A stretch of DNA of 64,000 bases, from positions 32,001 through 96,000 of the forward strand of contig CAWKAR010000045.1 of assembly GCA_963847625.1 (NCBI GenBank). The letters run 5' to 3'. Under the pieces are notes generated by a model. The model searched no databases and was not told where the DNA came from. It saw only the letters and a program-made list of their open reading frames with translations. Shown here piece by piece: positions 1 through 64,000 of the stretch. The translations under genes were made by a program, and so were the position numbers. Position 1 is the stretch's first letter. The number at the start of each line of letters is the position of its first letter. The DNA comes from a candidate division FCPU426 bacterium. Its GTDB lineage: Bacteria > Oederibacteriota > Muellerivitia > Muellerivitales > Muellerivitaceae.

Positions 1-2
1 AC

Positions 3-1175
3 GTCAACGGTGCTTTCCTGACACCGGCCATCCTATGGCTTTCCCCGCTCACACTCCTGGGGCTGGAATGGTTATATGCCAAAGTGGGGAAGTTCCAAGC
101 GGCGATTCTGGGCCTCTTTTTACTGCTCGTTTTGGCGAGTACCTGCTTTTCCTACGCCAAGATGGATACTTCTCGGAACCTGGCGATGGACGATATCGGG
201 AGAGATATTCTCCGGCAAATGCCCAGGAAGTCCGTTTTATATAGCGAGGGCGACGCGGTGACATTCCCCCTGGCTTACTTGAAGCAGGTCCTGGGGTTTC
301 GCCCGGACTTGGACCTGTTCGACAGGACTGGGGGGCTTTTTCAGGACCTTTACCACCTCTTGGATTACCGGAACAGCCCCAGCGTCACCCCCGCCCAACT
401 GGTGAGCCGGGAAAGAAACTACGAAGAAAACCGCAAACCGTCGGATGTCTATTACACCGAATCCTCGGAATCCCCTGGACGGGCATTGACGATGACCGGT
501 TTGCTTTTCGAGGTCATGGAGGGTGGCCAGGGGTTGGAGCCGGTCGATTTATGGAGCGGTTTCCGCCCACCCCGGATTGAAACTCACCATGATTATTTCT
601 CAAGGGAAACGGGGGCCCGTTTTTACCTATTCAAGGCTTCCTGGGACTTGGATGAAGCCAAGAACACATCACAGTACCGGAAAGATATGGACCGGGTCGT
701 GGAACTGGCCTATGACAACTACCGGCTCCTTGTGAACGAGGGACTGGTGGAAAGCGCCCACGGCTGGACGGACCAGGCGGTCCTGGATTACGAAAAGGCC
801 GCTGAAATTGCGCCTGGCGCCGCCTTGGCCTGGGTAAACCTTGGCATCGTGGCCCACAAACAAGGCCGTATCGCGGAAGCGGTGAGATACTACCGAAAAG
901 CTGTGGGGGTGGAGCCGGATAATTCGAATTACCACAGCCATTTGGGGTTTGAGTATTACCAAAACCGGCAAGTCCCGGAGGCCATCCGGGAATGGGAAGC
1001 CGCCCGAAAGATCGATCCCTCCAACCCAGAGTCCTACCACAATTTGGGATTGGTTTATATGCAGACCAATCCTGATTACGCGGCTCAGATGCTTGGGCGA
1101 TTCCTGGCATTGTCACCCGGGGCGGCGGACCGGTCTGCCATCGAGAAATGGCTCGCGAAACGGCCAAACCAATAG
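3..1175 (+). CDS. 5'-truncated DUF2723/TMEM260-like membrane glycosyltransferase-like protein with C-terminal TPR repeats
   Basis: Frame open from window start. Motif GRDILRQMP..SVLYSEGDAVTFPLAYLKQVLGFRPDL is typical of DUF2723 proteins; several TPR motifs follow (AWVNLG...A..YYRKA...P). Confidence 0.7.
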   Translation, partial: VNGAFLTPAILWLSPLTLLGLEWLYAKVGKFQAAILGLFLLLVLASTCFSYAKMDTSRNLAMDDIGRDILRQMPRKSVLYSEGDAVTFPLAYLKQVLGFRPDLDLFDRTGGLFQDLYHLLDYRNSPSVTPAQLVSRERNYEENRKPSDVYYTESSESPGRALTMTGLLFEVMEGGQGLEPVDLWSGFRPPRIETHHDYFSRETGARFYLFKASWDLDEAKNTSQYRKDMDRVVELAYDNYRLLVNEGLVESAHGWTDQAVLDYEKAAEIAPGAALAWVNLGIVAHKQGRIAEAVRYYRKAVGVEPDNSNYHSHLGFEYYQNRQVPEAIREWEAARKIDPSNPESYHNLGLVYMQTNPDYAAQMLGRFLALSPGAADRSAIEKWLAKRPNQ

Positions 1176-1333
1176 CCTTGTCTTTAAGACGAACAGCTAT
1201 CTTGAAAATGGAAAAACACACTTAAGCGCCTTTAGTTTCATCCATCGACCATCCGTTGTTGATATTCGCCATTAACCGCTTTAATCCTTGATCTATGTTA
1301 AAATAACCGCCTATTTCACCTTAAAGGAACGCC

Positions 1334-2272
1334 ATGGCCCGCATCGCCGCCGTATTTCCTAACGAAGGATCGCAATACGTGGGCATGGGCAAGGATTTTT
1401 ACGCAAAATCCCTGACCGTGCGGAAGTACTACGACGACACCGAGAAACTCCTGAACTCCAAGATCGCCAAAGTCTGCTTTTTAGGCCCCAAGGAGGAACA
1501 GGACAGGTTTCTGAACGCCCATTTGGCCACCTTCGTGAACGACGTTGCTTTTTTCGAGCCAATTGTTCAGAACCGGAGGAAACCGGAACTTATAACAGGG
1601 GTTGGAGTGGGGGAGGTGGCGGCCCTGGTCGCGGGCGAATGCCTTCCTTTCATCAATGCCCTCCAGTTCGTGGTCAAACGGATACCACTTTTAGAAGCGT
1701 TCGCCAAAAAACACGGTGGCGCCTCCATTTCCCTGATGGGCATCACCCAGGAACAGCTCCAACCCCTTTTGGCCCGGGAGGAAGGGGAAGTGAGGGTGAC
1801 TCATTTCCTGGCCCCGGACACCTTCATCGTTTGGGGGCCGAAGGAGGCTGTGGGTTCACTCCAGTCAGAATTGCAGGGGGTTAAAGGCCTCAAGACCAAT
1901 CCCCAGCCCCCTAGGGGTCCCCTGTTCACCCCCTTCGCGGCTGAACTGGAAACGGAGTTGGGAAAGCTGCTGGACGAGTGCCTGGGCGATGTGAAACTGA
2001 AGAATCCCAAGATCGCGTTCCATACTTGTTCCGATGGGGAGAGAATCGGAACTCTGGAAAACGTGCGGGATGTTCTGGTGAAACAATATTCCAAGCCGGT
2101 CCAATGGATCCAAACGGTCAAGGCCATTATCTTCCAGGGCTTTCGGAGCTGGGTGGAAGTGGGCCCGGGCCGGACCTACGTCTCCATGGTGAAGAAGATT
2201 GACGTGGATACCCGTATCACCAATGTGGAGGACATGAAGACCCTATCCCTGATGGTGAGGGTAACGGGATAA
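1334..2272 (+). CDS. FabD (ACP S-malonyltransferase)-like protein with degenerate active site
   Basis: VFPNEGSQYVGMG, PVQW..TVK and VEVGPG motifs give the FabD fold; GHSxG appears as GVGVG. Confidence 0.75.
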   Translation: MARIAAVFPNEGSQYVGMGKDFYAKSLTVRKYYDDTEKLLNSKIAKVCFLGPKEEQDRFLNAHLATFVNDVAFFEPIVQNRRKPELITGVGVGEVAALVAGECLPFINALQFVVKRIPLLEAFAKKHGGASISLMGITQEQLQPLLAREEGEVRVTHFLAPDTFIVWGPKEAVGSLQSELQGVKGLKTNPQPPRGPLFTPFAAELETELGKLLDECLGDVKLKNPKIAFHTCSDGERIGTLENVRDVLVKQYSKPVQWIQTVKAIIFQGFRSWVEVGPGRTYVSMVKKIDVDTRITNVEDMKTLSLMVRVTG

Positions 2273-2826
2273 TGAAACTCAAATTTCCTGTTTGCCTTCT
2301 CATCCTCTTTTTTAACCTTGCCGCCGTAGGATACGGGACGGACGTTTCGAACGAGACACCGGCCTCCGCGCCGGATTCTGGAAACTCGTCCCCATCGTCC
2401 AAAGCCGATACCGCGGGCAAGTCGGATACTGGGAACAAGATGGGCGCCCAACTCAACCTGCCTGCGGCTAACACCAGTCCGACTGATACTCCGACCCCGG
2501 TCATCCACCGGACCCCTGTGGTCACCAAACCCGGCATCAGCGTCATCCCCAACCCGGCCCGGGGGAAGAAATTGTCTTTCCGGATCATGGCCCCCTCCCC
2601 CAGCAAGGTCTTTATCCGCGTTTACAACCGCAACTTCGACCCGGTGACCGTCATGGAGCAGGAAGGGGAACAACTTTTCGACGTCATGTGGAACCTCCAG
2701 AAGGTGCCGGAAGGGCTTTACTATTACCAGGCCCAGTTGGAGGCGAAAGACGGGGGAAAACTCACCAAATTTCCGATGAAAAAATTCGCGGTGATCAAGG
2801 ATGAAGTCCCGGCGGTCAAACCATGA
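2272..2826 (+). CDS. Small secreted protein consisting mainly of a T9SS-like C-terminal domain
   Basis: Signal peptide, Ser/Thr/Pro linker, then PNP...VYN...W...PEGLYYY...KFAVIK. Translationally coupled on both sides (TAATG, ATGA). Confidence 0.65.
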   Translation: MKLKFPVCLLILFFNLAAVGYGTDVSNETPASAPDSGNSSPSSKADTAGKSDTGNKMGAQLNLPAANTSPTDTPTPVIHRTPVVTKPGISVIPNPARGKKLSFRIMAPSPSKVFIRVYNRNFDPVTVMEQEGEQLFDVMWNLQKVPEGLYYYQAQLEAKDGGKLTKFPMKKFAVIKDEVPAVKP

Positions 2827-4247
2827 CCCTTCCTGAAGTCCTGATCGTCGGTCGGCCCAACGTTGGAAAATCCACTCTTTTCAACCGCCTCATCGGGAAA
2901 TCCATCGCCCTGGTGGACGGACAACCCGGCTCCACCCGGGACTTGAAAAGCCTGGAAGCCGAGTGGAACGGCACGGACTTTCTTTTGACCGATTCGGGAG
3001 GATGGGTCCCCGGCGAGAAGGAAACCATCGCGGCGAAAGTGGGCGCCCTCCTGGAACGGAAGATCCGGCATGCCTCGGCCCTTTTGCTCGTCGTGGACGG
3101 TTCGGAAGGCGTGACGCACCCGGATGAGATCATCGTCCGTCACCTGTGGGAGCGGGGCCTGCCGATGTGGCTGCTGGTCAATAAGGCAGATTGCTTCGAA
3201 AAGTGGGATGAGACCCTCTCGGATTTTCAACGATTAGGGTTCGAAAGGTGTTTCCCCATCTCCGCCGTGCACGGACTGGGAATCGACGACTTCCTCGACA
3301 GCCTGGTGGAGTTCTTGAAGGGGGAAGCCCGGTCCGTGCCGGAGGCGGTGACGGAAAAGCGGCCCATGCGACTCGCCGTCCTGGGCAAGCCCAATGTCGG
3401 GAAATCCTCCCTTGTCAACGCCCTCCTGGGCAAGAATAAACTGCTCGTGGACGACCTGCCGGGTACGACCCATGACGCGATACCCCTCATCCTGGAAATA
3501 GGAAACGACCCATTGGTTCTGGTAGATACCGCGGGAATCCGGGCCCCCCAAAAACAGGACAGCCGCATCGAGGAACTCAGCGTCCAACAGACGCTGTACG
3601 AGCTCCAAACCTGCCAGGTTGCGTTATTCCTTTTGGACGGGGAAAAAGGCATCACCCACCAGGATGTCTCGATCGGCCGGATCCTCCAAGAGGCTTTCCG
3701 CCCGGTGGTGATCCTCGTCAACAAGTGGGACATCCACCCCAAGGGCGCGGAGCAGGCCCGGGCCGAGAGAATCATCCGGAAGGAACTCAGGACGATCCAT
3801 TTCGCGCCGATCCTGTTTGTGTCGGCGAAAACCGGCCAGGGATTGGAGAAGATCCTGCCCCTGGCGGCCGCAGCATTCGAGGAAAGCCTCCGGAAAGCGC
3901 CGACGGCCCAGGTTAACCGGGTCTTCCAGGAAGCCGTTTCCCGGCAACAGCCCCCCTTCAAGAAAGGGAACCAGGTACGGTTCTTTTACGGATACCAGCG
4001 GCAGGGTCATCCCCCGGCGTTCGAGGTTTTCGTCAGCCACCCCGAATGTATTACTCCCTCGTATTTACGCTACCTGGAGGAAGAACTACGGAAATCAGTG
4101 GGAATGGAGTCCACCCCTCTCCAGATCGTGCTGAAAGAAAAAACCGACAAACACGGGTTCAAGAAACCCACCTTCAAGCGTAACTTCGATCCAAACGTTT
4201 CCAGCAGGAAAAAGAGACTTGCGGGAGAAAGAAAGGATAAGCAGTGA
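2823..4247 (+). CDS. der: Ribosome biogenesis GTPase Der (EngA)
   Basis: Two G domains (GRPNVGKS/NKAD and GKPNVGKS/DTAG/NKWD) plus KH-like C-terminus; der-plsY-gpsA synteny. Confidence 0.95.
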   Translation: MTLPEVLIVGRPNVGKSTLFNRLIGKSIALVDGQPGSTRDLKSLEAEWNGTDFLLTDSGGWVPGEKETIAAKVGALLERKIRHASALLLVVDGSEGVTHPDEIIVRHLWERGLPMWLLVNKADCFEKWDETLSDFQRLGFERCFPISAVHGLGIDDFLDSLVEFLKGEARSVPEAVTEKRPMRLAVLGKPNVGKSSLVNALLGKNKLLVDDLPGTTHDAIPLILEIGNDPLVLVDTAGIRAPQKQDSRIEELSVQQTLYELQTCQVALFLLDGEKGITHQDVSIGRILQEAFRPVVILVNKWDIHPKGAEQARAERIIRKELRTIHFAPILFVSAKTGQGLEKILPLAAAAFEESLRKAPTAQVNRVFQEAVSRQQPPFKKGNQVRFFYGYQRQGHPPAFEVFVSHPECITPSYLRYLEEELRKSVGMESTPLQIVLKEKTDKHGFKKPTFKRNFDPNVSSRKKRLAGERKDKQ

Positions 4248-4840
4248 CGGCTTTTCTGACATTTTTAGGATCCTACCTTCTGGGTTCTGTGCCATTCGGA
4301 TTTCTAGTGGTGAAGCTCACCATGGGTGTGGATATTCGGACCCAGGGAAGCGGGAATATCGGCATGACCAACGTTTGGAGGGTGGCCGGAGCGCCATGGG
4401 GTGTCTTGACCCTGGTTCTGGACGCGGGCAAGGGGGTCCTGGCCGTCTGGCTGGGACAGCATTTCATATTGGGCGGCGAATGGGGCGAGGTGCTTTGCGG
4501 TCTTTTAGCGCTCGTCGGGAACGTTTTCAGCGTTTTTATGAAATTTAAGGGGGGAAAGGGCGTCGGTGTGAGCGCTGGCGTTTTTTTTAGTCTACTCCCC
4601 ATGGAAAGCGCCGCTGGCGCGGTTGTTTTCGCTCTGGCGCTTCTTTTGTGGAGGATGATCTCGGTTGGAAGTTTGTTGGGTTTCACTACCATGACCCTGT
4701 TGACCTTTTATTTTCAAAGAGGACTGACCTGGCTTTCCGGATTGGCGTTGGCCGCCGCCGTGGTCGTTTGGTGGTCCCACCGCCAAAATATCCGCCGTCT
4801 CTTGAAGGGAACCGAGAGTAAAATAAGTCGAAAACGCTAG
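4244..4840 (+). CDS. plsY: Glycerol-3-phosphate acyltransferase PlsY
   Basis: YLLGSVPFG, GSGNIGMTNVWR, FKGGKGV and HRQNIRRL motifs. Confidence 0.95.
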   Translation: MTAFLTFLGSYLLGSVPFGFLVVKLTMGVDIRTQGSGNIGMTNVWRVAGAPWGVLTLVLDAGKGVLAVWLGQHFILGGEWGEVLCGLLALVGNVFSVFMKFKGGKGVGVSAGVFFSLLPMESAAGAVVFALALLLWRMISVGSLLGFTTMTLLTFYFQRGLTWLSGLALAAAVVVWWSHRQNIRRLLKGTESKISRKR

Positions 4841-4856
4841 GAGAGAACGAACCACC

Positions 4857-5852
4857 ATGAGAATAGGCATCCTGGGAAGCGGAAGCTGGGGAACGGCGTT
4901 ATCTTCACTTCTCCATAAAGCAGGCCATGATCTAAGTCTGTGGGCTTTTGATCAAAAGGAATTTAAGATCTTGAGCGAGAAAAGGGAAAATCCTCTCCTC
5001 CCAGGGATCGTCTTAAGCTCAAAGGTTTTAATCACGGATGACATCAAGAAGGCTTTGGCGGGCCGGGAGGGAATCGTCGTGGCTGTGCCTTCGCACGCTA
5101 TCCGCTCCACGGCTGGATTGGCCGCTTCCGCCTGGCCTCCTTCCACCTGGGCCGTCTGCGTGAGCAAGGGTTTGGAAATGGATAGCCGGTTGCGGCTAAG
5201 TCAGGTCCTCCAGCAAACCCTTCCCCCAGGGACGCCCATCGGCGTGTTATCCGGGCCGAGCCACGCCGAGGAGGTTTCCGTGGAAATGCCGACCACCGTC
5301 GTGGCCGCTTCCGAAGATTCGAATATGGCCGAGAAGATTCAAAAGGTCTTCCATACGGAGTATTTTCGTGTATATACCTCTCAGGATGTCCTGGGAGTGG
5401 AGTTGGGGGGGTCCCTGAAAAATATTATAGCCATCGCCGCTGGTATCTTGGATGGGATGGGATTGGGCGACAACACCAAGGCGGCCCTGATGACAAGGGG
5501 CCTCTACGAAATCACCAAGATGGGAGTGGCCATGGGAGCCAAGCCGGAGACTTTTTCAGGGCTGGCCGGAATGGGTGATTTGGTGGTCACCTGCATCAGC
5601 CATCACAGCCGCAATCGCTTATTAGGCGAGAAAATAGGGAAAGGCATACCACCGGCCCAGGCTATGAAGGAAATGACGATGGTGGCGGAGGGCGTGAAGA
5701 CCTCCAAAGCCGCCTTGGCCATGGCCCGGGACCTGGGTGTGGAGGTCCCCATCACCCAGGAGGTCTACCAAGTTCTTTTCGAAAATAAACCGGTTCGGGA
5801 GGCCATTTCCAGCCTTCTGTCGAGATCGGCCAAGCCCGAGAATATGATTTAA
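4857..5852 (+). CDS. gpsA: NAD(P)H-dependent glycerol-3-phosphate dehydrogenase
   Basis: GSGSWGTAL, LSGPSHAEEV, LKNIIAIAAG, GLAGMGDLVVTC and SRNR motifs. Confidence 0.95.
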   Translation: MRIGILGSGSWGTALSSLLHKAGHDLSLWAFDQKEFKILSEKRENPLLPGIVLSSKVLITDDIKKALAGREGIVVAVPSHAIRSTAGLAASAWPPSTWAVCVSKGLEMDSRLRLSQVLQQTLPPGTPIGVLSGPSHAEEVSVEMPTTVVAASEDSNMAEKIQKVFHTEYFRVYTSQDVLGVELGGSLKNIIAIAAGILDGMGLGDNTKAALMTRGLYEITKMGVAMGAKPETFSGLAGMGDLVVTCISHHSRNRLLGEKIGKGIPPAQAMKEMTMVAEGVKTSKAALAMARDLGVEVPITQEVYQVLFENKPVREAISSLLSRSAKPENMI

Positions 5853-5860
5853 GGAATCGC

Positions 5861-6151
5861 ATGAAACGGAAAGATATTCTGAACCAATTGACCCGGCTGG
5901 GTTTGACAAAGAACCAGGCCCAAATGGCCGTGGACGGTTTTTTTAATTCGATTACGGACGCCTTGCGGGCAGGAAAAAAAGTTTCTATAGTGGGATTGGG
6001 AAGCTGGGAATGGAAAAGCCGGCCCGCGCGTCAGGCCCGGAATCCTAGGACCGGCAAGGTGGTCCAACTCCTGGCCCGCAAAACCTTGGTTTTCAAACCT
6101 AGCCAATTGATTAAAGACAAATTGAACGCTGATCACAAAATGAGCAAATAA
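5861..6151 (+). CDS. HU/IHF family DNA-binding protein
   Basis: GLGSW...RQARNPRTG...FKPS motif; sits before merR-tRNA-Pro as ihfA commonly does. Confidence 0.9.
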   Translation: MKRKDILNQLTRLGLTKNQAQMAVDGFFNSITDALRAGKKVSIVGLGSWEWKSRPARQARNPRTGKVVQLLARKTLVFKPSQLIKDKLNADHKMSK

Positions 6152-6167
6152 ATCCTGAGGACCTGGA

Positions 6168-6659
6168 ATGGAAGAAAAGCTTTTTTACACCATCGGAGAG
6201 GCTTCCAAGTATGTCGATGTCAAGCCTTACGTCCTGCGGTATTGGGAAACTGAATTCCGGAAGCTGAACCCCCAGAAGTCCGTCACCGGGCAGCGGACCT
6301 ACCGGAAAAAGGACATTCAAATGGCTTTAACCATCCGGCGGCTGCTTTACGAGGAGAAATACACCATCGCAGGAGCCATCCAAAAATTGGAAGAACTCGA
6401 GAAAGAGGGATTGGATCCATTCGTTCCTACCGCCGAGGAAAACGCCTCTGAGATTGAAAATGTTCCCGCGCGGAATGCGGAAACGGTGGAAGAAAAAACG
6501 AACGTGGAAAAAAGAACCGAGGAGTCGGGAAATGCGGATGGACCCGTGGGAAAAGAACTAAAATCCAAATCTCCGTCCTATTCTCCTGAGAAAGTAAAGG
6601 AACTTTTCAAACTTATCACCGAGTCGAAAAACATCCTCGGGAAATATCCCTTAGCTTGA
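6168..6659 (+). CDS. MerR-family transcriptional regulator
   Basis: YTIGEAS...VLRYWETEF...GQRTY...[12 protein letters not shown], the ihfA-linked MerR type. Confidence 0.9.
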
Positions 6660-6821
6660 GATTTCAATCAGTTGGCACCCTTTTTCTTGAAGATGGTTAT
6701 TTTTTGGCCTATAGTATGCAGTCAATCAAGGGAAGGTCACTATTTCCCCTTTTTGGGCTGGAAATCCGACGTAGTTGGGTTAGGGACCAAGAAGATGTTA
6801 TCGTCCCGGGGTATCTTTGGG

Positions 6822-6898
<77 letters not shown>

Positions 6899-6946
6899 GG
6901 ATATCGAGTCCGGTAAAAAACCTATAAAACGCTATTGGTCGGTTAT

Positions 6947-7023
6947 CGGGGCGTGGCGCAGCTCGGTAGCGCAGTTGCATGGGGTGCAAAAGGTCGCAGG
7001 TTCAAATCCTGCCGCCCCGACCA
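6947..7023 (+). tRNA. tRNA-Pro(GGG)
   Basis: Acceptor CGGGGCG/CGCCCCG, anticodon loop AT GGG GT, T-arm GCAGG-TTCAAAT-CCTGC and CCA. Confidence 0.93.
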
Positions 7024-7196
7024 TTGTTGTTGGATAAGTTGTTATTGTTTCGTCAGTGTTTTCCTGCCTGAAGTTTTTCCAACCCTTTTAAAACCCCTTT
7101 TTCTTGTTATTTTTCATCGATGAGTCAAAAATAGGCCAGTTTCGTTCAAAAAACTGACAATATAACCCTTATTTTTTCATTGGAAGGAGTTCCACG

Positions 7197-7472
7197 ATGC
7201 CGATGGGTCTTTCAGCAGTTGTCCATGGCCAGGTTCAGGGGGTTGGATTCCGATATTTCGCTAAAACAAGGGCAGATAACCTCGGGTTGAACGGTTGGGT
7301 TTGTAATTTAGGCGATGGTACGGTTGAAATCATGGCAGTCGGAAATCCTTCGGATTTGGAACGGTTTTTGCAGGAAGTAAACAGAGGGCCTCTAGGGAGT
7401 TGGGTCGAGAAAGTGGATTTTCAATGGATTGAGGAACCCTCGTCTTATACAGGTTTTAACATTAAGGGTTGA
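7197..7472 (+). CDS. acyP: Acylphosphatase
   Basis: GQVQGVGFR and GWVCNLGDGTVE signature motifs. Confidence 0.92.
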   Translation: MPMGLSAVVHGQVQGVGFRYFAKTRADNLGLNGWVCNLGDGTVEIMAVGNPSDLERFLQEVNRGPLGSWVEKVDFQWIEEPSSYTGFNIKG

Positions 7473-7474
7473 AA

Positions 7475-8446
7475 ATGGCCAAAAAAGCGGAATTAAAACA
7501 CAGACATAAAACCAAACCGCGAAAAATGAGAATATCCCCCCTGATTCCCATCGCTGAAAAATCAATAAAAAAATTAGCTCCAATTTCCAAGCAAGAAAGA
7601 GTCACCACTGACAGCCTTAAGCTTTATTTTCGAGAAATTTCCAGGGTTCCCCTGCTTACGGCAAAGGAGGAAGTAGACCTTTCCAAGCGGATTGAAAAGG
7701 GCGATTTGAAAGCCAAACAAAAGCTGATCGCGTCGAATCTGCGCCTTGTCATCAACGTGGCTAAAAGATACATGAACCAGGGCTTGGCTTTCCAAGACCT
7801 CATTGAGGAAGGAAACCTGGGTTTGATCAAGGCCAGCGAGAAATTTTCCTGGCGACGGGGATTTAAGTTCAGCACCTACGCGACTTGGTGGATCCGGCAA
7901 GCTATCACGCGGGCCCTTTCCAACCATTCTCGGACCGTCCGGGTCCCAGTCCACGTATCCGAGGATATTAACCGTTTCAGCCGCATCTCCAGGGATCTGA
8001 TCCGTAAGCTGGGAAGGGATCCCAGTTTGTTGGAGCTTTCCAAGGCCGCTCGGCTCAAATACGATAAGATCCATAAGTTGCAGACTATGGGTTTAAGGGA
8101 CATTTCACTTGAAGTCCAGGTGGGGGACGAATCCAATTCCCAATCCGTTGGAGATTTTATCGAGGACCGTTCCAACAACAGTCCAGCCCAAAACGTTTTC
8201 GACCAGCTTCGAAGCGAGAAACTGAAAAGGCTTATCCAAAACCTCAACGAGAAGGAGCAAAAGGTCATCCTGATGCGCTTCGGTTTCGACCGGGATCAAC
8301 CTAAAACTTTGGAACAAACTGGAAACATTTTAGGGGTGACGCGCGAACGCATCCGTCAAATCGAGGAAAAAGCCCTTAAAAAAATCCGAGTCCTAATGAA
8401 ATCCCAGAACCAAGAATATCGTGAACTTTTGGACGAATTTGTGTAA
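7475..8446 (+). CDS. Sigma-70 family factor, group 2 (RpoS-like)
   Basis: Regions 1.2 (DSLKLYFREI), 2 ([28 protein letters not shown]) and 4 (TRERIRQIE); no region 1.1. Alternative TTG start at 7469. Confidence 0.85.
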   Translation: MAKKAELKHRHKTKPRKMRISPLIPIAEKSIKKLAPISKQERVTTDSLKLYFREISRVPLLTAKEEVDLSKRIEKGDLKAKQKLIASNLRLVINVAKRYMNQGLAFQDLIEEGNLGLIKASEKFSWRRGFKFSTYATWWIRQAITRALSNHSRTVRVPVHVSEDINRFSRISRDLIRKLGRDPSLLELSKAARLKYDKIHKLQTMGLRDISLEVQVGDESNSQSVGDFIEDRSNNSPAQNVFDQLRSEKLKRLIQNLNEKEQKVILMRFGFDRDQPKTLEQTGNILGVTRERIRQIEEKALKKIRVLMKSQNQEYRELLDEFV

Positions 8447-8515
8447 TATTGGTCCCCGGCAAAGCCCTTCAGCCTCTGAATAAATTTTTAAAACAATACC
8501 CAAAAAAGGTGTGCC

Positions 8516-9028
8516 ATGGACCTGAAAAGTTTTATCCGGGACATCCCCGATTACCCAAAAAAAGGGGTTGTATTTAAGGATATCACCCCGTTGCTTCGGG
8601 ATCCGAAAGCCCTCCAATACGCCATCGACCGGATGGCCGAGCGGTACAAAGGCTCCAATATCAAATCCGTGGTTGCGATGGAATCCCGCGGTTTTATTTT
8701 CGGCGGGGCTTTGGCGGTCAAGTTGGGGGCCGGGTTCATCCCTGTCCGCAAACCTAAGAAGCTTCCCTGGAAGACCTTCCAAGAAACCTATGACCTGGAA
8801 TACGGGACGGATACCTTGGAAATCCATCAGGACGCGGTATCCCCGGGGGACAGGATTTTAGTTCTGGATGACGTTCTGGCCACCGGAGGAACCGCCGCGG
8901 CTGCCATCCGGCTGGTGGAAAGGGCTGGCGGCAAAGTCGTGGAAGCCTGCTTCCTCATCCATTTGGGTTTCCTGAACGGCCAGCAAAAATTGAAAAGCAT
9001 CCCCTTCTTTTCTATAATCCAATATTGA
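8516..9028 (+). CDS. apt: Adenine phosphoribosyltransferase
   Basis: PDYPKKGVVFKDITP, ESRGF, LEYGTD and DDVLATGGT motifs. Confidence 0.96.
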   Translation: MDLKSFIRDIPDYPKKGVVFKDITPLLRDPKALQYAIDRMAERYKGSNIKSVVAMESRGFIFGGALAVKLGAGFIPVRKPKKLPWKTFQETYDLEYGTDTLEIHQDAVSPGDRILVLDDVLATGGTAAAAIRLVERAGGKVVEACFLIHLGFLNGQQKLKSIPFFSIIQY

Positions 9029-9063
9029 TCCCGTTTTTCCTCCCTTAAGAGGTAGAGGCGGAG

Positions 9064-9140
9064 GCCCTCGTAGCTCAGTTGGATAGAGCGACCCTTTCCT
9101 AAAGGGTAGGTCACGCGTTCGATTCGCGTCGAGGGTACCA
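9064..9140 (+). tRNA. tRNA-Arg(CCT)
   Basis: Acceptor GCCCTCG/CGAGGGT, anticodon arm ACCCT-TT CCT AA-AGGGT, T-arm ACGCG-TTCGATT-CGCGT and CCA. Confidence 0.95.
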
Positions 9141-9146
9141 TCGGAT

Positions 9147-9179
9147 GAGGCCTTCCCAGAAGGGAAGGCTTCGCTTTTT
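9147..9179 (+). terminator. Intrinsic terminator after tRNA-Arg
   Basis: GAGGCCTTCCC-AGAA-GGGAAGGCTTC hairpin followed by GCTTTTT. Confidence 0.6.
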
Positions 9180-9205
9180 GCGCTATTCCATTTGAAAGGA
9201 AAATT

Positions 9206-9901
9206 ATGACAAGCCCTTTGCAGTCCCTTCCCGACCTGCCGTCGGAAAAATCCGGCCCTAAGTGGCTGGTTTGGGCCAAGGCTCATCAAGAAATCATCGC
9301 CGTCATCGGAATCTTGATCATCCTCATGTGTGTGGGGATCCCCTATTACCTCCACAGCGTTGAGCAAAGCGAAAAGGACGCGACCCAGGCTTTAAACCTC
9401 GGCCAGTACTATCTTCATTCCGCGGTGGATCCCAAGAACGGTCCATTCAAGACCAACCAGGAAAAAGACCAGCAGGCACTGCAAGCTTTTCAAAGGATCA
9501 CGACAGACTATTCCGGAACCCGCGCCGCCAAAATTGCCAGATTTTACGTGGCCAAATGCCAATTTTTTCTGGGCCAGTTCAATTTAGCCTATGCCAGCTT
9601 CGATTTTGCCGTCCAGGAGCTCAAGGATACTCCCTTGGGAGAGGAGTCTTATCTCGGCAAAGTCCTTTGCTTGGAATCCCAAAGCCAATGGACTCAGGCC
9701 ATCACTTTGCTGGAGACCCGCCTCAAGCTAAAACCGGATAGTTATCTCGTGCCGGAGATGCTGTTAAGGCTGGCCAATTGCTACCTCAAAACCCAAAACA
9801 AACTAAAAGCCATGGAGGTTCTCGGCAAAACCGCTGAAACCTACAAGAATTCCGATTGGGGGAAGGAAGCCGCAAGGCGATTGGAAGCCTTAAAATCCTG
9901 A
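9206..9901 (+). CDS. Membrane-anchored TPR protein (YfgM/BamD-like)
   Basis: N-terminal TM helix, then TPR-like helices (ARFYVAKC, LLRLANCY, Y..S.WGKEA). Confidence 0.7.
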   Translation: MTSPLQSLPDLPSEKSGPKWLVWAKAHQEIIAVIGILIILMCVGIPYYLHSVEQSEKDATQALNLGQYYLHSAVDPKNGPFKTNQEKDQQALQAFQRITTDYSGTRAAKIARFYVAKCQFFLGQFNLAYASFDFAVQELKDTPLGEESYLGKVLCLESQSQWTQAITLLETRLKLKPDSYLVPEMLLRLANCYLKTQNKLKAMEVLGKTAETYKNSDWGKEAARRLEALKS

Positions 9902-9943
9902 TAGCATTCCCGGGCGCGCGCTGAAAAAACCCTTCAAACATTT

Positions 9944-11107
9944 TTAGAAGCTTGAAAGTTGACGAATCAAACGCTTTAGGCCTTCCTTGAAAATTTCTTT
10001 TTCGGGTAGCAGACTGACCACCAGGAAAAAACCCGAGGGAAAATCGTAAAAACTCCCCGGTTGGACCAGAACTTTTTGTTTTTCGATTAATTGGATGATG
10101 AAACTTTCCTCGTCTTGGGGGCAATCTTTCAGCCCGACCAGGGCGTACCATCCGCCCTCCGCAGGCCAGACTTGGGCTAATTTTTCCCGGCCGTTTAAGC
10201 AGGTTTCCAAGAGCGCACGATTGCCTTGAACCCTGTCTAAAAGTTGTTTTTGAAACGAGGGAGCGGTTTCTAGGAGCTTCTTGAGGCCCAATTGAACCGG
10301 CGTATTTACCGAAAGATAAGTATCCGCGATAAATTCTAGACGGTCACGGCATTCCTCTAAGAGTTTCTCGGGTCCGTGGAGGCTAATCCAAGAGAGCTTC
10401 AATTGGGGCAATCCCAGGCTTTTCGAAAGGCCGCCCAGCCGGAAGGTGAGAGTGTCGGAATCCAGCGGTTGAAAAGTGAGGACCTTGGCATAAGAGAATT
10501 CGAAAAACACTTCATCTAATAGAAGGGCCATTTGGTGTTTTTGGCATATCTGCGAAAAGAATTGGTACTCTGGGGACTTGAGGTAGCAACCGGTCGGATT
10601 ATTAGGATTGACGAAGGCGATCAAACGACTGTGGGGTTGAACGGAAGCTTCTAGGGACTTCAAATCGACCGGCCAACCCGGTTTTGGAAAGAGGGGGTAG
10701 GGAATGGTCCGGACCCCGTCCATCCGGGTTAAATGGTCCAGAAGTGGATAGCCCGGCGCCGGAACAAGGATGGAATCGCCGGGGTTCGCTAGGAGCTTGA
10801 ATAGATAGGAATAGGCCTCACTCGTGCTGGATGTCAGGATGATATTCTCGGCTGTGACCTTTTCCCCACGAGCCCCCAAGTAAACTGATAAAATTTCCCG
10901 GGCTTTTAAAAGTCCGAAGGGATGGGGATCATAGACCTTCCCGGCGGGATCTTGGAGAACGCTGAGAAGTTCATCCGAGTATTTAAACCCGCAACGGGTG
11001 GGATTGGATTGGGTCAAGTCTAATACGTTGCTGAGGCCGACTTTTTCCAGGATACTTGCGATCCGGTTCTGGGATAAATCCCCAGGTGTTCGGCTTGAAA
11101 AGCGCAT
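9944..11107 (-). CDS. PLP-dependent aminotransferase class I/II
   Basis: NPNNPTG, DEVF and GLSKSLGLPQLKLSW motifs. Confidence 0.9.
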   Translation of the reverse strand: MRFSSRTPGDLSQNRIASILEKVGLSNVLDLTQSNPTRCGFKYSDELLSVLQDPAGKVYDPHPFGLLKAREILSVYLGARGEKVTAENIILTSSTSEAYSYLFKLLANPGDSILVPAPGYPLLDHLTRMDGVRTIPYPLFPKPGWPVDLKSLEASVQPHSRLIAFVNPNNPTGCYLKSPEYQFFSQICQKHQMALLLDEVFFEFSYAKVLTFQPLDSDTLTFRLGGLSKSLGLPQLKLSWISLHGPEKLLEECRDRLEFIADTYLSVNTPVQLGLKKLLETAPSFQKQLLDRVQGNRALLETCLNGREKLAQVWPAEGGWYALVGLKDCPQDEESFIIQLIEKQKVLVQPGSFYDFPSGFFLVVSLLPEKEIFKEGLKRLIRQLSSF

Positions 11108-11259
11108 AAAGTCATCCTGGAATTGAGAAATTGGAAGCCGGATTTGAAAGCCAGATGAGGCGTTCTGGAACTAAGATTGGCCCTGGCCTAATGGCCGCAC
11201 CAACGAAAAAGTTTATGGATAAAAAACGGCTTTTCGGAAAATGAATATGAAGAGTTTCC

Positions 11260-11886
11260 TTATCGCGCCTTTGGATAGATGGAATATGTGCAGTTCAACT
11301 TGACCTTCGCCAGGGTGATCCCCGAAATGGCGGTAATCACATTCCGGGCGGTGAAATTGCCCTCTACCGGACAACGCTTCTCCTTGAGCGCGTACAAGGT
11401 GAATATGTAATGGTGCAACCTCTCGTCGTTCCAAGCCGGTCCCGGCCCGTCGTAACCGAAGTAATTGCCTTCCATGTTTGGATTACCTTTGAACCAGTTG
11501 GTGTAATCATTCAATCCTTGGCGCATTCCCCGCGGGCCCTGGGGCCCGGGTTTGCCCTTGGCCGTCACTTCCTTACTGAATTCCCCCGATTGAATGGGAG
11601 ACCCTTTTGGAGGAATATCCACTAAAACCCAATGAAAAAAATTGACCCGCGGAAAATCAAAAGGAATGGTCTTATCAATCTTGTTTGCGTATTCCTTGCT
11701 GGCGGGGGCGTCAAGGTCCTGAACGATTAATGCCAGGGATTTTGTCTCCGGGGGCAGATCGCCCCAGGCGAGATGTGGATTCCGGTTTTTTGATAGAGCG
11801 GCATGCTGAGTGGGATGAGGTGTGAAAAAAGTAAAATCCGGCCGAATCTGGGAACCTTCACTAAAACTGTCGCTCCATAGTTTCAT
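11260..11886 (-). CDS. YbhB/YbcL family (PEBP/Raf kinase inhibitor-like) protein
   Basis: NPHLAW, DLDAP, FFHWVL, YDGPGP and HHYIFTLYAL motifs. Confidence 0.92.
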   Translation of the reverse strand: MKLWSDSFSEGSQIRPDFTFFTPHPTQHAALSKNRNPHLAWGDLPPETKSLALIVQDLDAPASKEYANKIDKTIPFDFPRVNFFHWVLVDIPPKGSPIQSGEFSKEVTAKGKPGPQGPRGMRQGLNDYTNWFKGNPNMEGNYFGYDGPGPAWNDERLHHYIFTLYALKEKRCPVEGNFTARNVITAISGITLAKVKLNCTYSIYPKAR

Positions 11887-12278
11887 AAGACCTCCATTAT
11901 TTTCACACAGAAATTAATTGTTCGATATTTGTAAAATTCAACTCATAATAAAAGATGTAATAAACAATAGGATAAGATTTTATCATTAAAAGACCTTTCT
12001 TTTTCAATTTGGAATTGAAGAAGAGTTCACCCAATCTGCAAATTTAAGATATTGGCCATTTATACGTGAAAAAGAAGGATTTGGCCCGGAAATTCCTCTT
12101 CGTTTTTGGGATCGAATCATAATTTTAGATAAAGTTTTCATAGGCATTCTTTTCCGGGGTTGTATTTTTAGATAATGATTTGAAGGAATTATTGGATTTT
12201 AAAACGGAGTAAAATGATGGGATTTAGTGCAGGGCAAAATCTTTTAATAAACTGATTATTACTGATTAGAAGGTTTTA

Positions 12279-14210
12279 ATGGTTCAAAAAAAAATATACC
12301 AATTCTTTCTTACTCTTTTTTTGATGGGGACATTCTGGATGTTCTCTACATCGGCATATGGTTTTAACATCCAGAAAAAATCTTTTATGAAAACCATCGC
12401 TGGGCAGCCGACTTTTGCCCCGGGGAAGGTGGTTTTGGAGCTTCCAAAAGGAATGGATTTGGAAAGAGCCGGACAGGAAGTGGAATCGCGTGGATTTATT
12501 GTTACCCGCGCCTCCAAATGGAGCCGGACCCTGGTGGTTTCAGTTCCTGCTGGGGAGGAACTCCGATACGTCGACTATTTCAAAACCGAATTTCATTTTC
12601 GAAGGGTCTTACCGGATTACCTGGGTTTGGCTGATGTAACGAATTACACTCCCTACTCCTATCCCAATGACCCAGCTTACGCTACATATGCTGAAAGTGC
12701 GTCTGGATTAAACGACTGGTATTTGCACCAAGTTGGGATCGACAGGGCCTGGAATGATTCCGATCCTTGGATGGCTACCGCATCAAAAGGCCGGTCCACG
12801 GCCGTTATTGCGGTCATTGACACGGGTATCAATCTCGCTCACGAAGACCTTCCCCTCAATCTTTGGAAAGATCCCATTGGCGGAAATATTGGGGAAAATT
12901 TTGTCGATACTACAGGGGTAACGGATGTTTCGGATACGGACGGCCACGGCACTTGGGTAACGGGAGTCGCTTCGGCTAATACCAATAACAGCCGTGGAGG
13001 CGCCGGTTTTTGCGTCAACTGCACGGTTCTTGTTTTAAAAGCCAGCGACACTGAAAACGCCGGCAGTTATGTTCCTTTTGCCGACGCTATAACTTTTGCG
13101 GTTCAAAACGGGGCGGTGGCCATAAACCTGAGTTGGTCATTTCCGGTCAGTACATTTCAACCCTATACCACAGATGCCTGGAATTCGGGAAGCATCGTGG
13201 TGGCAAGCATGGGAAATACATCAATTAACAACGTTCAAAACACCCCTTTAAGTCCCGCAGCCGACACGTATGCAATAGGGGTTGGGGCCACCGATCCCGA
13301 TAACACTTTGTCACCCTATTCCATTTATGGGTCCTGGGTTGGGATGTGCGCACCGGTGGGTCAGATCATAAATGGCGACGGGGTTTTTACTGATGGTGTC
13401 ACTTGCGGATCCACACCCTGCGGTGATCCCTGCACCAGTTGTTACGTCGTAGCCGATGGTACAAGCTTTTCCTCGATACAGATTTCAGCCATGGTCGCCA
13501 TCTTGGCGGATTTGGGCCTTCCTAATACCGACATCGTCAATCGCTTGTTTAAAACAGCTGATCACCTTGGTCTCCCACCTTATCCAAACACTTTATTTGG
13601 TTGGGGTAACTTGAACGCTTATCGCTGTCTTGCCTCTTGCAGGCCCCCATCAGCACTTCACTCGATTAGTACACCGAACGGAGTGAGTTTGTATTGGTTT
13701 GCGCCCCAAACCACCGCCTTTGCCACAAATTATTATATTGTTCTTCGTTCGTCAACTTCGGGCGGGCCTTATACCCAAATGGGCCAAACGCTCGATGGAA
13801 ACACCACTTATTTTTTCGATTCCAACGCAAGTCCGGGAGTTCATTACTATTATGTCGTTAAGGCTGTTGACAACCAACAGTTGATAACCCTCCCATCCAA
13901 TGAGAGCTATGTCAAAAACACAGAATCGGCCTCTAACTGTGCCGCGATTCTTTATCCCAACCCAATTAAGGGAACCTCACCTGCATGGATCTATTTGCCT
14001 TGCAAACGCACTGGATCCATTCACGTCCAGATTTTCAGCACCGTCTTTCGAAAAGTGAATGATGTTTCACTTGGGCTGGGGAGCTCTGGAAGTTTTGGAC
14101 CGTTGGAACCCAAGGACCAACGAGGTCAACCCTTGGCCAACGGACTGTATTACCTGGTTATTTCGGGGGATGGGAATCGAGTAATCCGGAAATGGATAGT
14201 CCTTAAATAA
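12279..14210 (+). CDS. Secreted S8 (subtilisin-like) serine peptidase with FN3-like domain and T9SS-like C-terminal domain
   Basis: Signal peptide; catalytic triad VIDTG / HGTWV / GTSFS; FN3-like segment (Y..YYVVKAVD); YPNP...LANGLYY...KWIVLK tail. Confidence 0.88.
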   Translation: MVQKKIYQFFLTLFLMGTFWMFSTSAYGFNIQKKSFMKTIAGQPTFAPGKVVLELPKGMDLERAGQEVESRGFIVTRASKWSRTLVVSVPAGEELRYVDYFKTEFHFRRVLPDYLGLADVTNYTPYSYPNDPAYATYAESASGLNDWYLHQVGIDRAWNDSDPWMATASKGRSTAVIAVIDTGINLAHEDLPLNLWKDPIGGNIGENFVDTTGVTDVSDTDGHGTWVTGVASANTNNSRGGAGFCVNCTVLVLKASDTENAGSYVPFADAITFAVQNGAVAINLSWSFPVSTFQPYTTDAWNSGSIVVASMGNTSINNVQNTPLSPAADTYAIGVGATDPDNTLSPYSIYGSWVGMCAPVGQIINGDGVFTDGVTCGSTPCGDPCTSCYVVADGTSFSSIQISAMVAILADLGLPNTDIVNRLFKTADHLGLPPYPNTLFGWGNLNAYRCLASCRPPSALHSISTPNGVSLYWFAPQTTAFATNYYIVLRSSTSGGPYTQMGQTLDGNTTYFFDSNASPGVHYYYVVKAVDNQQLITLPSNESYVKNTESASNCAAILYPNPIKGTSPAWIYLPCKRTGSIHVQIFSTVFRKVNDVSLGLGSSGSFGPLEPKDQRGQPLANGLYYLVISGDGNRVIRKWIVLK

Positions 14211-14355
14211 TCCTGATGGGTTCAGAAATAATCGAAGTTGAATGACACGAGGGTATTTGAAACTGAATTAATTAAAGGTTTCGGTTTAAACCTTCTAACT
14301 CACTATGGCTCGTTTTGGATTGACAAGAAACCGGTTGGGAGAAGCGAACAAAATT

Positions 14356-14580
14356 TTAAATTTCCTCAAAAAGTTTGTTAATAGCGCAGCCCAAAGCCTT
14401 GTGAATCTTGACAACATTTTTGAGAGTAATGCTTCTTTCACCGCGTTCCACGAAACCGATGAAATTGGCCGCCAAACCCGACTGGTTGCCCAATTTTTCC
14501 TGGGTCCAGCCGTGTTTTTTACGGATTTTTCGAACATTCTCCCCAAATTTAAAAATGATTTTTTGATCTGATTTTTTCAT
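14356..14580 (-). CDS. XRE/HTH_3 transcriptional regulator (controller-protein-like)
   Basis: FGENVRKIR..GWTQEKL....GL....IG.VERGERSITL.NVVKI..AL pattern. Confidence 0.85.
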   Translation of the reverse strand: MKKSDQKIIFKFGENVRKIRKKHGWTQEKLGNQSGLAANFIGFVERGERSITLKNVVKIHKALGCAINKLFEEI

Positions 14581-14616
14581 GACTTCATATTAAGAACATT
14601 AGAAGTCGTTTTTCAA
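14581..14616 (-). promoter_or_regulatory. Putative leaderless sigma70 promoter with GACTTC/GAAGTC inverted-repeat operator
   Basis: Minus strand reads TTGAAA-N18-TAATAT-N6-ATG; GACTTC (14581-86) and GAAGTC (14602-07) form an inverted repeat. Confidence 0.5.
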
Positions 14617-15138
14617 CCATCCAGGAGTAGTTTTTTTGCCTAATTTCTATTGAAGGTTGAAGGATTTAACCCCGGTTTCACTTGTGGGTTTGGGGAGGAA
14701 TATACAGGACTGGAACTGCAATTTTGAAACTCATGGGGTTATATTGAAAAGATCCTTATCTGATGATTGAAGTTGGCTTATTTATACAAATCAAACAGCT
14801 AAGTGAAGAAACTGGCAGGGTGTCAGGATTAATCCCGGAATGGTATCCTTTCGTAACACATCTACAGGGGATTGGAATTCCAAGCCGGGATTGGTGTTTC
14901 TTGGTGTTAATCTAACCGTATGACATCCCGATCGTTGGTTAAGAGAATCGTTTGACCCCAAATGCATCTCTCTATGTTAGAAATAATCATTTTTACGTTT
15001 TTGTTTTCACTTGAGGTCATCCGCCTTTCGAACCTCAGCCTGTAGTGTTTTTAAGCGTTAAAACAAGATGCTGCTTGATAGGTAAGCTTATCAGGTGCAA
15101 GATATCTTATCGTTCCGATTTCTTTTGCGGATCGGGAG

Positions 15139-15429
15139 ATGAAGGAGTTTGGCCATATGAAATCCGTTAGATATCCAGAGACGATTTTTTGTGAGGAATG
15201 CAACGGGCATACTCGAATGGTGGACTGCCGGGTTTTGCACCGTAAATCCAAAGGCAAAACACAGATCGAGTTTGATTGTGTTTGCGTGGATTGTGGCCAC
15301 CGGGAATCGGCTGCCAGGGATGCTGAGTTTCTCCATTTCAGCGAAAGGGAATTTTGCGTCGCCAAAGGGCTACCTGACTTTAAGAATAGGGCCAAGGGCG
15401 CCGGAGTGGTTTTCGTTCTTCAAAAATAG
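15139..15429 (+). CDS. Small hypothetical protein with putative Zn-ribbon
   Basis: CEEC and CVDC motifs about 30 aa apart; start uncertain (15139 or 15157). Confidence 0.45.
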   Translation: MKEFGHMKSVRYPETIFCEECNGHTRMVDCRVLHRKSKGKTQIEFDCVCVDCGHRESAARDAEFLHFSEREFCVAKGLPDFKNRAKGAGVVFVLQK

Positions 15430-15611
15430 TTTTCTCCATTCTGATTTAAAATCGCCCCCCCTGTTTTGCACATAGCGGATTGCTCAGCTCTACTTAAATT
15501 CGCTTATTTGCCTCGTTAATTTCGCATTTCTGACAAGCGAGGAGAACGTGGTGGAGTGGTTAGTTTAAGCAGCGGAGCCGGTGAACCCACATTGACATTC
15601 CGGGATAAGTC

Positions 15612-16352
15612 ATGAATTCATACGGGGAAGCTTTCGCGGCTTTTTATGACGACCAATTCGGGGATTACGCCGAAAAAGTAGCCCCGCTCCTTTTGCATTT
15701 TTTCTCCAGCCAACCTCTCTCCGAAACCAGCTCCAGAGTTCTGGATCTGGGTTGCGGCACCGGGAGGGTTGCCCTTCATTTCTTGGAGGCCGGATATTCT
15801 TTCACCGGCCTGGATCTTTCCCCTGATATGCTGGCCCTGGCACGGATCCGTTGTTCGCACCTGGTGGCCGGCCGAAACGCCGCTTTCGTCCAGGGCGATT
15901 TTTCCGAATTCGACCTAGAGGACAATTTCGGCCTCGTCGTTTCAACTTTCAACGCGATCAATCACCTGGAAAGCAGGGCGAATCTCCTGGGGTGTTTCCA
16001 GTCGGTCAGGCGGTGCCTGGCCGGGGGTGGGTGGTTCCTTTTCGATTACCACACGAAAAAAGGTCTCCGGGAATGGACGTCTTCCGAATCATTCCGCTTT
16101 GAAAGGGGCGAGGTGAAAACAGTCGGCTCCTTCGACGAGGAAAAAGGTTTGGCTGTATTGAAACTTCATGGATCCTACGGCGACTTCTCGTTCGATGAAA
16201 CTATCCGGAACGTAACGTTCCCATTGCCCGATTTGGAAGGCCTTCTGAAAAAGGAAGGCTTTGGCAAGATAATTTATTCCCGGATGGATGACCTGGGTTA
16301 CCCTGTAAGCGACCCAGAAAACGAATTCCGCGTGGTGGTGATGGCCTCCTAA
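15612..16352 (+). CDS. Class I SAM-dependent methyltransferase
   Basis: VLDLGCGTG, GLDLSPDML and L..GGWFLFD motifs. Confidence 0.9.
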   Translation: MNSYGEAFAAFYDDQFGDYAEKVAPLLLHFFSSQPLSETSSRVLDLGCGTGRVALHFLEAGYSFTGLDLSPDMLALARIRCSHLVAGRNAAFVQGDFSEFDLEDNFGLVVSTFNAINHLESRANLLGCFQSVRRCLAGGGWFLFDYHTKKGLREWTSSESFRFERGEVKTVGSFDEEKGLAVLKLHGSYGDFSFDETIRNVTFPLPDLEGLLKKEGFGKIIYSRMDDLGYPVSDPENEFRVVVMAS

Positions 16353-16449
16353 AGTCGGTTACTTCCTTTTGCGATAGTGGATTTTTTTATATTATTATCA
16401 TTATCGCCTAGAATGATGCTTCTTCAAAATCCCGCAAAAGGAAAAAGAC

Positions 16450-17385
16450 ATTTACCTGGGGAACCAAAATTTCACAAAGCCGCTGACGGGTTTAACCGGG
16501 AATATCCAAATCCTGATCCGCGCTGTTCGGTCCGCTTTCAAACTGTACGCCGGCCGGCCTAAGGCGTACAAGCGGCTTTTCGCAAGCTCCCTCGCTTTCA
16601 AAACTGTTCTCGCCCTGGTTCCGGTCCTCGCCATCCTCATGGCGGTTCTTGCAGGGGAAGCTTTTTCCGAGAAAAGGGAAGCCATCCTGGACCGGATTGT
16701 GGACGTCATCTATCCCGTTGAAAGCCTCGACAACGACCCGACTTTGGACCCCACTGAAAAACAAAACCTCAAGGAAATGAATCAGGGGGGAAAACGGCAA
16801 ATCCGGCGTTCCATGCAGAAATTCGCTGAACATTCGAAAAAGGTCGGGTGGACGGGTTTGATGGCCTTCGCCGTGGTGGTGTTTCTATTATTAAAAGACG
16901 TGGAAAGTTCCTTCAACTTCCTTTGGGGCGTGAACCGGGGAAGGCCCCTTCCTTCCCAGCTCCTGAGGCATACCCTTTTATTTCTGCTCACGCCGCTGAC
17001 GTTGATCCTTGCTTTGAAAATGAAGGATTGGATCCATGGTTGGGGGATTGTAAAACCATTCTGGAATGGCTGGTTCCTTTCGGCCGCGGTACCCTTCTTT
17101 TTCCTCTGGGCCGGATGTGCGGCCATGTATGCTTGGATTCCCAACGCCAAGGTCGGCCGTAAGGCGGCCCTTTCCGCGGGATTTCTGACAGCATTTCTCC
17201 TGGAAGCGGGCCGCCGCGGGATGAACTACTACACTATTCACGTAGTGGAGCATTCCAAGGTTTACGGGGCCCTTTGGACCTTTCCGGTGATTCTAATTTG
17301 GCTGTATGTTTCCTGGACCCTGATCCTATTCGGCGCGGAAGTGGCTTTTTACATCCAACATCCACCTTCGGCGGGGAATCGATAG
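16450..17385 (+). CDS. YihY/BrkB (UPF0761) family membrane protein; start uncertain
   Basis: YGAL...PVILIWLYVSW.LILFGAE motif. The in-frame region upstream of ATG 16639 contains the family motif ASSLAFKTVLALVP. Confidence 0.8.
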   Translation: MYLGNQNFTKPLTGLTGNIQILIRAVRSAFKLYAGRPKAYKRLFASSLAFKTVLALVPVLAILMAVLAGEAFSEKREAILDRIVDVIYPVESLDNDPTLDPTEKQNLKEMNQGGKRQIRRSMQKFAEHSKKVGWTGLMAFAVVVFLLLKDVESSFNFLWGVNRGRPLPSQLLRHTLLFLLTPLTLILALKMKDWIHGWGIVKPFWNGWFLSAAVPFFFLWAGCAAMYAWIPNAKVGRKAALSAGFLTAFLLEAGRRGMNYYTIHVVEHSKVYGALWTFPVILIWLYVSWTLILFGAEVAFYIQHPPSAGNR

Positions 17386-17422
17386 ATACTCAGACCCTCT
17401 TGCTTATCAACGGGGTGAACAT

Positions 17423-18325
17423 TTGCGGAAAATTCAAGCTCTTACCATGATGATGGCTTGCTTTTTGGGGCTTCTGACAACCCGATCAACCGGGACTGAG
17501 GATCGTTACCTTGTTTCTTGCACTCTGAATGTTTCAGCCGGCAATTCCATCAGCCTCTATTTGAACGGGCATTTGGTAGACCGTGTTTCTTATACAAATG
17601 TCCGGACAGGACCGCAAAAAATCATCGGCCGCCCCTCCAGCCTTTGTTATTTTCAGGCTGAAAATATTTTCGCGTTCGAACTGGATGGCTCCAACCATAT
17701 AACAACCCTTTCGTACGGATATACTGGGTTCGCTTATTCCGTGGACTTGGAATTCTCGGACGGCAGCCATCGGATCATTACTAGCAACGAGACGAATCAA
17801 CACCTGAGCTTATACCTGGCGGATCGTTTGGTGGGAAATCCCAGGGGCTGGGAGAACCTGGATTTCGACGAGACCGGTTGGCAGGTTCCCTATTCGGCGG
17901 CTTCCATTCCGGGTTTGCCGGAAGTTTGGAATCCGCAAACGGGTATTCCCGTAGGTTACCTATCCGCCTCCAAGACCGTTCCTTTACAGGGGTTGAGCGG
18001 GGAACGCCACCTTTTCCGCCGGAAGTTTTCCCTGGAAATGGCTCCCGCGCCGCAGTGCCGGGAACCCAAGCCGGTGGCCAATCTTTACATTTCATGCGAG
18101 GAGGGGCCTGGAGTTTACCAGGTCGAGATCCTGGATAACGACGGAAGGCACGTCAAGACGGCTTTTCAAAAGAAGGTGTTCGGTAAAATAAGTACCTGGG
18201 TTCCCTGGGACGGTAAAGATGAAAAAGGAACAGCGGTACCTTCCGGAACCTATCAAGCGGTTTACACCAAGGATGGCTCCCCCTTGAGAGCCACCACCTT
18301 TTCAACCGATATGGGAAATCAGTGA
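17423..18325 (+). CDS. Secreted hypothetical protein with C-terminal FlgD-Ig-like domain
   Basis: Signal peptide; GWENLDFDETGW sugar-binding-like motif; GRHVKT...WDGKDEKGTAVPSGTY tail. Confidence 0.6.
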   Translation: MRKIQALTMMMACFLGLLTTRSTGTEDRYLVSCTLNVSAGNSISLYLNGHLVDRVSYTNVRTGPQKIIGRPSSLCYFQAENIFAFELDGSNHITTLSYGYTGFAYSVDLEFSDGSHRIITSNETNQHLSLYLADRLVGNPRGWENLDFDETGWQVPYSAASIPGLPEVWNPQTGIPVGYLSASKTVPLQGLSGERHLFRRKFSLEMAPAPQCREPKPVANLYISCEEGPGVYQVEILDNDGRHVKTAFQKKVFGKISTWVPWDGKDEKGTAVPSGTYQAVYTKDGSPLRATTFSTDMGNQ

Positions 18326-18351
18326 AGGGTGTGCTTATAATTAAAAGTTAT

Positions 18352-19673
18352 CACTAGTGTCCGGTTAACGATCTTCCAAAAACTCTAAAAGCCTTTGCCT
18401 GTAATCTGTTCCATGCCTAAACGACCTTTTTCGATTTGAACTGAATCGTCCTGCCTCACCATCCTTTCATCCAAGAAAGGGTGGTTCCTTATGAATGCCG
18501 GACGTACTGTTTTTGCTCAGTTGATGGACTTCTTTCCCCGCCATGAGTTTCAGAAATGCGTTGATCGCTACCACGGCAACCGTAGGATCCGCAGCTTCTC
18601 CTGTCTCGATCAATTCCTCTGCATGGTTTTCGCCCAGCTTACCTACCGGGAAGGTCTCCGCGACATTGAAGCCTGTCTGGGTTCCTTCAAAAACAAACTT
18701 TACCACGTAGGTATCCGTGGACGGGTCGCCAGGGCTACACTGGCTGACGCCAACCAAAAGCGAGATTGGCGTATCTACGCCGACTTCGCCCAAGTCCTGA
18801 TCAAAACCGCCCAATCCCTTTACACCAATGACGATTTTAGCGTGGACTTGAACCAAGCCGCCTATGCCTTGGACTCCACCATCATCGACCTATGCCTATC
18901 GCTCTTTCCTTGGGCGCGCTTTCGGTCCACGAAATCAGGCGTCAAACTACACACCCTTCTCAACCTCAGAAGCAACATTCCCGCTTTTGCCTGTGTTTCC
19001 AACGCTTCCGTGCATGACGTACATTTGCTGGACATCCTACCCTTGGAACCAGGCTCCTTCTACATGCTCGACCGTGGCTACACGGATTTCAGCAGATTGA
19101 ACCGCCTCATCGAAAACCTTTCCTTCTTTGTCATACGTGCCAAGTCCAATTTTAACTTCTATCGGCGATATTCCGCCCCTGTGAATTTATCTCTGGGCCT
19201 TCGGTTCGACCAGACTGTCGTCTTGGCCGATCCGAATAAGTTCAAGGAATATCCTCATCCCCTACGCCGCATCGGCTTCGTTGACCCCATCACCCGTAAG
19301 CGCTTGGTTTTTCTTACCAATAACTTCGTCTTACCAGCTTTGACCATCTGTCAACTCTACAAATCTAGATGGCAAGTCGAACTCTTCTTCAAGTGGATCA
19401 AACAGCATCTTCGCATCAAAGCTTTCTTTGGCACATCATCCAATGCCGTCAAAACCCAAATTTGGATCGCTATTTGCGTGTATGTCTTAGTCGCCATCGT
19501 CAAGAAAAAACTCGGCCTTCAATTAAGCCTTTACACAATCCTACAGATTTTGAGCGTCACCCTTTTTGAGAAAACCCCTATACTACAAGCGTTTTCAGAC
19601 GACGCCTGCATTTCAGAAAACACCAACACTGAAAACCAATTGTCTTTACTGCGTTTTTAACCGGACACTTGTG
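18352..19673 (+). mobile_element. IS4-family insertion sequence, intact
   Basis: 17-bp terminal IRs CACTAGTGTCCGGTTAA / TTAACCGGACACTTGTG (1 mismatch); 9-bp direct repeat AAAAGTTAT at 18343-18351 and 19674-19682. Confidence 0.93.
18491..19660 (+). CDS. IS4-family transposase (DUF4372 + DDE)
   Basis: LDSTIIDL, DRGY and YKSRWQVELFFKWIKQHL (YREK) motifs. Confidence 0.95.
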   Translation: MNAGRTVFAQLMDFFPRHEFQKCVDRYHGNRRIRSFSCLDQFLCMVFAQLTYREGLRDIEACLGSFKNKLYHVGIRGRVARATLADANQKRDWRIYADFAQVLIKTAQSLYTNDDFSVDLNQAAYALDSTIIDLCLSLFPWARFRSTKSGVKLHTLLNLRSNIPAFACVSNASVHDVHLLDILPLEPGSFYMLDRGYTDFSRLNRLIENLSFFVIRAKSNFNFYRRYSAPVNLSLGLRFDQTVVLADPNKFKEYPHPLRRIGFVDPITRKRLVFLTNNFVLPALTICQLYKSRWQVELFFKWIKQHLRIKAFFGTSSNAVKTQIWIAICVYVLVAIVKKKLGLQLSLYTILQILSVTLFEKTPILQAFSDDACISENTNTENQLSLLRF

Positions 19674-19808
19674 AAAAGTTATATGAATCCCCTGAGCCCA
19701 ATCCGTTCATTCCAAATATAAAGGAATGTCCTGATGGTTTAAAAGGAGACGAGTTTTCATCGTGTTTTTAAAAATTGGGAGGGGTAATCCCAAAATTGCG
19801 GGAACGAC

Positions 19809-20513
19809 ATGGAATTTTCAGAATACAAAATATTGATCGTGGGCGTGGGAGGCCTTGGATGCCCGGCCGCGGCGGCCCTTGCGGAGGCTGGTGTAGGTAC
19901 CTTGGGCCTGATGGATCCCGATACTGTGGAGATTTCTAACTTGCACCGGCAGATTCTTTATTCTGACGCGGATATCGGCCGTTCCAAGATAGAGGCCGCC
20001 TTGGATTACCTGGGCCCGCTTCACCCGAATACCAAGCTTGTGGGCATTCCCGAAGCCTTGGGTGCCGGGAACGCAGAACGATATTTAAGCGAATACGATC
20101 TGATTGTGGATGGCCTGGACCGCCTGGAAAAGAAATTTTTTCTGAATGACTGGTGCGTGAAATTGATAAAACCCTTCGTGCACGCGGGGGTGGTGAGGTT
20201 CGAGGGCCAGGTGTTGGGGGTTTTGCCGGGACAAACGGCCTGTCTGCGGTGCCTTATCCCCAAAATACCCCCGCCGTTCGCGATGCTTACCTGCCAGGAG
20301 GCGGGAGTTCTCGGCGCCGTATCCCAAACCGTCGGTTATTTGCAAGCCCACGAGGCTTTCCGCTTGACCCAGGGGAAGCGAAATCCCAGGCTTTGGAAGA
20401 TCGACACCCTGAAGAGGGAGGTGCGTTCCATTGTCCCCCAAAGAAACCCGGAATGCTCCGCCTGCGGCCGGGGGAAAGCCCAGCCGGAACAAGTTCCGGG
20501 TTGTCCAACTTAG
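19809..20513 (+). CDS. HesA/MoeB/ThiF family adenylyltransferase
   Basis: GVGGLG, D.VEISNLHRQ, CLRC, TCQEAGVLG and CSAC motifs. Confidence 0.9.
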   Translation: MEFSEYKILIVGVGGLGCPAAAALAEAGVGTLGLMDPDTVEISNLHRQILYSDADIGRSKIEAALDYLGPLHPNTKLVGIPEALGAGNAERYLSEYDLIVDGLDRLEKKFFLNDWCVKLIKPFVHAGVVRFEGQVLGVLPGQTACLRCLIPKIPPPFAMLTCQEAGVLGAVSQTVGYLQAHEAFRLTQGKRNPRLWKIDTLKREVRSIVPQRNPECSACGRGKAQPEQVPGCPT

Positions 20514-21799
20514 TCCGGGTCTTTTTCCAATGACAATGCCAGGAAGCCCGCCAGCAGAAGGGTCAAGGCCAAGACGAGCATGCCGCTCTCGAAATGTTTG
20601 GTGGCTTCCCGCACGAACCCGATGATATTGGGCCCCACGAAGCCTCCGATATTTCCCACCGAGTTGATCAAGGCGATCCCTCCAGCGGCCGCCCGGCCGC
20701 TCAAGAAAACAGTGGGCAGGCTCCAGAAGGGCCCCAAAGTGCTCCAGATCCCGGTAGCCGTCAGGCAAAGTGTGAGGAAGGCCAGGAGGGGGTGGCTTTG
20801 CAGGAATAGGGCGCCCAGAAGGAGCCCAAGGCAGGCGCAAAAGGCGGAAGCGGCCACGTACCGCCGCCTTTCCCCCGACTTATCCGACCGGTAGGCGATC
20901 CAGACCATTCCCACCGCGGCGCAAAGGTAGGGAACAGCGGATAAAAGGGCGACGGTCGTGTTATCGAGGCCCGAGAAATTTTTCACGATCTGGGGCAGCC
21001 AGAAAGCCACCCCGTAAAAGCTGATGACGATGGAAAAATAAAGCAGACACAATACCCAGACCCGGGGATGCGTGAGGGCCTCCCCTAGTTTCAGGGGGTG
21101 CCGGTTTTGGAGTTCCTGTCGCTCCTGATCCATGGTTTTCTCAAGCCAATTCCTTTCCTGGGAAGACAGCCAGGATGCGTGTTCCGGCCGGTCCGTCAGG
21201 TAAAAATAAGTGACGAAGCCCAGGGCAAAGGAAGGAAGGCCCTCCAGAAGAAAAAGCCATTGCCAGCCCTGCAGGTTCCAGTAACCCCTAAAGCTCAAAA
21301 GTGCCGCCGAGAGGGGGCCGCCAACCACACCCGCCAGGGCCGTTGATGTGAGGAAAAGGGCGAAGGCCCTTGCCCTTTCCCGGGCCGGGATCCAGAAGGT
21401 GAGATAGTATAAGATTCCCGGGAAGAAACCCGCTTCGGCGGCGCCTAAAAGGAACCGAAGGGTGTAAAAACTCGCCGGGCTCCTCACCCACATCATGCAG
21501 CAGGAAAGCAGGCCCCAGGTCACCATGATGCGTGCGATCCAGATCCTGGCCCCGACCCGTTCTAAAACCAGGTTGCTTGGAATCTCGAACACCACGTACC
21601 CGATGAAAAAAACGCCCGCCCCGAAACCGTAAACCGCGTCGCTGAACCCGAGGTCAGCCTTCATGACCAGCGCCGCGTAACTGATGTTGAAGCGGTCCAA
21701 GTAATTCAAAATGTAACAGAGGAACAAATAGGGGATAATCCGCCGCTGAACTTTCAATGGGGTGTTTGACAGTATGTTTAAAGAACTTAGTTTTTTCAC
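20510..21799 (-). CDS. MFS transporter (ACS/tartrate-type)
   Basis: LDRFNIS, EIPSN, RFLLGAAEAGFFPG, GWQWLFLLEGLP and NSVGNIGGFVGP motifs. Confidence 0.92.
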   Translation of the reverse strand: MKKLSSLNILSNTPLKVQRRIIPYLFLCYILNYLDRFNISYAALVMKADLGFSDAVYGFGAGVFFIGYVVFEIPSNLVLERVGARIWIARIMVTWGLLSCCMMWVRSPASFYTLRFLLGAAEAGFFPGILYYLTFWIPARERARAFALFLTSTALAGVVGGPLSAALLSFRGYWNLQGWQWLFLLEGLPSFALGFVTYFYLTDRPEHASWLSSQERNWLEKTMDQERQELQNRHPLKLGEALTHPRVWVLCLLYFSIVISFYGVAFWLPQIVKNFSGLDNTTVALLSAVPYLCAAVGMVWIAYRSDKSGERRRYVAASAFCACLGLLLGALFLQSHPLLAFLTLCLTATGIWSTLGPFWSLPTVFLSGRAAAGGIALINSVGNIGGFVGPNIIGFVREATKHFESGMLVLALTLLLAGFLALSLEKDPD

Positions 21800-21889
21800 A
21801 AGTCGTTGAAACCTTTGACGGAAATCAGGATGACGCCTATCCTAACTAGACCCTTACCACGGCGGTAATACCGGAAGCATTGGAAAAAA

Positions 21890-23416
21890 ATGAAGCCTTT
21901 TCAACGGAAGAATTTATCATACGGTTTCCCAAGTCCTAAATACAATCCGGATAGGTTGTACCCTCTGTTTTGCTTTATTTTTGTTCTTGCGGGTTTGGCC
22001 CTGCTGTTAGCTGGATTTGTTCCTCTTTCCCAGCGCCTTTTTTGCCCTTTCCAGGTGAACCAAGGCGAGGCCATCAACGTGGAGTTTTCCCGGATTTTTT
22101 TAAGGGGGGGGGCTTTATATCATGACCCGAATATGAGCCCCTATATTAACACCACCTACCCGCCGCTTTTTCCGATCCTCCAGGGCTGGCTTTCGCTCTT
22201 GATACCCGGCACATGGTTGGCGGGAAGGCTGCTGGCTTTCGCAGGTTACCTGGGTTGCGCCTTGGCATTGTTGACTTGGGGATTGCGCCATTGGCCGGCA
22301 GGCCCTTCCATGGCTCTGGCGGTCTTATTCCTCCTTTCACCGACATGGGCAACGTGGGGAAGCATCGTCCGGGTAGATTGTTTCGTAACGGCGCTTGTTT
22401 TTACGGCGTTTCTTTTATTACGCCATACCGATCGTTTACAGCGCAAAAACCCAGGAAAAATTTATTGGTTTTTAACGGCCGGCTTCCTGACCGCCCTTGC
22501 TGTTTTAAGCAAACAAAACGCCGTACTGTTGGCACTTGCCTATGGTTTGACCTGCCTTTTCGAAAAAAGATGGAAGGATATGCTCCTATTCGGGACGGCT
22601 TTCGTGTGCCCGTCCCTAGTATCGGTGATTTTTCTTCAGCACCTCAGTCATGGTTTTTATTGGAAACAGACCGTCCTTTGGGTTCCCGAATACGGATTTC
22701 AGCCTAGCCTTCTGTCCTATTACATTAAAACTAGTTTCCTGCCGGAATGCGGTTGGTTGTTGGCCGGCGTTATCGTGACGGCTTTGTGGAAAAAGACGTC
22801 CCTGCTCAGTAAATGCCAGGTGCTTTTGACTTTACTTTTCGTTATGGGAATGGCTCGAAAAACCAGCGCGGAAAATTATTACTTGGATTTCATTCTTTAC
22901 GGGCTTTTCTTCCTCGGGGAAGGATGGTTTTCTCCGGAGAAGGCCTTTAACCAGAAAGTAGGGATGTTGCCTTTTATCCCGCAATCGAAATGGATCAATG
23001 CGGCTTTGAATTCAAAATTTATATTTTTAATTATTTTGGTATGGGGATTTTTTTCTTTCAGCTCCCGGCCTTGGCCTTGGCCGCCATCCCGAACTGATAT
23101 AGGCATGAAAATGCAGGCGCTTGGCTTATATCGGGCGAAAGGCGAGTATTTGGCCCTGGATTTGGACCTTCCGCTCCTCGCGGGGAAACGACTGTGGATC
23201 CAGCCTGCTGAATATACCGCCCTGGTGGAAAAAGGTTATTGGAGCCCCTCTTCGCTTATCCGGGATATCCGGGAGAAAAAGTTTGTGACGATCGAATTGT
23301 ATGATATCCCGCAGCAATACTTACTACCGGCGGATGTGGTTGAAGAAATAAACCGTTCCTACCGAGTGTTCTTGAGGGGTTTTGGACGAGAATGGTTTGC
23401 CCCCAAAAAAGATTAA
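21890..23416 (+). CDS. Polytopic membrane protein, GT-C (ArnT/GT39-like) glycosyltransferase
   Basis: More than 10 TM segments; acidic first loop (QGE), YPPLF, RVD and ..SKQ motifs. Confidence 0.6.
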   Translation: MKPFQRKNLSYGFPSPKYNPDRLYPLFCFIFVLAGLALLLAGFVPLSQRLFCPFQVNQGEAINVEFSRIFLRGGALYHDPNMSPYINTTYPPLFPILQGWLSLLIPGTWLAGRLLAFAGYLGCALALLTWGLRHWPAGPSMALAVLFLLSPTWATWGSIVRVDCFVTALVFTAFLLLRHTDRLQRKNPGKIYWFLTAGFLTALAVLSKQNAVLLALAYGLTCLFEKRWKDMLLFGTAFVCPSLVSVIFLQHLSHGFYWKQTVLWVPEYGFQPSLLSYYIKTSFLPECGWLLAGVIVTALWKKTSLLSKCQVLLTLLFVMGMARKTSAENYYLDFILYGLFFLGEGWFSPEKAFNQKVGMLPFIPQSKWINAALNSKFIFLIILVWGFFSFSSRPWPWPPSRTDIGMKMQALGLYRAKGEYLALDLDLPLLAGKRLWIQPAEYTALVEKGYWSPSSLIRDIREKKFVTIELYDIPQQYLLPADVVEEINRSYRVFLRGFGREWFAPKKD

Positions 23417-23648
23417 AAGCCTTTTCCGCACGGCAAGGGAAAGAACTTGGCCTGGGGCCTTCTTGTTTAGGTTTATTTTTTCATCCGACAGAAAAAAATA
23501 CATAAAAAAATACCGCGCACGAAAATAATGAGACTAGTTAATAAAAGAATTTTAATAACTTTAAAGCATGTTTTTGCGTTGGATTGATATAATCTTGGCT
23601 CCTTCTTCTTGCGGGAACCGTACTAAACAAAGGAGTTTTTGAAGAAAA

Positions 23649-26101
23649 ATGCCAACCGCTCTCGTTATCCACGGACATTTCTACCAGCCACCCCGGGAAA
23701 ACCCCTGGACGGGAGTTGTCGACGACCAACCCAACGCCAAACCCTTTCCCAATTGGAACGACCGGGTTTACTACGAATGCTACCGGCCTAACGCCTTCGC
23801 CCGGGTATTCGACTCCAAGTCGAACCGAATCGAAAGCATTGTCAATAGTTACGAGTCCCTCAGCTTTAATTTCGGCCCGACACTCCTTTCCTGGATGGAA
23901 AAAAACCATCCCCATACCTACCAGCGCATCCTGGAGGCGGACCGCAACAGCCTCAAACGCAACGGGGGGCACGGTAACGCCATCGCGCAGGCCTATAACC
24001 ATCCCATCCTGCCCCTTTGCAACGAGGCCGACCGGGTAACCCAGGTGAAATGGGGTATCGCCGACTTCAAGTTCCGGTTCCACCGGGATCCTGAATCCTT
24101 GTGGCTGCCGGAGACCGCCTGCGACGACGCCACCCTTTCAGTGTTGATCGATCACGGGCTCAAATACGCCATCCTTTCCCCGGAGCAGGCCCAAAGGATC
24201 CGGCCGCTGTCGGGGGGGAGTGGCGCGACGTGTCCCGCAACGGCATCGATCCCGGCGTGGCCTACCGTTACTTCCACCGGGATGGATCAAAACGCTACAT
24301 CGACCTTTTCTTTTATGACCCGGGAATCTCGCGCGGGATCGCTTTCGAAGGCGCCCTCGTCACCAGCCAGGCACTCGTGGACCGTATCGCCCGGACGGTC
24401 AAAGGAGAGGGACGAATCGTTCACGCCGCCACCGACGGGGAATCCTACGGACACCATACCAAGTTCGGGGACTTGAGCCTGGCCTACGCCCTCAAGGTGG
24501 AAGCGGCCAACCGGGACTATTGGGTCACCAATTACGGGGCTTATCTGGAAAAATATCCCCCGGCCCAGGAAGTGGAGATCAAGAAGGGGGAGGATGGGCT
24601 GGGTACCTCCTGGAGTTGCGCCCACGGCGTGGGACGATGGTTCCGCGATTGCGGGTGCCAAACCGGGGGTCAGGAAGGCTGGAACCAGGCCTGGAGAGGT
24701 CCCTTGCGAAAAGCGTTCGACTATATCCGGGACCAGGGGGCACGGTTTTTCGAGGAGGAACGCGGAAAGCTATTCCAGGATCCCTGGGCGGTCCGCAACG
24801 ATTACATTCAATTGGTCCTGGACCCCTTGGCTTCCCGGGAAAGTTTCCTGGAAACCCACGCGGGACGGGGGCTTTCGTCCACGGACCAGATGAGGGCCTT
24901 GGCGCACCTGGAAATCCAAAGGAACGCCATGCTGATGTACACCAGCTGCGGCTGGTTCTTCTCGGAGATATCGGGAATCGAGGGCATCCAAGTCATGAAA
25001 TACGCTACCCGGATATTCGACCTGATGAGGATTCTGGGCCTGCCCGCGCCCGAGAACGAGTTCCTGAGGATCCTGGGGGAAGCCAAAAGCAATTTTCCCG
25101 AATTCGGCAACGGCGCGGATGTTTACCGCCGGTTCGCCGAGCCCAGCCGGGTCACCCCCCAAGGCGTGGTGGCCCATTTGGCGCTTTCCTCCCTGGTCAG
25201 TTCCGTGCCGGAAGAGGGCGAGGCAGGGGGTTACTTCTACGAGATGACGGATCCGGTGCGGGAACAGCGCGGGCGTTACACCCTCATGGCGGGCCAGGTC
25301 CACCTCAAGGAAGCCAAGGTCACCCAACAGTTCGCCTACGCCTTTGCGGGGATTCACCTGGGAGGCATCGATTTCTACGGCGCGATCCGGCCCTTCCTCC
25401 CGCCCGTGACTTTCCAGAAATCCTCCCGAAAACTGGTGGAAGCGTTTAACATTCTGTCCCTCCCGAAGCTCTTGCGGCTCCTTCAGGAGGAGTTCGGACC
25501 TGAGGAGTTCGGGGTGGAACAAATCCTACCTGAGGCGCGCCGGAAAGTCTTCCAGGAAGTTTTTGGAAGCCTGGTGGACCGCTTTTCCGAGCAGTACGTG
25601 CGGTTGTACGAGGAAAATCGCCGCAACCTGGAGATGCTCCAGTCCGTCGGGTTCGAGCTCCCCAAGGAAATCCAAGCCGCCGCCGAATTCACCTTCGGCA
25701 AGTTGTTCGAGGAGGAAATCCAGAAAAGGGAATGGTTCAAGGACCCGGAAGCCTACCAGAACCTCATCGAGCTGGCGGACGAGGTCACGCAACACGGCTA
25801 CCGCATCGACCGTTTCGTGCCGCAACACACCTTTCGCAATCTCCTGACGGAGATCGTGGACAACGCCGTGGCCGAGCCCAGTGAGGACAACGTGAAGGCG
25901 GCCGTCGCGGTGGTCCGGATCACGAAGAAACTGGGCCTGGACTATAATCTTTACCTGGCCCAAGAGGCTGTTTTCGAGTCGGCGGAAAAGTCCCGAGACT
26001 TTGAGAAGCTCATGGAGTTGTCGGACCTTTTGAACCTTCGAACCGACCTGCTTATGGAGAAAAACGCGGGAATCAAAGAGACTCTGCGGCCCACGGCTTA
26101 A
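23649..26101 (+). pseudogene. GH57/DUF3536 glycoside hydrolase, split by a 1-nt frameshift in a G7 tract (24212-24218)
   Basis: HGHFYQPPRENPW, WLPETA, ATDGESYGHH, SWSCAHGVGRW and MYTSCGWFF are spread over two frames that join at the G-run. Confidence 0.85.
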
Positions 26102-26118
26102 AGAGAAAGAGGGAAAAA

Positions 26119-28338
26119 TTGCCGCCACGAAAAAAGAAAATCCAAATCGAACCCAAACCTTCCCGGGTTTCAAGCCTCGACCTGGCGAGGTTGCTGAACC
26201 TTTCCCACCGGGATCCCCACTCCATCCTGGGAATCCATCCGGACCCGGATGGCGTATTCATCCGTGTTTTCCGGCCCGAGGCCCTATCCATTACGGTCCT
26301 GGCGGGCAAGCGGGAAATACCACTCCAACCCATCGGCACCAAAGGCCTCTTCGAGACGTTGCTTCCCGGGGAGAAGGAATTCCCCCCCTATCGCGTGAGG
26401 GTGGAATACGCCGGCGGAAAGGCTTTCGAGTATTGGGACCCCTACGCCTTCTGGCCCACCCTGGGGGAATTGGACCTTTTCCTGCTGGGCGAGGGTAAAC
26501 ACGAAAGGCTTTACCAAAAGATGGGGGCCCACCCCATGCGCTGGCAGGATGTCGAGGGCGTTTCCTTCGCGGTTTGGGCTCCGGGCGGAAAAAGCGTGAG
26601 CGTGGTGGGGGATTTCAACGGTTGGGACGGCCGGTTGCACATGATGCGGTGCCTGGGTGTCTCTGGCATCTGGGAAATCTTCATCCCGGAACTGCCGGCC
26701 GGCACCATGTACAAGTACGAAATCCGGACCCCTTCCGGGATCATCCGCATGAAAGCCGATCCCTTTGCCTTCGCCACCGAGGTTCCGCCCAAGACCGCTT
26801 CCGTGGTGCACCGATCCTCTTACAAATTCAACGACGGGGAATGGATGGAGAGGCGGCAGAAAGCCGACGCCCTCCGGGAACCCCTGTCCATCTACGAGTT
26901 ACACCTGGAATCCTGGCGCAAGGTTCCGGAGGAGGGCAACCGGTCCCTGACCTACCGCGAGATGGCCTGCCAATTGGCCGATTACGTCAAGGAAATGGGA
27001 TTCACCCACGTGCAACTCATGCCCGTCATGGAGCACCCTTTTGGCGGATCCTGGGGCTACCAGGTTTCCTCCTATTTCGCGCCCACCTCGCGGTTCGGGG
27101 ACCCGGACGACTTCAAGTTCTTGGTGGACCACCTGCACCAAAACGGTATCGGGGTCCTCTTGGACTGGGTCCCGGCTCATTTCCCCAAGGACGATTTCTC
27201 CCTGGGCCGGTTCGATGGCACGGCCCTTTACGAGCATATCGATCCCCGGCAGGGGGAGCATCCGGATTGGGGCACCTACGTCTTCAACTTCGGCCGCAAC
27301 GAAGTGCGCAACTTCCTGCTCTCCAGCGCCCTCTTCTGGCTTTCCGAGTACCACGTGGACGGCTTGAGGCTGGACGCAGTGGCCTCCATGCTCTACCTGG
27401 ACTACAGCCGCCAGGAAGGGGAGTGGGTGCCAAACCAGTACGGCGGGAACGAGAACCTGGAAGCCATCTCGTTTCTCAAGCGCCTCAACGAGCTGGCCTA
27501 TGCCCAACACCCCGGGGTGATGATGATCGCCGAGGAATCCACGGCCTTCACGGGGGTGAGCAAGCCAACCTATACGGGCGGCCTGGGGTTCGGGTTCAAA
27601 TGGAACATGGGATGGATGCACGACACTCTTTACTACTTCAGCCGGGACCCCATCTACCGGCGCTTCGACCACAACAACCTCACTTTCGGCTTTCTCTACG
27701 CTTGGAGCGAGAACTTCATCCTGCCCTTGTCCCACGACGAGGTGGTGCACGGTAAGTGTTCCCTCATCGACAAGATGCCTGGGGATCGCTGGCAGAAGTT
27801 CGCGGGGCTTCGGTCGCTTTTCGGATATATGTGGGCGCATCCGGGCAAAAAACTCCTGTTCATGGGGGGGGAGTTCGCGCAATTTTATGAGTGGAACCAT
27901 GAGAAAAGCCTGGATTGGCACTTGACCCAGTGGGCGGACCATTGGCGCATGCAGGACTACATGAAGGACTTAAACCGGATTTATAAGGAAAATCCAGCCC
28001 TTTGGGAGGCGGATGTGGACCCCGCCGGGTTCCAGTGGGTGGACGTACACAACGCCAGCGAGAATGTCGTGGCATTCCTTAGGAAATCTCACAAAACCGG
28101 TAGGCAGATCCTCTGTATCGGAAATTTCTCGCCCGTTATCCGCTACAGCTACCGGGTAGGCCTTCCAAAGTGGGGATATTACAAAGAAATCATGAATTCG
28201 GATTCCAAACTCTACGGCGGTAGCAATTTCGGGAACGGGGGAGGGGTCCATTCCGAGGCCATTCCCCATCACGGCCTGCCGCATTCGGCCATCGTAGCCC
28301 TTCCGCCGTTATCCACCGTGTGGTTCGAGGCTCCCTGA
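26119..28338 (+). CDS. glgB: 1,4-alpha-glucan branching enzyme
   Basis: [28 protein letters not shown] and [10 protein letters not shown] motifs. Confidence 0.97.
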
Positions 28339-28637
28339 GTAAAGGGTTGAGTTTTCCTTCAGAACACGTTGGGAATCCGCCAAAGTTCTGTTTTGGTCTT
28401 TTGATATGACTGTTGACTAAAGATCTGAACAACAAAAAAGTTACAGAACGTTGGATTTCTTGACCATTCCTTGCATCGACTGAAAGCAAAATCTGTTAAA
28501 TATATTTTTATTCCCAGAAAATTCATTGAAAAATTTGGATATTTTGTAAAATCGCGGTAATGTTTCTATGTAATCTCATTCGAGATTATTTAATCTTTAA
28601 TAAGCAATACTGAAATCATTTCAAGGTTTAATGAAAA

Positions 28638-31600
28638 ATGAAACCGGTTGAACTCAATAAAAAATTTGGATTATTGAAAACGCTTTTTCAATTTAATTTC
28701 CGTTTCCGCTATGGATTTTTGTCCCTCCTGGTGGTTTCGTTTTGGCTGAATAACGTAACCTATTCATCCGCGCAGGTCATCCATACCGCGTCCACTTCCG
28801 CGATCGCGATCCCGACCTTGATAGCGACACCCCAGTTTTGCCCCAGCGACACTCAACAGATCTATCAGGAGAACCAGCCGACCTATTACACCCAACCGAC
28901 TCTAACCGCTTGCGGTTACCCCGTCGGCACTTACGATCCAAACTACTATGCGGCGATTGATAGTTATGATTTCGGGGACACATCTGCATCAGGAGGATCT
29001 GGCGGCGGCAAGGGAGGGGTTGTTTGCGGAGCCTGCGCGGCCTTGACGAACACCGCCAATGCCAGGGCATGTACTGTCATGATCGTTGATGAATGCCCGC
29101 AGGGAGGAAACAACGCTAATAACTGCTGGAATGGGTCTTACCACTTGGATATTTCCTCGACGGCATACAACTATTTGTCAAATAACGCAAGTTTCCCGAG
29201 CAACACTGATCAGACTGGCCGGGACAGCTCGACGGTTGAGTGGTGGTTTGTCCAATGCCCCTTAACCGGTCAGGGCGCCGTTACCTTTGACAACACGACA
29301 GGCAACATTGCTTATGAATGGGCCAACAGCGCATCCAGCGGCTGGAATCCTCTTATGTTTTTGGATACACTTATTCCAATTAAATCCGTGGCTTATGGCT
29401 CCAGTTCATCCGGGCCGTTCACTTCCATAAGCCGGGATACCGGCAGCAGTCTCCCAAATTTTTGGTACGGTAGCAGTGCCTTCTCGGGGACCGAATACTT
29501 CCAAATCACAAGCTGGGAATCGACTACCCCCGTCACGATCGGTGTGAACGCCAGTAGTTATACCCCGAGTGAAGCGGCGCCTCCGGGAAACCCATCCACT
29601 AGCGGACAGATGCTGGGTTGCAACGCAACACCGGTGGCCACCAACACATTCACCATTACCTACACGCCCACCATTACCTATACGTATACCTATACACGCA
29701 CCTTTACTTATACTTATACCTATACGTCAACCCCGACGTCCACGAGGTCGAATACACCGACCAATTCTCCCACCGTTTCGCCCACATCTACCGCTACACC
29801 CACAAAAACGAATTCGCCGACCGGCACGTCCACCAGTACGGTGACCAATACCCATACCAGCACCGCGACTAGGACCAATACGCAAACGAATACGGTTACC
29901 TCTACCGCCACTCCCACCTCAACCACCACAAGGACGAATACCCTGACCAATACGCCAACGAATACGGTTAGCGCTACTCCCACACGGACGAATTCACCCA
30001 CCAATACAATTACGATTACGCCGACGAATACCCAGACGAATACGGCCACGAATACAGCGACTACTTCACCCACCGCAACGAGGACAAATACGCCTACCAC
30101 TTCGCCTACGAATACGGCGACAACTTCAGCGACCCCCACTCGAACGAATTCGCCCACCAATACTGCCACGATTACGCCGACGAATACTTTGACTAATACC
30201 CCTATAAATACGGTGACATCCACGTCAACCGCAACAAGGACGAATACTTTGACCAATACCCCTGTAAATACGGCGACGTCCACGTCAACCGCAACAAGGA
30301 CAAATACGGCGACCAATACGTTTACGGCCACGCCGACGAATACTTTGACTAATACCCCTGTAAATACGGCGACGTCCACGTCAACTACAACAAGGACGAA
30401 TACGGCGACCAATACGTTTACGGCCACGCCGACGAATACTTTGACCAATACACCCGTAAATACGGGGACGTCCACGTCAACCGCAACAAGGACGAATACA
30501 GCGACCAATACCCCTGTAAATACGGCGACGTCCACGTCAACCGCAACAAGGACAAATACGGCGACCAATACGTTTACGGCCACGCCGACGAATACTTTGA
30601 CTAATACCCCTGTAAATACGGCGACGTCCACGTCAACTACAACAAGGACGAATACGGCGACCAATACGTTTACGGCCACGCCGACGAATACTTTGACTAA
30701 TACCCCTGTAAATACGGCGACGTCCACGTCAACTACAACAAGGACGAATACGCCGACAGTGACTTCTACGGCAACCAATACCAACACGGGAACCACTTCA
30801 CCTACGCCGACTTTCACGATCACCTCAACAAGTACGCAAACTCCAACATCGACAAGGACGAACACATCCACCAATACGCCCACGAATACGGCTACATCCA
30901 CGCTTACCCCGACAAGAACGAACACGCTGACCAACACGCCGACAGTTACGCTCACCTACACCCCGACGATGACGCCAACGGCAACCGATACCACTACGGG
31001 AACCACTTCACCCACGCCGACTTTCACGATCACCTCAACAAGTACGCAAACTCCAACATCGACAAGGACGAACACATCCACCAATACGCCCACGAATACG
31101 GCTACATCCACGCTTACCCCGACAAGAACGAACACGCTGACCAACACGCCGACAGTTACGCCCACCTACACCCCGACGATGACGCCAACGGCAACCGATA
31201 CCACCACGGGAACCACTTCGCCCACGCCGACTTTCACGATCACCTCAACCAGTACGCAAACTCCAACATCGACAAGGACGAACACATCCACCAATACGCC
31301 CACGAATACGGCTACATCCACGCTTACCCCGACAAGGACGAACACTCTGACCAACACGCCGACGGCGACGATCACTCATACCCCGACGATGACGCCAACG
31401 GCAACCGATACCACTACGGGAACCACTTCGCCCACGCCGACTTATACGATCACCTCAACCAGTACGCAAACTCCAACATCGACAAGGACGAACACATCCA
31501 CTAATACGCCCACAAATACGGCTACATCCACGCTTACCCCGACAAGAACGAACACTCTGACCAACACGCCGACGGCGACGATCACTCATACCCCGACGAT

Positions 31601-32966
31601 GACGCCAACGGCAACCGATACCACCACGGGAACCACTTCGCCCACGCCGACTTTCACGATCACCTCAACCAGTACGCAAACTCCAACATCGACAAGGACG
31701 AACACATCCACCAATACGCCCACGAATACGGCTACATCCACGCTTACCCCGACAAGGACGAACACTCTGACCAACACGCCGACGGCGACGATCACTCATA
31801 CCCCGACGATGACGCCAACGGCAACCGATACCACTACGGGAACCACTTCACCCACGCCGACTTTCACGATCACCTCAACAAGTACGCAAACTCCAACATC
31901 GACAAGGACGAACACATCCACCAATACGCCCACGAATACGGCTACATCCACGCTTACCCCGACAAGGACGAACACTCTGACCAACACACCGACGGCGACG
32001 CTCACTCATACCCCGACGGTGACGCCAACGGCAACCGATACCACTACGGGAACCACTTCACCCACGCCGACTTTCACGATCACCTCAACAAGTACGCAAA
32101 CTCCAACATCGACAAGGACGAACACATCCACCAATACGCCCACGAATACGGCTACATCCACGCTTACCCCGACAAGGACGAACACTCTGACCAACACACC
32201 GACGGCGACGCTCACTCATACCCCGACGGTGACGCCAACGGCAACCGATACCACTACGGGAACCACTTCGCCCACGCCGACCTATACAATCACCTCAACC
32301 AGTACGCAAACTCCAACATCGACAAGGACGAACACATCCACTAATACGCCCACAAATACGGCTACATCCACGCTTACCCCGACAAGAACGAACACGCTGA
32401 CCAACACACCGACGGCGACGATCACTCATACCCCGACGGTGACGCTAACGGCAACCGATACCACTACGGGAACCACTTCGCCCACGCCGACTTTCACGAT
32501 CACCTTAACTGCTACTCAAACTCCCACACTTACGATATCTTCCACGTCGACTCCAACGTCCACGTTGGGGCTTCCGACACCCACGGTTACTAACACCCCG
32601 CTTAATACGTATACCTCGACGCCAACTTCAACCCCGACTTCCACACCTCCGTCCTATATGACCGTGACTACGACACTGACCCCGGTCACGAACACCGCCC
32701 TGCGCGTGTATCCCAATCCCGCGGATGGCACGGAACCGGTCACTATCAGGCTTCCGTATTATTCGGGGCTTTCGGATGTCAAAATTCAAATCTTCACCAT
32801 TGCATTCCGGAAAGTTCAGGAAAAAGTTTATCCCTCTCAGGTCTGGGGGCTCATCCCCATCCAACTCGTGGATATTTGGAACAAACCCCTGGCGAGCGGC
32901 CTTTATTATGTTGTGGTCATAACGAATGAAGGCCGAAGTGTGGCGAAGTTGCTGATCATTCGGTAA
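28638..32966 (+). CDS. Secreted expansin-like (DPBB + CBM63-like) protein with about 1000-aa Thr/Pro-rich stalk and T9SS-like C-terminal domain
   Basis: [31 protein letters not shown] expansin-type pattern; repeat stalk; YPNP...LASGLYY...KLLIIR tail. Confidence 0.75.
30180..30752 (+). repeat. Coding tandem repeats of 96 bp and 60 bp ([18 protein letters not shown]...)
   Basis: AC(C/T)AATACCCCTGTAAATACGG recurs at 96-bp spacing (e.g. 30252, 30348). Confidence 0.85.
30781..32504 (+). repeat. Coding tandem repeat, 8 full units of 210 bp (70 aa) plus a partial unit
   Basis: CCAxxACGGGAACCACTTC starts at 30781, 30991, 31201, 31411, 31621, 31831, 32041, 32251 and 32461. Confidence 0.95.
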
Positions 32967-32992
32967 TTCCCCCCAAAACCCATATTCATCCT

Positions 32993-33125
32993 AAAAAACC
33001 AATAAAACTGCCCTTTTAATGCCTATTTATTTTTGGATTAAATCGGCCCTTTTGCCGTCTAGTGAGTATGGAAAGAATCCCCCTAATATAAAAATCGTGA
33101 GAAAATTATCTATATCTTGCTCGCT
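32993..33125 (+). promoter_or_regulatory. Duplicated upstream region of SBBP gene 1 (homologous to 39111-39240)
   Basis: AAAAAACCAATAAAACTGCCCTTTTAATGC...TTTTGGATTAAATC.GCCC...GCCGTCTAG shared with the region upstream of 39256. Confidence 0.7.
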
Positions 33126-33137
33126 ATGGGCGGACTC

Positions 33138-36101
33138 ATGATTCTGATGAAAATATTTCGAAATAGGTTACATCTTTTAAATGCAGGTCTATTTGCCTGC
33201 GTCATCGCGGTATTTGGAATGGGCTTAGTCTCCACAAACAAAAATAATCCTTCCCTTATTTCGCAGAAATCCCATGCTTCTTCCAAAGCCCAACTTGATG
33301 CAGGCACTCGATTAAAACTCAACCAGAATTATGGACATATCCCGCTTTACTTCGAACCCAACGAAGGCCAAACCGATCCCCAAGTCAAATTTATTTCCAG
33401 GGGAAGCGGCTACACCCTCTTTATTACGCCCGCTGAAGCGGTGTATGTATTGAAACGTGGAGATTCCAATCACTCCCTAAACAAGTTTAAAGGTTTTGAC
33501 ACTAAATTTCGAACTCCTAAGTCTTCTCTCCAAACTAATCCACCCGATGTTTTACGTCTGAGATTAGAAGGAGGTAACCGCCTAGCAGAATTCGAGGGGA
33601 TGGAAGAAGCGGAAGGGAAGAGCAATTATTTTATAGGGAACGATCCCAACAAATGGCATACGAATATTCCTAATTACACAAAAGTGAGGATGAAGGAGGT
33701 CTTTCCCGGAATTGATATGGAATATTACGGCGAACAGCGAAAACTAGAGTACGACTTTGTGGTGAAGCCGGGCGCAGACCCAAGCGTCATTGGCCTCAGC
33801 TATGAGGGCGCCAAGAATGCGGAAGTAGATGGGCAAGGGAACCTGTTGTTCCACATGGCCCAAGGGGATGTGGCATTCAAGGCGCCGGTGATTTACCAGA
33901 AGAGAATGAAAAATGGAGAATGGACAATTGAAAATGAAAAGATAGAAGGCCGTTACTCGTTAAAAGCGGATGGGAAAATCGGATTTGAAACGGGGAACTA
34001 TGACAAAACCCTTCCCCTGGTAATCGATCCCCAATTGGATTATTCGACATTCTTGGGTGGAAGCGGTGGCGATGAAGGTTATGCCATCGCTGTGGATGGG
34101 TCGGGGGACGCGTATGTGACCGGTTGTTCCTATTCAACGAATTTTCCCACGACCAGCGGAGCTATTCAGACGGTTAACAACGGATATACTAATGTTTTTG
34201 TGACGGAGCTTAATCCCTCTGGAAGCGCATTGATTTATTCAACCTATCTGGGAGGGAGCGCACAGGATTATGGTTATGGCATCGCGGTGGATGGGTCGGG
34301 GAACGCTTATATCACGGGGCGAATAGCTTCCAAGGATTTTCCCACTACCAGTGGAGCCTTTCAAACGGTGCATGGCGCAGACGGCCCCTATAACGACGCT
34401 TGTGTTGTAAAACTTAATTCCTCTGGAAGCGCCGTGATCTATTCGACGTATCTGGGCGGGAATGGGGATGATTGTGGTTTTGGCATCGCATTGGATGGGT
34501 CGGGAAACGCTTATGTGACTGGATATGCGCAATCAACGAATTTCCCAACGACCAGCGGGGCCTATCAGACGGCATTGGGCGGCACAAACGCTATGAACGT
34601 TTTTGTGTCAGAATTGAATGCAACGGGAAGCGCCCTGGTCTATTCGACTTATTTAGGCGGGAGCGGAAGCGTTTATGGCGATATTGGCCAAGGCATAGTA
34701 TTGGACGGGTCGGGGAATGTTTATGTGACAGGTGCTGCGGCTTCTCAAAATTTTCCCACAACTAGTGGGGCCTATCAAACGGTTTATGATAGTGGCGGGA
34801 ATGATGCATTTGTGGCGAAACTGAAACTGGCGGGCGGCGGGGCGAGTGACTTGATTTATTCTACCTATCTAGGCGGGAATAACTGGGATCAAGGCAATGG
34901 CATCGCGTTGGATGGGTTCGGGAACGCTTATGTAGTTGGCTATACAATATCAACAAATTTTCCTACGACCAGTGGAGCCTTTCAGACGGCTAGAGGTGGA
35001 ACGAATGGGAATTGTTATAACGTTTTTGTCACGGAGTTGAACCCCTCATTAAGCGCCTTGGTATATTCGACCTATTTGGGCGGGTACAATCCCGATGGCG
35101 ATTTTGGATTTGCCATTGCCGTAGATTCGGACGGTGATGCATATGTGACGGGATTGACCTCTGGAAATTTCCCCATAACAAGTGGTGCTTATCAAACGAC
35201 TTTTGAAGGTGGCATACCCAATCCCTGGCCAAGTGACGTTTTTGTGACGGAATTAAATGCCACGGGGAGTGCTCTGATCTATTCGACTTATTTAGGCGGT
35301 GTCAGGGACGATTCCGGCCAAGGCATAGCATTGGATGGGTCGGGTAATGTTTATGTGACTGGATATGCAGGCTATAATTTTCCTACTACCAGTGGGGCGT
35401 ATCAGACGGTTTTAGGTGTCTCTCCGAACGTATTTATAGCAAAGTTGGACAATAGCGATTTTTATACACCCACAATTACACCATGGCCGGCAGGTGTTCC
35501 TACCTATACTTCTACCAATACACCAACAATAACGAACACTCCCACAATTACCAAGACTCCGACTTTAACCCTAACTCCCACGCCCACTGCTTCCACCCTG
35601 CCCGGCGTACCGACGGCTACCTACACAAGCATATGCTTTCCTATTACCTGTACACCGACGCCTACACTAACACCCGGCAGTCCGTCGGCTACTCCAACCT
35701 TGACAAACACACCAACTGTTACTAATACACCTACGGTAACTCTTACGCTAACAATGACCAATATTCCCCCCCCGACAAACACCATAACGCCTACATTAAT
35801 ATTTCCTCCTTCCTGCTCCGAGTTCTCCGTCTCGAAAAATACGTTTTTCCCGTCCAACGGGCCAGTATCGATTTATGTTTCGTACTGTCAGTACCCAGGT
35901 GCCTTTTCCTTGGGGATTTATAATTCCGCTGGGGAGCACATTAAAACCCTAGATGCGCGACATTTGGAAGCACCCATTATCGCTTCTTACCTTTGGGACG
36001 GACGGAACAAATACGGTGATCCCTGCGCCAGCGGGGTCTATATTCTTTACCTCGTCGAACCCTATAACCGGCAAATCAAAAGAGTGCTTCTTTTAAAGTA
36101 A
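33138..36101 (+). CDS. SBBP (beta-propeller) repeat secreted protein 1 with Thr/Pro linker and FlgD-like C-terminal domain
   Basis: [12 protein letters not shown]-domain, repeated YSTYLGG...[24 protein letters not shown], and WDGRNKYGDPCASGVY tail. Start set by parallel with paralogue 3 (MILMK). Confidence 0.88.
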   Translation: MILMKIFRNRLHLLNAGLFACVIAVFGMGLVSTNKNNPSLISQKSHASSKAQLDAGTRLKLNQNYGHIPLYFEPNEGQTDPQVKFISRGSGYTLFITPAEAVYVLKRGDSNHSLNKFKGFDTKFRTPKSSLQTNPPDVLRLRLEGGNRLAEFEGMEEAEGKSNYFIGNDPNKWHTNIPNYTKVRMKEVFPGIDMEYYGEQRKLEYDFVVKPGADPSVIGLSYEGAKNAEVDGQGNLLFHMAQGDVAFKAPVIYQKRMKNGEWTIENEKIEGRYSLKADGKIGFETGNYDKTLPLVIDPQLDYSTFLGGSGGDEGYAIAVDGSGDAYVTGCSYSTNFPTTSGAIQTVNNGYTNVFVTELNPSGSALIYSTYLGGSAQDYGYGIAVDGSGNAYITGRIASKDFPTTSGAFQTVHGADGPYNDACVVKLNSSGSAVIYSTYLGGNGDDCGFGIALDGSGNAYVTGYAQSTNFPTTSGAYQTALGGTNAMNVFVSELNATGSALVYSTYLGGSGSVYGDIGQGIVLDGSGNVYVTGAAASQNFPTTSGAYQTVYDSGGNDAFVAKLKLAGGGASDLIYSTYLGGNNWDQGNGIALDGFGNAYVVGYTISTNFPTTSGAFQTARGGTNGNCYNVFVTELNPSLSALVYSTYLGGYNPDGDFGFAIAVDSDGDAYVTGLTSGNFPITSGAYQTTFEGGIPNPWPSDVFVTELNATGSALIYSTYLGGVRDDSGQGIALDGSGNVYVTGYAGYNFPTTSGAYQTVLGVSPNVFIAKLDNSDFYTPTITPWPAGVPTYTSTNTPTITNTPTITKTPTLTLTPTPTASTLPGVPTATYTSICFPITCTPTPTLTPGSPSATPTLTNTPTVTNTPTVTLTLTMTNIPPPTNTITPTLIFPPSCSEFSVSKNTFFPSNGPVSIYVSYCQYPGAFSLGIYNSAGEHIKTLDARHLEAPIIASYLWDGRNKYGDPCASGVYILYLVEPYNRQIKRVLLLK

Positions 36102-36139
36102 AAACCCCCTTCGAGCTATAATTGGTCTAGAGAATAATC

Positions 36140-38935
36140 ATGCCGAAAGTATCCCGGAATCATATGCGGCTGTTGAACACCGGTCTATTTACCTGCGTCT
36201 TATTGGTTTTTGGTATGGGTTTAGTCTCCACAGGCCGAAACAATTCTTCCCCCGCCCAGCAAAAAAACCATGCTTCTTCCAAAGCCCAACTTGATGCAGG
36301 CACTCGATTAAAACTCAACCAGAATTACGGAAAAATCCCACTTTACTTTGAACCCAACGAAGGACAATACGATCCCCAAGTCAAATTCATTTCCCGGGGA
36401 AGCGGCTACACCCTCTTTATTACGCCCGCTGAAGCGGTGTATGTATTGAAACGTGGAGATTCCAATCATTCACCCCGGCAATCTACCCTGAGTAAACGAA
36501 GTGCATCGAAGGGCTCCTCACTCCTAACTGCTTCCCCCGAGGTTTTGCGCCTGAGGCTCGAGGGCGGGAATCGCATAGCTTTTTTCGAAGGGATGGAAGA
36601 AGCGGAAGGGAAAAGCAATTATTTCATCGGGAATGACCCATCCAAATGGCGAACTAACATCACCCACTATGCCAAGGTGAACTTGAAAGAGGTCTATCCC
36701 GGTATTGACATGGTGTATTACGGTTCACAGCAAAAGCTGGAATACGACTTTATGGTAAAACCCGGTGCGGATCCAAAAGAAATTAGGCTGAAAATTGAGG
36801 GTGCGGAGAGTTCCAATGTGAATGACTCGGGCAACCTTCAAATGAGTGTCGGCGGCTGCCAAGTGGTTTTCAAAGCACCTGCTATTTATCAGGAGGACCG
36901 CAACGGAAAAGTAACCATCATGGGAAAATATGTAAAGACCGGTAGTAACGAATTAGGTTTCGAGGTGAAGGGATATGATCATTCAATACCATTGGTGATC
37001 GATCCAGTTTTGGATTATTCCACCTTCCTTGGCGGGACCGCGAGCGAAGGAGCCAATGCCATCGCGGTGGATGGGTCGGGGAACGCTTATGTTACGGGAG
37101 AGACCGGGTCCATTAATTTTCCCACGACCGCCGGGGCCTACCAGACGGCTTCTGGCGACATTTTTGTGACGGAGCTAAATGCAAATGGAAGCGCCCTGGT
37201 CTATTCGACCTTTCTGGGCGGGATCGGAGGGAATGAAGCCTTTGGCATCGCGGTGGATGGGTTGGGTAACGCTTATGTGACGGGGCAGACCAGCGGAAGT
37301 TTCCCTACGACCAGTGGGGCTTATCAGACGATTTTCGGTGCTGGTACTTATGACGCCTTTGTGACCAAACTCAATCCGTCAGGTAATACACTCCTTTATT
37401 CAACTTATCTGGGCGGAAGCGGTTGGGATCAAGGCGATGGGATCGCGGTGGATTCAAGCGGGAGCGCCTACGTGACGGGTTATACCTATTCCACCGATTT
37501 CCCCACCACAACGGGTGCTTACCAAACCACTTCGGGAGGAACCTGGGACGCCTTCATCACCAAGTTGAATGCGGCGGGCACGGCCTTGGTCTATTCCACC
37601 TATCTGGGCGGAAGCTACATTGACTATGGTTATGGAATTGCTGTGGATTCAAGCGGAAACGCCTACGTAACGGGTACTACTGCGTCCACCGATTTTCCCA
37701 CCACGGCTGGGGTTTACCAAACAACTTTTGGGGGAAGCTGGGACGTCTTTGTGGCCAAGCTGAATGCGGCGGGTACGGTCTTAGTCTATTCCACGTACCT
37801 AGATGGGAGTTCAAGTGAAGAAGGTTATGGAATAACCGTGGATTCAAGTGGGAACGCCTACGTGACTGGAAGTACGGAATCAACGAATTTCCCAACAACC
37901 AGTGGGGCCTATCAGACGAATTATGGCGGCAATATTGATGCGTTTGTGACGAAGTTGAATAACACGGGAAGCGCCTTGTTGTATTCAACCTATTTGGGCG
38001 AGGGTAATGAGGATCATGGAAATGCCATCGCGGTGGATGGCTCTGGAAACGCATATGTGACGGGATATACGCAATCCACCAATTTCCCCACGACCAGTGG
38101 GGCTTATCAGACGGTTTTTGGAGGGAATCAGGATGCTTTTATGATGGAGCTGAATGCCGGGGGTAGCAACCTGATCTATTCGACATACTTGGGCGGGGGT
38201 GCGTCCGAATCCGGTCTGGGCATTGCGGTGGATGGGTCGGGGAACGCCTACGTGACGGGGTATACGCAATCCACCAATTTCCCCACGACCAGTGGGGCCT
38301 ATCAGACGGCTTTTGGAGGAACCTGTGACGTCTTCGTGGCAAAGCTTTCTTTTCCCACCCCAACACCGACACCTACCATGACTCCCACACCGACGGCGAC
38401 AGACAGCCCGACGAACAGTTCGACTTCGACCCCGAGTAGTACACCCACGCCCACGGCTACATACAGTTCGACATTGACGAATACCCTGACCAACACACCC
38501 ACCCTAACAAACACCTCCACTGCCACGGGTACTTATACAATGACGAATACACTGACCCCCACATACACCCCGACGCTGACCAGCACCTCCACGCAAACGA
38601 TGACCCCAACAGTTTCAAATATCCCGACCTCGACATCACTTCCATCCTGCTCTGGGTTCTCCATCTCGAAGAACGCGTTTTTCCCCTCCAATGGGCCGGT
38701 CTCGATCTATGTTTCCTATTGCAAGTATCCGGGCGATTATTCCTTAAAGGTTTATAACTCCGCCGGGGAACACGTCAAAACGCTGGACGAGAGGCATTTA
38801 GAGGCACCAGTAGTGGCTTCTTACCTTTGGGATGGCAGGAATAAATATGGTGATCCCTGCGCCAGTGGCGTCTATATTTTGTACCTCGTGGAGCCTTATG
38901 ACCGTGAGACCAAAAGGGTGCTTCTTTTAAGGTAG
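36140..38935 (+). CDS. SBBP repeat secreted protein 2
   Basis: Same architecture; C-terminal domain nearly identical to that of paralogue 1. Confidence 0.88.
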   Translation: MPKVSRNHMRLLNTGLFTCVLLVFGMGLVSTGRNNSSPAQQKNHASSKAQLDAGTRLKLNQNYGKIPLYFEPNEGQYDPQVKFISRGSGYTLFITPAEAVYVLKRGDSNHSPRQSTLSKRSASKGSSLLTASPEVLRLRLEGGNRIAFFEGMEEAEGKSNYFIGNDPSKWRTNITHYAKVNLKEVYPGIDMVYYGSQQKLEYDFMVKPGADPKEIRLKIEGAESSNVNDSGNLQMSVGGCQVVFKAPAIYQEDRNGKVTIMGKYVKTGSNELGFEVKGYDHSIPLVIDPVLDYSTFLGGTASEGANAIAVDGSGNAYVTGETGSINFPTTAGAYQTASGDIFVTELNANGSALVYSTFLGGIGGNEAFGIAVDGLGNAYVTGQTSGSFPTTSGAYQTIFGAGTYDAFVTKLNPSGNTLLYSTYLGGSGWDQGDGIAVDSSGSAYVTGYTYSTDFPTTTGAYQTTSGGTWDAFITKLNAAGTALVYSTYLGGSYIDYGYGIAVDSSGNAYVTGTTASTDFPTTAGVYQTTFGGSWDVFVAKLNAAGTVLVYSTYLDGSSSEEGYGITVDSSGNAYVTGSTESTNFPTTSGAYQTNYGGNIDAFVTKLNNTGSALLYSTYLGEGNEDHGNAIAVDGSGNAYVTGYTQSTNFPTTSGAYQTVFGGNQDAFMMELNAGGSNLIYSTYLGGGASESGLGIAVDGSGNAYVTGYTQSTNFPTTSGAYQTAFGGTCDVFVAKLSFPTPTPTPTMTPTPTATDSPTNSSTSTPSSTPTPTATYSSTLTNTLTNTPTLTNTSTATGTYTMTNTLTPTYTPTLTSTSTQTMTPTVSNIPTSTSLPSCSGFSISKNAFFPSNGPVSIYVSYCKYPGDYSLKVYNSAGEHVKTLDERHLEAPVVASYLWDGRNKYGDPCASGVYILYLVEPYDRETKRVLLLR

Positions 38936-39083
38936 GCATGTTTCCGGGAATGGCACCCTCTCTTGGGATTTGAAGGATATGGACGGTACCCCTGTGGCCG
39001 ACGGACTTTATTACCTCCGGGTGAAGGCGGTTGAGGGGGGGACCACGACCGTGAAAATCCTGAAAGTCCTCGTTCTGCGCTGA
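38936..39083 (+). pseudogene. Orphan fragment of a T9SS-like C-terminal domain
   Basis: 148 bp with 14 mismatches (by eye) to 42219-42366; reads [47 protein letters not shown]. Confidence 0.85.
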
Positions 39084-39255
39084 GCGGAAATTCAGCTCGC
39101 GAATTCTCCCAAAAAACCAATAAAACTGCCCTTTTAATGCTTATTTTTTTTGGATTAAATCTGCCCTTTTGCCGTCTAGAGGGTGTGGAAAGAGACAACC
39201 CTAACAGCCAAATCGTGGGAAAATATCCTATATCTGGCTCACCCTGGACGGGCAA

Positions 39256-42200
39256 ATGATCCTGATGAAGATATCGCGCAATAGATTGCGTCTTTTAAAT
39301 GCAGGTCTATTGGCCTGCGTCATTCTGTTATTTGGAATGGGGTTGGTCTCCACAAGCCGAAATGGTTCTTCTCACGCCCCGAAAGAATCTAATATCTCTT
39401 CCAAAGTTGCTCAGCCGAATCAATCAGCGCTCATGAAACTTAATCAGAATTATGGACATATCCCGCTTTACTTCGAGCCCAACGAGGGACAATTCGATCC
39501 CCAAGTGAAGTTTCTCTCCCGGGGAAGTGGATATTCCCTATTCATCACGCCCGCCGAAGCGGTGTTTGTCCTAAAGCATAGCGAGCCTAAAGATTTTTCG
39601 AATAAAGGTGGAAGACTTGGTCGTAAATTCCCAATTCCTAATTCCTCATTCCTAATTACCAAAACTTCACACCCAACTGTTCCGCCCGATGTTTTGAGAT
39701 TGAGATTGGAAAATGGAAATAGGTTGGCTGAATTCGAGGGAATGGAAAAGGCAGTAGGGAAGAGCAATTACTTTATCGGGAATGACTCATCCAAGTGGCA
39801 CACCAATATACCCAACTATACCAAGGTAAAGATGAAGGATGTCTATCCCGGGGTCGACATGGTGTATTACGGCAATCAACGTAAGTTGGAATACGATTTC
39901 GAGGTAAAGCCAGGGGCGGACCCAAGTGCCATTAATCTCAGTTACGAAGGCGCCAAGAACGCTGAAGTGGACGGCCAAGGGAATCTGATATTCCACATGG
40001 AGAAAGGGGATGTGGCTTTCAAAGCGCCTGTAGCCTACCAAAAAAAAATGAAGAATGGAGAATGGACAATTGAAAACGAAAAAATAGAAGGCCGTTATTC
40101 ATTAAAAGCTGATGGGAAAATTGGTTTTAAGATTGGAAACTATGACAAAACCCTTCCTCTGGTGATCGACCCCCAATTGGATTATTCAACTTATTTGGGT
40201 GGGAATATCGAAAATGAGGGCAGTGGCATCGTGGTGAATGGATCGGGGAATGCTTATGTGACAGGTTGGTCTATGGGAGATTTCCCCACAACAAGCGGAG
40301 CCTTTCAGACGGCTTTGGATGGTGGTATGGATGCTTTTGTGGCGGAGATAAGTGCTGATGGAAGCGCCTTGGTCTATGCGACCTATCTGGGTGGCAGCGG
40401 GGGTGCTCAAGGCAATGGCATCGCGTTGGATGGGTCGGGAAACGCTTATGTGGTTGGAAGTGCCGGCGCAAATTTTCCCACAACCAATGGAGCCTATCAA
40501 CCAGCTTATCAGAGTTTATATAGCCAATTGAATGCTTTTGTGACGAAACTGAATACTTCGGGAAGCGCCTTGGTCTATTCGACCTATCTTGGCGGGAGCG
40601 GGGAATCTAATCAAGGGGATGTTGGCACTGGCGTTGCGGTGGATGGGTCAGGAAATGCTTATGTGTCGGGTCATACGTTTTCACCGAATTTCCCCACTAC
40701 CGGCGGGGCCTATCAGACAGCTTTAGGTGTCAGCGGTGATATTTTTATTACGAAACTGAATGCCTCAGGAAGCAACCTTATTTATTCGACTCTTCTGGGT
40801 GCGAACGGTGGCGGTGTGTGTAATGGCATCGCTGTGGATGGATCGGGGAACGCTTATGTGACGGGCTGGGTAGATGACATAGATTACCCCATAACCAGTG
40901 GGGCTTATCAGACGGATTTTGGTGGTGGGGGTATTGACGCTTTTTTGACAGAGTTTAATGCAACTGGAAGCTCCTTGGTCTATTCGACCTATCTGGGTGG
41001 TAGCGAGGACACTCTTGGCAATGGCATCGCTGTGGATTCCTCGGGAAATGCCTACGTTACAGGATACACTGGAGAGGGGTTTCCAACGAATAGTGGGGCC
41101 TTTCAGACGGCTTATGGCGGCAATACCGACGTTTTTGTGGTGAAGTTGAATCCGGCGGGTGACGGGGCCAGCGACTTGATCTATTCAACCTATTTGGGAG
41201 GAAATGGGGACGATCAAGGAAACGCCATCGCGGTGGATGGGTTGGGGGACGCTTATGTAACGGGCTTTACGAATTCAACGGATTTCCCCACGACCAGTGG
41301 CGCCTTTCAAACGTCTTTTCAGACGTCCGCAGGTGACATCCACGGAAATACTAACGCTTTTATGACGGAACTGAATCCTTCGGGAAGCTTCCTGATTTAT
41401 TCGTCCTATCTTGGCGGGAGTGGGGACGTGTACGGGGGTGATCTAGCCAATGGAATTGCATTGGATGGCTTAGGAAACGTTTATGTGACAGGAGAAACAG
41501 AATCATCCGATTTCCCGACTACTAACGGCGCCTTTCAAACGTCTAATGGTGGCGCATCTGTTGACGGTTTTGTTACAAAGTTTGACGTGAGTGATTTTTA
41601 TACACCCACGCCCTGGCCGACGGGCGTTCCCACATATACTTTTACATCCACACCTACCCTTGCGTTTACACCAACGCCCACCTCTACCCCAACTCCCACC
41701 ATGACAAACACGCCAACCTATACTTCGGGTGTTTTAACTTTTACACCGACTAACACGCCAACTTCCACCGCGACAAACACATCCACGAAAACGACAACCC
41801 CTACAATCACATTGACACCGACAATTACTCCCACTGATACTCCGCCTCCTTCACCAGACCCTACTTGGACAGTAACAACTTCTCCAACTTTCACCCCGAC
41901 AAATACCTCAATCAACACATCTACGAGGACGATGACGCCAACAACGACCCCAACGCCCACCCGCAAAGCTACGTGCACAAACACACCCACTTCAACGGCC
42001 ACCCCAACATGCACTGTTGGTGTGATACCCGCCACTAACACGCCAACACCCACAGCAACACGGACCTCGACTGTGACAGGTGTGGTTATCAGCCTGTCTT
42101 ATCCAAATCCTGTTAAAGGCGCAGGGCCGGTTTCCATAAATGTCCAAGGGCCGCCAGGAACTAACTTTATCTGTGACGTCTTCACGACGGCCTTCCGAAA

Positions 42201-42366
42201 AGTGGCCAGCGCTACATGGCTTGTTTCCGGGAACGGCACCCTCTCATGGGACTTGAAGGATATGGACGGCACCCCTGTGGCCGACGGGCTTTATTACCTC
42301 CGGGTAAATGCGGTTGCGGGGGGAACCACGACGGTGAAAATCCTGAAAGTCCTCGTTATCCGCTAA
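39256..42366 (+). CDS. SBBP repeat secreted protein 3 with YPNP-type C-terminal domain
   Basis: Same N-domain and SBBP repeats; tail YPNP...FTTAFRKV...VADGLYY...KVLVIR. Confidence 0.88.
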
Positions 42367-42562
42367 CGTTCTTTTGCCAACCGATGCGGTTTTAGAACCC
42401 CAAATCCCTAATACCTCCATGGGGTTAACTTTTAACCTGTTTTGCCTCTTTTTTTGTAGAACCCCAATAAATCCCACTTTTAAAATACCACGAAGCAGAT
42501 ACCCATACCTGGGGTTAGTAGTCCTGCCCGCAGGGGACCGCGAACCCAGTGCAGGGGACCGG

Positions 42563-42974
42563 GAACCTAGTAGCAGAACCCGGTGAACCTAGTAGCAGAT
42601 TCCGGGGAACCTAGTAGCAGAACCCGTGAACCTAGTAGCAGATTCCGAGGTACCTAGTAGCAGATACCGGGGAATCTAGTAGCAGAACCCGGTGAACCTA
42701 GTAGCAAATTTCGGGGTACTTAGTAGCAGATACCGGGGAACCTAGTAGCAGAACCCGGTGAACCTAGTAGCAGAACCCGTGAACCTAGTAGCAGATTCCG
42801 GGGTACCTTGTAGCAAAACCCGTGAACCTAGTAGCAGATTCCGAGGTACCTAGTAGCAGATACCGGGGAATCTAGTAGCAGAACCCGGTGAACCTAGTAG
42901 CAGATTTCGGGGTACTTAGTAGCAGATACCGGGGAATCTAGTAGCAGAACCCGGTGAACCTAGTAGCAAATTTC
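42563..42974. repeat. Non-coding tandem array of 21-22-bp direct repeats, units 1-19 (unit 19 cut by IS256)
   Basis: Consensus G(A/T)A(C/T)(C/T)TAGTAGCA(G/A)A(A/T)(C/T/A)(C/T)CG(G/A)(G/T); units start at 42563, 42585, 42607, 42628 ... 42956. Confidence 0.95.
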
Positions 42975-44329
42975 GGTAGTGTATTTTTGGGGGGTGTAAA
43001 AAGAAGCGGGCGTAACATGGTGTTTGTCTAGAACGCCATATCCTTTTTGTGAAAGGAAGTTACGCCCATGAAGAATATACACCTAGCCTTACAGGCCTTG
43101 GCAAGAGAGAAAACTCAAGCCTGGGTGAAATCTGTGGTTGGAAGCCGTGAGGTCGGCGAATGGGTAGGAGAAGCCCTGAATCAACAACTTTCGGAGGCTT
43201 TCAACGCCCAGTTGAGGAAAGAACGGGATGAAGCGTTGAATCGCCAGCCATATGAAAGGCAGGAAGGAAGCCGGTATCGCAATGGGTTCAAGCGGATCCT
43301 AGTTGCTGGATTTCTGGGACCTTTGGTGCTGAAAAAGCCAGTTTTGAGGAAAGGCGGATTTGTTTCGGAAACTCTGACGGCATTGAGAGCTGGAAGCCAA
43401 GCCTTGGTGGGATTTCTGGGAATGAAGTTCTGGCTAAAGGGGGCTTCCACCCGGTCGGTGGCGGCAGGGCTAAACGAGGCCTTTGGAACTAAGCTGACAG
43501 CCAATCACGTTAGCCAGATGACCAATGCCTTAAAACCTACCCTGGAAGCCTGGGCTAAACGGCTATTACCCACCGGGATTCAATACTTGTACTTGGATGC
43601 CCTTTACCTGACGGTCAGGCGACAGGAAGCCGGTGTGAAACAAGCTTTGCTGGTGGCCATCGGGGTGGATGGGAACCTGAAGAGGCATTTTCTGGGGTAC
43701 ATGGTGGGAGACCGTGAAAGTGAGTCGGCCTGGGAAGCCATGTTGGAAGACTTGTTGAACAGAGGCTTAGACAGAAAAAGCTTACGAATGGTGGTATCCG
43801 ACGCCCACGGTGGAATTGTCGCGGCGGTGAAAAATCGTCTTGGAATCCCCCATCAATTATGCTTGGTACACAAGATGGAAAACGTCCGGTGTCGAGTGGC
43901 CCAGAAGGACAGAAAGGCATTCATGGCTGATTTCAAAGCGGTGTATTGGGCCGAAAGTCGAGAGAACGCCTTGGTGGCACTAGGAAGTCTCAAGGCTAAG
44001 TGGGCCAAAACCTATCCCAAAGCAGTGGAGATGGCAGAGGAAAAATTCGACTCCTATACGCAGTTTTTCCAGGAAGACCGGAAGTTTTGGAAGATTACCC
44101 GCACCAGCAACCTAATCGAACGGCTTAACGAGGAGTTAAGGAAAAGGCTGAGGCCAGCGGGGATGATGCAGAACGAGCTGGAGATCGCCAAGTTGGTGTG
44201 GGGGGTAACCGAAACCCAACAACAAAATTGGAACAAGACTAAAGCCTACACCTCAAGAAGGGAGGCGGAGGTTCAAGCTGCTTGATTAAGACGCCCGTGG
44301 AAATTTACACCCAAAATATTGACGCAGGG
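42975..44329 (+). mobile_element. IS256-family insertion sequence inserted in the repeat array
   Basis: Imperfect terminal IRs (GGTAGTGT...GGGTGTAAA / TTTACACCC...GACGCAGGG); target duplication CAAATTTC at 42967-42974 and 44330-44337. Confidence 0.88.
43068..44285 (+). CDS. IS256 (Mutator-family) transposase
   Basis: YRNG, YLYLDA, VVSDAHGG, HQLCLVH and RTSNLIERLNEELRKR motifs. Confidence 0.93.
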   Translation: MKNIHLALQALAREKTQAWVKSVVGSREVGEWVGEALNQQLSEAFNAQLRKERDEALNRQPYERQEGSRYRNGFKRILVAGFLGPLVLKKPVLRKGGFVSETLTALRAGSQALVGFLGMKFWLKGASTRSVAAGLNEAFGTKLTANHVSQMTNALKPTLEAWAKRLLPTGIQYLYLDALYLTVRRQEAGVKQALLVAIGVDGNLKRHFLGYMVGDRESESAWEAMLEDLLNRGLDRKSLRMVVSDAHGGIVAAVKNRLGIPHQLCLVHKMENVRCRVAQKDRKAFMADFKAVYWAESRENALVALGSLKAKWAKTYPKAVEMAEEKFDSYTQFFQEDRKFWKITRTSNLIERLNEELRKRLRPAGMMQNELEIAKLVWGVTETQQQNWNKTKAYTSRREAEVQAA

Positions 44330-44450
44330 CAAATTTCGGGGTACTTAGTAGCAGATACCGGTGAACCTAGTAGCAGATTCCGGGGAACCTAGTAGCAGAT
44401 ACCGGGGAATCTAGTAGCAGAACCCAGTGAACCTAGTAGCAGATTTCGGG
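44330..44450. repeat. Continuation of the 22-bp array (end of unit 19 plus units 20-24)
   Basis: Units start at 44341, 44363, 44385, 44407 and 44429 with the same consensus. Confidence 0.95.
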
Positions 44451-44489
44451 ACACCTATTGGCATATTGGCTTTTTAAAAGGAGTTTTAT

Positions 44490-46043
44490 ATGGCTGGTAT
44501 AAAACAAGAATCCCTATCTTGGATCGATCAAATTAAAGACCTAAAAGCCTATCTTAAGAAAAAGCCCTCCGCTAAAAGAATTGAGCTTAGAGAAGCTCTC
44601 AAACTTAGCGATGGTCGAATCACCATTCTTTACTCCATTGAAACCTGTTTCGACGAACTTGCCTTGAAAAAGGTTCGTCAGGCGGCAAAAGGGGCATCCC
44701 CCTTTACCCTGTCCTCAAACGCCGCCCTGGCCTTGGCAAAGTTGAAAGGGAGAGTCCAGGATTTTCCCAAGATATTCCACCAGGTTTTGGATTTTGTTTT
44801 GGCCCAAAGATTGATTCCGATGAAAATCGAAGCCCTGGTGGAGTGGATTATAGAAGGTAAACCAATTAGTGGATTCGACCCCACCCGGGTCAAGAGAAAG
44901 AGCCCGAAAGGCCCCTCCTTGGGACCCAGGGAGGTTCGGGAAGAAGCCGCCCCAATAGGGAATAAATCCGATGTCCAAACGCCAGGGGCGGCCGTTGGCC
45001 GGGAGGGGGAATTACCGCCCCAAAAGCCGGGGGAAAAACCGGACTGGAAGGGCATTAGGGAAGCTATTTACGGGGCCGCGACTTTGGTGTTCATCATATT
45101 GTTCGCGAGGTGCGCGTGGCATGATTTTAAAACCTGGGAGGGCGCGCAAACCCATTCTGATGCCGCGGCCACGCCGGCAGTCGCCAATAATCCAAGCGGT
45201 TCGAATGAGGCCACGAATGCAGGAAGTAAGTTAGAAGTTAGGAGTGAGGAGTTAGGAGTTAAGGCGAACAACCAACCTACCTCAATTCAAAATTCGGGCG
45301 CGCCAGCGCCCGTTGTTGCTTGGAATGCTTCCCTCGAAACCGAAACCCAAATGGACAATGAACTTTTCCCCTTGCCCGATTACTGCGTCATCAAGCCCAT
45401 CCTGCCCTTGCCGGCGGTGAATATGGACGCGGTAAAAGCCGGGAATTTATTGGCTCTTTTCCAGGATGTCGACAAATACTCGGTCTGGTACGGGAACGAG
45501 AGAGTGACCGTCGAATCAGCCCCCGTCAACCCCGCCTTCCTGGCTCTTTTTTTCAAGGACAAGGGACCGGTGGAAATAAATTGGAATACCCTGAAAGCCA
45601 TTCATTGCGATGAAGCGCAGGTGTTCGGGGAACACACCGGGGAGACCCTGTACCAATGCGGGTTGGTTTCGTCCGGCTTGGAAAAGGCCGTCGAAATCGA
45701 ATGTACCGCGCTTGATGATTTCAACAACCTGGTATCGGCCCTGTTTTTTTGGGCCAAGAACGTGACGCCGTCGGGACTGCCTTACCTTCACCAGGGAACC
45801 GTGTTCGACAGCCAAGCGCTGGTCAAGGTGGTATGGGCCGGAAGCCCGGCGGACAAGGCGGGTTTGAGACTAAACGACATGGTTTGGGGATTGGACCAGG
45901 ACGGCGACCGACAACAAAAACCCATCGCCGTGGAAAAGGGTTTGGATGCCCTCGAAGCGGGAAGGCATGCGCTATACGTGATCCGGGGAGGGAGGGTGTC
46001 CCCGGAAACGCCCAGGACGAGGCTTGAGTTGATGGTTCCATAA
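44490..46043 (+). CDS. Hypothetical single-pass membrane protein: ParB/Spo0J-like HTH, TM helix, extracytoplasmic domain, PDZ-like domain
   Basis: RBS AAGGAG; SLSWIDQ...ELREALKLS..RIT...LSSNAALALAKL...IEALV resembles the ParB DNA-binding region; TM IYGAATLVFIILFA; V..GSPADKAGLRLND.V PDZ motif. Confidence 0.6.
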   Translation: MAGIKQESLSWIDQIKDLKAYLKKKPSAKRIELREALKLSDGRITILYSIETCFDELALKKVRQAAKGASPFTLSSNAALALAKLKGRVQDFPKIFHQVLDFVLAQRLIPMKIEALVEWIIEGKPISGFDPTRVKRKSPKGPSLGPREVREEAAPIGNKSDVQTPGAAVGREGELPPQKPGEKPDWKGIREAIYGAATLVFIILFARCAWHDFKTWEGAQTHSDAAATPAVANNPSGSNEATNAGSKLEVRSEELGVKANNQPTSIQNSGAPAPVVAWNASLETETQMDNELFPLPDYCVIKPILPLPAVNMDAVKAGNLLALFQDVDKYSVWYGNERVTVESAPVNPAFLALFFKDKGPVEINWNTLKAIHCDEAQVFGEHTGETLYQCGLVSSGLEKAVEIECTALDDFNNLVSALFFWAKNVTPSGLPYLHQGTVFDSQALVKVVWAGSPADKAGLRLNDMVWGLDQDGDRQQKPIAVEKGLDALEAGRHALYVIRGGRVSPETPRTRLELMVP

Positions 46044-46132
46044 AACAACCCAGGGCGTGTAATTAAATTGAATGATGGCATAATGAAAGCCGGTTTTGCC
46101 AAACGCGGTCCTAAAAAGGCGGCATTGATAAG

Positions 46133-47035
46133 ATGAAAATATTTTTAACAGGCGGCAGCGGCTTTATCGGCCATTGGGTCGTCAAAGAGCTTTTGGCCCG
46201 GGGGCATCCCCTTCGCCTTTTGATCCGGAACACGGCTAAAATCCCCTCGCTGAAAACCATGACGGGTGTGGAGATCGTGGAAGGCACGCTATACGACCAG
46301 CCCATCATCGAGAAAGCCTTAAAAGATTGTGAGGCCTGTGTTCATATTGCCCTGGGTTGGGGGGAAACACCGACCACCATGCTTCAAAAGGACACGGCGG
46401 TCACCGCGTTTTTGTTGGAGGCGGCTGAAGGGGCGGGTGTGAAACAGTTTCTTTATACCTCCTCCACGGCCGCGGTGGGGGAGTTCCGCCCTCTCATGGC
46501 CGAAAGCGTTGACCTGAGGCCGGTCGACCTTTACGGGTCCACCAAGGCGGCTTCGGAGGCCTATCTGTTGGGCTTCGCGGCCAAGGCGCGTATTCGCTGC
46601 AACATCATCCGGCCCGGTTATACTTTCGGCAATCCCGCTTTCGCGGATGGGGTCACCCAGCCGGACCAGCGTTTCAACCAGATCGTCGCGGCGGCGAAAA
46701 AGAATGGGCCTATCAAGGTCACCCAGCATGATGGAACGCAGTTCATCTGGGCGGGGGACCTGGCGAAGTTGTATTCCGCTGTTTTAAGGGGCGGAATGAA
46801 CCGCCGGATTTTCTTCGGCTTATCCAATGAGTTTGTGACTTGGAAAGCGGTGGCTCAAAAAGCCAAAGAGATCATTGGCTCCCACAGTGAGATCGTGGCC
46901 GAGGACAAGGGCTGGGACGAAAAGCCGATGTTGTTTGACCTGGGCATGATCAAGAAAGAGTTCGGCCTGGAATTCACGGCCTCCCAAGAAATCGAGAAGC
47001 ATTTGGAATATTTGGCAAGGCGAGCCATCGCTTGA
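46133..47035 (+). CDS. NAD-dependent epimerase/dehydratase (extended SDR)
   Basis: TGGSGFIG, TSS and YGSTK motifs. Confidence 0.9.
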   Translation: MKIFLTGGSGFIGHWVVKELLARGHPLRLLIRNTAKIPSLKTMTGVEIVEGTLYDQPIIEKALKDCEACVHIALGWGETPTTMLQKDTAVTAFLLEAAEGAGVKQFLYTSSTAAVGEFRPLMAESVDLRPVDLYGSTKAASEAYLLGFAAKARIRCNIIRPGYTFGNPAFADGVTQPDQRFNQIVAAAKKNGPIKVTQHDGTQFIWAGDLAKLYSAVLRGGMNRRIFFGLSNEFVTWKAVAQKAKEIIGSHSEIVAEDKGWDEKPMLFDLGMIKKEFGLEFTASQEIEKHLEYLARRAIA

Positions 47036-47061
47036 TCTCAAATCAAGCGATGATGATTGCT

Positions 47062-47088
47062 CGCACAGATTCAAAAGGAATCTGTGCG
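47062..47088. terminator. Perfect 11-bp hairpin downstream of the epimerase (terminator or stability element)
   Basis: CGCACAGATTC-AAAAG-GAATCTGTGCG; no clear U-tract. Confidence 0.4.
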
Positions 47089-47423
47089 TGCCTAGAAATT
47101 ACAACTTTTCAAATAGGCCGGATTTTGGAAATGGCGCGAGGTGTCCATTTTTTCAGGGAAACTCCAGCCTTCGCCCCAACCGCGGCACCCGCATAAAAAT
47201 TCCCAAACGTCCTTGCCGTTCCTAAAGGTTTTCCTTTTATTCCTCAGCCCCACACCCTTGCATCTCCATCTTTAAAAGTTGCCCTAAGGAATAGTGTGGA
47301 ATAAGCTATATCAACGTTTTTAAGATTTTTTTACCCTAGGTATCCATGCGCCGGTTCACTATAAAAATTAAAATGATAATCTGTGCAATACCAAACTCTA
47401 TAAATGCTTTAAGGAAGGTTGGC

Positions 47424-48686
47424 ATGCAGAAGATTTTATTTCGATTGAGTTCCGGCCTAATGCTATTGGCGTTTTTAGGGTTATTTCCGGCCGCATGCGG
47501 CAAGAAAGGCGTCACCGTGACGACCCTGGCGGGGACAGGGAATGCCGGATGGAACAATGGTACGGGGACCGACGCTTCGTTTTCTTATCCCTATGGGGTC
47601 GCGGTTGATTCCACTGGAAATGTTTACGTCGCGGATTGGGGCAACAACCTGATCCGGAAAATAACCGCTACGGGTGAGGTGACGACCTGGGCGGGCGGCG
47701 GGTCGGGTACTGCGACCAATGGTACGGGAACCTCCGCAACGTTTTGGATCCCCACGGGAGTTGCGGTTGATTCTAACGGTAATGTTTACGTCGCGGACCA
47801 AGGCAACCACTTAATCCGGAAGATCGACTCAAATGGCGTGGTGACCACCTTGGCGGGAAGGGCAGGTGTTGTTGGGTCCTCGGATGGGCCGGCGAAAGAC
47901 GCTACCTTCAATTTGCCCACTGGAGTCGCTGTCGATGCCGCCGGGAATGTTTACGTGGCCGATTCGGGCAACCATGTGATCCGAAAAATTTCCGAAGGGG
48001 GTGTCGTGACGACCTTGGCTGGTTCCGCGGGCGTGACCGGCTCCGGCGACGGGACGGGAATCGCCGCGGATTTTAACACGCCCTTCGGGGTCGCGGTTGA
48101 TGCTTCCGGGAATGTTTATGTCGCCGATTACGGCAACCATCTGATCCGTAAAATCAATTCGGCGGGGTTGGTGACGACCCTGGCGGGGACCGGGGTGGTT
48201 GGGTCCGCCAACGGGCCGGCGACCGCCGCCCAGTTCTTCAATCCCGAGGGAATCGCGGTTGATTCCTCCGGGAATGTTTTTGCCGGGGATTCGGGCAACC
48301 ATTTGATCCGGAAAATCACACCCGACGGGATGGTCTCGACCCTGGCGGGGACGGGGCAAGCGGGTTATGCGGACGGACCCACCATTGTCCCATCGTTTTC
48401 GTGGCATTTTTGGAAATCTGTCATCGGATGGTTCCGAAATGTCAACGCCGGCGCCCCGGTGCAGATTATCGGGGGGGCCATGGGGGTTACCACCGGCGGT
48501 TTATCGTCTCCCCCGACACCTGGGAACCAGGGGATGCCCCAGGCGACTCCGGCGGGGACTGCCATGCCCCCCAGCAGACCGGTGGTTCCAGCGTCGTTCC
48601 AGTGGCCCGCGGGAATCGCGGTTGATTCCTCGGGAACTGTTTACGTGGCGGACCGGGACAACCATATGGTCCGGAAAATTAAATAA
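47424..48686 (+). CDS. NHL-repeat beta-propeller lipoprotein 1
   Basis: Lipobox-like LFPAAC; repeats F..P.GVAVD..GNVYVAD.GN.LIRKI; RBS AAGGAAGG. Confidence 0.88.
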   Translation: MQKILFRLSSGLMLLAFLGLFPAACGKKGVTVTTLAGTGNAGWNNGTGTDASFSYPYGVAVDSTGNVYVADWGNNLIRKITATGEVTTWAGGGSGTATNGTGTSATFWIPTGVAVDSNGNVYVADQGNHLIRKIDSNGVVTTLAGRAGVVGSSDGPAKDATFNLPTGVAVDAAGNVYVADSGNHVIRKISEGGVVTTLAGSAGVTGSGDGTGIAADFNTPFGVAVDASGNVYVADYGNHLIRKINSAGLVTTLAGTGVVGSANGPATAAQFFNPEGIAVDSSGNVFAGDSGNHLIRKITPDGMVSTLAGTGQAGYADGPTIVPSFSWHFWKSVIGWFRNVNAGAPVQIIGGAMGVTTGGLSSPPTPGNQGMPQATPAGTAMPPSRPVVPASFQWPAGIAVDSSGTVYVADRDNHMVRKIK

Positions 48687-49032
48687 CTTTAAAGAAGGTT
48701 GGCATGCGCCGATTCTTTATAAAAATTAAGGTAAGTATCCTTTTACAACAAGTAAAAGCAAAAAGATATGGAACCGCCGATCAAATCCGATGGACGCCGA
48801 TAAGTTTGAGAAAGCCTTAAACTATAAGCCGTTATCGGCGCGTGCGGAGCACGTCGGTCGTTATCCGCGGTAAAAAAATTTCTTTACGGTCGTGAAGGTA
48901 TAGTCACCAAAATAAAATGATAATCGGTGCTATACCGCGCCGGTTCCCCTATGGAACCGACACATCAAAACATGCGCCTCGGTTTGAAGCCCCGGCGCAG
49001 GTGCTCCTTTAACATCTTTGTGGAAGGTTGGC

Positions 49033-50091
49033 ATGCGCCGAACTTTATTCCCTCTGGGTTCCAGCCTTGCGCTATTAGTTGTTTTTGGTTTATTCCCATC
49101 CGCTTGCGGAAAAAGAAGCGGCGCAGTGACGACCCTGGCGGGAAATATCTTGGCTGGGTTCGCCGATGGAAAGGGAAGAGAAGCAACGTTTACTCATCCT
49201 GGTGGTGTCGCGGTTGATTCTTCCGGCAATGTTTACGTCGCGGATACTGAAAACCAACTCATCCGTAAAATCACAGCTGACGGGGTGGTGTCGACCCTGG
49301 CGGGGTCGGCGGGGGTCACCGGGGAAAGCAACGGAACGGGAACCGCCGCCTCGTTCAATCATCCCACTGGAGTCGCGGTCGATTCATCCGGGAATGTTTA
49401 TGTCGCGGACTCCAACAACAACCGGATACGGAAAATCACCCCGACGGGCGTGGTAACGACCCTGGCGGGGTCCGGTTCAGTTGGTTCCGGCAATGGGACT
49501 GGTACCTTCGCATCGTTCAATTGGCCCCGCGCGGTCGCTGTCGATTCTTCGGGAAATGTTTACGTCGCGGATGCGGCGAACCGATTGATCCGGAAAATCA
49601 CCCATGAGGGCGTGGTAACGACCCTGGCTGGGTCGGGATCTCAAGGGTCTTCCAATGGGCAGGGAACATCGGCATTGTTCAACCAGATTTGGGGGATCGC
49701 GGTTGATTCCCCGGGAAATGTTTACGTGGCGGACACTTTCAACCATCTGATCCGGAAAATCACCCCTGCCGGTTTGGTGTCAACCCTGGCGGGGTCGGGG
49801 GCGCAAGGATCTGCCAACGGAACGGGCCCCGCGGCAGCCTTTTCTTATCCTGCCGGCGTCGCCGTTGATGCTTCCGGGATTGTTTATATCGCGGATTACC
49901 ATGACTTCCTGATCCGGAAAATTACCGCCGGGGGAGTGGTGACGACCCTGGCAGGGACGGGATCTCCGGGGGCTGTCAACGGGATAGGGACCGACGCATC
50001 GTTCAATAAACCCACCGGAATCGCGGCCGATTCCTCCGGTACTGTTTACATCGCGGATACCTTCAATAACTTGATCCGAAAAATCCAATAA
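49033..50091 (+). CDS. NHL-repeat beta-propeller lipoprotein 2
   Basis: Lipobox-like LFPSAC; six NHL repeats. Confidence 0.88.
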   Translation: MRRTLFPLGSSLALLVVFGLFPSACGKRSGAVTTLAGNILAGFADGKGREATFTHPGGVAVDSSGNVYVADTENQLIRKITADGVVSTLAGSAGVTGESNGTGTAASFNHPTGVAVDSSGNVYVADSNNNRIRKITPTGVVTTLAGSGSVGSGNGTGTFASFNWPRAVAVDSSGNVYVADAANRLIRKITHEGVVTTLAGSGSQGSSNGQGTSALFNQIWGIAVDSPGNVYVADTFNHLIRKITPAGLVSTLAGSGAQGSANGTGPAAAFSYPAGVAVDASGIVYIADYHDFLIRKITAGGVVTTLAGTGSPGAVNGIGTDASFNKPTGIAADSSGTVYIADTFNNLIRKIQ

Positions 50092-50132
50092 ATTTAATCA
50101 ACCCCTGGAGAAACGAAAAAGGTTTTTCACCC

Positions 50133-52244
50133 ATGGCCATACCTAAAACATGGTCGTACCATTCCCGGTTCAACCGCTGGATCTATTTCGCCATCCTTCT
50201 CTTGGCCAATCTGGGCATTTCAATTTTAAAATTACCCCCGCTCCTTCTTGCAGTCGTGGTCATCCTAGGGCTGGCCCTCCCGCTTTATATCGCATGGAGA
50301 ACTTCCACCCTTCAGGCTCCGGGACAGCCACCGTCTTACTCCGTTGAATTGTTCGAATCTTTTCCAACAGCCCTCATCCTCGCGGGTTTTGCCCTGTGCG
50401 TTTTCCTGCGGTTCTATAAATTGGAAGGCCTTTTCGCCTGGCCCAACGGGGATGAGGGTTGGATCGGGATGAATGCCATGGAATTGGCCCGCCACTGGAA
50501 CTGGAAATTTTTTTACACCACGGGGGAGGTCCCCCCCCTTTCCGTGTGGGCGGTAGCCGCCATGTTCAAAACGGGCCTCTCCCCCTTTTTGTGCCTTTGG
50601 TTCCTACCCGCCGCCGCGTCCAGCCTTACGGTGGCGGCCGGGTATTACGCGGCCCGCCAATTATTTTCAAGGTCCTTCTCGCTCCTGGCGGGAGCCCTGC
50701 TGGCCTTCAGTTACTGGCCCCTTTTCATCGGCCGGACCTGCAACCATGGGGTCTGGATGGCCTTCTGGGTTTGCGGTTGTTTTTTCTTTTTAGGCCGCTT
50801 CCTTAAAAACGACACGGGCAGTCAAAAAGGCGGGGAAGCCGCCGTCTTGGGTTTCGTCTCGGGCCTGGGTTCATTGATCTTCACCCCCTGGCCGGTCGTG
50901 ACCCTGGCCATCGCGGTTTTTGTGTACCAGCGCACGATGGCCGGAGAGAGAAAGAACCGGAAAAATTTTTTCATTTTCACCGCCTTCCTCCTCCTTTCAC
51001 TGCTTCCTTACTTGGCGGCCGTCCTGTCCGCGAGGCCGGGGCAGCACGCCTCCGCGGTGGCGGCCTGGAGCGGATGGTTCCCGTGGAACCACCAAATCCC
51101 GGTCGTGCTTCACTATTTTACCTGCCTTTTCTGGAAGGATTTCGACGACACAGCGGCCTATACCCCCACCTGGTGGGGATTCTTGAACCCGGTCCTCAGC
51201 TCCTTTTTTTTCCTGGGGGTTATGGAAATTCTGCCATACCGGAGGATTCCAAGGGCCAAGTGGTTCTTTCCTCTTTTCCTTTTTTTCATGCTCCCGGGGC
51301 TTTTAACCATGAACTTGGAAGCCTTCAGGATCATCCAAGTCATGCCCCTTTTGACCGCCGTGTCGGCCCTGGGCCTGTTTTCCTTTCTTACCCCCCTTCC
51401 GCCGGCGGGGCGAATACCCGCGCTAGCGGTTATTCTTTTAGTTTCCGGCTCCATGGACTTTTTCCAACTGACCGCGCCATTCCGGGATATTGCCGCCCAT
51501 CCCGGACTCTTCGGCAGAAACGGCAGGTCCTTTCAAAGATACAAGGCCTACCAGGAGCTTCTCCAGGAAAGCCGGCAAAAAGGGCCCGGGTTGATCTTCA
51601 CCGATTTCGACCCCGACAGCCCCAATGACACGACCCTTTCTTTGATGACCCATCCCTTCAATGCCGCGCTGAACCCCGCTTTGGATTCTTCACAGGCCCA
51701 ATGGGCCGCCCTCTTCGTTAACGTGAATTACAAGCCTTACCTGGAAGCCCGTTTTCCCAATGGCCGTTGGGATTGGATGGCACAAGGCCTATCGATCGAT
51801 AACGGCGGATATATGCTGGGCGTGATTAACCTGACCCCTGAAACCCGGCCCGTGATCGCGCAATGGCTCCAGGTTCATGGCTTATTTCACGAGAACAACC
51901 TGCTGTGGTATTCGCAAAGCAGGCTGATGTGGGATGAGGTTTTCCAATCGCTTCAAAAAGCCGAGCCCCTCGTCCAGCAAGACCCTTTTTTATTCACCGT
52001 TTATTGGGAAAAAACCGCGGCCTATTACTACAAGAAAGTGGATTTCCCGGATTGCATCAAGGCCTATCTTAAGGCCATCAACCAGGGTTATCCGACGGCG
52101 GGGCTTTGCTACGACCTGGGTGACTTGATGTTGGCCCTCAAATACCCCAAAGACGCCATTCCGGCCCTCCGGTTGGCCGTCAAAGCCCCATTGGACATGA
52201 CCTCGGCCCGGAGCGTTCTTTTGCCAATGGGTGGTTACAAGTGA
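50133..52244 (+). CDS. GT-C (GT39/PMT-like) membrane glycosyltransferase with C-terminal TPR
   Basis: LRFYKL...NGDEG acidic loop motif, many TM helices and TPR-like C-terminus. Confidence 0.7.
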   Translation: MAIPKTWSYHSRFNRWIYFAILLLANLGISILKLPPLLLAVVVILGLALPLYIAWRTSTLQAPGQPPSYSVELFESFPTALILAGFALCVFLRFYKLEGLFAWPNGDEGWIGMNAMELARHWNWKFFYTTGEVPPLSVWAVAAMFKTGLSPFLCLWFLPAAASSLTVAAGYYAARQLFSRSFSLLAGALLAFSYWPLFIGRTCNHGVWMAFWVCGCFFFLGRFLKNDTGSQKGGEAAVLGFVSGLGSLIFTPWPVVTLAIAVFVYQRTMAGERKNRKNFFIFTAFLLLSLLPYLAAVLSARPGQHASAVAAWSGWFPWNHQIPVVLHYFTCLFWKDFDDTAAYTPTWWGFLNPVLSSFFFLGVMEILPYRRIPRAKWFFPLFLFFMLPGLLTMNLEAFRIIQVMPLLTAVSALGLFSFLTPLPPAGRIPALAVILLVSGSMDFFQLTAPFRDIAAHPGLFGRNGRSFQRYKAYQELLQESRQKGPGLIFTDFDPDSPNDTTLSLMTHPFNAALNPALDSSQAQWAALFVNVNYKPYLEARFPNGRWDWMAQGLSIDNGGYMLGVINLTPETRPVIAQWLQVHGLFHENNLLWYSQSRLMWDEVFQSLQKAEPLVQQDPFLFTVYWEKTAAYYYKKVDFPDCIKAYLKAINQGYPTAGLCYDLGDLMLALKYPKDAIPALRLAVKAPLDMTSARSVLLPMGGYK

Positions 52245-52450
52245 GGAGGCGTTCCCTGAAGGAAATGAACAAGGCCATCGAGGCCAACCCCCGTTTCGAG
52301 AAGGCCCGTGTAAACGCTGATTTTTTGGAGGAAATCTACAAGAAAATCCTCATGGTCATGCGTAACGCCTACTCTTCGGCAAACGGGGAAAAACAAACAT
52401 CCGCTGGTTTCGCACGCCGGGCGGAAATGTCCTCCAAAACATCCAACTAG
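52241..52450 (+). CDS. Short hypothetical protein or TPR-like remnant
   Basis: GTGA overlap with the upstream stop; KAIEANPRFEKARVN resembles a TPR end. Confidence 0.3.
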   Translation: MRRRSLKEMNKAIEANPRFEKARVNADFLEEIYKKILMVMRNAYSSANGEKQTSAGFARRAEMSSKTSN

Positions 52451-52497
52451 AAAACAAAAAAGCCCCACCGTTCAGACCGGTGGGGCTGATCTTTTTT
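52451..52497. terminator. Bidirectional intrinsic terminator between convergent genes
   Basis: AGCCCCACCG-TTCAGAC-CGGTGGGGCT stem with A-tract on the left and T-tract on the right. Confidence 0.8.
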
Positions 52498-52531
52498 AGG
52501 GATTGCTGGTTCGGAAATCCCCGACTGCCAA

Positions 52532-54337
52532 TTATAAATCCAGGTAATTCTTGAGCACGCGGCTCCTGGAAGGATGCCGCAGTTTCTTCAGGGCCTTGGC
52601 CTCGATCTGCCTGACGCGCTCACGGGTAACGTGAAATACATTTCCAACCTCTTCCAGGGTGCGGGGAGGGCCGTTGTCCAGGCCGAACCTCTGCCTCAAG
52701 ACCTCCGCTTCCCGGTCCTTGAGCGTCCCCAGGGCCTTGGTGATCTTCTCCTTGAGGAGCGCGAAAGCGGCCGCGTTGTCCGGGCTGATGGCATCCTTGT
52801 CTGCGATAAAATCCCCCAGGTGGCTGTCCTGCTCCTCACCGACGGGCGTTTCCAGCGAAATCGGCGACTGGGCGACCTTCAGGCAGGACCGGATCTTTTC
52901 CACGGGCAATTCCAGGCGGTCGGCGATCTCATCCACCGTGGGCTCATGCCCCAGTTCCTGTACCAGGTCGCGGGAAGCTTTCACGGATTTGTTAATGATC
53001 TCGTTCATGTGCACCGGGACACGGATCGTGCGGGCTTGGTCCGAGATGGCGCGGGTGATGGCCTGGCGGACCCACCAGGTGGCGTAGGTGGAAAACTTGT
53101 AACCCCGCCGGTACTCGAACTTCTCAACCCCCCGCATGAGGCCGATATTCCCCTCCTGGATGAGATCCAGGAACGGCAGGCCACGGTTGACGTATTTTTT
53201 CGCGATGGAGATGACCAGCCGCAGGTTGGCTTCCACCATCTCCATGCGCGCGCGGTAGGCCTCGCGCTCGCCCGTGCGGATCACGCGCATCATTTCCTTG
53301 ACGCGCTCCCGCCCGGCCATGGCCTTCTTCTCGAGCTTCTTGATCTGGCGCCTGGCCGCGTCCCAACGTTGGCAGGCATCCATGAAGTCCCCGCCCTTCA
53401 GGGCGCTTTTTCTTTCCAGGGCCTTGAAATCGCCGGGCCCGCCGTGTTTGAGCGTACCAGGGAGTTTGATGTAGTGCTCGGGAGCGAGCTTCAACCGCTT
53501 GTCCTGCTGGTGCATGAAGTGTTCCTGCTCCTCGATGGCTTCGCCGGGGCCATGGAGACAGCCGACAATGCGTTCCTTCACTTTCTTCTGGAACTGGCAG
53601 TCCTTGACCAGCCAGATGAGGTCAATGAGGGTTTCGTCCAACCGCACTGCCAAAGTCTTGCGTTTCTCGTCCCCCAAGGACTTCAATTCCACCCGGTGCT
53701 GCAATACCTTGATCCGGCGCTCCAGAACCTTGAGCTTGGAGTGGTTTTTCTTGAGCTTGGCCAGGATCTTTTTTTCAGGCGGCCCTCCCGGCAGGTCCTC
53801 ATAGGGCTCCAGGTTGATGGTTTCTTGGAGGGTTTTCTTTTTCTTGAGGATGTCCTTCAGGAGGGCGTGCAGTTCAATAAACCCCAAGGCCGATCCCAGG
53901 ACGATTTTTTCGTGCTTGAACTCGCCCGCCTCGATGCGTTTGGCGATGGCGATTTCCTGATCGCGGGTCAACAGCGAAATGCGGCCCATCTCGCGAAGGT
54001 ACATTTTGACCGGGTCGCCCATCCTGGCCTCGAAGACGGCGGCCCCGGCGGTTTTGTCGAACTCCGCGCCGTCGCCCCCCTCATCGTCCCCCGGGGCGGC
54101 TCCGGGGGTACCGGCCTCCGCCTTGCCGTCTTCCTCGGCGCTTTCAACTTTTTTTTCCTGGTCTACGATCTTGACGTCGTTCTCGCCTAGAAGAAGGAGG
54201 ATCTCATCGATCTCATCGGAAGAGACGGCCTCTTCGGGCAGGATGTCGTTCACTTGCTTGTAGGTGATGTAGCCCTTTTCCTTCCCGACCTTGAGGATGT
54301 TCTTGGCGCGGTCGAACTTGGACATTTCCGTCTTCAT
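52532..54337 (-). CDS. rpoD: RNA polymerase primary sigma factor RpoD
   Basis: Region 1.1 (GKEKGYITY), [11 protein letters not shown], non-conserved region, regions 2-4 and [15 protein letters not shown] before ATG 54337. Confidence 0.93.
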
Positions 54338-54591
54338 GAGCTCTCCACGTCTTAGGGGATAGCGGCACACAAGGGGGTGCATCTTAGCTGAATAAGCCGC
54401 CAAATGCGCAGGTTTCGTAAAATGTTTCTTATGAATACTTTCCTAGTCCCGGGGAGATGACCGCATGACAAGGGGGGCGAAAACCACTTTTTGCAAGCAA
54501 ATTGCTTGAAAAACCAAAAAGTGGATAATGGGTTGTTGTTCATCCAACCATAAATATAGAGTTAAAATCGGACTTTAATAAGGGGGGGCTG

Positions 54592-55197
54592 ATGAAAAAG
54601 GGGTTTTTATTTCGCTTTCTGGCATCCATCCTGCTCGGGGGAATGCTCGGCTTATCCAGCCAAGGGGAAGACGCCCGGATCATCGTCAAGCTTGGGCACA
54701 ACCCCCCGGGCGAGGAGCTGAGAACCGCTTCCCTCTACCTGGTTTTCAAGGGGGACAAGAGCGACAGCCTGACTGGCGTCGAAACCGAGGATGAGAGCCG
54801 GTTCTATGCCGAGGTTTGGGACGATCTGTACCTGCAAGTCACCCCGGATCCAGGGGAAGAGGGAACCGAGGGTTATATTTTCGCCTTTACCAAGGATAAG
54901 GCGGGCAAGGATCCCGTGGCTTTAAAGGAATCCAAGGATGCCCTCTTTATGAAGGGGATTGCGGCGATGGATTTTCGGACCGCAGATAATTCCTCGGCCC
55001 GCCCCCTGAAGCCCGGTCCCGGGACGCTAGAAGACCGGGGCGCCCTGAGGCTGATCCATTACGACGGGTTTGACGCGGAAATCCGGGTGCTGGAATTCAA
55101 TATCGGCGGTGCCACCGTGAAGAAAAAACCCTTCTTTAAATCCCTCTCATGCCTGGTGACGATTACGGAAAAAGCGCCGGCCGCGCGCGAAAAATGA
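54592..55197 (+). CDS. Secreted hypothetical protein
   Basis: Signal peptide and RBS; no recognisable family. Confidence 0.6.
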   Translation: MKKGFLFRFLASILLGGMLGLSSQGEDARIIVKLGHNPPGEELRTASLYLVFKGDKSDSLTGVETEDESRFYAEVWDDLYLQVTPDPGEEGTEGYIFAFTKDKAGKDPVALKESKDALFMKGIAAMDFRTADNSSARPLKPGPGTLEDRGALRLIHYDGFDAEIRVLEFNIGGATVKKKPFFKSLSCLVTITEKAPAAREK

Positions 55198-55289
55198 TGA
55201 AAACAGCCGTTCACAAGACATGAGACATTGTGAATGAATCTTTAATATAATAAGCTGACGTTAACATTATTCTAAAAAAGGCCACCCCC

Positions 55290-56399
55290 ATGAAACACAA
55301 AGCCGCCTTGAAGCCGGGTATGAAAATGAAAATCCAAAAGAAAACCACTCTTGAAAAAACAATTTTGCAGCGGGAACTGGATATGTTCCACCGGATCATC
55401 GAGGGCATGCGGGAGGAGCTTTCCTACGTGGACCTCCTGAAGCTCACCGTCACCTGCGTGTGCAAAGGTTTGGGATACGACCGGGCCGGTATTTTCCTGG
55501 TGGAGCCGGGGGGGAAAAGCATCGCCCGGGCCATTGGAGTGGACGCCAAGGGTCGGTTTGAGGTCGGATACGACCACGTGGACCCTTTGCACGACAAAAG
55601 GGGTTTCAGCACCTTCTCTGACTTGGTCCACGGCTACCGGAAATATTTCTACACCGGCAATCTGCTTAAACTGTATCCCAACGCCAAGGGTGTCGAAAAA
55701 GGGGTGACCTGCAACGCCAACGTGCCGATCTTGGTGGGGAGGAAAAGGATCATCGGCGTCCTGGCCGTCGACAACCTATTCACCCAGCGCAACCTGACCC
55801 GCAAGGACATCGGCTCCCTGATGAATTTCGCAACCCAGGCGGGAATGGCCATCGAGACCATCCGGCTCCATGAGCAGGTCCGGGAGCTTTCCGTCACCGA
55901 CGGATTGACCCGGATCCATAACCGGCGGTATTTCGAGAGGGTCCTGGATGACGAGATCACGCGCTGCAAAAGGTATATCCGGGCTTGCAGCCTTCTGTAC
56001 CTGGATGTGGACCATTTCAAAAATATCAACGACCACTACGGCCATCCGGCTGGCGATGAAGTGTTAAAGTTCATCGCCCTGTTTTTGCGCGCGGACCTAA
56101 GAACCATCGACGTGGTGGCCCGGCTAGGGGGCGACGAGTTCGGCATCATCCTTCCTGAAATCCATCCGGAAGGCGCTTTGACGGTGGCGCAAAGGCTTCA
56201 CCGGAAGATCGCGGATGTGCACCTGCCAGTGGAAGCAATGGTGAAGGACCGTAAAAAAATCACGCTTAGTATTGGAATAGCCACTTTCCCCGAGAACGCA
56301 GGCACAGCTGATGAACTGGTCAAGATGGCGGATAAAAGCCTTTACAAGGCCAAGACTTCCGGCCGGAACCGCGTGGGGCCCTTTATTAGAAAGTCTTAG
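55290..56399 (+). CDS. GAF-GGDEF diguanylate cyclase
   Basis: GAF-like N-terminus; TDGLT..NRR, DVDHFK.IND.YGH..GD, RTID I-site and GGDEF. Confidence 0.93.
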   Translation: MKHKAALKPGMKMKIQKKTTLEKTILQRELDMFHRIIEGMREELSYVDLLKLTVTCVCKGLGYDRAGIFLVEPGGKSIARAIGVDAKGRFEVGYDHVDPLHDKRGFSTFSDLVHGYRKYFYTGNLLKLYPNAKGVEKGVTCNANVPILVGRKRIIGVLAVDNLFTQRNLTRKDIGSLMNFATQAGMAIETIRLHEQVRELSVTDGLTRIHNRRYFERVLDDEITRCKRYIRACSLLYLDVDHFKNINDHYGHPAGDEVLKFIALFLRADLRTIDVVARLGGDEFGIILPEIHPEGALTVAQRLHRKIADVHLPVEAMVKDRKKITLSIGIATFPENAGTADELVKMADKSLYKAKTSGRNRVGPFIRKS

Positions 56400-56607
56400 C
56401 CGCTCCAGTTGTTCATTGTTAAAGATCCGCGCCTTATCCCAAATGCTTTCCTGTTAACGGTATCTTTATAAGCTTTTTAGAAGACCGGTAAGAAATCAGA
56501 TGATTTTTTATCGTTGAATATTTCAATAACAAAAATCCATTCGTTTTCCGGATGGTGAACTTCAACCATTTCCAGAGTATTTTTTAATTTCTTTTCCAGG
56601 TTGCGTG

Positions 56608-56636
56608 TTGCGGGGAGATAGATACCCCCCTATAAT
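56608..56636 (+). promoter_or_regulatory. Putative sigma70 promoter of the accA operon
   Basis: TTGCGG-N17-TATAAT. Confidence 0.55.
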
Positions 56637-56671
56637 AATGCCGCTTTTGAAATCCCCATTCCAAGGCGAGC

Positions 56672-57526
56672 ATGAAAGTTAATCAAATTTCACCGTTAAA
56701 AAAGACAACGCATAAGCACAAGGACTCGAAAACCGCATGGGATCGAGTTCAATTGGCCCGCCATGCCCAACGGCCCTTCACGGCCGATTATATCCCGCGG
56801 ATTTTCACCGATTTCATTCCGCTCCATGGGGACCGGGCCTTCGGGGATGATCCCGCCCTCATCGGCGGGCTCGCCTACCTGGACGGCCAGCCAGTGGTTG
56901 TTTTAGGCCACCAAAAGGGCCATGACACCAAGGAAAACCTCCGTCGAAATTTCGGAATGCCGCACCCGGAAGGGTACCGAAAAGCCCTTCGCCTTATGAA
57001 ATTGGGCGAAAAGTTCAAAAAACCCATCATCACCTTTATCGACACGGCCGGCGCTTACCCCGGGTTGGGCGCCGAGGAACGCGGACAGGCTGAGGCTATT
57101 GCCCGTAATCTCTTTGAAATGGCCAAAATAACGGTTCCCATCATTGCCGTAGTTCTGGGGGAGGGAGGAAGCGGGGGTGCCATCGGGATCGGAGTGGCCA
57201 ACCGGGTTTTGATGCTGGAAAACGCCTGGTATTCGGTCATTTCCCCTGAGGGCTGCGCGGCCATCCTCTGGAGTGAAAGAGAAAAAATTCAGCAGGCCGC
57301 CGATGCGCTCAGACTGACTGCGGCTGATCTCCTGGGTTTAAAAGTGGTGGATGAGATCATTCTCGAGCCCCATGGAGGGGCCCAGAACGATTACGACGCG
57401 GCCGCCCATCGATTAAAAAAATCCCTTTTAAAGCACTTGCCAAGACTCCTGAAAATGTCACCCACCGAACTGGAAAATCAAAGGTATGAAAAATTCCGGG
57501 CGATGGGGATTTTTAAGGAAAAGTAA
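56672..57526 (+). CDS. accA: Acetyl-CoA carboxylase carboxyltransferase alpha subunit
   Basis: [35 protein letters not shown] and [13 protein letters not shown] motifs. Confidence 0.97.
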
Positions 57527-57565
57527 AACCCTGGAAACCACCCACATTAAAGGCTCCTGAATCGA

Positions 57566-58294
57566 ATGAATTCCATCACTAAATCCATCCTCATATTTTC
57601 ACTGGCGTCCTCATTTCTCACTCTTAACTTATCAAGCTCCTGGGCTAAGCCTAGGATCGCCCTCTATGCCGCCCACGGTGGATCGGAACCAGGTTTAAAA
57701 TCCGGCTCGTATTGGGAAAAAGACTGGAACCTCAAGGTGGCCCTGGCCCTGCAAAAGGCTTTCGAAACTGCGGGTTTCGAGGTGGTGATGATTCGAAAAG
57801 GGGACCAGTACAGCGCTCCGGAGAAATGGATCAACCAAATCAATACCTCCATGGCATCCGCCGCCATTGTTGTTCACGCGGACCGGGAGTGGACCGGTAA
57901 AATCTCCGGACCCCTTTTGGTGGTGGAACCTCCTATCCATGTTGACGCGAGTGACGCCAATAGTGTTCAGAAGTGGGGAGCGGTCAGCATGGCCCAATAC
58001 CGTTCCAGCTTAAAACTGGCCAGGGCCATCGGACAGAAACTCGGGATCAATTTGGCCCTCAACAATCTCTCTGATTCAAAAACCCAGGCGGGAGAGGCCG
58101 TATCACCGGAAGGCAGAATTTTCTGCGTTCCTCATGAAAGCCTGAGATGGTTAGCCATGCCCTCGGTGGTCCTGACGCCTCTTTTCATGACTTCCGCCCA
58201 GGATGTGAAAACCATGAACCGCCAGGATCATCTGCAGGATTTTGCCGAACGGACGGTGGAGGGAACGATGGAGTATCTCCAGATCAACCCATGA
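57566..58294 (+). CDS. N-acetylmuramoyl-L-alanine amidase (Amidase_3)-like protein
   Basis: Signal peptide; AHGG.EPG, EKDWNL and VHAD Zn-ligand motifs; paired with GerMN. Confidence 0.75.
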   Translation: MNSITKSILIFSLASSFLTLNLSSSWAKPRIALYAAHGGSEPGLKSGSYWEKDWNLKVALALQKAFETAGFEVVMIRKGDQYSAPEKWINQINTSMASAAIVVHADREWTGKISGPLLVVEPPIHVDASDANSVQKWGAVSMAQYRSSLKLARAIGQKLGINLALNNLSDSKTQAGEAVSPEGRIFCVPHESLRWLAMPSVVLTPLFMTSAQDVKTMNRQDHLQDFAERTVEGTMEYLQINP

Positions 58295-58983
58295 AAAATT
58301 CACCTAAATCGAAGGATCAACTTCCCCTCTTCCAGCGCGAGGCCAACGTGGCACCTGGAAAAAGTCCGGAAAGGCCGAAAATGAATGCGCGAGGCAATGT
58401 TTTACAAAAAATATTTTTAGGACTAATGGTAATGGTTTTAATCCTTGGCGGATTTCTCATCGAGCACATGAGAAAAGCTGAAGCCGTAAAATTAACAGCG
58501 TCCAGCGCCGCCAAGGAAATCAAGCTCTTCGAGACGCAGGATAAACCTTGGCCCATCTTAATCAAGGAGGTGGATGTCGAAAATGGAAAGGCCGCTAATT
58601 TGGGAGTCACCATCCACCAGAGTAAGAGCAGGTATAACCAAATGAAAGAAGCTATACTGGCATTTCTTCATGGACCCCGGATTGGAAAACTCCAAGTACC
58701 GGTTCCCGGAGGTGTGGAATTAAACGAGTTTTACCTGACCCGCGACGGATTCGCCGTTGTGGATTTATCCCTCTCCAACGTAAAAAAGGAAGAATTCGGT
58801 TTTTACGAGGAAACCCTGTTCGTGCGGGGTTTGATCGAAGCATTAAGCCGGAACTTTTTCGAAGTCAAACAGGTGAAAATATTGGCCGACGGGCAGGATA
58901 CTCCAACCCTCTGCGGCCATTATGCACTGGGAGCGACTGAAGCCGCATCACCGGCCATGGTTCCCGGGGTAAAGGTCCATTAA
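58291..58983 (+). CDS. GerMN domain membrane protein
   Basis: TM helix; LHGP..P.G..L..F..AVVDLS..EE....VKQVKILADG...TL.GH motif; ATGA overlap with the amidase gene. Confidence 0.8.
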   Translation: MKNSPKSKDQLPLFQREANVAPGKSPERPKMNARGNVLQKIFLGLMVMVLILGGFLIEHMRKAEAVKLTASSAAKEIKLFETQDKPWPILIKEVDVENGKAANLGVTIHQSKSRYNQMKEAILAFLHGPRIGKLQVPVPGGVELNEFYLTRDGFAVVDLSLSNVKKEEFGFYEETLFVRGLIEALSRNFFEVKQVKILADGQDTPTLCGHYALGATEAASPAMVPGVKVH

Positions 58984-59061
58984 AAATTTTTCGTCATTAG
59001 CATTACTGCGTTGATCCCGCGGACAAGTCAGGACCTAAAGCAAGTTTTAAGGAAAGATCGT

Positions 59062-61734
59062 ATGGATAAACCCAATGAAAATATCCTCCCTCCAGCTTAC
59101 AACCCGGCGGAAGTGGAATCCCGTTGGTACTCGCAATGGGAAAGCTCGGGTGATTTCACGGCCTCCGCCGACTCCAATAAACCCGCTTTCAGCATGGTTA
59201 TTCCGCCTCCCAATGTGACGGGAAGCCTGCATATGGGCCACGCCTTGAACGAGACCCTTCAGGACCTGATCGCGCGGTTTAAACGCATGAGGGGTTTCAA
59301 CGTGCTTTGGCTTCCCGGGTGCGATCACGCTGGAATCGCCACCCAAAACGTGGTGGAAAAAGAGCTGAAAAAGGAGGGCAAAACGCGCTACGACCTGGGC
59401 CGGGAAGCTTTCGTGAAACGGGTCTGGGAGTGGAAGGGGAAATACGGCGCTACTATCATGCGGCAGTTGCGGAAGCTGGGTTCTTCCTGCGACTGGACCC
59501 GCGAACGGTTCACGATGGATGAGGGACTTTCAAGGGCCGTCCGGAAGGTATTCATCACCCTCTTCAACGAAAAATTGATCTATCAAGACTACTACCTTAT
59601 CAATTGGTGCCCCCGCTGCCAGACCGCCCTTTCCGACATTGAGGTGGAGCACAAGACCACCCAAGGGCATTTTTACCATATCCGTTACCCTTTCCTCCAC
59701 GATCCCTCGGCGGGTGTGGAAGTGGCCACTACGCGGCCGGAGACACTGCTGGGGGATACCGCGGTAGCCGTGCACCCGGAGGATGAACGATATACGGCGT
59801 TAGTAGGGAAATCGGTCATTCTTCCCCTGCTCAACCGCCACATTCCCATCATCAAGGATGCGTATGTGGACAAGGAATTCGGAACAGGAGTGGTTAAAAT
59901 CACGCCCGCACACGATTTCAACGATTTCCAGGTGGGCAATCGGCACAAGCTCGAACGGATCAACATCCTGAATCCTGATGGAACATTGAATAAGTCGGCG
60001 GGCCCCTACCAGGGCTTGGACCGTTTTGAGGCCCGCAAGAGGGTATTAAAAGATTTGGAAGCCCTGGGGCTTCTCCTGAAAACCGAACCCCATGAGCACA
60101 ACGTGGGCCACTGTTACCGGTGTGGAACGGTGGTGGAACCCTATTACTCCAAGCAGTGGTTCGTGCGGATGAAGCCCCTCGCCGAGAAAGCCCTGGAGGC
60201 CGTGGCCCAGGGAAAAACCCGGTTCGTGCCGGAAATGTGGCGCACCGAGTATGAACGGTGGCTGGGACAGATCCAGGACTGGTGCATCAGCCGCCAGATC
60301 TGGTGGGGCCATCGCATACCGGTTTACACCTGCAAGCGGTGCAACACCCAAATGGCGGCCGAAGAAAACCCTAAGGCTTGCCCCCAGGGGCACCCGGGGC
60401 CCCTGGAACAGGACCCGGACGTGCTGGATACCTGGTTTTCTTCCGGTCTCTGGCCCTTTTCCACTTTGGGTTGGCCCGAAAAAACCCGGGACTTGGAAGT
60501 TTTTTATCCCACCACAGTCCTGGTGACTTCCTGGGATATCCTGTTCTTTTGGGTGGCCCGAATGATGATGATGGGCTTGAAATTCATGGGCAACGTGCCT
60601 TTCCGGGAGGTCTATATCTATTCCCTCGTGGCCGATGCAGAAGGGAAGAAGATGAGCAAGTCCAAGGGAAACGTGGTGGATCCCCTCGGTCTCATCGACC
60701 AATACGGCACGGACGCCTTACGGTTCACCTTGACCAGCATTGAGACGAAACAGAGGTACGTTTCCCTGACCCCGCAGAAGTTGGAGTCATCCCGAAATTT
60801 CGCCAACAAACTTTACAACGCCGCGCGTTTCGTACTGATGGGTTTAGCCGACGGCACGGAAGTGAGGCCTTTATCCGGCGAGGATAAAAAGGAACTTAAG
60901 CTGGAGGACCAGTGGATCCTGACGCGCCTGTCCCAAGTGATACAGGAAGTGAGTGAGGATTACGAAAAGTACCGGGTGGCCGAACTTTCCCAGACACTTT
61001 ACCGGTTTCTCTGGAACGAGGTGTGCGATTGGTACCTAGAGGCGGTGAAGCCCCGGCTTTACTTGGAGCCGAAATCGGATGAAAAAAAGCTCGCGGCCTC
61101 GGTGACAGTTACGGTGTTGGATGCGGTGCTTCGCCTGCTTCACCCGGTCATGCCCTTCGTAACTGAAGAGTTGTGGCACAAACTTCCGGGCAAAGGACAA
61201 AGCATCATGAAGGCTTCCTGGCCCCTGGCTTCCGATTATCCTGTGAACGAAGCAGCCGTTATGGATTTCGAATTTCTTCAAGAGGTGATCACTGCCATCC
61301 GTACCAGCCGAAGCGAATTGAACGTTCCCTCCGCGGCCGAGGTGAAGGTGGCTGTCCTGGGAAATAAAGAAATACACCAAAAAATCATTTCCAACCAATC
61401 CCTCATCAAATTTCTTACCCGGGCCGGGGAAGTGAAGCCGGTAACGGAGCGACCGGTTGTTCCTGCGGCGGTTTCCAAGATTAAAGACGGGGAAATTTTC
61501 GTTCTTCTTGAAGGCTACGTGGATTTGATCAAGGAAATTTCAAAGATAAAAAATGAAATCGAAAAACAAGGAAATTACATCAAGACCATCGAGGAAAAAC
61601 TTTCAAACGAACAATTTGTAAAAAAGGCCCCCATTGGAATGGTGGATGCGGAAAAAAACAAGATTGAATCAACCCGTAAACGGCTTGAAAGGCTTCAAAT
61701 GAACCTTCGGCAAATCACTGGATTAAAATCTTGA
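59062..61734 (+). CDS. valS: Valine--tRNA ligase
   Basis: PPPNVTGSLHMGHA, DWCISRQIWWGH, DTWFSS and KMSKSKGN motifs; C-terminal coiled coil. Confidence 0.98.
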   Translation: MDKPNENILPPAYNPAEVESRWYSQWESSGDFTASADSNKPAFSMVIPPPNVTGSLHMGHALNETLQDLIARFKRMRGFNVLWLPGCDHAGIATQNVVEKELKKEGKTRYDLGREAFVKRVWEWKGKYGATIMRQLRKLGSSCDWTRERFTMDEGLSRAVRKVFITLFNEKLIYQDYYLINWCPRCQTALSDIEVEHKTTQGHFYHIRYPFLHDPSAGVEVATTRPETLLGDTAVAVHPEDERYTALVGKSVILPLLNRHIPIIKDAYVDKEFGTGVVKITPAHDFNDFQVGNRHKLERINILNPDGTLNKSAGPYQGLDRFEARKRVLKDLEALGLLLKTEPHEHNVGHCYRCGTVVEPYYSKQWFVRMKPLAEKALEAVAQGKTRFVPEMWRTEYERWLGQIQDWCISRQIWWGHRIPVYTCKRCNTQMAAEENPKACPQGHPGPLEQDPDVLDTWFSSGLWPFSTLGWPEKTRDLEVFYPTTVLVTSWDILFFWVARMMMMGLKFMGNVPFREVYIYSLVADAEGKKMSKSKGNVVDPLGLIDQYGTDALRFTLTSIETKQRYVSLTPQKLESSRNFANKLYNAARFVLMGLADGTEVRPLSGEDKKELKLEDQWILTRLSQVIQEVSEDYEKYRVAELSQTLYRFLWNEVCDWYLEAVKPRLYLEPKSDEKKLAASVTVTVLDAVLRLLHPVMPFVTEELWHKLPGKGQSIMKASWPLASDYPVNEAAVMDFEFLQEVITAIRTSRSELNVPSAAEVKVAVLGNKEIHQKIISNQSLIKFLTRAGEVKPVTERPVVPAAVSKIKDGEIFVLLEGYVDLIKEISKIKNEIEKQGNYIKTIEEKLSNEQFVKKAPIGMVDAEKNKIESTRKRLERLQMNLRQITGLKS

Positions 61735-62594
61735 AGAATAAGAATAGAAATATCGGAAATCCCTTAGATCTCAAATCAATCAGGCATCTGCTCCTGAAGG
61801 CCCTTGAAGAAGACGGTGCTTGGGGGGACCGGACAACGAAAGCCGTTATTCCAGAAACCCTTAAAGCCAAGGGAGAGATCTTGGCCAAGGGTATTGGGAT
61901 TCTTGCGGGACTCCCGGTTATGGCCGAACTCTTCCGACTTTTGAATAAACGATGCCGTTTGAAGCCCCTTCTCGCGGAGGGAGCCCGGGTAAAGCCGGGC
62001 AAAAGGGTTGCCCTCCTCACGGGTCCGGCTCGCGCACTTCTCTCAGGGGAAAGGAGCGGACTCAACTTTCTGAGCCGCCTTTCAGGTGTGGCGACATTAA
62101 CCCGGGAGATGAGGGGGATATTGGGCACCGATAAACTTTATGATACACGCAAAACAACGCCCCTATGGCGGATCCTGGAACGCTATGCGGTACGGATAGG
62201 GGGGGGCAATAACCACCGATTCAATTTGGCGGGACATGTCCTTTTGAAGGACAACCATTTGAGGCTGGGCGGAGGAGTATACGCCTGCGTGAAGGCCGCC
62301 CGGAAAAAATACGGATTCAAGGAATTCATCGAAGTGGAAGTGGAGGATTTCAACGGAGCGTCGGAAGCCCTCCGGGCCGGGGCAGACATCCTCCTGGTTG
62401 ATAACGCGCATCCCTCCCTGCTCGGAAAAATCCAGGTCTTGGTAAAAGATAAAATGAAGATTGAAGTATCAGGTGGTTTGCACCACGAAAATATCCATCA
62501 ATACAAAAATTTAAAGGTCGACCGATATTCTTCCGGAGCTTTGACCCATTCCGCCAAGGCTGTTGATTTTTCCATTGAGCTTTACCCGCTTTGA
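61731..62594 (+). CDS. nadC: Nicotinate-nucleotide pyrophosphorylase (carboxylating)
   Basis: DTRKTTP, NHRFNL, LKDNH, EVEVE and SGALTHS motifs. Confidence 0.95.
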   Translation: MKNKNRNIGNPLDLKSIRHLLLKALEEDGAWGDRTTKAVIPETLKAKGEILAKGIGILAGLPVMAELFRLLNKRCRLKPLLAEGARVKPGKRVALLTGPARALLSGERSGLNFLSRLSGVATLTREMRGILGTDKLYDTRKTTPLWRILERYAVRIGGGNNHRFNLAGHVLLKDNHLRLGGGVYACVKAARKKYGFKEFIEVEVEDFNGASEALRAGADILLVDNAHPSLLGKIQVLVKDKMKIEVSGGLHHENIHQYKNLKVDRYSSGALTHSAKAVDFSIELYPL

Positions 62595-63415
62595 CCTCCG
62601 GAACCGGAAAAAACGGGTTTTTAACCGCTGAATCCCTCCGGCGGGGCTTGAAAACTTTTAACTTCGGCAAAATCTTGTTTTGCTTTGAGAAATTATCCTC
62701 CACGAACGACCTGGCTTTGGAATTGGCACAAGGAGGTGCGGAGGAGGGAACCCTTATTGTTTCCGAGACCCAGACCAAGGGACGGGGCCGTCAAGGCCGC
62801 CGGTGGATCTCTGCGCCCGGAAAATCCATCACCTTTTCCATCGTGCTCCGGCCCAATCTTCTGGCGGATGAAATGCCTGAAATCACACTGGCTTCCGCGG
62901 TGGCCGTCGCCTGGACTCTTGAAAAATGGAAATTCAAACCGGCGATCAAATGGCCCAACGATATACAGATCTCCGGCCAGAAAGTCTGCGGCATTTTGAC
63001 CGAAATGGGGTCGAAAAAAGATAAAATGGGACTGACTGCGGTACTTGGAATCGGGGTGAACTTGAATCAAAAACCCTCTGATTTCCCGGACGAATTCCGG
63101 CGAACCGCCGCAAGTCTTTTCAGCTTGAGCGGGAAGAATATATCCAGGGTCCGCTTTTTCCAGGATCTCCTTTTACGGCTGGAGGAAACTTATGGGTGGG
63201 TGAAGGAAAGGCGCTTCTCCAAAGTCCTGGCCGAGTGGCGCAAGAGGGCTTCCACTCTCGGCAAACAAGTCAGAATCACGCAGTCCCATCGGAACTTTTA
63301 CGGTCATGTCCTGGATGTGGATGAAAAAGGAGCTTTATTGGTGCGAAACGATTTGGGAATGTTAGAAAGAGTGATATCCGGCGACGTGGAAATACTAACG
63401 CTGAGGAAAAAATAG
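62591..63415 (+). CDS. birA: Biotin--protein ligase (no N-terminal HTH)
   Basis: STN, QTKGRGRQGRRW, KWPND and KVCGILTE motifs. Confidence 0.93.
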   Translation: MTSGTGKNGFLTAESLRRGLKTFNFGKILFCFEKLSSTNDLALELAQGGAEEGTLIVSETQTKGRGRQGRRWISAPGKSITFSIVLRPNLLADEMPEITLASAVAVAWTLEKWKFKPAIKWPNDIQISGQKVCGILTEMGSKKDKMGLTAVLGIGVNLNQKPSDFPDEFRRTAASLFSLSGKNISRVRFFQDLLLRLEETYGWVKERRFSKVLAEWRKRASTLGKQVRITQSHRNFYGHVLDVDEKGALLVRNDLGMLERVISGDVEILTLRKK

Positions 63416-63423
63416 GAGATTTT

Positions 63424-64000
63424 ATGTTCTGGGCCGTGGATATCGGCAACAGCCGGACCGTTTCCGGGCACATGCGGGATAACCGCGTGTTTCGGAAAAG
63501 CAATGTTGACACCGGCCGCCTTCGGACTCTTTCCGGCGCTCTCCGGTGGGCCAGAAGCCTCCAAAAAATCGGACCCAACAAAGGATTCATCATCGCCAGC
63601 GTGGTTCCGGCAGTAAATGGACCAGTTCGGGAAGCCCTCCAAATAGCAACCCGGAGGGCCCCCTTTTATGTAGATCCCTTGAAGGAACCGGGAATAACCA
63701 TCCATTACCGGAAGCCCGCTGAGGTAGGAGCGGATCGAATTGTAAACAGCATTGCAGCCAAGAAAATTTTTGGTGCTCCCGTGATAGTGGTGGACTATGG
63801 AACCGCCACTACCTTTGACGTTGTGGACAAAGCCGGGGCTTACCGGGGCGGGGTTATTTGGCCCGGGATCGGTATGTCCCTGAAAGCGCTTCACAATCAA
63901 ACCGCTAAATTACCCCTGGTGACCTTCGCCAGGACCCGAAACGCGGTTGGATCGACCACTCGGGATGGAATACGATCAGGACTTTATTTTGGGACTTTGG
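63424..64000 (+). CDS. coaX: Type III pantothenate kinase, 3'-truncated by the window end
   Basis: MFWAVDIGNSRT, ASVVP, VGADR and VVDYGTATTFD motifs; RBS AGGAG; birA-coaX synteny. Confidence 0.93.
   Translation, partial: MFWAVDIGNSRTVSGHMRDNRVFRKSNVDTGRLRTLSGALRWARSLQKIGPNKGFIIASVVPAVNGPVREALQIATRRAPFYVDPLKEPGITIHYRKPAEVGADRIVNSIAAKKIFGAPVIVVDYGTATTFDVVDKAGAYRGGVIWPGIGMSLKALHNQTAKLPLVTFARTRNAVGSTTRDGIRSGLYFGTL

Follow-up and report, generated by a model that had tools for sequence, protein, structure and literature searches.

RacA anchors the chromosomal origin to the cell membrane, and the membrane helix of Noc is amphipathic. Noc of Bacillus is described as an orphan paralogue of ParB whose DNA specificity has changed and which couples its chromosomal sites (NBS) to the membrane (PMC7383237; 10.1101/2025.10.10.680097), while RocS (PMC11500499) and RicO, which joins a DNA-binding domain to a membrane attachment (10.64898/2026.03.06.710092), are presented as origin-to-membrane anchors. 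On plasmid F, SopB is described as a protein with a ParB-type helix-turn-helix (HTH) that adjoins sopC, a tandem array of 43-bp units with a 16-bp inverted repeat, and that partners SopA (PMC3177203). ParT of plasmid SCP2 is reported to be ParB-like without a CTPase domain, with a C-terminal dimerization domain, one 18-bp inverted-repeat parS, DNA diffusion and ParA activation (10.1101/2024.05.08.592561). Transmembrane regulators such as ToxR and CadC are described as combining a cytoplasmic HTH, a membrane helix and an outer domain (PMC10269533). Bacterial non-coding tandem repeats of constant length, 20–23 and 52 nt, have also been reported (PMC8161180; PMC6749651).

Here, we describe ParB-type DNA-binding proteins that lack the CTPase domain, are predicted to span the membrane and appear to form a lineage-specific protein family, carried by an uncultured bacterial family. 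One member, P0001, is encoded in the window (the whole 64,000-nucleotide stretch of DNA that was analyzed). The protein family combines a ParB-type fold, loss of the CTPase domain, pairing of gene and array, helical phasing of the repeats and genome-wide mosaics of repeats on one strand. The parts have known analogues in Noc, RicO, sopC and the transmembrane regulators, and the whole arrangement falls outside the named systems except for the broad architecture of transmembrane regulators, a DNA-binding domain and a predicted membrane helix in one chain.

The DNA-binding fold is that of Noc, but Noc is described as keeping a CTPase clamp and binding palindromes, whereas the CTPase-less family has phased direct repeats, a predicted membrane-spanning helix and, in a single genome, as many as a dozen paralogues that differ in core. 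P0001 has no CTPase clamp with a membrane-binding N-terminus, and it is not matched by the Noc model TIGR04285, which is the best match of the full-length relatives (E 1e-17, far below cut-off). RicO, RocS and RacA likewise use an N-terminal DNA-binding domain and membrane attachment to bridge specific DNA motifs to the envelope, but each is described as a single protein that attaches by amphipathic or adaptor-based means and has motifs near the origin, and not as a ParB-type HTH protein with tandem phased arrays. In contrast to SopB and sopC, the CTPase-less family has a predicted membrane helix, no linked ParA and cores that lie on one strand at intervals of about 21.3 bp. P0001 shares with ParT an HTH without a CTPase domain, but its C-terminus is made up of the predicted membrane helix and the PH-like and PDZ domains, again with no ParA. 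The layout of ToxR and CadC is similar, but the arrays of the CTPase-less family are far longer than operators, and the main text of a survey of transmembrane regulators makes no mention of ParB (PMC10269533). The repeats themselves belong with the constant-length satellites, each genome having several families that share a period but differ in sequence, although no binding protein is named in those parts of PMC8161180 and PMC6749651 on which this comparison draws. No description of the P0001-array architecture was found in a literature search that lay mostly outside subscription journals, and the supplements of the ParB-fold and transmembrane-regulator surveys may list members.

Table 1. Features of the P0001 locus, in window coordinates
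Feature	Position	Strand	Basis
Non-coding leader, common to other paralogue loci	42419..42555	+	
Short foreign sub-array, two 21-bp units of C13-paralogue upstream type	42530..42576	+	TRF period 21 x2.2; similarity to C13 array
Array, left part, 19 units, phased direct repeats	42561..42974	+	
IS256-family insertion sequence within array	42975..44329	+	
IS256 transposase, 405 aa	43068..44285	+	PF00872 E 1e-70; NCBIfam NF033543 E 2e-78
Array, right part, 5 units, then one degenerate core at 44456	44337..44450	+	
Gene for 517-aa predicted membrane ParB-HTH protein P0001	44490..46043	+	
ParB/Noc-type DNA-binding domain, residues 1-135	44490..44894	+	AF2 pLDDT 82; fold matches
Recognition helix, residues 39-50	44604..44639	+	Alignment through full-length relatives
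Predicted transmembrane helix, residues 192-210	45063..45119	+	Kyte-Doolittle 1.82 over 19 residues
PH-like domain, residues ~311-430, predicted extracytoplasmic	45420..45779	+	AF2 pLDDT 94; PH-fold rows Z 7-9.5
PDZ domain	45792..46040	+	PF17820 E 0.008, below cut-off; HtrA/Deg chains E 1e-5 to 1e-3

A preliminary description of the locus had reported 24 direct repeats of 21–22 bp ending 39 bp before the ATG at 44490. The count, the spacing, the end of the array (near 44450) and the 39-bp gap all hold, but the units are not contiguous, being split 19 + 5 by an IS256-family element. The 8-bp core named at that time is exact in 23 of the 24 units, an 11-mer with at most one mismatch gives 23 matches against 0.13 expected, and core matches number 24 forward and 0 reverse. 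The two parts were originally a single array, since the element lies between them with an 8-bp target duplication (copies at 42967–42974 and 44330–44337). Membership of the IS256 family is indicated by the Mutator-type transposase, the terminal inverted repeats and the length of the target duplication (family range 8–9 bp). The element was absent from the preliminary description, and the joint across it was not found in four DNA runs of patchy cover.

The leader shares 88% identity with the sequence ahead of the C13 paralogue and, over part of its length, 78% with that ahead of the C3 paralogue. It contains a −10-like hexamer at 42481–42486, a candidate promoter with a weak −35; the promoter score at the locus is 12 of 17, and no consensus promoter site was found on its + strand. 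CRISPR arrays have identical repeats and unique spacers of about 30–40 nt; this identity was rejected for the present array, which has units of 21–22 bp with recurring linkers and no Rfam CRISPR match.

P0001 had been proposed, by eye, to begin with the DNA-binding part of ParB, to have no CTPase domain and to continue through one transmembrane helix and an extracytoplasmic domain to a PDZ-like end, and this outline is largely borne out. The predicted structure of residues 1–135 matches ParB (6s6h, Z 7.8), KorB (8qa8, Z 7.7) and Spo0J (1vz0, Z 7.2), and the ten best Foldseek rows for the domain are all Noc/ParB/Spo0J (E 0.05–0.2). The open reading frame starts at the HTH; PF02195, the CTPase fold, was not found in P0001 and was found in 7 of 10 full-length relatives scanned. 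The link to ParB draws on these fold matches and on the full-length relatives; the N-terminal domain has no covering family in Pfam, NCBIfam or PADLOC, and a PDB sequence search with the CTPase-less profile returned nothing relevant. The single membrane helix is predicted from hydropathy. The middle domain is present, its extracytoplasmic location being predicted, and can now be typed as PH-like (residues 275–435 had no usable match in the ESM Atlas), and structural matches to HtrA/Deg chains accompany the sub-threshold Pfam match of the PDZ-like end.

The association between gene and array extends to homologues, as had been anticipated. Phased arrays were found upstream of 64/64 CTPase-less genes (54 non-redundant), 0/49 full-length ParB-like relatives and 0/149 random host genes. 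This class comparison was redone with a single, seed-free detector, which calls chains of at least five phased 8-mers upstream of a gene, because TRF had missed the degenerate array L057. The core differs for almost every paralogue. Among 522 site spacings, 428 are 20–23 bp (mean 21.3) and the remainder are mostly 32–33 or 41–45 bp, while the repeat periods found in the family are 21–22, 43 and 52–53 bp. Linkers drift in older arrays and cores stay fixed, and 38 of 41 arrays are one-stranded and non-palindromic. Hydropathy reaches at least 1.6 over a 19-residue window in 46 of the 56 CTPase-less proteins; the other ten, several of them truncated, have no clear hydrophobic helix.

The preliminary view of a single locus with a centromere- or iteron-like array was right about the pairing of protein and array but too narrow, since related arrays lie at many sites. 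They occur in all gene contexts and do adjoin unrelated genes, which had been expected to count against the proposal and which we read here as the mark of a genome-wide, multi-paralogue system. Seven paralogues are encoded in the host genome, which has 33 array loci. Many of these loci are mosaics that combine the cores of different paralogues in a single strand orientation and in helical register: 500 of 566 mosaic core matches share a strand, and the 73 spacings between different cores have a period of about 10.5 bp (Rayleigh R 0.65). All seven host paralogue profiles find chains away from their own genes (25, 8, 7, 4, 2, 1 and 1), while 17 of 34 foreign profiles find no chain on the host genome and the best finds six. 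Between genomes, compared as 200-kb samples, there are six dispersed arrays in 1.2 Mb from six genomes with CTPase-less genes and none in 0.8 Mb from four genomes with full-length relatives only; the 200 kb sampled from G019 and from G072 yielded none. The most widespread array type (29 matches in G000, 25 in G001) pairs with a protein of 219–228 aa consisting only of the DNA-binding domain and the membrane helix. The array type of the window has four matches in G001, where the best full-length P0001 homologue is 35% identical.

Core strand and GC skew are in accord at 23 of the 33 host loci, core strand and local coding bias at 25. Replication polarity is not supported, with 10 of 17 arrays on the presumed leading strand of a 1.6-Mb contig of G001 (hand tally, dnaA as reference), and origin clustering is not convincing, 5 of the 33 loci being on the parAB contig, which makes up 7% of the assembly.

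The cores appear to track the recognition helix, including the position equivalent to ParB R173, with a signal that depends on the measure. Residue 41 aligns, via the full-length relatives, with the specificity position that is R173 in ParB and Q in Noc (PMC7383237). A scan of protein columns (residues 8–131) against core dinucleotides ranked 43, 41 and 45 highest, and all three fall within the recognition helix. An AC step accompanies Arg41 in 14/14 loci and Asp, Asn or Ser41 in 0/17. One measure of co-variation gave a partial rho of 0.09 (p 0.04), another 0.15 (p 0.0005, peak on the helix), and 54 loci gave 0.056 (p 0.08, peak off the helix). For 15 held-out loci, prediction of the core from the helix was little better than from the rest of the domain (median rank 8 versus 14, of 39). 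The tree (110 columns, quick method) is poorly resolved, and on its supported branches there are only one to four independent pairs, with 0/5 tests significant. The co-variation foreseen in the preliminary description is therefore found by part of the tests, but it is measure-dependent and not significant with relatedness controlled.

Our best reading, held with slightly more confidence than doubt, is a multivalent, paralogue-coded DNA-to-membrane tether that also autoregulates. Each protein would likely bind directly to a short, non-palindromic core of its own that recurs every two helical turns. Many copies held in the membrane would then grip a single face of the DNA and attach both their own array and the matching arrays at other chromosomal sites to the inner membrane. 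Multivalent phased sites may thus replace the lost clamp. Since the gene-adjacent array is often flanked by a promoter-like site and the start codon, it may also give autorepression. The same architecture, a DNA-binding domain plus a membrane helix, is described for transmembrane transcription regulators (PMC10269533), and the arrays could be operators or roadblocks for their own and neighboring genes, with the PH-PDZ part as an envelope sensor and tethering as a by-product. Where a gene has been called downstream of a host array (31 loci), it has the direction of the core in 25. A near-consensus sigma-70 site precedes the first unit by no more than about 100 bp in 10/39 loci versus 0/36 control stretches, a suggestive order of promoter, array and gene, and the PDZ domain matches HtrA/Deg chains. 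We nevertheless consider regulation as the main role rather unlikely: the sensor is weakened by the absence of the PH-PDZ part in 14 of 37 paralogues, four of which are the DNA-binding domain and helix alone; dispersed arrays occur in all gene contexts and beside unrelated genes; and up to about 30 phased sites, with multi-core mosaics, would seem to exceed what operators need.

Autoregulation might instead be confined to each protein's own array, with the dispersed arrays as neutral satellites spread by recombination and the protein and repeats together as a selfish or addictive module. The class looks dispensable, which also counts against a tether, given its patchy distribution (8 of 30 other genomes of the family) and insertions in three of seven host loci; it is multi-copy, its arrays tolerate insertion elements, there are recent internal duplications (196-bp period, 96% identical), and both orphan cores and arrays that lack a close partner occur, some dispersed sub-arrays having, by eye, no matching host paralogue. 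This account is improbable to us, because helical phase is held across junctions of different cores, the cores all lie on one strand, a dispersed array in G022 keeps the core of the local paralogue despite drifted linkers (by eye), no mobility gene forms part of the module, and no relatives were found in viral contigs or plasmids. It is very improbable that the arrays act as RNA, a leader or small RNA that controls the membrane protein in the manner of type III toxin-antitoxin repeats. Their frequent position ahead of the start codon would suit this, and such roles are proposed for Bacillus repeats (PMC8161180), but the array has no folding signal (z −0.40) and no Rfam family (one chance match), its period corresponds to two turns of B-DNA, the fold of the partner domain is one that binds double-stranded DNA, and five proteins had no PADLOC match. 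A type III toxin-antitoxin locus was rejected on the same z score and on a protein that folds as ParB-HTH, PH and PDZ rather than as an RNase toxin. Least probable of all is that the array serves as a centromere or as iterons through which an integrated element is partitioned or replicated, despite the ParB fold and 43-bp units near the length reported for F sopC (PMC3177203). The CTPase domain is absent, the cores are not inverted repeats, the loci are spread across the assembly and the canonical parAB operon lies elsewhere, on C27; in motif scans the ParA-like gene nearest to any of the seven paralogues lies 19 kb away, with none inside 18 kb, and the contig of the window has none, in keeping with the earlier report of no parA or rep gene in the window. 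A ParABS (type Ia) centromere was rejected, as the HTH is of ParB type but CTPase, linked ParA and palindromic parS are missing.

The ParB recognition code has so far been dissected on one pair, ParB and Noc, as described in PMC7383237, and the 54 natural protein-site pairs provide a ready library for it. Bacterial repeats of fixed length and free sequence have been called enigmatic, with binding of proteins to the nucleoid only suggested (PMC8161180); P0001 is a candidate reader encoded directly behind such repeats and would be the first for this class of unexplained bacterial repeats. Tethering, if true, is an undescribed mode of chromosome organization at the membrane. More tentatively, the family may form a combinatorial chromosome-to-membrane address code, with orthogonal readers that each have their own phased satellites. 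A ParB paralogue would have acquired a membrane helix before losing its CTP clamp, and would have radiated into many readers afterwards; mosaic arrays would serve as docking strips for several readers, laying the chromosome out along the membrane. Under such a code, constant-period bacterial satellites would act as scaffolds to which proteins bind, the equivalent in bacteria of lamina-type tethering.

P0001, the 517-residue protein encoded downstream of the window's repeat array, begins with a ParB/Spo0J-type helix-turn-helix (HTH) domain, as the preliminary description had proposed by eye. An AlphaFold model of residues 1-140, built from 32 homologues (pLDDT 82), matches the DNA-binding domains of Noc, ParB, Spo0J, KorB and SopB in Foldseek (probability ~1, E 0.05-0.2), with VIA-align Z values of 7.8, 7.7 and 7.2 over 93-102 residues, which are modest for a helical domain. 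The assignment holds nonetheless because sequence profiles close the gap through full-length relatives: the domain also lies behind Pfam ParB_N in 7 of 10 relatives scanned, and a profile of the ParB_N-bearing relatives retrieves Noc (E 6e-29) and Spo0J (E 5e-26). Aligned through these relatives, residue 41 of P0001 falls at the Gln of Noc and the Arg of ParB (R173), a demonstrated specificity residue in the text available from PMC7383237. A hydrophobic helix is predicted at residues 192-210, and the C-terminal 248 residues, modelled at pLDDT 94, form a PH-like domain (Z 7-9.5) and a PDZ domain, in keeping with the PDZ-like end suggested earlier. The P0001 linker also contains an in-frame 7-bp tandem repeat (window 45229-45261) that occurs in many unrelated contigs from peat runs.

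The 24 direct repeats reported before are real: units are spaced 21-22 bp apart, and 23 of them carry the exact 8-bp core (0.13 chance matches expected). Core columns are conserved in 23-24 of 24 units, linker columns in as few as 9. The array is not contiguous up to the gene, however, being split by an IS256-family element whose boundaries coincide with the ends of contigs from other runs. Since the insertion leaves five units adjoining the P0001 gene and parts it from its candidate promoter, expression may be altered. Further upstream (33117-42366) lie three tandem paralogous secreted proteins of 931-1036 aa, the last with DUF7948, SBBP propeller repeats, a Thr/Pro linker and a weak FlgD-Ig end.

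Parts of the interrupted array in the window
Feature	Window coordinates	Size	Remarks
Left array part	42561-42968	19 units	
Right array part	44337-44450	5 units	
IS256-family element	42975-44329	1355 bp	Between the array parts; 8-bp target duplication

Seven genes with a P0001-type N-terminus are present in the host genome (4.43 Mb, 94% complete), and no full-length form was found there. Among 99 phylum genomes, strong matches are confined to the host family (8 of 30 other genomes, at most 11 copies each), with weaker matches in additional genomes; among 1.84 billion representatives searched, 203 matched, 56 of them below 1e-30. Relatives fall into two classes. Class A begins at the HTH, and class B has ~100 extra N-terminal residues, in nearly all cases a recognisable ParB CTPase fold, and usually a long tail. 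With one detector throughout, a chain of 5-24 phased 8-mers precedes all 64 class A loci (41 genomic, 23 on metagenome contigs; 54 non-redundant; 3 metagenome loci without upstream sequence left out), so the arrays anticipated at homologues are present. The longest chain was 3 across all 49 class B loci, a sample of matches (13 from one search, 36 from another), and 4 at 149 random host genes. Since related loci are not independent samples and class A probably has a single origin, the pairing counts as one evolutionary event that has persisted for long rather than as 64 trials. The period stays constant while cores differ among paralogues (428 of 522 spacings at 20-23 bp, mean 21.3; variants at 33, 43 and 52-53 bp), and arrays are one-stranded at 38 of 41 loci.

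The host loci C13:3600-5120, C34:107564-108872 and C3:22635-24035 comprise a paralogue broken close to its start by an insertion, another whose array contains an IS, and a copy without the N-terminal domain. Eight class A proteins (L022, L025 and L052 in G022; L047-L049, L053 and L054 in G016) have C-terminal regions unrelated to PH-PDZ, that is, domain swapping behind the membrane helix; six that were scanned gave no convincing Pfam match. A wider class of full-length, long-tailed orphan ParB proteins (L021, L027-L029, L032-L036, L043-L046, L060-L095) numbers up to about ten per genome. Many have membrane helices, the CTP-binding motif is often altered, and many carry Gln at the R173 position, like Noc. 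These are likely the ancestors of class A, and we found no description of them in the literature searched.

Arrays also occur away from the genes. Phased non-coding arrays number 41 in the host; they are spread over 33 loci and total 13 kb, or 0.3% of the assembly. Many are mosaics of different cores; C27:278501-279756 joins sub-arrays of three paralogue profiles and further cores. All seven host paralogue profiles match chains away from their own genes (the one with 25 chains being the most degenerate, hence most permissive), and half of the foreign profiles match none. Within mosaics, different cores share a common strand (500 versus 66 matches), and the 10.5-bp phase is held across their junctions. 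Orphan cores are present, and genome G001 has a window-type array but no close P0001 orthologue. Samples of 200 kb contained six dispersed arrays in six class A genomes (3, 1, 1, 1, 0, 0, after removal of two gene-adjacent arrays) and none in four class-B-only genomes, which is no more than suggestive of dispersed arrays accompanying class A genes. In G023, a dispersed array with no adjoining gene (L118:18057-18215) has a core identical to those upstream of class A genes in L199 and L200. Short CRISPR-like repeats were seen by eye after a cas2-like ORF at host C14:16470-16846.

All three host copies of the IS256-family element (the window copy, C50:81250 and C3:149642) lie inside phased arrays, and three more flanks from other runs (X1, X3, X4) resemble array sequence by eye; of six relatives at 79% identity checked in G072, G073 and G075, none lies in an array. 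On contig C4 of G001, a hand tally placed 5 of 9 IstB-like (IS21-type) matches no more than 3 kb from an array match. In the host, genes recognised by eye as IS3- and IS30-like are found in arrays or next to them. It may be that the arrays attract insertions or shelter them.

The preliminary description expected cores to co-vary with the recognition helix (residues 39-50), and sequence comparisons, while short of proof, make this likely. With auto-aligned cores at 41 loci, and once the remainder of the domain is controlled for, loci with similar helices tend to have similar cores (partial rho 0.15, p 0.0005); the top-scoring 8-residue windows begin at residues 39-45. Dinucleotide features compared with all protein columns at 54 loci gave 43, 41 and 45 as top columns (lowest p 1e-7, against 3e-6 for the best of 60 permutations). 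An AC step is present in the core at 14 of 14 loci with Arg41 and 0 of 17 with Asp, Asn or Ser41, in a core 3' half picked post hoc. The expectation fared less well under two other similarity measures, one giving partial rho 0.09 (p 0.04) and the other 0.056 (p 0.08), the latter peaking at residues 22-30 and 72-80, and in held-out prediction, where the helix did little better than the rest of the domain (median rank 8 versus 14, of 39). For held-out loci L196 and L207, the nearest helix is the window protein's, which their cores place at rank 1 and 6. Phylogenetically independent pairs are too scarce for a co-variation test.

Class A proteins with their arrays lack features by which ParABS, Noc and ParT are defined, and no description of this architecture was found in full-text literature; supplements of two surveys could name members. 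Their bare architecture, a DNA-binding domain and a predicted membrane helix, is shared with transmembrane regulators. Such regulation is possible but doubtful: 14 of 37 paralogues have no PH-PDZ, and the protein paired with the commonest array type consists of DNA-binding domain and helix only, observations that point to a structural role more than to sensing. The arrays fit the constant-length bacterial satellites described in the available portions of PMC8161180 and PMC6749651, and the promoter-array-gene order (near-consensus site in 10 of 39 loci) suggests, from sequence, autorepression alongside the proposed tethering; autoregulation with merely neutral satellites elsewhere is improbable, and the remaining readings are jointly very improbable. 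With moderate confidence, we regard class A proteins as candidate DNA-membrane tethers, whose working mode would resemble that of Noc or RicO (as far as the accessible text of 10.64898/2026.03.06.710092 describes it).

ParB usually dimerises at a palindromic site, and CTP-driven clamping leads to its accumulation (available text of 10.1101/2025.10.10.680097). We infer that a clampless ParB domain, held in the two-dimensional membrane, would reach a single face of the DNA, and that spacing the sites two turns apart would allow many membrane-held copies to bind simultaneously. One-face membrane binding by the tether would account for the loss of the CTPase going with the gain of the array, for the direct repeats, for a period held constant while linkers vary freely, and for the phase kept across mosaics.
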